The notes beneath the pieces were generated by a model. It had not been told where the DNA came from. It was given only the letters and a program-made list of their open reading frames with translations, and did not search any database. Made by a program: the position numbers and the translations under genes. A stretch of 32,000 nt of DNA from Aciduliprofundum boonei T469 (lineage in GTDB: Archaea > Thermoplasmatota > Thermoplasmata > Thermoplasmatales > Aciduliprofundaceae): the NCBI RefSeq assembly GCF_000025665.1, contig NC_013926.1, positions 1,020,001 to 1,052,000 on the forward strand, written 5' to 3'. Shown one piece after another: positions 1 through 32,000 of the stretch (position 1 is the stretch's first letter; each line of letters starts with the position of its first letter).

Positions 1-42
1 GGAAATGATTAAAATTCCCACAATGAGAGCTTTTGCCTTCAT
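1..42 (-). CDS. 5' end (14 codons, MKAKALIVGILIIS...) of a further hydrophobic/signal-peptide protein gene that continues past the left window edge. It is the next member of the pilin-like operon.
   Basis: An ATG (plus-strand cat at 40-42) lies 3 nt after the stop of the upstream gene. The N-terminus is hydrophobic and the frame stays open to the edge. It is too short to classify. Confidence 0.3.
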   Translation of the reverse strand, partial: MKAKALIVGILIIS

Positions 43-45
43 TTT

Positions 46-1008
46 CTACCACGCCCCTACCAGCCATCCCGCTATAATCCACATAGCACCCAATACCGCT
101 ATGGCAACGATTATCGTCCCCACGAATGCGTTTAGAGATTTCTCTTTCGCCTTCTTTTTCTTGTCTGGGTCGCTGGAAAAGTAATTCACCGCCACATTCA
201 CCCAGAGTATAGATATGATTATTCCTCCCGTGATGGATAGGAGTTCCTGCATTCTCTCCACTTCATACTCCACATAAGTTTGATTTACCGCTCCCGTGTG
301 CCCAAACCAGCCACCGAGTATGCCAAAGAAACCTCCTCCACCGTGCCACGATGAACCTCCTCCCCACCAACTTCCTCCTCCACCGCTCCAACTACCACCT
401 CCGCCACTCCATCCACCTCCTCCCCACCATCCGCCAGAACCACCAGAACTGCTCTGCTTGTTGTAGGTGATGTTTAGATATACCCAATCTATGTAGAAAT
501 GCCCACTTGCCCAACCGCTACTCCAACCAGCTTTTACCTCTACCCTCTTTCCTACATACTTCTTGACAAAGCTCGTTATGTTCATAGTTCCGATTTCCCA
601 CTTGCCCCTTGTTGTAGGGAAATATTGCTTCGTTCCCGATATGTCTAAATAAATTCTCAGGCTTTGAGAGTAAAGAGAATTGTAATACTTCATGCTCAAA
701 GTTGCGGATTTTATCAGGGTTGAGTTTATGTCTGGCAAGGTTAAGTATTGATAGATGTAGGCATAAGCATATTCTACACCCTCGCCATAGTGGCTATGCG
801 TCCAAAAATACGCCTCTCCATTTTGGAAAACACATCCCACATAATACCCTTGATAATCATGATATCTTGCTACACTCCAATTCCCACCACCGCTATCAAA
901 GCTCGGATTTTTTAGAAACTGCTCCGTCACGATTTTTGCATGTGCCCCTCCAACCACAAGCATTCCGATTAAGAGCAGGGAAATTAGCAGGGTTGTAATC
1001 CTTTTCAC
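46..1008 (-). CDS. Secreted fusion protein. It has a Sec signal peptide (..GGAHA|K), a ~160-aa beta-rich CBM/jelly-roll-like domain, a Gly/Trp/Ser linker and a C-terminal VirB2/TrbC-like pilin hairpin.
   Basis: 320-codon ORF. The GTG start overlaps the upstream stop (GTGA) and is preceded by GGGGGTGAT. The C-terminus has two hydrophobic helices flanking FSSDPDKKKKAKEK, and this region is conserved in four neighbouring genes. The N-domain starts with an EQFLKNPSF..W motif typical of CBM4/9-like modules. Confidence 0.65.
   Translation of the reverse strand: MKRITTLLISLLLIGMLVVGGAHAKIVTEQFLKNPSFDSGGGNWSVARYHDYQGYYVGCVFQNGEAYFWTHSHYGEGVEYAYAYIYQYLTLPDINSTLIKSATLSMKYYNSLYSQSLRIYLDISGTKQYFPTTRGKWEIGTMNITSFVKKYVGKRVEVKAGWSSGWASGHFYIDWVYLNITYNKQSSSGGSGGWWGGGGWSGGGGSWSGGGGSWWGGGSSWHGGGGFFGILGGWFGHTGAVNQTYVEYEVERMQELLSITGGIIISILWVNVAVNYFSSDPDKKKKAKEKSLNAFVGTIIVAIAVLGAMWIIAGWLVGAW
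292..453 (-). repeat. Low-complexity Gly/Trp/Ser linker coding repeat (SGGSGGWWGGGGWSGGGGSWSGGGGSWWGGGSSWHGGGG...)
   Basis: The plus strand shows cctcc/ccacc/ccaac reiterations. The translated GGW/GGS units were read directly from the sequence. Confidence 0.9.
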
Positions 1009-2033
1009 AATATCACCCCCACTATGTCAAACGCTCCTACTGCCCATCCCGCAAGGAGCCATATAGTTCCCAGCACCGCCATGGCGATTATGAGCGTTGC
1101 GAGGAGAGCTTTTAGAGCGTTCTCTTTTGCCCGTGATTTCCTATCGGGGTCATCGGAGAAGAAATCCAGCGCCTCTTTCACCCAGAGAACACTTATCACA
1201 GCACCGCCAACTATGGCTAATGCCCTCTGGATGTTCCCCACCACATACTCCACATAGGTTGCGTTCCCAGAGGTATTACCTGCAAACCAAACTCCTCCAC
1301 TTCCATGCCAAAATCCTCCTCCTCCACTCCAACCGCTACCGCTTCCCCACCAGCCACCAGAGCCACCTCCACTCCAAGAGCCACCATTGCCCCACCAACC
1401 TCCGCTACCGCTTGATGATACCTTATAAGTTATCGTGAGAGAAACATTGTAAAGGGTTGTTTCCACATACTTAAGCTTAGAACCACTTACTATGTGCAAA
1501 CCTGCTAAAACATACAAGGATTTTCCAGCATATTGCTTTACAATATCCGTTAAATTTGCTGTGTATATCTTCTCATAAGCCATACCAAGTTGGCTTTCCC
1601 ATCCCTCATTTGAAACATTGTATCCATCCTTTACAGCCACCCAAACATATTCCTTTGTACTAGAATCTTCATCGGCTTCATAATCTAACGAAAAAGTTGC
1701 GTTTATTATATCTCCATTCGGGATGTTAATCTTTTGCCAAATATAGCCATACCCTTCACCTAAAGTTGTCTCATCATCACTTCTCGCTTGAACCACATCA
1801 TACCATCGTCCTTTGTTGGAGTAATGGTATAAAAGCCAATCTATGCGCGAATCTCCCGCATGTGTATAAGTCCAATAAGCGCTATTGTTCGAAGATGTGA
1901 AGGTATTATCTTGAACTAATTGCTCCGTTTTTATGGTCTCTGCACTCACTTTTCCAGAGGATAAGAGTATGGATGTCAAGATTAGTACCACGAAAGATAG
2001 TGCCTTTCTAGATTTTCCTTTTCCAGATTTCAT
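1005..2033 (-). CDS. Secreted fusion protein, paralogue 2: signal peptide, beta-rich lectin-like domain, Gly/Trp/Ser linker and VirB2/TrbC-like pilin hairpin.
   Basis: The ORF runs to 2066, but the ATG at 2033 (MKSGKGKSRKALSFVV...) follows GGAGGTGAT with a 6-nt spacer and begins a signal peptide (..KVSA|E). The C-terminus reads YVEY..IQRALAIVGGAVISVLWVKEALDFFSDDPDRKSRAKENALKALLATLIIAMAVLGTIWLLAGW. Confidence 0.65.
   Translation of the reverse strand: MKSGKGKSRKALSFVVLILTSILLSSGKVSAETIKTEQLVQDNTFTSSNNSAYWTYTHAGDSRIDWLLYHYSNKGRWYDVVQARSDDETTLGEGYGYIWQKINIPNGDIINATFSLDYEADEDSSTKEYVWVAVKDGYNVSNEGWESQLGMAYEKIYTANLTDIVKQYAGKSLYVLAGLHIVSGSKLKYVETTLYNVSLTITYKVSSSGSGGWWGNGGSWSGGGSGGWWGSGSGWSGGGGFWHGSGGVWFAGNTSGNATYVEYVVGNIQRALAIVGGAVISVLWVKEALDFFSDDPDRKSRAKENALKALLATLIIAMAVLGTIWLLAGWAVGAFDIVGVIL
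1266..1418 (-). repeat. Gly/Trp/Ser linker coding repeat (SSSGSGGWWGNGGSWSGGGSGGWWGSGSGWSGGGGFWHGSGGVW...)
   Basis: Read directly from the translation of paralogue 2. Confidence 0.9.
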
Positions 2034-2956
2034 ATCACAATCACCTCCGAAGCTCCAACTACCCAACCAGCTATCATCCAGATTGCTCCCAAAACTGCCA
2101 ATGCGATTATTAGCGTCCCCACAATAGCAAGGAGCGTGTCATCCCTTAACCTCATCCTTTTATCAGGGTCTCTGGAAAAGTAATCCGTTCCCACTTTAAC
2201 CCACAATATCGCTATCAATCCCGTTCCAACTATCGCCATAACTCTCTGGATGTTCGCAGCAACGAATTCTACATAGGTTTGATTTCCCCCTCCTTTTCCA
2301 AACCACAATCCGCCACCGCCGAACCAAGTTCCTCCTCCGTGCCACCAATATCCTCCTCCACTAACACTACTATCATAAATAACCTCCAAACTCAGAGAGG
2401 TTATGTTCATCCTAAAACTATAATCCCCGTTGGAAGTATCGTAATCTATGTATGCCCCGAACTTGAAAGTCAATTTTTGCCCCGTGTAATTTGATAAAAA
2501 GCTCGTTATGTTAATATTAACATAAGCACTTCCTCCATTCGTGGCAGCCACGGGTGCCCACGAAACCTCTTTCCATAACCAAACACCCGTAGAATTAACA
2601 AATCCTACAACATACCTCATGTTTATTTGGTCTATGAAGTGTATCGTGATGGTAGCATTTTCGATTTCATAATTTGGAACTTGTATCTGTTGCGAAATGA
2701 GGGCATAAGAGGGGTCCGTGTCCGAGCATTGAGCATTAAAGTTTGAGTGGTAAAAGTAAGCATAGCCATCTCCCAACCTTATTACCCAACTATCTCCATA
2801 AGGGCCTCCTTTTTCCGTGTCCCAATATTCGTAATTATCACTTGCTTTGAAATCTGAATCTTGAATTAATTGAGAATTCACCAATTCTCCACTAACATAA
2901 GGAACTTGTGAAACGATTAATCCCAAGATAACCATTACCAGCACCATCTTTCTCAT
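2030..2956 (-). CDS. Secreted fusion protein, paralogue 3: signal peptide, beta-rich lectin-like domain, a shorter Gly/Trp linker and VirB2/TrbC-like pilin hairpin.
   Basis: The ORF runs to 3070, but the ATG at 2956 (MRKMVLVMVILGLIV..VSG|E) starts a signal peptide and overlaps the upstream stop as ATGA. The C-terminus reads NQTYVEF..ILWVKVGTDYFSRDPDKRMRLRDDTLLAIVGTLIIALAVLGAIWMIAGW. Confidence 0.65.
   Translation of the reverse strand: MRKMVLVMVILGLIVSQVPYVSGELVNSQLIQDSDFKASDNYEYWDTEKGGPYGDSWVIRLGDGYAYFYHSNFNAQCSDTDPSYALISQQIQVPNYEIENATITIHFIDQINMRYVVGFVNSTGVWLWKEVSWAPVAATNGGSAYVNINITSFLSNYTGQKLTFKFGAYIDYDTSNGDYSFRMNITSLSLEVIYDSSVSGGGYWWHGGGTWFGGGGLWFGKGGGNQTYVEFVAANIQRVMAIVGTGLIAILWVKVGTDYFSRDPDKRMRLRDDTLLAIVGTLIIALAVLGAIWMIAGWVVGASEVIVI
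2285..2371 (-). repeat. Gly/Trp linker coding repeat (SSVSGGGYWWHGGGTWFGGGGLWFGKGGG)
   Basis: Read directly from the translation of paralogue 3. Confidence 0.9.
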
Positions 2957-3201
2957 CCCACAGCCCCCGTTAGCCATCCTGCAATCATCCACAACGCACC
3001 CAATACTGCCAGAGCAATTATTAGCGTGGCAACCACAGCTAAGAAGGTACCATTTCCGTGCCAACTCCAATACGCAAGGTGCTTCGCAAAGGTGCTATCC
3101 CTAACTATGTCTTCGGTTTGTGGGCTACTGCCCTCTGCCGTTATAGAAACAAAAGAAAGAGAGAGAACGAAGAAAGCCAACAGAGAGGTTGCCTTTCTCA
3201 T
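2953..3201 (-). CDS. 82-aa internally deleted paralogue. It keeps the signal peptide, the first ~20 aa of the beta domain, a WSWHGNGT linker remnant and only the second pilin helix. It may be a decaying gene or a minor subunit.
   Basis: Sequence: MRKATSLLAFFVLSLSFVSITA|EGSSPQTEDIVRDSTFAK..YWSWHGNGT..LAVVATLIIALAVLGALWMIAGWLTGA. The ATG directly follows the upstream TAA, the SD is weak, and the stop overlaps the next start (ATGA). Confidence 0.5.
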   Translation of the reverse strand: MRKATSLLAFFVLSLSFVSITAEGSSPQTEDIVRDSTFAKHLAYWSWHGNGTFLAVVATLIIALAVLGALWMIAGWLTGAVG

Positions 3202-3684
3202 TTACAAAGCCCACACTAGTAAGCTGTTTGGTAGGATTATCTGGGTTGCGCCAACCATCCAGCCAGCGATTGCCCAGATGGCTCCGAACACAGCCATTGC
3301 TACGAGGATTGTTCCTACGAGTGCCTTGATTGCGTCTTCCTTTGCCATTGCCTTTCTCTGTGGGTCATCGCTGAAGAAATTGATTGCCACTTTAACCCAT
3401 AGGATTGCTATGATTATACCGCCGATTATTCCAAGCAGTACGAACAGCTTTTGAGTTATGTTCGATATGTATTGTGAGCCGTTCGCTGCCTGTGCTGCGT
3501 TGCTGGTTGTGGCGTCCACGACTGCATAGTAGATGTTGCCTTGCATTATGTCCTGAACATACTCTATGTTCATCGTGTTTATCACTTCGGCAGATACGAA
3601 TCCGCCGAGGGCAAGAGCCATCAGGAAGGTTGCCAATACCAAGCTCCTTACCTTGTTGTCCTTCTTCTTCTCAAGCTTCTCCAT
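3202..3684 (-). CDS. Minimal VirB2/TrbC-like pilin candidate: signal peptide, a short N-region and a two-helix hairpin. It is the likely core subunit.
   Basis: 160 aa, with GGAGGTGAT 6 nt upstream of the ATG. The signal peptide reads ..GGFVSA|E. The hairpin reads LFVLLGIIGGIIIAILWVKVAINFFSDDPQRKAMAKEDAIKALVGTILVAMAVFGAIWAIAGW. The helix / (S/D)DPxxKxxAK loop / helix pattern matches my recollection of T4SS pilin families. Confidence 0.65.
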   Translation of the reverse strand: MEKLEKKKDNKVRSLVLATFLMALALGGFVSAEVINTMNIEYVQDIMQGNIYYAVVDATTSNAAQAANGSQYISNITQKLFVLLGIIGGIIIAILWVKVAINFFSDDPQRKAMAKEDAIKALVGTILVAMAVFGAIWAIAGWMVGATQIILPNSLLVWAL

Positions 3685-3691
3685 TTCTACA

Positions 3692-5926
3692 TCACCTCCT
3701 TTTTAGCAGGTGCTTTTTCTTTCCTCCTTCTTCTCCCGACGGGGCTTCCTCTGTCTGCAAAGTTCCCTGCAATTTCTCTAATGGATAAACCCTGATTACC
3801 CCGTCCGTATCTACTCTCTCATTCACTAAATAGTGGTCTTTCGCAAAGTCCAGCATAACTCCTACTTCATCCTCAGTTATGCCCATCCTGTTGCTCACAT
3901 CCTTTATGACATCACCCCTTTTCGCTCCTTCATTCTCTCCTATGTATGCCATTATCTCGTCCAGCACGGCCCTCTCCTTCGGAGATAGGCTTTCCTCGCT
4001 CTCCCTCTTTCTCTTTTTCTTCTTTAACTGCCTCATCAAAACCACCACCGCTATGATAGCGAGGATAAGCATTAACATCGGATAGAGGAGAAGGTGCATG
4101 AATGGAGAACCCCTTACCTTCTCCCTCTGCGGTGGTGGTGGAATGCTGTATGATACCTGTATCACTCTTTCCTGTGTGTTCTGGACTTCATCTACTGCCA
4201 CGATTTTGAATTGGTAGTTTCCTTGCTTGTCTATCTTTATAGTCCAATGCGTAGAGTTGCCTTGGTTGTAGAGAACCCATTGATTTCCCTGTGCCACATA
4301 GATGAACACTTGTATCGGTGAAGCGTCCTTGACCGTGAAATTGATAGTTCCCGGTTTTATGAAGTGGTAAGAACCGAGCAATTCCAAAATCTCTGGTGGA
4401 GTGGTATCTATTCTAAACATTACTTCCTTTGTTATCGTCTTTCCACCCTTGAAAACTGCCTTGACATAGAAGGTATGGTTTCCATCCGCTAAACTCACTT
4501 GGTAAGATTCGTTCATCGTCTTGATGTATTGAGTGTTATCTACCTTGATTTCGTAATACTCCAGAGGCCCCGTGGATGTCCATTTAACCTTAACTACATT
4601 CGTGCCAAAGAGCGTGTTGTTCTCTGGAGAGGTTATGGTTAAAGTGGGTGGATGTGGCCTGTTGTAAATCGTGAAATTGTAATCATACATAGCCACATTG
4701 CCTATCTTATCACTTGCTATTATCGTCAATCTGTGTAGCCCGTTGAAATACCTTGTAGTGTTCCACTCGTAATCTATGGAATTTGTGCCGTTGGCAACGA
4801 AGTAATTGTCTATGTAGAGCTTGATTGAAGCCATGCCCGTGACATCGTCCGTTCCCTTGATTTTTATCTCCACATTACCGCTCAAAGTTCCGTTGCCAGA
4901 GGGCTTGGGAGAAAGGAGCTTTATCACGGGTGGAGTGTTATCCACGATGACATACACGCTCGCAGAGTTCTTGTTCCCTGCTTTATCATACACGATTACG
5001 CTTATCAGGTGCTTACCATCCGTGTAGTTTTCCGTGTTCCAAATGAATAGGTATGGATAATGATATGCGGTGTATGTGAGGTTTCCATCTATGAAGAATT
5101 GAACCTTTCCTATACCGCTAACATTGTCAGATACGGATACATTCAAGGTGGCTATTCCCTTGAGATAAAGATTGCTTATGATAGCCACGCTCGGTGGGTG
5201 GTTATCTACCAAGTAGGTGAATATGTAATTGGCTTCATTTCCCGCATTGTCCCACACTTGAACGGTTATGTTGTGATGTCCATCCCTATATTTCTCCGTG
5301 TCCCAGATGTACGGGAATGCGTAGAATGAGGATATTTCCGTTAGAGTGTGGTTATAAACCTTATCGTTGTCTATGTAAAGATTTACCTTCCATATTCCAG
5401 AGGATATGGAATAGAAGGGGTCCTTAACGGTTATGTTCAATTCCTGCACTCCTTTGAGAATGCCAGAGTTATTTACCTGTATGCTGGCAACGGGAACATG
5501 GTTATCCACATAGTAGGTTTTTGAGAGGGATACCTCCCCAGAGGGATAATGGGCTTCCACCTTTACGATGTGTGGCCCTTCTCCCGTGTAGAAGGTATCC
5601 CAAAAATAGTGGTAGGTGGTGTAAGTGTAATTCGTGCCGTTCTCATTCACGATGTTATCGCTCTGGTTGAATTGAGAGATGAATTGCCCATCCAGATAGA
5701 AGTCCGCATAGGTGAAATTGCCCGTGATATTGACATCCACGCTAACATTCCCGTGTATGAATGTGTAGTTGCCTATCGTGTGTGAAGAAGGTATGGTTAT
5801 GCTGATTTCTGGTGCTGGATTAGCTGCATGGCTGAAGTTCGCTATCGGAGCAAGGAGCAAGGCAAGTAAGGCAATGTAAAATAAAACGCCCCTCCTCCGA
5901 TGATCCTTGAACTCTTTTTGGCTCAT
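3692..5926 (-). CDS. Type I membrane glycoprotein. It has a signal peptide, about six Ig-like repeats, one TM helix and a ~113-aa cytoplasmic tail containing a winged-helix (MarR/TrmB-like) domain.
   Basis: 744 aa. Repeat boundaries are marked by VDNHVP / VDNHPP / VDNTPP / NRPHPP / DTTPP. I hand-counted about 25 N-x-S/T sequons. The TM helix is FMHLLLYPMLMLILAIIAVVVLM, followed by KKKKRKRE. The tail reads LSPKERAVLDEIMAYIGENEGAKRGDVIKDVSNRMGITEDEVGVMLDFAKDHYLV. Confidence 0.75.
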   Translation of the reverse strand: MSQKEFKDHRRRGVLFYIALLALLLAPIANFSHAANPAPEISITIPSSHTIGNYTFIHGNVSVDVNITGNFTYADFYLDGQFISQFNQSDNIVNENGTNYTYTTYHYFWDTFYTGEGPHIVKVEAHYPSGEVSLSKTYYVDNHVPVASIQVNNSGILKGVQELNITVKDPFYSISSGIWKVNLYIDNDKVYNHTLTEISSFYAFPYIWDTEKYRDGHHNITVQVWDNAGNEANYIFTYLVDNHPPSVAIISNLYLKGIATLNVSVSDNVSGIGKVQFFIDGNLTYTAYHYPYLFIWNTENYTDGKHLISVIVYDKAGNKNSASVYVIVDNTPPVIKLLSPKPSGNGTLSGNVEIKIKGTDDVTGMASIKLYIDNYFVANGTNSIDYEWNTTRYFNGLHRLTIIASDKIGNVAMYDYNFTIYNRPHPPTLTITSPENNTLFGTNVVKVKWTSTGPLEYYEIKVDNTQYIKTMNESYQVSLADGNHTFYVKAVFKGGKTITKEVMFRIDTTPPEILELLGSYHFIKPGTINFTVKDASPIQVFIYVAQGNQWVLYNQGNSTHWTIKIDKQGNYQFKIVAVDEVQNTQERVIQVSYSIPPPPQREKVRGSPFMHLLLYPMLMLILAIIAVVVLMRQLKKKKRKRESEESLSPKERAVLDEIMAYIGENEGAKRGDVIKDVSNRMGITEDEVGVMLDFAKDHYLVNERVDTDGVIRVYPLEKLQGTLQTEEAPSGEEGGKKKHLLKRR

Positions 5927-5951
5927 ACATCAATTGCTTATTTTCTTCTAC

Positions 5952-5960
5952 TATATAAAA
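5952..5960 (-). promoter_or_regulatory. TATA box (minus-strand TTTTATATA) for the surface-protein/pilin operon. The spacing implies a leaderless or near-leaderless mRNA.
   Basis: AACTTTTTATATA sits about 26-34 nt upstream of the ATG at 5926, and no SD lies in between. Confidence 0.5.
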
Positions 5961-6017
5961 AGTTGAAATTTTAAAATTGCATGGAGAGTAAGGAAAATAC
6001 TAATTCTCCTTTAAATC

Positions 6018-6024
6018 AAAAAAA
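6018..6024 (-). terminator. Oligo-T (T7) archaeal terminator candidate that ends the upstream four-gene operon.
   Basis: The minus strand reads CAATTTTTTTGATTT about 80 nt after the stop at 6104. It lies upstream of the next TATA box. Confidence 0.35.
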
Positions 6025-6103
6025 TTGACCCTCCCCATCTGTATCAATTCTGGACAAATTTAGGTAATTGAAGAAAAATGTCCTCCTCCATAAATATACA
6101 TGC

Positions 6104-6343
6104 TCACATCAGCACTAGAACCTCTAATTCTTTGTTCTCCAATTTCTTTTGTGTGGGATAGCAGCGACTTACTGCCCCTGCTATCATCAGCTTCTCCTTC
6201 TTTGTTAATCTCTCTCCTTTCACAGCTTCGGCAATCTTGTAGATATCCTCTAACTTTATTGTATCTCTCAGAGTTATATCATTCGTTATCCTCATAGCTT
6301 CCTCTATTATCCTCTTTATCTGGAATCTCTTCAACTCACGCAT
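6104..6343 (-). CDS. Hypothetical small protein (79 aa from the ATG; the ORF track starts at an upstream TTG at 6364).
   Basis: The ATG at 6343 is preceded by GAGG and overlaps the upstream stop (ATGCGTGA). The product is charged and helical, and I recognise no family. Confidence 0.5.
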   Translation of the reverse strand: MRELKRFQIKRIIEEAMRITNDITLRDTIKLEDIYKIAEAVKGERLTKKEKLMIAGAVSRCYPTQKKLENKELEVLVLM

Positions 6344-7682
6344 AACCCTCAACCTCTCCTCCAAAGTTTGGATAATCTTTCAACATCAGGTTTATGAATC
6401 TCGTATGAAGAACCACATGGTCTTTTATCTCCCTAACATTCCTCTCTAACTCCTTTATCTTCTCCCTTAACTCATCTACATCCTTGCTGGACTGCTGGAA
6501 ATAGAGATTTGCAGAGATTTCATCTAACCTTCTCCTCAGGATTTCGTATTCATCTACAATCTTTCCTACCAGCTCCAACTTGTTCTCTATTAACTTCTTC
6601 GCCAACTCCCCTCCTTCCTCGCTCACTCCTTCAAACTCCAAATCTCCAGATGAACCAAAATCGCTCTTGTTTATTGTTATCTTTATCTCCTCCCCCTCCC
6701 AGAGAACCTTGCTTATCTCGTCTAAATTGAAGCCGAAATGAGAAGATATGCCTATCCTTATTGCCCTATCCACAAATTCTTTCCCAAACAATTTTTCTGC
6801 ATAGAACTCCCATACTTCCTTCCTTTTCGGATAAATCATAACCTTTGCTATTCCCTTCTTGTAAGAGTATGTGATATAGAAGGTTGCGCCCAGAGTTTTT
6901 ATCTTCAACCCGTGAGACCTATCCCTTTCTCCCGTTGGATACGCTTCCAAGTATATCCCATTCACATAGTCCTTTATCGGCTCTTTGCTCCAGAGATACT
7001 TTGAGATTATCCCTAACTCATCCTCTCTAATCGGGATTGGCTTCTTTATCCTGAAATGATGTGAGATTGTAATTAAATTGTCCCCTTTTCTAACATCTGT
7101 CCCTTCTTTTCTAACATGCACCCCTAGGGGTGTCCCTTCTTCCATGAGCTCCCTCGCTCTATCCACATTTACCTTGTATCTTCCCCTTCCAATTCTTTGC
7201 AGAACCCCTAAATCTCTTAATCTGTAGAAATAAATTCTCTTTGTCTCTGCGTTTCCTATACCATAAAGGTATGGGCCCCTCAAAAAATCCTGTGGAGATA
7301 TTGTTCTGCTTCTCATACTCTCCCCTGTTAGTACTGCAAGCATCCTCCTAAACAATGGAATATATCCCTCAGATTTGTAACATGTCCCTTTGTTACATCT
7401 ATTCTCAGAATTTCTAAGTTCTACACTCTCTCTACTCAAATGTAACATACCCCTAAAATTTGTCCCCTTTTGTCCCCTTGAATGTAACATGCTGTCCCTT
7501 TGGATTGAAAAAATATATTGGCCCCGGGAAACCCTGGAGCCATACCTCTGCAAAATCTTCTTTGCGTTCTCATAACTCAAAGGAATGTCCCTTTTTAGTG
7601 CTTCATACTGCAGGGTTTTAGGTGTCCATGTGGCATTTGGATTATTCCGAAGAATTCCTAGAACTGCTTTGGATATGCTCAT
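6336..7682 (-). CDS. Hypothetical 448-aa protein with an apparent N-terminal wHTH, a second wHTH (..FYRLRDLGVLQRIGRGRYKV) and a C-terminal coiled coil. It could be an element-encoded regulator or replication protein (speculative).
   Basis: Long intact ORF with GGAG 5 nt upstream of the ATG. I could find no tyrosine-recombinase R..HxxR..Y motif, Walker motifs or primase motifs. Confidence 0.6.
   Translation of the reverse strand: MSISKAVLGILRNNPNATWTPKTLQYEALKRDIPLSYENAKKILQRYGSRVSRGQYIFSIQRDSMLHSRGQKGTNFRGMLHLSRESVELRNSENRCNKGTCYKSEGYIPLFRRMLAVLTGESMRSRTISPQDFLRGPYLYGIGNAETKRIYFYRLRDLGVLQRIGRGRYKVNVDRARELMEEGTPLGVHVRKEGTDVRKGDNLITISHHFRIKKPIPIREDELGIISKYLWSKEPIKDYVNGIYLEAYPTGERDRSHGLKIKTLGATFYITYSYKKGIAKVMIYPKRKEVWEFYAEKLFGKEFVDRAIRIGISSHFGFNLDEISKVLWEGEEIKITINKSDFGSSGDLEFEGVSEEGGELAKKLIENKLELVGKIVDEYEILRRRLDEISANLYFQQSSKDVDELREKIKELERNVREIKDHVVLHTRFINLMLKDYPNFGGEVEGYA
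7079..7595. repeat. Iteron-like cluster. It holds 8 copies of TGTCCC(C)TT (minus strand AAGGG(G)ACA) and 5 copies of T(G/C)TAACAT (minus strand ATGTTA(C/G)A).
   Basis: TGTCCC(C)TT starts at 7079, 7098, 7131, 7383, 7461, 7471, 7493 and 7586. T(G/C)TAACAT starts at 7089, 7110, 7376, 7441 and 7483. There is a perfect 10-nt tandem TTTGTCCCCT x2 at 7459-7478 and an inverted repeat TGTAACA-N8-TGTTACA at 7376-7397. Confidence 0.7.
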
Positions 7683-7774
7683 ATTATCTCCAGTATTCCA
7701 CTACCTCTCTCTTTCAACTTCTCTAGCGCCTCTTCCAAGGTTTCTGCCTTATCTACTATCTCTCCTGTTTCCAT
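7679..7774 (-). CDS. Possible 31-aa ORF (METGEIVDKAETLEEALEKLKERGSGILEII), translationally coupled to the 448-aa gene.
   Basis: It fills the gap between neighbouring genes, and its stop overlaps the downstream ATG (ATGA). The SD is poor and it falls below the ORF-track cutoff. Confidence 0.3.
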   Translation of the reverse strand: METGEIVDKAETLEEALEKLKERGSGILEII

Positions 7775-7791
7775 ATCCCTAATGTAGTACA

Positions 7792-8037
7792 TCATGCAGA
7801 TGCTGATTCCTCCACTCTGGGCTGTGTATCTATCGGTATCAACGGATTATCTTCCTTATCCCACACCTGATAGCTCACTGGTCTTGCGTTGGGCTCTCCT
7901 TCTAATTCATATTTAGTTAGAATGTAAAGAGAGCCATACTCTTCTATCAGTTCTTTTTCTGTCTCTGTTATCCTGCTCTCTGTCAAATCTCCCGTGCTCC
8001 ATAAAATCTCCAACTTATATACCCTACTCTTTTTCAT
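7792..8037 (-). CDS. Hypothetical small acidic protein (81 aa from MKKSRVYKLEI...). It is the first gene of the four-gene operon.
   Basis: GGAGGTGAT lies 3 nt upstream of the ATG at 8037, so the ORF-track start at 8058 is unlikely. I recognise no family. Confidence 0.55.
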   Translation of the reverse strand: MKKSRVYKLEILWSTGDLTESRITETEKELIEEYGSLYILTKYELEGEPNARPVSYQVWDKEDNPLIPIDTQPRVEESASA

Positions 8038-8218
8038 AAAATCACCTCCTGGGTACAAAATGCCCCCGTTGGTTTAGTCAACAAACCTATCAGTGCCCCC
8101 GAACCTAAGGGGCGGGGGCAACCGAAAGCTTTATAGTGGGCAATTGCCCCCCATTTTTCAACTTGAGCCTGTCTACAACACGAAAAAACATTTTTATTTT
8201 TTATTTGAAATGTTGGAT

Positions 8219-8223
8219 AAAAA
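8219..8223 (-). terminator. T5 stretch immediately after the tRNA-Trp 3' end.
   Basis: The minus strand reads ...TGCCCCC-A-CTTTTTAT. Confidence 0.4.
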
Positions 8224-8224
8224 G

Positions 8225-8362
8225 TGGGGGCACTGGGATTCGAACCCAGGTCCGCGGGTCTCTCCTGAGGGTCAGCGCTCCAGTTATTCATCATCTTTCA
8301 GCTGACCCGCTGCTCATCATCTAACTGGAGCCCACCAGGATGCCTGACTACCCCATGCCCCC
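8225..8362 (-). tRNA. trnW: tRNA-Trp (anticodon CCA at 8328-8326) with a 65-nt intron (8324-8260) at the canonical 37/38 position. CCA is not encoded.
   Basis: Hand-folded. The acceptor is GGGGGCA/TGCCCCC, the D stem GGGT/ATCC and the anticodon stem GTGGG/CCCGC. The loop is CTCCAG|..|A and the T arm CTGGG-TTCGAAT-CCCAG. There is a BHB-like arrangement with central helix CTCC/GGAG and 3-nt bulges AG|T and AG|A. Confidence 0.9.
8272..8320 (-). ncRNA. Box C/D sRNA embedded in the tRNA-Trp intron. It is predicted to guide 2'-O-methylation of C34 and C39 of its own tRNA.
   Basis: Box C is AUGAUGA (8320-8314), followed by a 12-nt guide and D' CUGA (8301-8298). Box C' is AUGAUGA (8294-8288), followed by a 12-nt guide and D CUGA (8275-8272). 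The D guide pairs with GCTCCAGTTA, and the N+5 rule gives C34. The D' guide pairs with GACCCGC, and N+5 gives C39. Confidence 0.85.
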
Positions 8363-8386
8363 TTAAACACGGATATTTTCATCATA

Positions 8387-8394
8387 GATATAAA
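8387..8394 (-). promoter_or_regulatory. TATA box (TTTATATC) for tRNA-Trp.
   Basis: Its 3' edge lies 25 nt upstream of the mature 5' end at 8362. Confidence 0.5.
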
Positions 8395-8451
8395 CCTTAC
8401 CGTTAAAATTGAACAATATAAATTTGGGAGAGAGCAAGGTGAAACCTAAAA

Positions 8452-8559
8452 TCAGCTCTTATTTGCGCGCCTCTGCCTCATCAAGCGGCGCATTCTCTTT
8501 TTTCTCCATTTCCAGCGCATCTTTCCGCGTTTTTTCCAGCTTCTTGAACTCCTCTTCAT
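8452..8559 (-). CDS. rpl41e: Ribosomal protein eL41 (L41e), 35 aa: [35 protein letters not shown].
   Basis: It contains [10 protein letters not shown], identical to the core of eukaryotic eL41 ([25 protein letters not shown], recalled from memory). The TATA-like TTTATATT at ~8586-8597 suggests a near-leaderless transcript. The ORF track missed it because it is under 60 aa. Confidence 0.8.
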   Translation of the reverse strand: [35 protein letters not shown]

Positions 8560-8608
8560 CTTGACACCATCCTTGGGTAAATTGAACTTAAATATAAAGA
8601 TTACCCAG

Positions 8609-8683
8609 CGGGCGCGGCGGGATTTGAACCCGCGATCACTGACTTAGAAGGCCAGCGCCCTATCCATGCTAGGCCACGCGCCC
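8609..8683 (-). tRNA. trnR: tRNA-Arg (anticodon TCT), 75 nt, no intron, CCA not encoded.
   Basis: Hand-folded. The acceptor is GGGCGCG/CGCGCCC, the D stem GCCT/GGGC and the anticodon arm CTGGC-CTTCTAA-GTCAG. The variable loop is TGATC and the T arm GCGGG-TTCAAAT-CCCGC. Confidence 0.9.
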
Positions 8684-8703
8684 AATTCCCTAATATGCAA
8701 TCC

Positions 8704-8716
8704 TTATTTAATATTT
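8704..8716. promoter_or_regulatory. AT-rich box (TTATTTAATATTT) positioned to act as a TATA element for both tRNA-Arg (minus) and carS (plus).
   Basis: It lies about 25 nt from the tRNA-Arg 5' end and about 36 nt upstream of the preferred carS ATG at 8752. Confidence 0.35.
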
Positions 8717-8751
8717 ACCAAAACTTTATGTTTACTTTCACGATTACCACT

Positions 8752-9312
8752 ATGATGAACGCTCTTGCTCAAGTGATTGCTGCACTCTGGCTTATGCTTC
8801 CTGCATATATACCCAACTCTGCAGCCGTGATCTTCAAGGGAAAGACGCCTATGGATTTTGGTAAGAATTTCTGGGATGGGCGGAGAATTTTGGGCAAGGG
8901 TAAAACATGGCGTGGATTCTTTGGAGGGGCGCTAACAGGAATGGCTGTAGGTACAGTACAAAATTTCTTATCGTTGTATCTTCCTCAAAATTACTTTCCT
9001 CAATTCTCATCGGATATGTCCTTTATAGGTATTTTAGCATGTTTGTCTTTTGGAGCAATGCTTGGGGACTCTTTTGGTTCATTTATAAAGAGAAGGTTGG
9101 GAATAAAGAGTGGGGGCAGAGCATTTCTGTTAGATCAGCTCACATTTGTATTCATAGCATGGCTATTTACCTATATATTTTACCCTGAATTCTTCGTATT
9201 TGCATTTGGAAACATACCTGCTGTGGTAACAATATTGCTCTTAACGCCATTGATTCATAGAACTGTAAACATAATTGCATATAAAATGGGAAAGAAACCT
9301 GTACCATGGTAA
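8752..9312 (+). CDS. carS: CDP-archaeol synthase (CDP-2,3-bis-O-geranylgeranyl-sn-glycerol synthase, DUF46 family).
   Basis: Polytopic membrane protein with motifs PNSAAV..GKTPMDFG..DGRRILGKGKTWRG and GDSFGSFIKRRLGIKSGGRAFLLDQ. The ORF is open from 8695, but the promoter position favours the ATG at 8752 (MMNALAQ...). Confidence 0.7.
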   Translation: MMNALAQVIAALWLMLPAYIPNSAAVIFKGKTPMDFGKNFWDGRRILGKGKTWRGFFGGALTGMAVGTVQNFLSLYLPQNYFPQFSSDMSFIGILACLSFGAMLGDSFGSFIKRRLGIKSGGRAFLLDQLTFVFIAWLFTYIFYPEFFVFAFGNIPAVVTILLLTPLIHRTVNIIAYKMGKKPVPW

Positions 9313-9344
9313 ACTTAAAATTCTAAAAGCGGATTTCCCATAGA

Positions 9345-10073
9345 ATGAAAATTTCAGTAATTCTTTTGGCTATCATGCTAACCTATGTGGGCTCTCCTGC
9401 CCATGTACCAAACTTTGATAATTTCACCACTCCAGTGATAGAGCCAGGTAAAATAGGAAAGTTCAATTTTACGATAGAAAATAGGTATGTGGCAACTATG
9501 CACAATTGCGTTTTGCATGTGGGTATTTATATGTGGGCAACGGAGGAAGAGGCAAAAAGCATTTGGAGAATACATAATAAGCCGGTAATAGAAGAATCTA
9601 ACAGTGTAAATTATACTCTGAATTTAGGAGATATTAAACCTAAAGAATTAAAGCCCGTAGCATTTCATATAAAAACCTTCTCAGGCACACCTGACGGTGT
9701 TTATTTTGTTAGATTTTCCCTGGTGTTCAATTATAATGGCACTACTTATAAAATGTGGTCTCCCGGATACTTCTCTAAGGAAGAATGGAATAAAGCCACA
9801 GAGAATCATACTTTGAACTTAACATACTTATCCAAAGTTCTTGGAGATAGGGTTGATGGAATAATTCCAGATTCATCTTTTAGTGTAAAAAGCAGTTTGA
9901 TGTGGGTTCTATATATCCTCATAGGTATAACAGCTATGGTTGGAATAGCAGCCTTGTATGCCTATATGCATGAAGAGGGGAAAGTGGGAAAGAAGGAGGA
10001 ATATGCTTATCAGTTGAAGGGAAAATATAAATACTTGGAGAAAAGAGTAAAGGAGAAAATGAAAAAGCGCTAG
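9345..10073 (+). CDS. Hypothetical secreted protein with a C-terminal TM anchor and a Lys-rich tail. It may have a CARDB/NEW3-like beta-sandwich ectodomain.
   Basis: It has a signal peptide, several N-x-S/T sequons and the TM helix LMWVLYILIGITAMVGIAALYAY. The family assignment is uncertain. Confidence 0.55.
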   Translation: MKISVILLAIMLTYVGSPAHVPNFDNFTTPVIEPGKIGKFNFTIENRYVATMHNCVLHVGIYMWATEEEAKSIWRIHNKPVIEESNSVNYTLNLGDIKPKELKPVAFHIKTFSGTPDGVYFVRFSLVFNYNGTTYKMWSPGYFSKEEWNKATENHTLNLTYLSKVLGDRVDGIIPDSSFSVKSSLMWVLYILIGITAMVGIAALYAYMHEEGKVGKKEEYAYQLKGKYKYLEKRVKEKMKKR

Positions 10074-10759
10074 TAGCCAATGTACAATCTCTCGCCCAAG
10101 AACGTAGGCAAACCCTCTTCTATAATTTTGTTGTAGACTTCATCTATTGGATATTCAACTCTCTTTATCTCGTATTTTTTATTTTTCAAATCCACAAGGG
10201 CATAGGAGGCACGGGGATCTCCATCTCTTGGCTGCCCAACACTTCCCGGATTGATTATTACTCCCCTCTCAAAAACATTTACAAAGGGTACATGGGTATG
10301 TCCTAAAATCAGAAGATCAGCGTTATCATACTCCAAAAGCTCCCCAGTGGCTTCATCGGGATAGATATAACGGTCCTCATCAAAAGGAGCACCATGATGC
10401 AATGCAATTCTTTTGCCTTCGATATCTAAAATTAGATGGTCTTTAAGGGAGTAGAGATATTCCATATTCTCTTTTGTCAATTTATTCCTAGTCCAGGAAG
10501 CCGCAGTTGCAGCGTACGGATTGAATCTAAAGTAACTATCATAAATGACCGCTCTATCATGATTTCCCCTGATGCAAGGAATTTTTCTTTTTCTTATTTC
10601 CCATATCACTTCATTGGGCCAGGGATTGTATCCCACAAGGTCCCCCGCACATAAAATTATATCTGCGTCTTCGATTCTCTCAAGTACAACTTTCAAGGCG
10701 GGAAGATTCCCGTGTATGTCTGATATGATAGCGAGCATTATGCAAGCATGCTTATGCAT
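10070..10759 (-). CDS. Metallophosphoesterase (YfcE/MJ0936-like phosphodiesterase family).
   Basis: Motifs present: DIHGN, GDLVGY, GNHD, HHG and GHTHVPF. The start could instead be at 10738 (MLAIISDIHGN). Confidence 0.85.
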   Translation of the reverse strand: MHKHACIMLAIISDIHGNLPALKVVLERIEDADIILCAGDLVGYNPWPNEVIWEIRKRKIPCIRGNHDRAVIYDSYFRFNPYAATAASWTRNKLTKENMEYLYSLKDHLILDIEGKRIALHHGAPFDEDRYIYPDEATGELLEYDNADLLILGHTHVPFVNVFERGVIINPGSVGQPRDGDPRASYALVDLKNKKYEIKRVEYPIDEVYNKIIEEGLPTFLGERLYIGY

Positions 10760-10779
10760 AAAATAAACTTAACGCCAGA

Positions 10780-10794
10780 GAAAATTTAAATAAT
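10780..10794. promoter_or_regulatory. AT-rich divergent promoter element (AAAATTTAAATAATG) between the phosphoesterase gene and the AIM24-like gene.
   Basis: It lies about 25-30 nt from both start codons (10759 minus, 10822 plus). Confidence 0.35.
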
Positions 10795-10821
10795 GTTGAA
10801 TTCCTTATAGTTTGGGGTGCT

Positions 10822-11493
10822 ATGATGAAAACTGAGATTTTGCACAAACCTGCATTTGCAGAGTTGAAAGTGTATTTGTCTCCAGGGGAGAGAATAGTTG
10901 CAGAGGCTGGTGCTATGGTTTACATGTCTCCCACCATAGGGGTGGAAACTACCACAAAGGGCGGATTTATGAAGGGGGTTTTAAGAAAAATGCTTTCTGG
11001 ACAAACTCTGTTTATGAACACTTACTACGCACAATCCGAAGGAGGATATGTGGTTTTTGCTCCAAGTTTGCCTGGTGATATAATAAAGATAGAAGTTACA
11101 CAGCCTATTTACATATCCGATACTAATTACCTTGCGTCCACAGAGCTTGAATTCGGAGTGAAATTTACAGGATTTAAAGGAATTTTCACACCAGGAGGTA
11201 TGTTCTGGTTCAAGGTTAGTGGAATAGGCAAAGCTTGGATAGCGGCCTACGGTGGAATAGATATGCTCCAGTTAGGTCCTGGTGAGAGATTGCTTATAGA
11301 TAATATTCATTTGGCTGCTTTTGATGCGAGTATGAATTTCACATTACGGAAGTTTGGCAAGCTCAAATCTTTCCTATTTGGTGGAGAATACATATTGACA
11401 GAATTTGTTGGTCCTGGAAGAGTATGGATTCAGTCCAGAAATCTGCCTGTGTTTGCAAATTTGCTCTACAGGTATATGCCAAAGAAAGATTGA
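10822..11493 (+). CDS. AIM24 / TIGR00266 (DUF124) family protein.
   Basis: The N-terminal pattern L.PGERIVAEAGAMVYMSP and the size (~220 aa) are typical of the family as I remember it. Confidence 0.6.
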   Translation: MMKTEILHKPAFAELKVYLSPGERIVAEAGAMVYMSPTIGVETTTKGGFMKGVLRKMLSGQTLFMNTYYAQSEGGYVVFAPSLPGDIIKIEVTQPIYISDTNYLASTELEFGVKFTGFKGIFTPGGMFWFKVSGIGKAWIAAYGGIDMLQLGPGERLLIDNIHLAAFDASMNFTLRKFGKLKSFLFGGEYILTEFVGPGRVWIQSRNLPVFANLLYRYMPKKD

Positions 11494-11525
11494 AAAAGTT
11501 TATTAACTCTTCGGAATTTGCGTGA

Positions 11526-13745
<2,220 letters not shown>

Positions 13746-13754
13746 GGTGATAGG

Positions 13755-13997
13755 ATGAAGAAGTTCGTAACAGAATTGAGAGGCAAAACCGCTATGACGG
13801 ATGAGGGAATGATCCTTGGCACTATTGATAATTTTGTGATTGATACGGATACAGGAAAAATAATGCATATGCTGATAATACCCGCAGAGGATTTTGATGC
13901 AAGAGGCTTTAAAAAAGATGCTCAAGGCAGACTTATAATGCCGTTCCAAGCTATGCGTTCTGTTAGGGATGTAGTGGTGCTTACACTCAAAAAATAA
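13755..13997 (+). CDS. PRC-barrel domain protein.
   Basis: 80 aa, with L.GK.AMTDEGMILGTIDNFVIDTDTGKI and a GAGGTGAT SD overlapping the cdc48 stop. Confidence 0.6.
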   Translation: MKKFVTELRGKTAMTDEGMILGTIDNFVIDTDTGKIMHMLIIPAEDFDARGFKKDAQGRLIMPFQAMRSVRDVVVLTLKK

Positions 13998-15224
13998 TTA
14001 CTTATAGCGAAGAATTGCAGCGATACCTCCAAACGCCTTTGCAAATATTTTTCCCTCTTCGCTTTCATTTGATATTAGCTCTACTTGAGTATTAAATTGC
14101 TCTGCAATATCGTAATATTCCTCAATTAAATCTTTCTTTTCCACTATATCCATAGGTATTCCACAATCGGGACATATTTTCTCAGGAATCTCGCCTTTTA
14201 TAGTTTCTTTCACCTCTTTACCGCACTGCGGACATCTCCAAGTGATCCTGTATTTTCTTAGACTATCAGAGATGAGAAGAACATCTACAGCCCCACGCTC
14301 CAATGCCTCTCGTACTTCCTTCTCCCCATAAACTGCTAAGCCTCCATCTGGCTTTCTAATTTCCCTGAAAAACCTCCCTAGCAGTTGTCTCTCTTTAAAC
14401 ACCTCTAAATTTTTTAATGTGGTGGAAGCCTTTTCTACAAGCTCGTGTAGCCCATATTCATCAGTATAGCCTACATCGAACACCTCTATTATTTTCTTCT
14501 TTAATTCGTGGTGTAAGTAATCTCCTTTGAGAAATGAATCTTTCGTTCCTCCAGGGCCTCCTACCAATATGCCTTTTAATTTTTCCTCTGCAAGAAACAC
14601 CTCGTTAGCTTTATCTCCAACTTTCTTGAAAAACTCGTGGACAGCTAGCTCAATCAACCTTTCAAACCTTCGCGATGATTGCCCACCTTGATGATGCTTG
14701 CTTGGAACCATGCTGTCAAGATGCTTAACTACCTCAATTCTCGTTCCTTTTAAAAATCCGATTGTGGCCTCTTTTCTGTCTATAACAAGTAAACCATAGA
14801 TATCCTTCTCACCAAGCATGGCTTTTAAAGGCTCTAGATAGAATTTAGAATCACATTTGTATATGAAAGATTGCACCGGCTCTGGTGGCTCTAACACATA
14901 AGAGACCATCTCAGTCTGGTCACCTCTTTTTATAACATGCCCTACGAACACTACTAATCCATTGGGAGGAGGCATTTTGAAATACTTTAAACGGGACATG
15001 ATGCTTTCAATGGCACTCATAACATTCTTTCTCGTGGTCTTGCTTTTGATATTTGCAGATGTTCCATACTCGTCTCTCAAATAGGCGATTACATCAGATA
15101 TGGGTCTCTTGGGGGGTATATAAACTGAGATGAGCTCTGTACCTCTACCCTCGTACTTCTCCAATTCTTCTAAGTAACGCCGAAATTCATAGTTTTTCCT
15201 TGCTTCCTCCGTATCCATACTCAC
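13998..15224 (-). CDS. prf1: Peptide chain release factor aRF1.
   Basis: It has the NIKS motif (TSANIKSK), the GGQ motif ([11 protein letters not shown]) and a length of 408 aa. Confidence 0.95.
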
Positions 15225-15311
15225 ACCTTAATTGGGTGAATTAGTCATATTAAATAAATATTAGCCCCTCCAAGGATAAAAATTTAAATTGTTTCCCGCA
15301 ATTTTCCATAG

Positions 15312-15731
15312 GTGAAGCCTTACGAGATATTTGACCATACTGCAGATGTTGGCATAATAGTGCGTGGAGAATCCCTCGAAGAACTCTTTGAGAAGGCAGC
15401 TTATGGAATGTTTGATATAATTTTAAATGCAGATAAAATAGAGCCCGCTGGAAAGTACAAAGTTAAGCTTTCTTCCCCAACCTTGAATGATTTATTCGTT
15501 GATTGGCTCTCTGAGCTCCTTTATGTATTCTCAACTGAGCTCTTTGTAATGGGAAAATTTGATGTTAGGATAAAAGAAGATAAGAATGGATATTATCTTG
15601 AGGCAATATGCTGGGGTGAACCTTATAAAAGGAGGAAGCATGGAATAAAAACTGAGATAAAGGCGGTAACCTACCATGAATTGGTTGTGGATCCGGAGAA
15701 AGGTTATGCAAAGGTGCTTTTTGATATTTGA
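15312..15731 (+). CDS. Archease (RtcB tRNA-ligase cofactor).
   Basis: The sequence (V/M)KPYEIFDHTADVGIIVRGESLEELF is the canonical archease N-terminus. It has a GTG start and an upstream AAAAATTTAAAT box. Confidence 0.85.
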   Translation: MKPYEIFDHTADVGIIVRGESLEELFEKAAYGMFDIILNADKIEPAGKYKVKLSSPTLNDLFVDWLSELLYVFSTELFVMGKFDVRIKEDKNGYYLEAICWGEPYKRRKHGIKTEIKAVTYHELVVDPEKGYAKVLFDI

Positions 15732-15939
15732 TTCAAACCTTTTCTTGAGAATAAGGTGCCACAACCCAGCTTATAGTCATGTTTGCATCTTTAGAAGAGA
15801 CCTCTATGGCCAAACCCTTCTGTGAAGGGCAACTTTGGAATTCACTTTGTTCCTTGCTCATTTCTCTCTCCACTCATTTCCTTTTAACTTAAAAATTTCT
15901 TTACGGGTAAAGCCGCTTTCTTTCTAAGAAAAGGGCTTA

Positions 15940-16070
<131 letters not shown>

Positions 16071-16132
16071 ATCAAGATTTGATTTACATGCCTAATGCAT
16101 GTTCAACCACTGGAACTTAAAGGCGTATAAGC

Positions 16133-16864
16133 ATGGTGAATATAAAATTTATGGCAAAGGTTAAAACGATGGTGCATATCTCCATAAATATGGATGTGTT
16201 TCTGGATATGACCGGTACCATAACCGATATGGAGAGCGAGAACATGGCCTTTTTAAAAATGTGCGAGGCCATAGGTAAAAGATTCAATATACAAATGGAT
16301 GGAAAAAAAATTATGGAGCACATTTTGAGATACAGAAAGCCGTTTATGGAGAATAGACATAAAGAGTACTATCCTATAAGAAACCTCATAGCAAAGGCTA
16401 TAGAAGAGATTGTACCTAAAAGATTATGCTCCTCAGATGTTTTTTGGATTATAGATTCTTACTCATACTATCATGCAAGATATGTAAAGCTTGGACCTGG
16501 TGCTTTAGAAGCATTAAAAGAGATTAGAAACATATCGGAACATATGGGGCTAATAACAGATGCCGATACCCCTTATACCAATAAAGTGTTGGAAGCTTTA
16601 GGAATAAAACATTTTTTTGATTCTATCACAACGGCAGAGGATGCTGGAGTTGGCAAACCAAACCCGAAGATTTTCAAAATGGCTTTAAGACATTCTAAGA
16701 GCAATCCTAAGGTATACATAGGAGATTCAGAGTTTAGAGATGTGAAAGGGGCTAAAGATGTGGGAATGATTGCAATAAAAATAGGAAATAATAGTACAGA
16801 GGCAGATTATACAGTTCCAAGTTTAAAAGACGCTATAAAAATATTAAAAACTCTTATTCGGTAA
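16133..16864 (+). CDS. HAD-superfamily hydrolase. The true start is probably the downstream ATG at 16169 or 16190.
   Basis: Motif I is FLDMTGT, the Lys motif is GVGKPNPKIF and motif IV is IGDSEFRDVKGA. Confidence 0.75.
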   Translation: MVNIKFMAKVKTMVHISINMDVFLDMTGTITDMESENMAFLKMCEAIGKRFNIQMDGKKIMEHILRYRKPFMENRHKEYYPIRNLIAKAIEEIVPKRLCSSDVFWIIDSYSYYHARYVKLGPGALEALKEIRNISEHMGLITDADTPYTNKVLEALGIKHFFDSITTAEDAGVGKPNPKIFKMALRHSKSNPKVYIGDSEFRDVKGAKDVGMIAIKIGNNSTEADYTVPSLKDAIKILKTLIR

Positions 16865-17675
16865 CATTTTCAACAACTTTTTTACCCTTATCGGTTATCT
16901 TTAAAAGTATTATTTTATTTATCAAACCCATTTCCTGCAATTTATCGGTTATCTTCTTAAATTCATCTGGGGAAAGTTGATGTTTTCTAAGTATCTCGCC
17001 CACACTAGCACCTTGGTTTATAAGTAAAAGAACTAATCTTTCAGTTTTACTAAGCTTAGATATTATTTGAGAGTACATATACTCTTCTACCATAAGATTG
17101 AACAACTGCCAGAAAAAGTCCCTTTTTAGTGGGGGTGTAATAACATAGATTTCTTTGATTTCATCCTCTTTTTTCTCCTTTATGTATATTACACCCACAT
17201 TTGAGAATCCAGTGGATATCGTTCTCCTTTCTAATTTCAATATGTTTTCAACATTCAAAGTATAATTCGTTGGGGTGAAAATTAGCTCTGAGTTATCCAC
17301 TCTTAAAAATCCCTTGCTCCACTCATCTCCAATTTTATAGCTTATGGAAATGGTCGAGGTTAATAGTGTGAGTAGAGCTTTTTTAAAATGCCTGATGCAA
17401 CTGCCGTATCCTGAGAATAATGCATATATTTTCTCCCTGCTTATTATATCCAAAAATTCTATTAATAATGTAGAGCGCCCCTCTTTTATTGTCGGAAGTG
17501 TTATTCTTTTATCCACACTTATTATTGATATTAGGGGAATTTTGTACTCTTTCTCCCCCACAATTATTATGTCCTTCCTCGTCAAGTATATCTTTCCCTG
17601 TAACCATGGCTTATCCGTATAAACTATAAACCCTCGTCCGTAGGGATATATGTATTCTACATCACATTCAACCAT
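16854..17675 (-). CDS. Hypothetical protein with two PH/GRAM-like repeats and a C-terminal wHTH. It is in an operon with the receiver protein.
   Basis: 273 aa. The two repeat segments are GKIYLTRKDIIIVGEKEYKIPLISIISVDK and GFLRVDNSELIFTPTNYTLNVENILKLERR. The C-terminus reads LSKTERLVLLLINQGASVGEILRKHQLSPDEFKKITDKLQEMGLI. There is a 5-nt gap to the upstream gene. Confidence 0.55.
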   Translation of the reverse strand: MVECDVEYIYPYGRGFIVYTDKPWLQGKIYLTRKDIIIVGEKEYKIPLISIISVDKRITLPTIKEGRSTLLIEFLDIISREKIYALFSGYGSCIRHFKKALLTLLTSTISISYKIGDEWSKGFLRVDNSELIFTPTNYTLNVENILKLERRTISTGFSNVGVIYIKEKKEDEIKEIYVITPPLKRDFFWQLFNLMVEEYMYSQIISKLSKTERLVLLLINQGASVGEILRKHQLSPDEFKKITDKLQEMGLINKIILLKITDKGKKVVENVTE

Positions 17676-17680
17676 TTATT

Positions 17681-18265
17681 CTACCTCTTAATAGTGACGA
17701 ATACTTCGTATTCCTCACCTACCTTTACATCATGTATCTTTAAATTGTCTCTAAGCTTTATCATATCCAAAAACCTATGCATTTCATTCAAGTCCTTAAA
17801 TGAGAACTTGAGCATTCCTGAGCTGTAATCTAAGGTATCCAACACTTCCATTGCCCTATCTGCTGTAAGTGTTTGCATTGGCTCTTCCATTGCCTTCTTA
17901 TAAAGATTTTCGTTTATCTTCTCCTCAAGCTCTCCTAATCTAAATGGCTTTACAAGATAATCATCTGCCCCAGCCTTCATTGCCTCTATCACAGTGTTCA
18001 AATCTTTTATTCCTGTGATGATTATTATAACCACCTGCTTAGAATGGGACCTTATGGATTTTAGCAGCTCCAAGCCGTGCACATCTTTAAGCATCAAATC
18101 CAAAAGAATTACATCTACCCTCTCGCTTTTCTCCAAAATTGACATAGCATTTCTTGCATTCTCTGCAATTTTTACATTAAAACCTCGGTTGGATAGATAC
18201 TGCTTTATCACTTCTGCTAACTCTTTATTATCATCTATAATCACAACATTCAAGCTCCCATTCAT
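17681..18265 (-). CDS. Response regulator: a CheY-like receiver domain plus a ~70-aa uncharacterised C-terminal domain.
   Basis: REC signature residues are present: IDD, LLDLML (phospho-Asp), ITG and VKPF. Confidence 0.85.
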   Translation of the reverse strand: MNGSLNVVIIDDNKELAEVIKQYLSNRGFNVKIAENARNAMSILEKSERVDVILLDLMLKDVHGLELLKSIRSHSKQVVIIIITGIKDLNTVIEAMKAGADDYLVKPFRLGELEEKINENLYKKAMEEPMQTLTADRAMEVLDTLDYSSGMLKFSFKDLNEMHRFLDMIKLRDNLKIHDVKVGEEYEVFVTIKR

Positions 18266-18329
18266 AGTTAAAGATTAAAAAAGAAAATATAAATTCGTTT
18301 CTAAGCCATTATCAAAAACGATAATCAAT

Positions 18330-19232
18330 ATGGACATCATTTTTATACTCTTATCAAATACGCTTCTTGTGTATTATTTGCACATATTTGACCCGTGGAA
18401 TTTTCCGCTATGCACCTGCCCGGAAAAGTACAGCGTGGACCCGTATACTGGGTGTGAGCATAGATGCATTTATTGCTACATAACCTCTTACATCCCAGAT
18501 CCATGGAGAGTTCGCCCAAAGAGAGATTTTCTCAGGCTCTTTGAGAGAGATTTGAAAAAAGCAAAAAAATTACCAATCTCGATGAGCAATTCTTCAGATC
18601 CTTATCCCAAAGTGGAAAGGGAGAAAAGAATAACAAGAGGAGCTTTAGAACTTATGAAAAAATATGATTTCCCTGTATTGGTACTCACAAAATCCAATCT
18701 TGTAGAAAGAGACGCAGATATACTTTCCTCTATGAGCAGCGTGGTTGCAATAACGATTACAACCCTTGATGATAACTTGGCAAAGAGGTTAGAGCCCATG
18801 GCTCCAAGCCCGGAGAAGAGATTAAAAGCCTTAGAATATCTCGTTTCAAAGGGGGTGCATACAATAGTTAGACTCGACCCGATAATCCCAACCATAAATG
18901 ATAATATACTGGAAATTGAACATTTGATTAAAGCTCTCGCTAACATAGGTGTTGAGCAAATAATAAGCTCCACATACAAGGCCAAGCCAGACAATTTCTC
19001 AAGAATAACTGGAGTGTTTAAGAACTCAGCTTACAAACTGAGAGAAATATACTACCAAGACGGGGAAATTGTAAGAGGGATTAGGTATGCTCCAAAAGAA
19101 CTGAGATTTAAAATTCTAAAAAATGTGAGAGATTTGGCAAATAAATACGGCATACCTTTTTCAGTATGCAGGGAGGGGTTACCTCTCAATACCGCAAGTA
19201 CTTGCGATGGTAGTCATTTGCTATATGTTTAA
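18330..19232 (+). CDS. Radical SAM protein (COG1533/SplB-like 'DNA repair photolyase' group).
   Basis: It has the cluster motif CEHRCIYCY (CxxxCxxC) and a size and architecture consistent with the SPL-like family. Confidence 0.65.
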   Translation: MDIIFILLSNTLLVYYLHIFDPWNFPLCTCPEKYSVDPYTGCEHRCIYCYITSYIPDPWRVRPKRDFLRLFERDLKKAKKLPISMSNSSDPYPKVEREKRITRGALELMKKYDFPVLVLTKSNLVERDADILSSMSSVVAITITTLDDNLAKRLEPMAPSPEKRLKALEYLVSKGVHTIVRLDPIIPTINDNILEIEHLIKALANIGVEQIISSTYKAKPDNFSRITGVFKNSAYKLREIYYQDGEIVRGIRYAPKELRFKILKNVRDLANKYGIPFSVCREGLPLNTASTCDGSHLLYV

Positions 19233-19256
19233 ATCCAATAAGGATATATCTTAATT

Positions 19257-20519
19257 ATGACCTACATAGATTTGAATTATCAGCCCAGAGAGAGTGATTT
19301 ATTAGTTTGGTTCCGCGCTGAGCCACCTGCAGGCAAGGATATGAAGTATGTGGCGGATAGAATTGCGGAGGAATCATCCATAGGTACTTGGACAGACCTC
19401 AAAACCCTATTGCCTGAAATATGGGAAAAACTGAGAGCAAGAGTATATGAAATTGATGAGAAGAATAAGTATGTTAAAATCGCATATCCATTGCATTTAT
19501 TTGAAATAAAAAATATGCCAGCAATACTGGCAAGTGTAGCCGGTAATGTATTCGGCATGAAGAGCGTAGAAGCCCTTCGTGTTTTGGATATAAGATTCCC
19601 AAAAGAGTTGATTCAAGGGTATTTAGGACCAAAATACGGAGTACAAGGTGTAAGGGAAATGACCAAGGTCTATGATAGACCATTTCTCGGCACGATAATC
19701 AAACCCAAGATAGGTCTACCTGCGAAAATGCATGCTGAAGTGGCCTATGAAGCATGGGTTGGGGGATTGGATATTGTCAAAGATGATGAAAACCTAGCTT
19801 CACAGGAATTTAACAGATTTGAAGAGCGTCTTGCCCTAACTCTAGAAAAGAAAGACATTGCAGAGGAAGAAACTGGAGAGAAGAAGATTTACCTTGTGAA
19901 TATAACTGCCCCCTATAAAGAGATGATTCGCCGTGCAGAATTAGTGCAAGATTCTGGCAACGAGTTTGTTATGATTGATGTGTTCATATCTGGTTTCTCC
20001 GCGGTGCAAAGCTACAGAGAGGAAGGTTTTAAAATGGCCATCCATGCACATAGAGCGATGCATGCGGCGATAACAAGAAATCCTGAGCATGGGATAAATA
20101 TGCTCACGCTTGCAAAAGTGTATAGGCTTTTGGGCGTGGACAATTTGCACATAGGTACAGCAGTGGGCAAGATGGAAGGAAGTGCAAAGGAAGTGAGCGA
20201 AATAAGGGAGGAAATACAGCTTGAGAATGTGCCCGCAAATGAAAGCAGATTTGAACAAAAATGGTATGAAATAAAACCCGTGCTCGCTGTTGCTTCTGGT
20301 GGTTTACATCCAGGCCATGTCCCCGCTGTAGTTGATATTTTAGGAAAGGATATAGTTATCCAGGCCGGAGGTGGAGTCCATGGGCATCCAGAAGGCACTA
20401 GGGCTGGTGCGAAGGCAATGCGAGAGGCGTTAGAGGCGAAGATGCAGGGTATTCCGCTGGAAGAATACGCGAAGGAGCACAAAGAATTGAGAGAAGCACT
20501 TGAAAAATTCTTACACTGA
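19257..20519 (+). CDS. rbcL: Ribulose-1,5-bisphosphate carboxylase/oxygenase large subunit, archaeal form III.
   Basis: Motifs present: GTIIKPKIGL, GGLDIVKDDENL (carbamyl-Lys/Asp/Glu), HAHRAMHAA, SGGLHPGH and QAGGGVHGHP. There is no small-subunit gene. Confidence 0.9.
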   Translation: MTYIDLNYQPRESDLLVWFRAEPPAGKDMKYVADRIAEESSIGTWTDLKTLLPEIWEKLRARVYEIDEKNKYVKIAYPLHLFEIKNMPAILASVAGNVFGMKSVEALRVLDIRFPKELIQGYLGPKYGVQGVREMTKVYDRPFLGTIIKPKIGLPAKMHAEVAYEAWVGGLDIVKDDENLASQEFNRFEERLALTLEKKDIAEEETGEKKIYLVNITAPYKEMIRRAELVQDSGNEFVMIDVFISGFSAVQSYREEGFKMAIHAHRAMHAAITRNPEHGINMLTLAKVYRLLGVDNLHIGTAVGKMEGSAKEVSEIREEIQLENVPANESRFEQKWYEIKPVLAVASGGLHPGHVPAVVDILGKDIVIQAGGGVHGHPEGTRAGAKAMREALEAKMQGIPLEEYAKEHKELREALEKFLH

Positions 20520-20521
20520 TC

Positions 20522-22066
20522 TCAAATTCTCTTTGCCATGTACGGTCCTAATCTCTCGTAGCCGAGTTTACGATAGTAATTCCTCACTCCAATACCGCTT
20601 ATTACCACCACCCGAGCCACTCCCCATTCTTCTTTAGAAATTCTCTCTGCCTCATTCATCAGCTCTTTCCCGAATCCGCGGTGCTGCCATGCCTCTTTCT
20701 CTTTTTCCCCCACAGGCACTTCTTTTCCAAATACCTTTACCTCCCGAACAATAGCGGCGTTGCGCATCTCACTACGATGAGCATATTTGCTAGGCAATCT
20801 TAAACGGAGAAATGCTGCTATTGAATCGGCATCCTTATCTTCAAAAGATAAGAAAACTTCTTTACCTGAAGAGGCATTATAATCCCTGCGTATCATTTCA
20901 AAATTATTTCCTCCTTTACGGCCAACTTCTCTGCATCTTATATCCGGGCATCTTATTCCCCTTTTTTCCATTTCTTTAAGAACTATTGCCCTCAAATCTC
21001 CTTTTTTCACCCCCGCCTCTATGAACTTTGCTGGAATATCCCTCTGGATTCTCTGTATGCGAACCCATGGGGGAACGATGCTTATCACCTTGATTAATAA
21101 CTCCACCATTTCCTCGAGAGTGTAGGGCTCGTATTCTCCCTTTTTCCACATTTCATAAAGCTCCGTGCCTTTTACAACCAAAGTAGGATAAATTTTGAGC
21201 ATATCTGGCCTGAAATTCGGATTTTCAAATATCTCTTTAAATGCCTTGTAATCCCTCTCAAGAGAGCTTCCAGGCAGACCTGGCATCATATGATAATTGA
21301 TTTTGAAACCTGCATCCTTTGCAAGCCGAGTAGCAAGAATGCTCTCTCTTATTGTATGTCCTCTTTTCACTTTTTCCAAAATATCATCGTAGACCGTTTG
21401 TATCCCAAGCTCAACTCTTGTTGCTCCTAATTTCAAAGCAAAATCAATCTCTTTTTCCATGAACCAATCAGGACGGGTCTCAACTGTAAGCCCTATGCAT
21501 CTGTTCTTTGCATCCTCGTTAATCAGCTGTGCTTCTTCCAAGTTCTTGGCATCCACGCCATTCATAGCATCAAAAGCACGCTTAACGAACCACTCCTGAT
21601 AGCTTTGAGGCCTGGCTGTGAATGTGCCCCCCATAATGATGAGGTCAATTTTATCAGTTGGATGTCCTATTGCTCTCAATTGCTCTATTCTCGCCCTTGT
21701 CTGCTCGTATGGGTCAAAATTATACTGTGCAGCCCTAAGTGCTGCTGGCTCGTGCCCTGTGTAACTCTGGGCAGTGCCTTTCTCAGGACCGCCTGGGCAG
21801 TATATACATTTTCCATGTGGACATGGGAATGGAGAAGTCATAATCGCCACGACAGCCACGCCACTTAGAGTGCGAGAGGGCTTTTTAACTAAAATGCTAT
21901 GATATCTTTCAACAATATCTTTGGGTAGGTGTTTCATAATCTCAGAATTTCTCGGGTTGGGAATCCTGTACTTCTTTGCAATTCTGCTCTTCCACTTCTC
22001 CAAATCCTCCTTGCTCTTTATCTCACCTTTCCGAAAAATTTGCGCTATGTCTTCATAGAATCCCAC
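20522..22066 (-). CDS. elp3: Elp3-type tRNA U34 modification enzyme (radical SAM plus GNAT acetyltransferase).
   Basis: It has the cluster CPHGKCIYCPGG, a radical-SAM core and the C-terminal GNAT motif QHRGFGKELM. It is 514 aa long. Confidence 0.85.
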   Translation of the reverse strand: MGFYEDIAQIFRKGEIKSKEDLEKWKSRIAKKYRIPNPRNSEIMKHLPKDIVERYHSILVKKPSRTLSGVAVVAIMTSPFPCPHGKCIYCPGGPEKGTAQSYTGHEPAALRAAQYNFDPYEQTRARIEQLRAIGHPTDKIDLIIMGGTFTARPQSYQEWFVKRAFDAMNGVDAKNLEEAQLINEDAKNRCIGLTVETRPDWFMEKEIDFALKLGATRVELGIQTVYDDILEKVKRGHTIRESILATRLAKDAGFKINYHMMPGLPGSSLERDYKAFKEIFENPNFRPDMLKIYPTLVVKGTELYEMWKKGEYEPYTLEEMVELLIKVISIVPPWVRIQRIQRDIPAKFIEAGVKKGDLRAIVLKEMEKRGIRCPDIRCREVGRKGGNNFEMIRRDYNASSGKEVFLSFEDKDADSIAAFLRLRLPSKYAHRSEMRNAAIVREVKVFGKEVPVGEKEKEAWQHRGFGKELMNEAERISKEEWGVARVVVISGIGVRNYYRKLGYERLGPYMAKRI

Positions 22067-22137
22067 ACACTTCCATGTAAATGCCCTTTTTAATTTTTCT
22101 ATAGAAAATTTGAAATTTGAAAAGGAGATTTAGAAAT

Positions 22138-22848
22138 ATGATTGTAAAATACCGTTTCTGGTTTGAATCTCCAGCAGGCTATGTTTTTGGTCCAGGAAGT
22201 TATCAGATTCTCAAAGAGATTGAAAAAACAGGAAGTTTGAGAAAAGCAGCCAGCAATCTTGGGATGTCTTATAGACATGCTTGGGGATTGATAAAAGAAA
22301 TCGAGGAAAATTTAGGAGTAAAAATAATAACCTCTCATCGTGGTGGAAGAGAAGGAGGAGAGAGCACGATCACAGAAGAGGGTATCAAACTGCTTAGAGA
22401 ATATGAAAAATATGAAAAAGTGTTTGATTATGTTATCAAGCATCCATACATCAAACCTTCAATAACTGTAGATGGCATATTGGTGGAAGATGAGAAGATT
22501 CTGCTGGTAAAGAGGGGCAGAGAACCATTTAAGGGTATGTATGCACTTCCCGGAGGATTTGTAGAGTATGGGGAGAGAACTGAAGATGCAATAGTAAGAG
22601 AGATGGAAGAGGAAACGGGATTAAAAACGGAAATTATAGGGCTAGTTGGAGTTTATTCTGACCCAAAAAGAGATCCTAGGGACCATACTATAACCGTGGT
22701 GTATGAGCTAAGAAGATTGGGGGGTAAATTAAAGGGTGGCGATGATGCAACCTATGCTACTATGTTCCCCTTAAATGCTCTTCCTGAGTTGGCATTTGAC
22801 CATGCAAAAATTATTGAGGATTTTAAAAATATGAAATTTAATAGATAA
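22138..22848 (+). CDS. Fusion of a ModE/LysR-type N-terminal HTH domain and a Nudix hydrolase.
   Basis: The ATG at 22138 is preceded by AAGGAGAT (the track start at 22117 is TTG). The HTH reads GSLRKAASNLGMSYRHAWGLIKEIEENLGVKII. The Nudix box is intact: GGFVEYGERTEDAIVREMEEETGL. Confidence 0.75.
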   Translation: MIVKYRFWFESPAGYVFGPGSYQILKEIEKTGSLRKAASNLGMSYRHAWGLIKEIEENLGVKIITSHRGGREGGESTITEEGIKLLREYEKYEKVFDYVIKHPYIKPSITVDGILVEDEKILLVKRGREPFKGMYALPGGFVEYGERTEDAIVREMEEETGLKTEIIGLVGVYSDPKRDPRDHTITVVYELRRLGGKLKGGDDATYATMFPLNALPELAFDHAKIIEDFKNMKFNR

Positions 22849-23263
22849 CTATGCTCTTTAGAGGGAAGTGTCTGCTTATGATTTCCTTGGCTAACTTTAG
22901 ATTTCTACCCTCTTTCCCTATCGCCCTTGCTTTGTCTCTCGGATCTACGAACACCGTTATGCTGAATTGATTATCTACATTCTCCACCTTTATATTTTTC
23001 ACATGAAATCTATGGAAAATGTTCTTGGTAAATACCACTATATCTGGAGAGTATTCAACTACCATCACATTTTTCTTGATTAAATTGCGCACTGTTTGAA
23101 TCTTTGAGCCATTGTTCTCAAGCGCCTTTCTCAAGTTCCTTGGATACACTACGAATACAATTAGATTATCGCTTTCAATGCAGTCCTTAACTTGAGCATT
23201 AGTGGCGGCCTCAAATATGGATATGTAGCGAAGCGTCTGTGCGTCAAGTTTGATATTTACCAT
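22838..23263 (-). CDS. nusA: Archaeal NusA-like transcription factor (two KH domains).
   Basis: 141 aa, with DKARAIGKEGRNLKLAKEI. Its position after rpl30e is conserved in archaeal rpo operons. Confidence 0.85.
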   Translation of the reverse strand: MVNIKLDAQTLRYISIFEAATNAQVKDCIESDNLIVFVVYPRNLRKALENNGSKIQTVRNLIKKNVMVVEYSPDIVVFTKNIFHRFHVKNIKVENVDNQFSITVFVDPRDKARAIGKEGRNLKLAKEIISRHFPLKSIVIY

Positions 23264-23550
23264 TATTTCACCATGCGCAATAATCTACCCTCTCCCTCAT
23301 CCACTATAGTTAGAACTGAAACATTGAAGGGCTTTCCGCAAAGTGCTCCAAGCTCTATGCCGTCTCCATCAAACATGATTTTGGGTATGTTCCAGTTCTG
23401 CACTTCTTCCTTTTCTGGGCAATTATCAGCTACAATTATCAATTTTGCTTCTCCTCTATCTATAGCTTTCCTCGCCTGCTTTACTCCATAATAAACCTTT
23501 CCCGTATTGAGTATCTTTTTTAGTTCTTTTCTTATATCTTCCCTATTCAT
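23263..23550 (-). CDS. rpl30e: Ribosomal protein eL30 (L30e).
   Basis: 95 aa, with GKVYYGVKQARKAIDRGEAKLIIVADNCP, and located in the conserved rpo operon. Confidence 0.9.
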   Translation of the reverse strand: MNREDIRKELKKILNTGKVYYGVKQARKAIDRGEAKLIIVADNCPEKEEVQNWNIPKIMFDGDGIELGALCGKPFNVSVLTIVDEGEGRLLRMVK

Positions 23551-25101
<1,551 letters not shown>

Positions 25102-27789
25102 TTACTTCCTCCTCCTTAAAAGATACTTGTCTCCAAGAACATCCGTTAGAATCTCATCCATATTTACATTTTCTCCACCTGAACTGCGAGTGGGGTCAAC
25201 ACCATCCTCTCCGTAAATGAACTGCACAACATTGCCCGCAGTATCCACAACTTTTCCATCCTCTATAACTTTCAAATCCTCAAGGGCATTGATTAATCTT
25301 CTCTGCATATAACCACTGCGGGATGTACGAACTGCAGTATCCACTAAGCCCTCTCGTCCACCCATTGAGTGGAAGAAATACTCTGTTGGACTCAAGCCCT
25401 TCTTGTAAGAGGATTCTACAAATCCCCTTGCTAGGGCACCTAAATCTCCACGTTTAAAATGTGGTAGCGTGCGATCTTGATAACCGCGATGTAATCTTTG
25501 ACCTCTCACAGACTGCTGTCCAATGCTTCCAGCCATCTGGGATAGGTTGAGCATGGATGCTCTAGCTCCGCTTCTTGCCATAATAACCGATGAATTCTCT
25601 AAACCTAAATGCTTGCTAGCTATCTTACCCGCTTCATCTCTTGCATGTGCTAGCACGCGCATTATCTCCATTTCTAAAGTTTCTTCTACACTTCTTCCAG
25701 GAGCTGGTTGCAATAGGCCTTGCTTATATAATTCAATCAATTCGTCCGTTTTCTTTATTGATTCTTTTATTATTTCATGAATCTGGATAATAGCCTCTTC
25801 AGGTATATCTTCATCATCTATTCCTGAAGTGAAACCGCGATAGGATATTACTCCCACTGCCAATCTTGTCATATTGTCTATGAACTCACGCGCTTCTTTG
25901 CTACCTCTTTTTGCTATTCTATCAAGCAATTTACCCTTCATTGAACCAATCGCATTTTCATCTATTGTACCTGCCACAAGTTTTCCATTGCGAATTACCA
26001 CATAAGCATCTATCGGGCAAGCTTCATGCACACATTTGTTGTTGCACACAGATGGGTCACAAATCTTGCTCTTGAATTCCATATTTAAATCCTTTGGAAG
26101 AATTAAGGAGAATAGCTCTTTGCCGTAGTAAAATTCGTTTCCATTCTCGTCCTTATGCGGCTCTGGAAGCTCGTCATAATCCAAGTAAGATAGCATATGG
26201 ATTGCTTGCTCCTTTGTGAATTTTGGATTTTTATGAGTAAGCAAGAACATTGCAGTTATGTGGTCGTGTATGCCGCCTATAATCGGACCACCAAATCTCG
26301 GAGATAAAATATGCTCTTGCACAAGCATTAAAATCTTCGCTTCAGCCCTTGCCTCCTCGCTCTGGAGCACATGAAGATTCATCTCATCTCCATCGAAATC
26401 AGCATTATAAGGTGGGCAAACTGCAAGGTTGAAGCGGAATGTGCGATTTGGCATGACTTTTACGAGATGACCCATCATGCTCATCCTATGCAGAGATGGC
26501 TGCCTATTAAACAGCACTACATCCCCATCTATGAGATGCCTCTCTACAACCCAGCCGATATCAAGTTTCTTTGAGACATCTTCTGCATTTCTATCTGTTA
26601 TCTTTATCCTCCTTCCATCAGGTCTAATAACATAATTTGCACCTGGCAGGTATTTATCTCCCTTTGGATTTGAACCTCTTCTAACAATTTCTTTCATCTT
26701 CTCAATATTATACTCCGTAACTGTTATAGGTACAGTAAGCTCTCTAGCAGCCGCCTCAGGCACGCCAACTTCATTTATCGAAAGAAATGGTTCTGGGGAT
26801 ATGACTGTACGGGCTGAGAAATTAACTCTCTTACCAGACAAGTTGGATCTGAATCTTCCTTCTTTTCCTTTCAGACGCTGCACAAGAGTTTTGAGAGGTC
26901 TGCCACTGCGATGCCTTGCAGGTGGTATACCAGAGGTTTGATTATCAAAGTAGGTGGTAACATGGTACTGCAAGAGTTCCCATAAATCTTCAATTATGAG
27001 TTGTGGTGCTCCACTGTCTCTGTTTTCTCTCAATCTTTGGTTGATCCTTATTATATCCACGAGCTTGTGCGTTAAATCATCTTCGCTTCTCTCTCCCGTT
27101 TCGAGGGTTATAGTGGGCCTCACATTGACGGGGGGCACAGGAAGAACAGTCAGAACCATCCACTCAGGCCTAGCAGTTTCGGGATTCATTCCAAGTAAAG
27201 GTAGATCCTCGTCAGGTATGCGCTCCAATCTCTCACGAATCTCCTTTGGAGTTAATTTTCTGCCCTCTTCTCTAAATGTTGTAGGCTTGTCCAGTGTGAT
27301 TTTTTTCTGTTCTGCACCACAATGAGGACATATTGGGCGAGAGGAGGCATCATCTATTATCTTCTTTGTTATAAAGAGCAATTCTAATGGCGAGGCTCCC
27401 ATTTTCTTCGCTTCTTCTATCTTCTGCTTGTAAATTTCAATTTCATCATCCTTGAGCTTTATCCTGCCACATTCACGACAGGTAGCATCAAGGTAATTTT
27501 TAATGTTTTTTACGAAACCCACATGGATGACCGGCATAGCGAGTTCTATATGCCCAAAGTGTCCAGGGCATTCATCTACCTTACCTCCGCATGTTTTGCA
27601 TCTCAATCCAGGCTCAATTACGCCCATGTGCAAGTCCATAAGGCCCTTGTCTATGGGAAAACCGTCATCATCATAGGTATCTGCTGTTATTACCTTTACT
27701 GCACTCATTCTCCTAATCTCTTCGGGAGATAATAAAGCGAATTTTATGGAATTAATTCTCTTTGTCAATCCAAAAATGTGATGGCTCAT
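25102..27789 (-). CDS. rpoA1: DNA-directed RNA polymerase subunit A'.
   Basis: It has the catalytic [10 protein letters not shown] motif and N-terminal Zn motifs (CKTCGG..CPGHFGH). It is 895 aa long. Confidence 0.97.
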
Positions 27790-30700
27790 TTCATATCACC
27801 CACCTTCATACGCATAATAACACCAAGTGATGCAAGCTCATCATGCATAAGCTTGAAGGCATAACTGGTTTCAATTGGGTATATGTTCGTGGTATTTCCG
27901 CAGACTGGGCACCGGAGAATTCCGCGCTTTCTATCAAACATGGCAATATGGCCACACTCAGGATTTCCGCAAACATAGAGTACAGTGCCGTCTGAATTAT
28001 CCAACAATCTATCCTTTATGACCATTGCAGCTCCATGACCAATTAGGGTATCTCTCTCCATCTCTCCAAACCTCAAACCGCCGAGCCTGCTGCGTCCCTC
28101 AGTTGGTTGTCTTGTAAGAATCTGCACAGGTCCACGGGATCTCGCATGGAATTTTCCAGCGACCATGTGGTGCAGTTTCTGGTAATATATTACACCAACA
28201 AATATCTCTGCCTCTATCTTCCTTCCCGTTATGCCATCGTACATTATCTCCTTACCATTGTATTTGAATCCATTCTTAACCAATGCTTCTCTCAATGCCT
28301 TTTCAGGCTCTCCACTGAACACGGTACCATCAACAAACCTTCCCTCAAGAGAGCCAACCTTGCCACCTATCATCTCCAATATGTGCCCCACAGTCATTCT
28401 TGAAGGAATTGCGTGAGGATTAATTATCAAATCCGGTATGATTCCACTCTCGGTGAAGGGCATATCCTCTTGAGGTATTATGGCTCCCACAACACCTTTC
28501 TGCCCGTGTCTTGAGGCAAATTTATCCCCCAATTCTGGAATGCGCTGATCCCTAACTTTCACCTTTACAAGTCGAGAGTTATTTTCGCTCACAGTTAGCA
28601 AGACAGAATCAACCCACCCCTCTTCTTCAGGCCTCATTGTCACGCTGCTCTCTCTTCTCTTTTGCGGCCCTAAGAGTTCACTTTCTTCCTCCAAGAATCT
28701 TGGGGGTGAGGTCTTGCCTATAAGCACATCTCCACCTTTTACATAAACTTCGGGAGAGATCAAACCATCTTCGTCTAAGAGCTTGTACCTATCTTCTGTC
28801 ATTGCTCCGCGAACATCTGGACTTGGAATTTCGAACTTATCCTCCTGACCACCAGGATATCTGCGCTCCTCACTCTTATAAGTCCTAAAGAATGTGCTTC
28901 TTCCAAATCCTCTCTCCACGGAAGCCTTGTTCATAACGATTGCATCTTGAATGTTATAGCCATGGTAAGAAATTATAGCAACCACTGCATTTTGTCCAGC
29001 AGGCCTACGCATAAAGTTCACAAAATCCATGGTTTTTGTCCTGACGATAGGTGCCTGTGGATAATGCAATAGATGTCCGCGAGTATCCGGTCTACGCCTA
29101 TAATTTGCGGCTGGCAATCCCAATGATTGCTTGAGCATTGCTGCACCCATGGTGATTCTTGGAGAAGAATTGTGGTGGGGATAAGGCACACATCCTGCAA
29201 CTGCGCCCAAAATCAACAGTGGATCAATTTCGAGATGAGTATGCTCCTTTGTTATCTTCTTTTCTACACCAAATTCTGCTCCGCAGTGCTTGCACCTAAG
29301 GGTTACTTTCTCTCCCTCTCCAGGATTCATCCATTCAACATCATTTCTGCCAAGTACTCTTCCACAATGGGGACATCTTTCAGGAACATCGTAGGCATAA
29401 ACGGCAATGTATGCATTCTCTTCCTCCTCCGCATCTATCCACTCAACAACTCCCTCTCTCACTAAATCCTCAATCTCCATCTTCCCCCTGCGAAGAAGCT
29501 CTCTGTGCCTGCTCGTGTACTTAACATTTCCGTTCTCAACCACAAGCAAAGGTCTCCTTATTCTTCCTTTATCGGAATTTATCATAACTTCATTGGTCGT
29601 ATCATCGTACCTTATATTTATCTGGTGCGATATTAATCCTTTTCTTCTCTTGCTTCTTATCTCGTTGGTGAGAGCCAGACCATCCTTATGATAACCTACC
29701 AGATTTCCATTAAGATACACTCTTGCAAGTTCTCCTGTCTCATACTGCCTCTCTTCAACTCCCAAACCCTTGAGAATCTTTAAGACATCTTCCTCAGGAT
29801 AACCCTCAGATACATCAATTATAAGGGCTGCATTCTTAACTAATCCGCAATTTTGACCCTCTGGTGTTTCATTTGGGCATAACCTTCCCCACTGCGTGGG
29901 ATGCAAATCTCTAGCTTCAAAATGGGGCTGTGAGCGCGTGAGAGGAGAGATCACACGGCGTAAATGGCTGAGTGTGCTCATATGAGATGTTCTATCCAAC
30001 AATTGCGATACTCCTGTTCTTCCCCCAACCCAGTTACCTGTACTCATGGCATGCATTATCTTCTGTGTCAAAACATCCTGTCTTATGGAAACTCTTATCC
30101 TTATTCCTTTCTTGCGGTTGTAAGTTCTCTCCAGCTGATATTTCAAGTCCTTCATTAAGGCTTCAAAAGCCATTCTGAATAATTCCTCAAGCAAATCCCC
30201 AGATAGCTTCAATCTCTTATTTGCAAGATGGTCTTTATCGTCCTCCTTTCTCAATCCTAAATGCAGTTCTAAAACTCTTCTTGCCATTCTTCCCAAATAG
30301 TAAGCTTTCTTTATCCTATCCTCCTTGCTCGTGCCCAGATGTGGAAGCAAGGAAGAATCCAAAATCTGAGATATTTTCTTTTCTCTGTACTCTTTAGCTT
30401 GGCCTGCTGCAAATCTCTTCTCTAAATATTCTATGGCATCTCTCTGAGTTCTTATTCCATTTGGAGGATAGAGTTTATCATTTTCAACCTCTTCAATATT
30501 TGCAAGAGCGATAACGCTCATCTTCTCATCGCTTACAATCGCTCTGTAGATATCTTGATCCTTCTCCAGTCCAAGAGCCTTCATCAAAATTACCAGAGGT
30601 ATTGTTCCAGCCACCGCAGGAACTGAAACTACAATAATACCATCGCTCTTCTTTTCCATAATTGTTAGGGCCCTATAACCCCTACGCTGTGAGAATACTT

Positions 30701-31391
30701 TGGCCGTCTCCACAACAGTGTTATATCTCTCGTTTTTCTCTACTAACACCCTATTTGGAGCAAGGTCCTCTAGAGATACGAGAACCCTCTCACTTCCACC
30801 AATTATAAAATAACCACCCGGGTCATCGGGGTCCTCGCCCACATATTCCAATTTCTGCTTGTAGGGCCAGTTGAGTATATCCTTATCTTTTGAGATGCTA
30901 TCGAGATAATCGTCAATGTTATCCTCGTGGAGGGTGCAAATCTTGGATTTTACCATCACAGGAAAATCTCCTATCTTAACCATTTCTGGCTCTCTTTCAT
31001 AGCATCCTGCATCATCACATTCTAAAACTTTTATCTTTAGATACAATGGAGCTAAGTAACTTAAATCCCTTAACCTTGCTTCCATAGGCGTTATCTGAAC
31101 AGTTGCTCCCGTTGCTTCTTTAATCTCAGGCCTTCCTATCCTTATGGTGGGCTCATTAACATCCCAGTAGTCATTGTTTCTTCCAAAAACTATTTTTATT
31201 GTCTTTCCACCGGTTTTTGTTCTATCTAATGTTATAACTCCCGGAGGGTCCTCATCTGTAACCTTTGTAGTATCAACAATCTCTTGCATCACACTATTTG
31301 GATTATCTGGTGTGGGTATCAAATCGTTGTATGACGCAATATGGTGATTCACTACACTTTTCTTAAACAAAATATCCACTATGGTATTCAT
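27786..31391 (-). CDS. rpoB: DNA-directed RNA polymerase subunit B (unsplit).
   Basis: It has [28 protein letters not shown] and the C-terminal Zn ribbon [14 protein letters not shown]. It is 1201 aa long. Confidence 0.97.
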
Positions 31392-31400
31392 AAAACCACC

Positions 31401-31655
31401 TTAATCTCTTACCACAACCCTATAAACAGTTATTCTTCCAGCGGTGGGGCTTTTCCTAACTATTTTTATTAAGCTTCCAACTGGTATATGCCCATATTTT
31501 CTCTCTAAAACCCTTAAAACAGCATCGCTCTTTTTAATTCTTGGAAGGTTTTCTTTCTTAACTCCAATTTCTTTCAAAATTTTCTCTTCCTCTTCTTGGG
31601 GTACCAAGTAATGCTCCGGAACAAGCTCGTGCTCGAGCACATTAAATCTCACCAT
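31401..31655 (-). CDS. rpoH: DNA-directed RNA polymerase subunit H (Rpb5 homologue).
   Basis: It has HELVPEHYLV..LPRIKKSDAV..RKSPTAGRITVYRVVV and a GAGGTGATG SD. Confidence 0.95.
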   Translation of the reverse strand: MVRFNVLEHELVPEHYLVPQEEEEKILKEIGVKKENLPRIKKSDAVLRVLERKYGHIPVGSLIKIVRKSPTAGRITVYRVVVRD

Positions 31656-31677
31656 TTTCTCATCACCTCATGAGGTA

Positions 31678-31751
31678 CGGGCCTGCGGGGAATCGAACCC
31701 CGGACCACCTGGTTAAAAGCCAGGTGCTCTACCAAGCTGAGCTACAGGCCC
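31678..31751 (-). tRNA. trnK: tRNA-Lys (anticodon TTT), 74 nt, no intron.
   Basis: Hand-folded. The acceptor is GGGCCTG/CAGGCCC, the D stem GCTC/GAGC and the anticodon arm CCTGG-CTTTTAA-CCAGG. The T arm is CGGGG-TTCGATT-CCCCG. Confidence 0.9.
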
Positions 31752-31780
31752 ATAGAGTCAGCCCTACATATGGGGCATGT

Positions 31781-31788
31781 ATTTAAAC
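31781..31788 (-). promoter_or_regulatory. TATA box (minus strand AGTTTAAAT) for tRNA-Lys, and probably for the rpo operon.
   Basis: It lies about 30 nt upstream of the tRNA 5' end at 31751. Confidence 0.45.
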
Positions 31789-31883
31789 TTTATTACCATT
31801 TCATAGCCCAACCATCATACATAATGATTTGATTTTAATTAAATTTTTCCCATAATTAGAAATCTTCAATTTTATACACAACA

Positions 31884-32000
31884 TTAAAATAGTTTTTGGT
31901 CAAAGGCAATTGAGGTTATATCAATATGGCCTCGCATACCATCCCAAAACACACTATAATTTTCCACAGATAAACTATTTTTGAATATGGGAGCATCTAT
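31884..32000 (-). CDS. Possible 3' end (38 codons, ...SVENYSVFWDGMRGHIDITSIAFDQKLF*) of a gene entering from the right edge.
   Basis: The frame is open from the window edge to the TAA at 31884-31886. There is no other support. Confidence 0.3.
   Translation of the reverse strand: MDAPIFKNSLSVENYSVFWDGMRGHIDITSIAFDQKLF

Follow-up and report, generated by a model that had tools for sequence, protein, structure and literature searches.

Pilin-like hairpins fused to lectin-like domains in a putative conjugation operon of Aciduliprofundum boonei T469

Introduction

Conjugative pilins are viewed as minimal helical hairpins of ~7 kDa, and adhesion is attributed to separate proteins such as VirB5, PrgB, and TraN. 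A block of consecutive genes in Aciduliprofundum boonei T469 raises the question of what role a pilin-like hairpin may have when it is joined to a large extracellular domain. A. boonei is a deep-sea vent archaeon. The block lies at the left end of a stretch of 32,000 nucleotides (the window), and its original prediction, a tandem array of VirB2/TrbC-like pilin paralogues, was followed up computationally. We consider it moderately likely that the block is the pilin/adhesin part of a mating-pair-formation operon, carried by an ICE next to a tRNA-Trp gene of Ca. Aciduliprofundum boonei.

Results

Organization of the gene array

The five minus-strand ORFs of the original prediction and the start of a sixth (start codon ATG at position 42) are all present (Table 1). 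Translational coupling and three SD-like sites were also found as claimed: the junctions are TAAATG (3201-3206), ATGA (2953-2956 and 2030-2033), and GTGA (1005-1008), and the sites are AGGAGGTGA before 3684 (strong), GGAGGTGA before 2033, and GGGGGTGA before 1008. The operon starts with the gene for an Ig-repeat surface protein, which ends 8 nt before the start codon of the plain pilin; then follow the fused paralogues (three intact and one remnant) and the 405-aa hairpin protein. The same operon continues with genes for a ~7-TM VirB6-like protein, a TrsD-like VirB4-N fragment, a small membrane protein, and a conjugation-type VirB4 ATPase. Besides its signal peptide, the 744-aa surface protein comprises five Big_7 Ig-like repeats, 25 N-x-S/T sequons, and one TM helix (residues 606-636) that is followed by a cytoplasmic tail of ~100 aa. 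Its orthologue in the sister element L003 has the same position and is 69% identical.

Table 1. Features of the pilin locus and its surroundings (window coordinates)
Feature	Coordinates	Strand	Remarks
Ig-repeat surface protein, 744 aa	3692..5926	-	operon's first gene; Pfam Big_7 E = 2.9e-29
Plain VirB2-class pilin, 160 aa	3202..3684	-	candidate major subunit; PF18895 T4SS_pilin 34.9 bits
Deletion remnant of lectin-fused pilin, 82 aa	2953..3201	-	module HMM positions 52-81 only
Fused pilin, 308 aa	2030..2956	-	hairpin HMM E = 7.5e-42
Fused pilin, 342 aa	1005..2033	-	hairpin HMM E = 1e-42
Fused pilin, 320 aa	46..1008	-	AF2 model; PF18895 25.4 bits
Sixth hairpin gene, 405 aa, start only in window	1..42	-	remainder left of window, L001 8196-9413
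tRNA-Trp(CCA)	8224..8362	-	Rfam sR3; aragorn -i

The shared hairpin module and its family

A module of ~80 aa had been predicted at the end of all five window genes. It is complete in four of them, and the 82-aa ORF holds helix 2 only. The module consists, in this order, of an N-x-T sequon, the motif YVE(Y/F)..(I/M)Q, helix 1 ending in ILWV(K/N), the loop FS.DP(D/Q).K..AKE, and helix 2, which reads GT.I(I/V)A.AV.GA.W.IAGW.VGA. The YVE motif had been taken as a part of the shared module; this applies to the fusions but not to the plain 160-aa pilin, which lacks it. An HMM built from the module recovers the complete window copies at E = 1e-41 to 1e-42 and the C-terminal hairpin of the 405-aa protein at E = 1e-30, values which indicate repeats far beyond chance. 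Over the four full modules, the hairpins of the fusions are 42-54% identical to that of the 160-aa protein (34% for the 405-aa module). Between paralogues, the hairpins show 52-58% sequence identity, whereas the N-domains show only 22-26%.

The 160-aa protein scores 34.9 bits against PF18895 (T4SS_pilin), and its hairpin alone scores 36.6 bits, both above the gathering score of 26.6 bits. The predicted assignment to the VirB2 class, and the reading of this gene as a plain pilin, are thus upheld. The hairpins of the 320-aa protein (25.4 bits) and of the 342-aa protein (22.4 bits) fall just under this threshold; the latter also scores 21.1 bits, below threshold, against T4SS_CagC, which we take to be the Pfam family of the H. 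pylori VirB2 homologue. The 308-aa, 405-aa, and 82-aa proteins have no pilin match of their own among the Pfam profiles. Among the 24 members of a wider-family alignment, 19 match PF18895 and 2 match PF04956 (TrbC/VirB2), and hairpin genes recur beside VirB4 in loci of DHVE2, Thermoplasmata, and DPANN.

According to hydropathy, every intact paralogue has a signal peptide and two TM helices, with putative cleavage motifs of the A-x-A type (VSA↓E, VSG↓E, AHA↓K). In the predicted topology, the N-domain and the C-terminus are outside and the charged loop between helices 1 and 2 is inside, so that the glycosylatable N-domains would face the exterior of the cell; the sequons are confined to segments predicted to be outside. 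In the 160-aa pilin, the signal peptide (VSA↓EV) is followed by a short variable N-terminal region, NGS and NIT sequons, and the helix-loop-helix hairpin, the helices of which extend over residues 62-103 and 108-150 in the AF2 model (pLDDT 80-91). A helical hairpin is also found in the model of the 320-aa protein. The likeness to CedA1/TedC that had been suggested was not recovered by sequence or fold: there is no CedA1/TedC chain among the PDB sequence matches at E <= 10 and no match to a Ced pilin model in NCBIfam, and no sequence or fold match of the hairpin to the solved pilins TraA, VirB2, CedA1, and TedC was obtained.

Lectin-like N-domains

In three fusions (308, 342, and 320 aa), the signal peptide is followed by a predicted beta-sandwich, a Gly/Trp/Ser linker, and the hairpin. 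The linker is short and of Gly/Trp type in the 308-aa protein, which was read through its alignment with the modelled 320-aa paralogue, and it is long and of Gly/Trp/Ser type in the 342-aa protein. The 320-aa protein consists of the beta-sandwich (residues 25-185), a Gly/Trp/Ser linker predicted to be disordered (187-243), and the hairpin (245-319), and its N-domain is modelled with a pLDDT of ~90 over residues 25-185 (AF2 model m06e18e416369). A database protein of A. boonei has a sequence 100% identical to it. The best Foldseek match of this domain in the PDB is TmCBM61 (2xon, E = 2.5e-6, TM 0.64), and further matches at E < 1e-3 are to CBM11, CBM6, CBM15, BcsB, and soybean agglutinin (a legume lectin). 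A viral structure library returned a CenC-like CBM and phage tail fibres at E ~1e-5. Modelling and fold search thus retrieved CBM/lectin folds, as had been anticipated, and the confident model points to a CBM/lectin-type jelly-roll beta-sandwich at the level of the fold. The more specific proposal of a CBM4/9 ectodomain is without sequence support, with no Pfam or NCBIfam CBM match at E <= 10.

The 82-aa ORF and the 405-aa protein

The 82-aa ORF encodes a signal peptide, ~20 residues from the start of an N-domain (EDIVRDSTF...YWSW), and helix 2 (HMM E = 8e-10). Its signal peptide and C-terminus match an intact 339-aa fusion which has the same position in L003 (P0022), and this match indicates that the gene is the remnant of an internal deletion rather than a full paralogue.

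The 405-aa protein has a large, repetitive, beta-rich N-domain which is joined straight to the hairpin without a flexible linker. It has a 73% identical orthologue in L003, and its type is the only hairpin protein which is kept in all related elements, always beside the VirB6-like gene. In the DNA examined of the distant relatives L004 and L006, only a large hairpin protein (582-597 aa) is found, next to VirB6, and there is no plain pilin. A plain pilin encoded nearby would thus not be needed for the hairpin to function.

Secretion machinery and the mobile element

Assembly genes, for which the original prediction had pointed to the DNA left of the window, were found there: a gene for VirB4, one for a VirB6-like protein, and the TrsD-like fragment. 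The VirB4 ATPase matches NCBIfam conju_CD1110 (E = 6.7e-62, 210 bits) and PDB 4AG5 (VirB4, E = 1.6e-8), and it scores 27 bits against NCBIfam CedD. Its homologues on plasmids number 2,242, of which 1,668 are on plasmids predicted to be conjugative. The 422-aa polytopic protein (~7 TM helices) is in the VirB6 position; it has no sequence match to VirB6, so that only its position and topology speak for VirB6.

The tRNA-Trp(CCA) gene has a 65-nt intron which holds a C/D-box sRNA (Rfam sR3, 47.6 bits, gathering score 41). Its 3' end faces the pilin cluster, and window position 8237 marks a break of the MAG contig L001. This gene is a candidate for the integration site and the right-hand boundary of a mobile element; neither an att repeat nor the far boundary was found in the DNA examined around the locus. 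R-M genes flank the locus. The genes of the sister element L003 include one for a VirD4-type coupling protein (T4CP), an integrase-like gene, and AbiEii. Sequence identity between the sister elements is 71-91% for the machinery and only 34-53% for the fusions, which also differ in copy number. Among DHVE2 MAGs, the element has a patchy distribution and variable cargo.

A single archaeal ICE has been reported, in A. boonei, with MOB, T4CP, and VirB4; MOB and T4CP lie 40 genes from VirB4, and VirB4 covers 0.51 of its profile (Guglielmini et al., 2011). Such a coverage is expected for the split VirB4 gene described here. We infer that the tabulated VirB4 is that of the pilin locus, which most likely belongs to this ICE.

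Discussion

Relation to known systems

Tandem arrays of VirB2-like pilins (PF18895/PF04956) beside an MPF-FATA-like virB4 are known from Patescibacteria (Wang et al., 2023, via PMC12102498 and PMC12857230); such arrays consist of 2-11 plain pilins. The A. boonei array resembles them in its family (T4SS_pilin), its tandem, divergent, Sec-dependent paralogues, and the adjacent FATA-lineage TrsD and VirB4, the latter being 26-29% identical to Patescibacteria ATPases of the CD1110 family. It differs in its archaeal host and in being part of a system on a probable ICE with relaxase and T4CP. Furthermore, most A. boonei paralogues carry extracellular domains of 160-330 aa N-terminal to the hairpin, whereas the Patescibacteria arrays are described as small pilins, for which PMC12102498 and PMC12857230 make no mention of extra domains. 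Tandem VirB2-like arrays are thus already known (PMC12102498), and the fusion of pilins to lectin-like domains is apparently new: as the original prediction supposed, no domain-fused pilin of the VirB2 class, and no pilus built from such pilins, is described in the literature searched.

Pili are formed by archaeal VirB2-like proteins, one of which, TedC, carries a signal peptide of the SPase-I type (Beltran et al., 2023, PMC9905601). With Ced and Ted, the A. boonei system shares an archaeal, single-membrane setting, a two-helix VirB2-like pilin whose predicted signal peptide is of the same type as in TedC, a 7-TM VirB6-like protein encoded next to it, a VirB4-like ATPase, and probable glycosylation. 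Unlike Ced and Ted, it is probably element-borne and not domesticated, and it has several paralogues and domain fusions; Ced and Ted import DNA, whereas the A. boonei system has T4CP/MOB partners that are typical of export.

Its VirB4 of the CD1110/Mbov_0397 type and its TrsD-like VirB4-N are shared with MPF-FATA systems of Firmicutes and Tenericutes (pGO1 Trs, pCF10 Prg, Mycoplasma ICE Mbov_0395-0397), and the hairpin weakly matches the family of Mbov_0395, a "pilin-like conjugal transfer protein" (NF045849). Gram-positive MPF-FATA systems have separate LPxTG adhesins (PrgB), whereas in A. boonei an adhesin-like domain and a pilin-like hairpin form one polypeptide. In its proposed role, the large hairpin protein, encoded just before the VirB6-like gene, may resemble the minor pilins VirB5/TraC, as an adhesive minor component that would reach the pilus via VirB6. 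This comparison is functional only, with no sequence or fold relationship; VirB5 is without a VirB2-type hairpin.

Proposed function and alternatives

All paralogues may enter one membrane pool of pilins that is served by a common VirB6/VirB4 machinery. The pilus would be conjugative, lipid-containing, and of a Ced/Ted-like type, with the 160-aa protein as its major subunit, and the fused paralogues would be minor subunits which co-assemble along the filament or at its tip, or which stay at its base. On their flexible Gly/Trp/Ser tethers, they would present rapidly diversifying glycan-binding domains, whose target may be the glycosylated S-layer of the recipients; the fusions would then unite functions which in bacteria are divided between VirB2 and separate adhesins (VirB5, PrgB). 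They may decorate the surface of a filament, as originally proposed. A further step, which we put forward tentatively and regard as rather doubtful, is that the fusions co-polymerise with the plain pilin via their hairpins into a "bottle-brush" pilus showing interchangeable, flexibly tethered lectin domains on its surface or at its tip, with the 405-597-aa protein as tip or nucleating subunit and analogue of VirB5. Two points argue against the main proposal of a conjugative pilus: Firmicutes monoderm MPF-FATA systems are described as pilus-less (PMC12102498, PMC12857230), and L004 and L006 are without a plain pilin in the DNA examined.

The same points favour an alternative which has an appreciable, if minor, chance of being correct, namely that the hairpin is a membrane anchor or docking module, that there is no extended pilus, and that the fusions are adhesins around the T4SS channel which stabilise cell-cell contact, with the 160-aa protein as a channel or stalk component. 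The Firmicutes systems depend on adhesins and not on pili (PMC12102498, PMC12857230), the sole hairpin protein found in the distant relatives is the large one beside VirB6, a flexible linker is lacking in the 405-aa protein, and no structural match to solved pilins was obtained. Against this stand the conservation of the hairpin, which exceeds the need of a simple anchor (fusions and plain pilin share the invariant W/G/A of helix 2 as well as the loop motif), the polymerisation of archaeal VirB2-like proteins in Ced and Ted (PMC9905601), the long disordered tethers, which suit display from a crowded filament surface, and the Patescibacteria with pilin arrays, which are suspected pilus makers (PMC12857230).

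That the locus is a domesticated chromosomal DNA-import apparatus of the Ced/Ted type, and not part of a mobile element, is improbable. Its minimal set of pilin, VirB6-like protein, and VirB4 resembles Ced/Ted and its ATPase has a weak CedD match, but this ATPase matches CD1110 far better, a tRNA gene adjoins the locus and R-M genes flank it, the sister element has T4CP, the integrase-like gene, and AbiEii, an ICE with relaxase and T4CP has been called in this genome (Guglielmini et al., 2011), and the distribution among DHVE2 MAGs is patchy, with variable cargo. Disfavoured even more strongly, and in our view highly improbable, is the assumption that the hairpin comes from some other family of two-helix anchors and that its T4SS_pilin match is compositional noise. 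Hydrophobic helices do yield weak spurious matches (e.g., Colicin_V, CrgA, CyoD), and three hairpins are without a Pfam match of their own; yet the 160-aa protein exceeds the gathering score, most members of the wider family match PF18895 or TrbC/VirB2 independently, hairpin genes recur next to VirB4, and there are the weak matches to the Mycoplasma family.

Implications

The repeated fusion of a pilin-like hairpin to fast-evolving, putative glycan-binding domains points to another way in which recipients may be recognised. A. boonei T469 has been cultured, which opens it directly to filament isolation and cryo-EM. If the proposal is correct, N-terminal display on a lipid-containing pilus would offer a ready scaffold for display, from an organism that is adapted to heat and acid. 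A 2025 study on Patescibacteria left open whether pilins are ancestral in monoderm/FATA T4SS (Quinonero-Coronel et al., PMC12102498). The presence of PF18895 pilins beside TrsD-VirB4 in DPANN loci and in a probable ICE of an archaeon suggests that they arrived with the FATA-lineage T4SS, which archaea have in common with Patescibacteria, and not by later co-option in Patescibacteria. Should the bottle-brush pilus exist, it would be the first T4SS pilus with natural display of domains, and VirB2-like pilins would be ancestral to the FATA-lineage T4SS common to archaea and Patescibacteria.

The pilin array and its shared module

Five minus-strand ORFs were found within positions 1-3684 of the window, with exactly the boundaries of the original prediction, and a sixth gene, encoding a 405-aa protein and lying mostly left of the window, begins at position 42. 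Its description also holds for the junctions (TAAATG, ATGA, and GTGA) and for the SD-like sites. According to the ORF translations, the gene content of the window is archaeal (rpoB/A'/A'', aRF1, Cdc48, a RuBisCO-like gene, and an Elp3-like gene).

All five ORFs had been predicted to end in the same two-helix module of about 80 aa (the hairpin). This holds for the plain 160-aa pilin and for the fused pilins of 308, 342, and 320 aa, each copy being recovered by a module HMM with E = 1e-41 to 1e-42, and fails for the 82-aa ORF, which keeps nothing but helix 2 of the module, preceded by a signal peptide and ~20 residues from the start of the N-domain motif. A sister element carries an intact 339-aa fusion at the position of the 82-aa ORF, with matching signal peptide and C-terminus. 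Because of this match and the partial module, the 82-aa ORF is regarded as an internal-deletion remnant of a fused pilin. The 405-aa protein has a larger beta-rich N-domain with no linker before the same hairpin.

Features of the locus, of the hairpin module, and of the modelled 320-aa fused pilin
Feature	Location	Strand	Details
Module part 1	160, 308, 342, 320 aa		N-x-T sequon
Module part 2	160, 308, 342, 320 aa		helix 1, terminus ILWV(K/N)
Module part 3	160, 308, 342, 320 aa		loop FS.DP..K..AKE
Module part 4	160, 308, 342, 320 aa		helix 2, GT.I.A.AV.G..W..AGW.GA
Beta-sandwich	residues 25-185 of 320-aa protein		pLDDT ~90 (AF2)
Gly/Trp/Ser linker	residues 187-243 of 320-aa protein		disordered, pLDDT < 35 (AF2)
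Two-helix hairpin	320-aa protein		pLDDT 62-70 (AF2)
744-aa protein	window 3692-5926	-	first gene of pilin operon; ends 8 nt before pilin start
422-aa protein	left of window, after 405-aa gene		~7 TM segments, VirB6-like
246-aa protein	left of window, after 422-aa gene		two TM helices, VirB4-N-like soluble part
136-aa membrane protein	left of window, between 246-aa and 566-aa genes		
566-aa ATPase	left of window, after 136-aa gene		conju_CD1110, E = 6.7e-62, model positions 182-734 of 752
Split VirB4	L001 10666-13507		246-aa (TrsD-like), 136-aa, and 566-aa genes
448-aa protein	window 6336-7682	-	between operon and tRNA
tRNA-Trp(CCA)	window 8224-8362	-	65-nt intron; right end of cluster
Methyltransferase set	L001 13663-17665	opposite to VirB4	directly past VirB4
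Small secreted protein	L004 1240-1965; L006 3232-3849		precedes large hairpin protein

Family assignment of the hairpin

Against PF18895 (T4SS_pilin; gathering score 26.6), the 160-aa protein scores 34.9 bits and its hairpin alone 36.6 bits. The hairpins of the 320-aa and 342-aa proteins reach 25.4 and 22.4 bits, both below the gathering score; that of the 342-aa protein also scores 21.1 bits with T4SS_CagC, and the 308-aa hairpin has no Pfam match of its own. In 1.84 billion representative proteins, only 49 relatives were found by profile search at E <= 1e-3. Among 24 aligned short family members, 19 individually match PF18895 and two match PF04956 (TrbC/VirB2; best E = 6.4e-6), and the predicted membership in the VirB2 class therefore has sequence support. 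An HMM search of two hairpin profiles (A2 and A5) against all PDB sequences retrieved no pilin, only noise. A type IV (prepilin-peptidase) pilin is ruled out since the signal peptides of the array have A-x-A sites and long hydrophobic cores and belong to the Sec/SPase-I type, not class III.

Some metagenomic relatives from the profile search (P0035, P0040, P0044, and P0048) consist of 5-13 tandem pilin hairpins, each unit having a Cys-containing lead-in, helix 1, an S-E-D-P..R..AK loop, and helix 2; Cys-rich C-terminal domains are present on some of them. We know of no description of covalently concatenated VirB2-like hairpins.

N-terminal domains of the fused pilins

The 320-aa protein was modelled with AF2 from a 13-sequence alignment. 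When its N-domain was compared to the PDB with Foldseek, the best fold match was TmCBM61 (E = 2.5e-6, TM 0.64), followed by CBM11, CBM6, CBM15, the BcsB carbohydrate-binding domain, legume lectins, and a phage tail fibre. Matches in a viral structure library were tail fibres, minor tail proteins, and a 'CenC-like carbohydrate-binding' domain. The model thus bears out a lectin/CBM-like jelly roll at the level of the fold but not of family or activity, because the N-domain matches no CBM family by sequence in Pfam or NCBIfam. For the large N-domain of the 405-aa type, a profile search of the PDB gave nothing significant; the one weak match, to a polygalacturonase (beta-helix, E = 0.46), is given no weight.

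The T4SS operon

The array proteins are also encoded on two further contigs that reach left of the window, where the operon carries on and contains both a VirB4-type ATPase and a VirB6-like polytopic gene, the kinds of partner named in the original prediction. The 744-aa protein has five Big_7 Ig-like repeats, 25 N-glycosylation sequons, one TM helix, and a charged cytoplasmic tail of ~100 aa. In the mating apparatus it may serve as an adhesin or in signalling across the membrane; the sister element conserves it at 69%.

For the 422-aa polytopic protein, neither a family match nor a significant PDB match by profile was found. In its soluble part, the 246-aa protein matches VirB4 models over their N-terminal portion (NF045975, E = 4e-5), and its profile found nothing significant in the PDB; such a VirB4-N fragment fits the protein type termed TrsD (PMC12102498). 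The 566-aa ATPase also matches VirB4_plasma, TraC, VirB4_CagE, and PDB entry 4AG5 (a VirB4). The split arrangement of VirB4, seen on the overlapping MAG contig L001, is kept in the sister element L003 and in the distant relatives L004 and L006.

Homologues of the ATPase occur on 2,242 plasmids (1,668 predicted to be conjugative). PLSDB plasmids gave zero matches for the T4SS module (megablast) or the pilin (tblastn), and no hairpin pilin could be detected on a haloarchaeal plasmid that carries a VirB4 homologue.

The mobile element and its edges

The tRNA-Trp gene was overlooked by a default ARAGORN run. Its intron holds a C/D-box sRNA (Rfam sR3, 47.6 bits; gathering score 41), which is the classic arrangement for euryarchaeal tRNA-Trp. 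The 3' end of the tRNA points toward the T4SS cluster and contig L001 breaks inside it, at window position 8237, which suggests that it is a candidate ICE attachment site. No att-type repeat of this 3' end was found in the 10 kb to the left of the window, a span that stops before the element does.

Guglielmini et al. (2011) reported just one ICE in archaea, that of A. boonei, with MOB and T4CP at genes 1034-1035 and, at gene 1075, a VirB4 covering 0.51 of its profile. This coverage agrees with the split VirB4 found here, and that ICE is very likely this locus.

The 448-aa protein, flanked by small ORFs (79 and 81 aa on L001), has no family match in Pfam or NCBIfam, and in the sister element another gene (386 aa, opposite strand) takes its place. 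It might act as an element-specific regulator or in replication. The set past VirB4 is probably an R-M cargo module; it comprises an 852-aa N6/N4 DNA methyltransferase, much extended at its N-terminus, together with proteins of 400 aa and 82 aa (the latter an HTH protein). At the same place, the sister element has another R-M set (C5 methylase and HhH-GPD). In that element (L003/L008), whose ATPase is 91% identical, the genes that come after the operon are R-M genes, an integrase-like one, and those for AbiEii and a coupling protein of the VirD4 type.

Comparison across relatives

Relatives of the VirB4 show 43-93% identity in DHVE2/Aciduliprofundum and other Thermoplasmata MAGs and ~27% in Woesearchaeota/Nanoarchaeota and Patescibacteria. 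Short PF18895-type pilins are encoded upstream of VirB4 in DPANN loci and in one DHVE2 locus, and a large hairpin-ended protein (405-597 aa) is conserved beside the polytopic gene in those relatives from DHVE2/Thermoplasmata that were examined. Lectin-type fusions turned up only in sequences of the Aciduliprofundum type (11 homologues among 5.8 billion clusters). Between the sister elements, the machinery is 71-91% identical, the fusions only 34-53%, and the number of fusions differs; among the paralogues of the window, identity is 52-58% in the hairpin and 22-26% in the N-domain.

The small secreted protein of L004 and L006 is beta-rich and has a Gly/Ser linker; at its C-terminus, a lone TM anchor precedes basic residues. 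Such an anchor is of the conventional kind, whereas Aciduliprofundum has the hairpin.

Interpretation

The Pfam family is already known, as is the fact that A. boonei has an ICE. In Patescibacteria, tandem arrays of 2-11 divergent VirB2-like pilins are located beside a FATA-like VirB4 (PMC12102498, PMC12857230). A full-text literature search found no description of VirB2-class hairpins that carry CBM-like or larger extracellular domains, nor of PF18895 pilins in an archaeal FATA-type ICE.

The hairpin is homologous to T4SS pilins, and we consider an unrelated family very improbable. The N-domain is CBM-like, sequon-rich, and predicted to be Sec-exported, with a tether predicted to be disordered. 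The array is organised co-transcriptionally with VirB4 and its partners in a mobile-element context. A domesticated import system of the Ced/Ted kind is rejected on the ATPase family scores together with this context, and is given very little credence. The main rival holds that no filament forms and that the hairpin does no more than anchor adhesins at the channel. Gram-positive FATA systems are indeed described as pilus-less, and the large hairpin protein is the only one seen in distant relatives, but the strength and pattern of hairpin conservation and the archaeal precedent of the Ced/Ted pili speak against mere anchoring, which we regard as rather unlikely.

We thus lean toward a pilus that incorporates adhesins. 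The 160-aa protein would be the major pilin of a Ced/Ted-like pilus, and the fusions would enter the same assembly pathway via the conserved hairpin. The linker-less 405-aa protein, always adjoining the VirB6-like gene, might be a tip or base component. The fusions would then display diversifying glycan-binding domains for recipient recognition.

What the first reader, a model, noticed from the sequence alone, without database searches (positions are those of the whole stretch)
1..8224. Accessory island flush against the tRNA-Trp 3' end: possible integrated conjugative-type element without a visible integrase
Everything left of tRNA-Trp is non-housekeeping and forms two minus-strand operons, 8037-6104 and 5926-<1. 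These are separated by a T7 terminator and a TATA box. The content (conjugative-type pilin-like genes, wHTH proteins, iteron-like repeats) and the position at a tRNA 3' end are the classic signature of archaeal integrated plasmids and proviruses. However, I see no integrase, no partitioned int(N)/int(C) fragments and no direct repeat of the tRNA 3' half, and the element continues beyond position 1. The alternative is a chromosomal, domesticated DNA-uptake or adhesion locus in the manner of Ced/Ted.
Basis: inference. Interest (0 to 1): 0.6.

Follow-up and report, generated by a model that had tools for sequence, protein, structure and literature searches.

The report
Archaeal conjugative element in tRNA-Trp
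Window 1-8224 is the tRNA-proximal end of a roughly 69-kb mobile DNA element inserted into the tryptophan tRNA gene of the vent archaeon Aciduliprofundum boonei; it encodes a bacterial-style DNA-transfer kit (pili, motor ATPases, DNA-nicking enzyme) that is rare in archaea, though a 2011 survey had already counted an ICE in this species.

Summary
tRNA-Trp lies at 8225-8362 (minus strand); its intron holds the C/D-box sRNA sR3. Everything to its left is accessory DNA.

- **Boundaries:** an exact 17-nt direct repeat (AAAGTGGGGGCACTGGG) sits at window 8221-8237 and at genome 958,821-958,837. The distal copy ends 13 nt from the end of an intact tyrosine integrase. The interval is 69.4 kb.
- **Transfer genes:** VirB4-like ATPase, VirB6-like protein, six VirB2-type pilin paralogues, and an RHH / 172-aa relaxase / VirD4 coupling-protein operon. 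The relaxase has conserved Tyr and His-triad motifs, and its model matches MobA, NES and MobM.
- **Cargo:** McrBC, a methylase and a type III-A CRISPR-Cas block.
- **Other support:** the 13.3-kb tRNA-Asn element of the same genome has the same end-to-end backbone. The interval is missing from a complete same-genus genome, its tetranucleotide signature is atypical (z = 6.3), and two metagenome contigs show the same element-end/tRNA-Trp junction.

No clean empty site exists, because the left flank is rearranged, and tandem accretion is not excluded. Guglielmini et al. 2011 listed "one ICE in archaea, in A. boonei", so its existence is not new; the boundaries and anatomy are. Earlier readers of this scan noted pieces of the same element in neighbouring windows.

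The parts
8221..8237 (.). attR: 17-nt core AAAGTGGGGGCACTGGG (13 nt of the tRNA-Trp 3' end plus 4 nt downstream). The identical attL copy lies outside the window at genome 958,821-958,837 (window coordinate about -61,179).
   Evidence: it is the only significant second copy in the 75 kb searched (blastn-short E = 8e-4); no exact copy of 14 nt or more exists elsewhere in the genome.
8225..8362 (-). tRNA-Trp gene with intron; integration target, left intact by the insertion
   Evidence: conserved with its right flank in G001, G002 and G003.
8270..8324 (-). C/D-box sRNA sR3 inside the tRNA-Trp intron
   Evidence: Rfam RF01133, 47.6 bits, E = 4e-9.
8061..8151 (.). Cluster of four att-core heptamers (TGCCCCC/GGGGGCA) and a GC-rich hairpin just inside attR; candidate recombinase or accessory-protein binding sites (inferred)
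7792..8037 (-). Small att-proximal gene (81 aa from the ATG at 8037; 88-aa ORF from the TTG at 8058); backbone gene shared with the tRNA-Asn element (91% identity)
6336..7682 (-). 448-aa protein: two N-terminal wHTH domains, an unassigned alpha/beta domain and a C-terminal coiled coil; hallmark gene of this element family; function unknown (regulator or replication/maintenance factor inferred)
   Evidence: No Pfam match; model and fold searches; 25%-identical paralogue at the same position in the tRNA-Asn element; patchy and multi-copy in relatives.
6104..6364 (-). 86-aa backbone gene overlapping the end of the 448-aa gene; 78-86% identical paralogue in the tRNA-Asn element
5927..6103 (-). Inter-operon spacer with an oligo-T terminator-like run and a TTTATATA box
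   Evidence: Read directly from the sequence.
3692..5926 (-). 744-aa surface protein: signal peptide, four or more bacterial Ig-like (Big_7) repeats, one TM segment and a cytoplasmic tail; candidate mating adhesin (inferred)
   Evidence: Pfam Big_7 102 bits; TM prediction; homologue in G001:C159.
3202..3684 (-). 160-aa VirB2/TrbC-type pilin (signal peptide plus two TM segments)
   Evidence: PF18895 34.9 bits, above the cut-off; topology.
2953..3201 (-). 82-aa ORF that looks like a deletion derivative of a pilin fusion (signal peptide plus the last TM segment)
46..3070 (-). Three paralogous fusion proteins (46-1008, 1005-2066, 2030-3070): signal peptide, beta-rich ectodomain, Gly/Trp-rich linker and a C-terminal pilin-type two-TM domain
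1..42 (-). 3' end of a 405-aa sixth pilin-type fusion gene. The operon continues leftwards outside the window (genome coordinates): VirB6-like 422 aa (1,017,556-1,018,824), 246 aa, 136 aa, and the VirB4-like ATPase 566 aa (1,014,731-1,016,431).

Best explanation
Window 1-8224 is the tRNA-proximal end of an integrative and conjugative element (ICE) of about 69.4 kb, inserted into the 3' end of tRNA-Trp of Aciduliprofundum boonei (genome 958,821-1,028,237). Shown: the element is bounded by a 17-nt direct repeat, and the tRNA gene is reconstituted by the element's own copy. Going from attL to attR it carries, in order: an intact tyrosine integrase (335 aa); regulators and McrBC; an RHH / 172-aa HUH relaxase / VirD4-type coupling protein operon; about 29 kb of cargo (type III-A CRISPR-Cas and other defence-like genes); a conserved 197-aa mini-recombinase; a DNA methylase; a VirB4-like ATPase operon with VirB3-like and VirB6-like membrane proteins; six VirB2-type pilin paralogues; an Ig-repeat surface protein; and the 88/448/86-aa backbone module next to attR. 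Inferred life cycle: the integrase recombines attL with attR to release a circle. The RHH protein and relaxase nick an oriT, probably in the 450-bp spacer upstream of their operon. The coupling protein hands the relaxase-bound strand to the VirB4-powered channel. The pilins, some carrying lectin-like ectodomains, and the Ig-repeat protein make contact with the recipient cell. The element then re-integrates at tRNA-Trp. The defence cargo benefits the host and the element.
For: The att repeat and the abutting integrase are shown. The T4SS, T4CP and relaxase rest. The relaxase family has an invariant Tyr20 and an invariant HxNTxHPHxH motif; its model (pLDDT 83) has MobA 2ns6, NES 4ht4, MobM, TrwC and TraI as its top hits. 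The 13.3-kb tRNA-Asn element shares the same order and orientation of genes (88-aa 91%, 448-aa 25%, 86-aa 78-86%, RHH 78%, integrase 32%) and is bounded by a 14-nt tRNA-end repeat, which ties together the two ends of the 69-kb interval. G001:C159 joins the VirD4 and VirB4/pilin modules directly and sits at another chromosomal site. The interval is missing from the complete same-genus genome G002. VirB4 and the 448-aa family are patchy among relatives. The tetranucleotide signature deviates at z = 6.3. Metagenome contigs L066 and L081 show the element end (85-91% identity) abutting tRNA-Trp, whose own flank is only 80% identical. Guglielmini 2011 (PMC3158045) reports one archaeal ICE, in A. boonei. 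This locus holds the genome's only clear VirB4-like gene, its only T4CP and its only relaxase-like hit.
Against: No clean empty site was found. The conserved left core ends at 957,189 and in G002 and G003 it is followed by homologues of G000 genes at 1,302-1,313 kb, so G000 is rearranged at the island edge. A displaced MFS gene lies between that core and attL. The repeat is only 17 nt. The integrase-335 block is not linked to the conjugative module in relatives, and integrase-335 has no close homologue there. No excised circle or attP junction was observed. GC content equals the genome's. Transfer has not been tested.
Confidence: 0.72

Rival explanations
1. Tandem accretion. The interval is two or more elements stacked at tRNA-Trp: a conjugative element proper (about 973.6-1,028.2 kb, with the 197-aa recombinase) plus a separate integrase-335 element (958.8-973.6 kb). 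The internal att has been lost, so the 17-nt repeats bound an array and not one original element.
For: In G001 the 27.5-kb conjugative module occurs without the integrase-335 block and at another site. The 960.8-968.2 kb block lies on separate contigs in G001 and G003. A second recombinase is conserved inside the interval. Integrase-335 has no close homologue in G001.
Against: No internal att-like copy exists. There is only one 88/448/86 module and one integrase of the tRNA-Asn-element type, at opposite ends exactly as in that 13.3-kb element. G001 is a fragmented MAG with 4% contamination, and no terminal repeats were found there. Even as an array, the present structure would excise as a unit through the outer att sites.
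Confidence: 0.18
2. A domesticated chromosomal DNA-exchange or adhesion locus (Ced/Ted-like) that merely sits in a variable region next to tRNA-Trp. Under this reading the 17-nt repeat and the distant integrase belong to unrelated events.
For: Ced and Ted show that archaeal VirB2/VirB4-like systems can be chromosomal (PMC9905601). GC content equals the genome's. Weaker VirB4 homologues (24-34% identity) are common in other families of the order.
Against: The genes are absent from 3 of 4 same-genus genomes and patchy within the family. They are linked to a relaxase and a T4CP, which Ced and Ted lack. A collinear copy sits at another site in G001. The element end is better conserved than the host flank in metagenomes. 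The tetranucleotide signature is atypical.
Confidence: 0.05
3. A decayed, immobile remnant: once an ICE, now fixed and kept only for its cargo (CRISPR-Cas, restriction systems) or its surface proteins.
For: The left flank is rearranged. The interval is large for a 1.49-Mb genome. No excision evidence was obtained.
Against: The att copies are identical. The integrase, relaxase, T4CP, VirB4 and pilin ORFs are all intact, and the transfer genes are conserved at 69-93% identity with the G001 copy.
Confidence: 0.05

Closest known systems
[quoted passage not shown] 2011 (PMC3158045), VirB4 class MPF-FATA
   Same: Almost certainly the same locus. It holds the only clear VirB4-like gene, the only T4CP and the only relaxase-like gene of this genome.
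   Different: The survey gives one sentence: no boundaries, att site, target tRNA, integrase, pilins or cargo. Those are worked out here. In the held library no later paper describes it.
Bacterial tRNA-targeting ICEs of monoderm type (MPF-FA/FATA) with MOBQ/MOBP-like relaxases
   Same: Tyrosine integrase plus a tRNA 3'-end att; RHH-relaxase-T4CP order; VirB4, VirB6-like and VirB3-like genes; a surface adhesin; defence cargo.
   Different: The host is archaeal. The relaxase is a 172-aa minimal domain. There are multiple VirB2-type pilins fused to large ectodomains. No cell-wall hydrolase is present. The T4CP is closest to those of haloarchaeal plasmids (24-34% identity), so this is not a recent bacterial import.
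Thaumarchaeal ICEs (Krupovic 2019, PMC6563490) and Sulfolobus conjugative plasmids (pNOB8/pING)
   Same: Archaeal elements with VirB4 and VirD4 homologues; a TFIIB-like zinc-ribbon gene lies nearby (972,053); integration by a tyrosine recombinase.
   Different: Those elements have no detectable relaxase and no recognisable pilin. This one has both.
Ced/Ted DNA-import systems of Crenarchaeota (Beltran 2023, PMC9905601)
   Same: VirB2-fold pilins together with a VirB4/HerA-like ATPase and a VirB6-like membrane protein in an archaeon.
   Different: Ced and Ted are chromosomal, import cellular DNA and lack a relaxase, T4CP, integrase and att. No sequence-level match to the solved CedA1/TedC chains was found.
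13.3-kb tRNA-Asn integrative element of the same genome
   Same: Same backbone order and orientation, paralogous genes and a tRNA 3'-end direct repeat.
   Different: It has no conjugation genes and is five times smaller. It uses another tRNA, and its integrase is only 32% identical.

Membership tests
Integrative and conjugative element (ICE) | Site-specific recombinase at one end | tested here: met
   335-aa tyrosine integrase, PF00589 79 bits plus an N-terminal SAM-like domain, R..HxxR..H..Y present; its gene ends 13 nt from attL.
Integrative and conjugative element (ICE) | Direct att repeats bounding the element, one within the target gene | tested here: met
   17-nt exact repeat at 958,821 and 1,028,221; no other copy.
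Integrative and conjugative element (ICE) | VirB4-family ATPase | tested here: met
   566 aa; PF19044 42 bits, AAA_10 37 bits, DUF87 31 bits, all above their cut-offs.
Integrative and conjugative element (ICE) | Type IV coupling protein | tested here: met
   602 aa; PF10412 132 bits, PF02534 88 bits, TraG-D_C 54 bits; only one in the genome.
Integrative and conjugative element (ICE) | Relaxase (HUH nuclease with a catalytic Tyr and a His triad) | tested here: met
   The Pfam hits on the G000 protein are sub-threshold (16.7 and 16.9 bits), though family members carry precomputed PF03432/PF18555 hits. Tyr20 and HxNTxHPHxH are invariant. The model's top Foldseek hits are MobA, NES, MobM, TrwC and TraI. 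Nicking activity was not tested.
Integrative and conjugative element (ICE) | Absence from related genomes, or an empty site | tested here: inconclusive
   The interval is absent from G002 and mostly absent from G004. Each relative has different DNA at the tRNA-Trp 3' end. The flanks are rearranged, so no exact attB could be shown.
Integrative and conjugative element (ICE) | Excision to a circle and transfer between cells | not testable with these tools
   Needs sequencing reads or PCR across attP and attB, and mating assays.
VirB2/TrbC-type conjugative pilin (PF18895) | Signal peptide plus two hydrophobic helices, and a profile match above the cut-off | tested here: met
   160-aa ORF 3202-3684: 34.9 bits against a cut-off of 26.6, with three hydrophobic segments. 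The larger paralogues match below the cut-off but share the domain at 50-63% identity.
SSV-type integrative element (integrase partitioned on integration) | int(N) and int(C) fragments at the two ends, with att inside the integrase gene | tested here: not met
   The integrase is whole and lies beside att, not across it. ORF 8034-8294, which overlaps the tRNA, matches relatives only through the tRNA sequence.
Ced/Ted domesticated DNA-import system | Chromosomal, conserved within the lineage, with no relaxase, T4CP or integrase | tested here: not met
   The locus is strain-specific, att-bounded and linked to a relaxase and a T4CP.

The most novel reading that the evidence does not exclude
This is a working, relaxase-dependent (bacterial-style, single-strand) conjugation system native to Archaea. 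It is carried by an ICE that builds pili from VirB2-type subunits, several of them fused to lectin-like ectodomains, and it moves a complete type III-A CRISPR-Cas system between cells. It would be the mobile counterpart from which domesticated systems such as Ced/Ted could have arisen. It would also contradict the view that archaeal conjugation generally lacks relaxases and pilins.
Probability: 0.35. Interest if true: 0.8.

Novelty: new member of a known kind. Interest (0 to 1): 0.55.

Why it matters
The mechanism of archaeal conjugation is poorly known. Reviews and primary papers state that archaeal conjugative plasmids and ICEs lack recognisable relaxases and pilins (PMC6563490, PMC9905601). 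This element has both, along with a coupling protein, a VirB4-like ATPase, an integrase and defined att sites, and it sits in a cultivable thermoacidophile. That makes three questions directly testable: whether relaxase-dependent transfer occurs in Archaea, whether conjugative pili are built by a mobile archaeal element, and whether CRISPR-Cas spreads by conjugation at hydrothermal vents. It also shows that the tRNA-Trp 3' end is a hot spot for islands and rearrangements in this genus. A 2011 survey had already counted the locus as an ICE, which tempers the novelty.

Tried and rejected
1. ARAGORN does not call tRNA-Trp because of its intron; Rfam and direct reading resolved it.
2. SSV-type partitioned integrase: rejected. 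ORF 8034-8294 is an artefact of reading through the tRNA.
3. Exact copies of the tRNA end of 14 nt or more: none. Extending the 12-mer hit by hand showed the 17-mer, which includes 4 nt of downstream flank.
4. Internal att sites that would prove a tandem array: none.
5. Terminal repeats or a tRNA at the ends of the G001:C159 copy: none found. It is a fragmented MAG, so this is uninformative.
6. Empty-site test: failed for structural reasons. G002 and G003 carry other islands at tRNA-Trp, and their left core is joined to other DNA. Metagenome hits with a 96%-identical tRNA side (L060, L124) come from more distant genomes with unrelated left DNA.
7. Function of the 448-aa protein: Pfam at E = 10, the ESM Atlas, AlphaFold plus Foldseek, and VIA-wide gave only the wHTH domains and the coiled coil. 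The central domain was not searched on its own.
8. PDB sequence search with the 160-aa pilin found no CedA1, TedC or VirB2 chain. This is a sequence search only, and no pilin structure was predicted.
9. GC content does not distinguish the island (0.392 against 0.392); only the k-mer signature does.
10. The bacterial promoter/terminator scanner is not informative for an archaeon.

Full report
**Where the window lies.** The window is G000:C1:1,020,001-1,052,000 of a single-contig genome of 1,486,778 bp. Earlier notes of this scan and a protein name returned identify it as Aciduliprofundum boonei T469. I did not verify the species independently.

**Checking the observation.** ARAGORN reports only tRNA-Arg(TCT) at 8608-8683 and tRNA-Lys. 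Rfam finds the C/D-box sRNA sR3 at 8270-8324 on the minus strand (47.6 bits). The sequence around it reads as a tRNA-Trp gene on the minus strand, from 8362 (5' end) to 8225 (3' end), with sR3 inside its intron.

To the left, all long ORFs are on the minus strand. They are an 88-aa ORF (ATG at 8037), a 448-aa ORF (7682-6336), an 86-aa ORF (6364-6104), a 744-aa Ig-repeat protein (5926-3692), a 160-aa pilin (3684-3202), an 82-aa pilin remnant, and three paralogues of 320-353 aa. The spacer 5927-6103 carries a T7 run and a TTTATATA box on the minus strand.

Pfam gives T4SS_pilin (PF18895) at 34.9 bits for the 160-aa ORF, above the cut-off, and sub-threshold hits for two of the three paralogues. 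All three paralogues share the pilin's C-terminal domain at 50-63% identity. The att-core heptamer TGCCCCC occurs four times in 8061-8151 and is over-represented in the window (10 copies against 3.6 +/- 1.9 expected).

**Finding the missing ends.** The tRNA-Trp 3' end has no exact second copy of 14 nt or more. A 12-mer hit at genome 958,825 extends into the downstream flank to give a 17-nt exact direct repeat, AAAGTGGGGGCACTGGG, at 958,821-837 and 1,028,221-237. It is the only significant match to the tRNA region in the 75 kb searched (E = 8e-4). Thirteen nucleotides to its right a 335-aa tyrosine integrase gene ends (958,851-959,858, minus strand; PF00589 79 bits; catalytic R, HxxR, H and Y present). 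The repeats enclose 69.4 kb.

**Content of the interval.** In order from attL to attR:
- the integrase;
- a wHTH protein, a Cas4-like PD-(D/E)XK nuclease, McrB and McrC, and a TFIIB-like zinc-ribbon protein;
- an RHH protein (973,645), a relaxase candidate (974,150-974,668) and a VirD4/TraG coupling protein (974,668-976,476; PF10412 132 bits);
- a block of about 29 kb with Cas1, Cas6, Csm2, Cas10, two CRISPR arrays, a DUF4143 ATPase, a beta-CASP nuclease, an AAA_15 protein and a MoxR-VWA pair;
- a SHOCT protein, a 281-aa ORF and a 197-aa catalytic-domain-only recombinase, which has the same start and length in G001;
- an HTH-CBS regulator and an 852-aa N6/N4 methylase;
- the minus-strand operon: VirB4-like ATPase (566 aa; PF19044, AAA_10, DUF87), a 136-aa and a 246-aa TM protein, a polytopic 422-aa VirB6-like protein, and a 405-aa sixth pilin-type fusion. 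This operon runs into the window.

**The relaxase.** The ORF upstream of the T4CP has only weak Pfam hits (Relaxase 16.7 bits, MobL 16.9 bits). It belongs to a family of 172-aa proteins, several of which carry precomputed PF03432 or PF18555 hits. The alignment shows an invariant Tyr20 in an A-x-Y-I motif and an invariant H-x-N-T-x-H-P-H-x-H-I motif. The AlphaFold model is confident (pLDDT 83.4, pTM 0.82). Its top Foldseek PDB hits are almost all conjugative relaxases: MobA R1162 (2ns6, E = 5e-4), NES, MobM, TrwC and TraI of pKM101. Together with the RHH gene upstream and the overlapping T4CP gene downstream, this is a canonical DNA-processing module. A 33-nt imperfect inverted repeat in the upstream spacer (973,316-973,405) is a weak oriT candidate.

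**Is the 69.4 kb one element?** Three lines of evidence link its parts.
1. The 13.3-kb tRNA-Asn element of the same genome (1,148,825-1,162,197) is bounded by a 14-nt repeat of its tRNA end. It has the same order and orientation relative to its tRNA: 88-aa (91% identity), 448-aa-like (25%, E = 4e-12), 86-aa (78-86%), RHH on the opposite strand (78%), a g963072-like gene (47%), then the integrase (32%) next to the distal att. The two ends of the 69-kb interval therefore match the two ends of a known small element.
2. In the same-genus MAG G001, contig C159 carries a collinear copy running from the 88-aa gene through the pilins, VirB4 and the 197-aa recombinase directly to the T4CP, relaxase and RHH genes, without the 29-kb block. 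It is flanked by homologues of G000 genes at 708-711 kb and 199 kb. The two conjugation modules therefore belong together. The CRISPR-Cas block is cargo that the G001 copy lacks, and the module has moved.
3. No internal att copy exists.

Against a single origin, the integrase-335 block is not attached to the conjugative module in G001 or G003, and integrase-335 has no close homologue there. Accretion of two elements therefore remains possible (about 0.18).

**Comparison with relatives.** The right flank (tRNA-Trp, tRNA-Arg and the genes at 8695 onwards) is syntenic in G002 and G003 at 71-90% protein identity. The complete genome G002 lacks essentially all of the interval. At its tRNA-Trp 3' end it has an unrelated island of about 21 kb, with a ResIII helicase, a methylase and BrxC/D-like ATPases. 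G003 has yet another arrangement there.

VirB4 close homologues occur in 1 of 4 same-genus genomes and 6 of 20 family genomes. The 448-aa family occurs in 5 of the 21 family genomes searched, G000 included, and is sometimes multi-copy.

A clean empty site could not be shown. The conserved left core ends at 957,189 and in G002 and G003 it continues with homologues of G000 genes at 1,302-1,313 kb. G000 therefore carries a rearrangement whose breakpoint coincides with the island edge. The MFS gene between the core and attL lies elsewhere in G002.

**Metagenomes.** Scanning for the 17-mer gave 82 loci, most of them chance hits. Two contigs (L066, L081) show the element's right end at 85-91% identity, then the att core, then a tRNA-Trp side that is only about 80% identical. 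Related elements therefore occupy the same site in a different host background.

**Composition.** GC content equals the genome's, but the tetranucleotide distance of the interval exceeds all 150 random windows of the same size (z = 6.3). The rest of the window is typical (z = -0.2).

**Literature.** Guglielmini et al. 2011 state that they found only one ICE in archaea, in A. boonei, using VirB4 + T4CP + relaxase as the criterion. This locus holds the genome's only clear VirB4-like gene, its only T4CP and its only relaxase-like hit, so it is that ICE. No other paper in the held library describes it. Krupovic 2019 found no relaxases in thaumarchaeal ICEs or Sulfolobus plasmids. Beltran 2023 notes that no pilus protein is recognisable in archaeal conjugative plasmids, and that Ced and Ted are chromosomal. 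The T4CP's nearest plasmid relatives are haloarchaeal (24-34% identity), which argues against a recent bacterial import.

**Verdict.** The integrase and att repeat exist but lie 69 kb away. The kind of element is known and this locus was counted in 2011. Its anatomy is newly laid out here: the tRNA-Trp target, the att core, a minimal relaxase, a pilin array with ectodomain fusions, CRISPR-Cas cargo, and a backbone shared with a small integrative element. That anatomy makes it a good experimental entry point into archaeal conjugation.

Noticed in passing
window 8270-8324 (minus strand): The tRNA-Trp intron encodes the C/D-box sRNA sR3 (Rfam RF01133). From general knowledge this arrangement is known in Euryarchaeota; it explains why ARAGORN missed the tRNA.
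   Followed up: partly
genome 976,500-1,005,700 (L013/L002/L001): A complete type III-A CRISPR-Cas block (Cas1, Cas6, Csm2, Cas10, two arrays at about 977.7-978.3 kb and 983.1-984.2 kb) plus other defence-like genes lies inside the element, between its two conjugation modules. The G001 copy lacks it.
   Followed up: partly
genome 1,007,250-1,007,843 (L001:7250-7843, minus strand): A 197-aa tyrosine recombinase consisting only of the catalytic domain, with KxxR in place of HxxR. G001 has it with the same start and length (83% identity). It may be a resolvase, or the conjugative module's own integrase.
   Followed up: partly
genome 957,189-958,820 (L014): The conserved core ends at 957,189. In G002 and G003 it is followed by homologues of G000 genes at 1,302-1,313 kb. 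The MFS transporter gene 957,235-958,725 sits between the core and attL, and its G002 orthologue lies between homologues of G000 genes at 45.4 kb. This is a chromosomal rearrangement breakpoint at the island edge.
   Followed up: partly
L031:10480 to L032:11362 (G002): In G002 the tRNA-Trp 3' end carries an unrelated defence island of about 21 kb (ResIII helicase 1074 aa, N6/N4 methylase 1044 aa, two BrxC/D-like ATPases, a DEAD helicase) with no recognisable integrase. After it the chromosome continues with homologues of G000 genes at 1,225 kb.
   Followed up: partly
L037:3324-3345 (G001:C83): A 22-nt copy of the att region lies on a separate G001 contig, next to a 53%-identical 88-aa-like gene that is on the opposite side of att from its position in G000. 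Unexplained.
   Followed up: no
window 2953-3201 (minus strand): An 82-aa ORF joins a pilin-fusion signal peptide and the start of an ectodomain directly to the last pilin TM helix. It looks like a recombination or deletion product between paralogues.
   Followed up: no
protein P0020: A 78%-identical, 453-aa relative of the 448-aa protein is named ABOONEI_536 [A. boonei T469] and lies on a 308-kb contig. The complete genome has no such paralogue (its only one is 25% identical). This may be a draft-assembly or strain difference.
   Followed up: no
window 3692-5926 (minus strand): The 744-aa Ig-repeat surface protein has, after its single TM helix, a cytoplasmic tail of about 100 aa that by eye resembles a winged helix. 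Weaker paralogous Ig-repeat regions lie at genome 739 kb and 163 kb.
   Followed up: no
genome 972,053-972,457 (L013:12053-12457): A 134-aa protein with a TFIIB-type zinc ribbon lies just upstream of the relaxase/T4CP module. This echoes the TFIIB homologues reported next to archaeal T4SS genes (PMC6563490).
   Followed up: no
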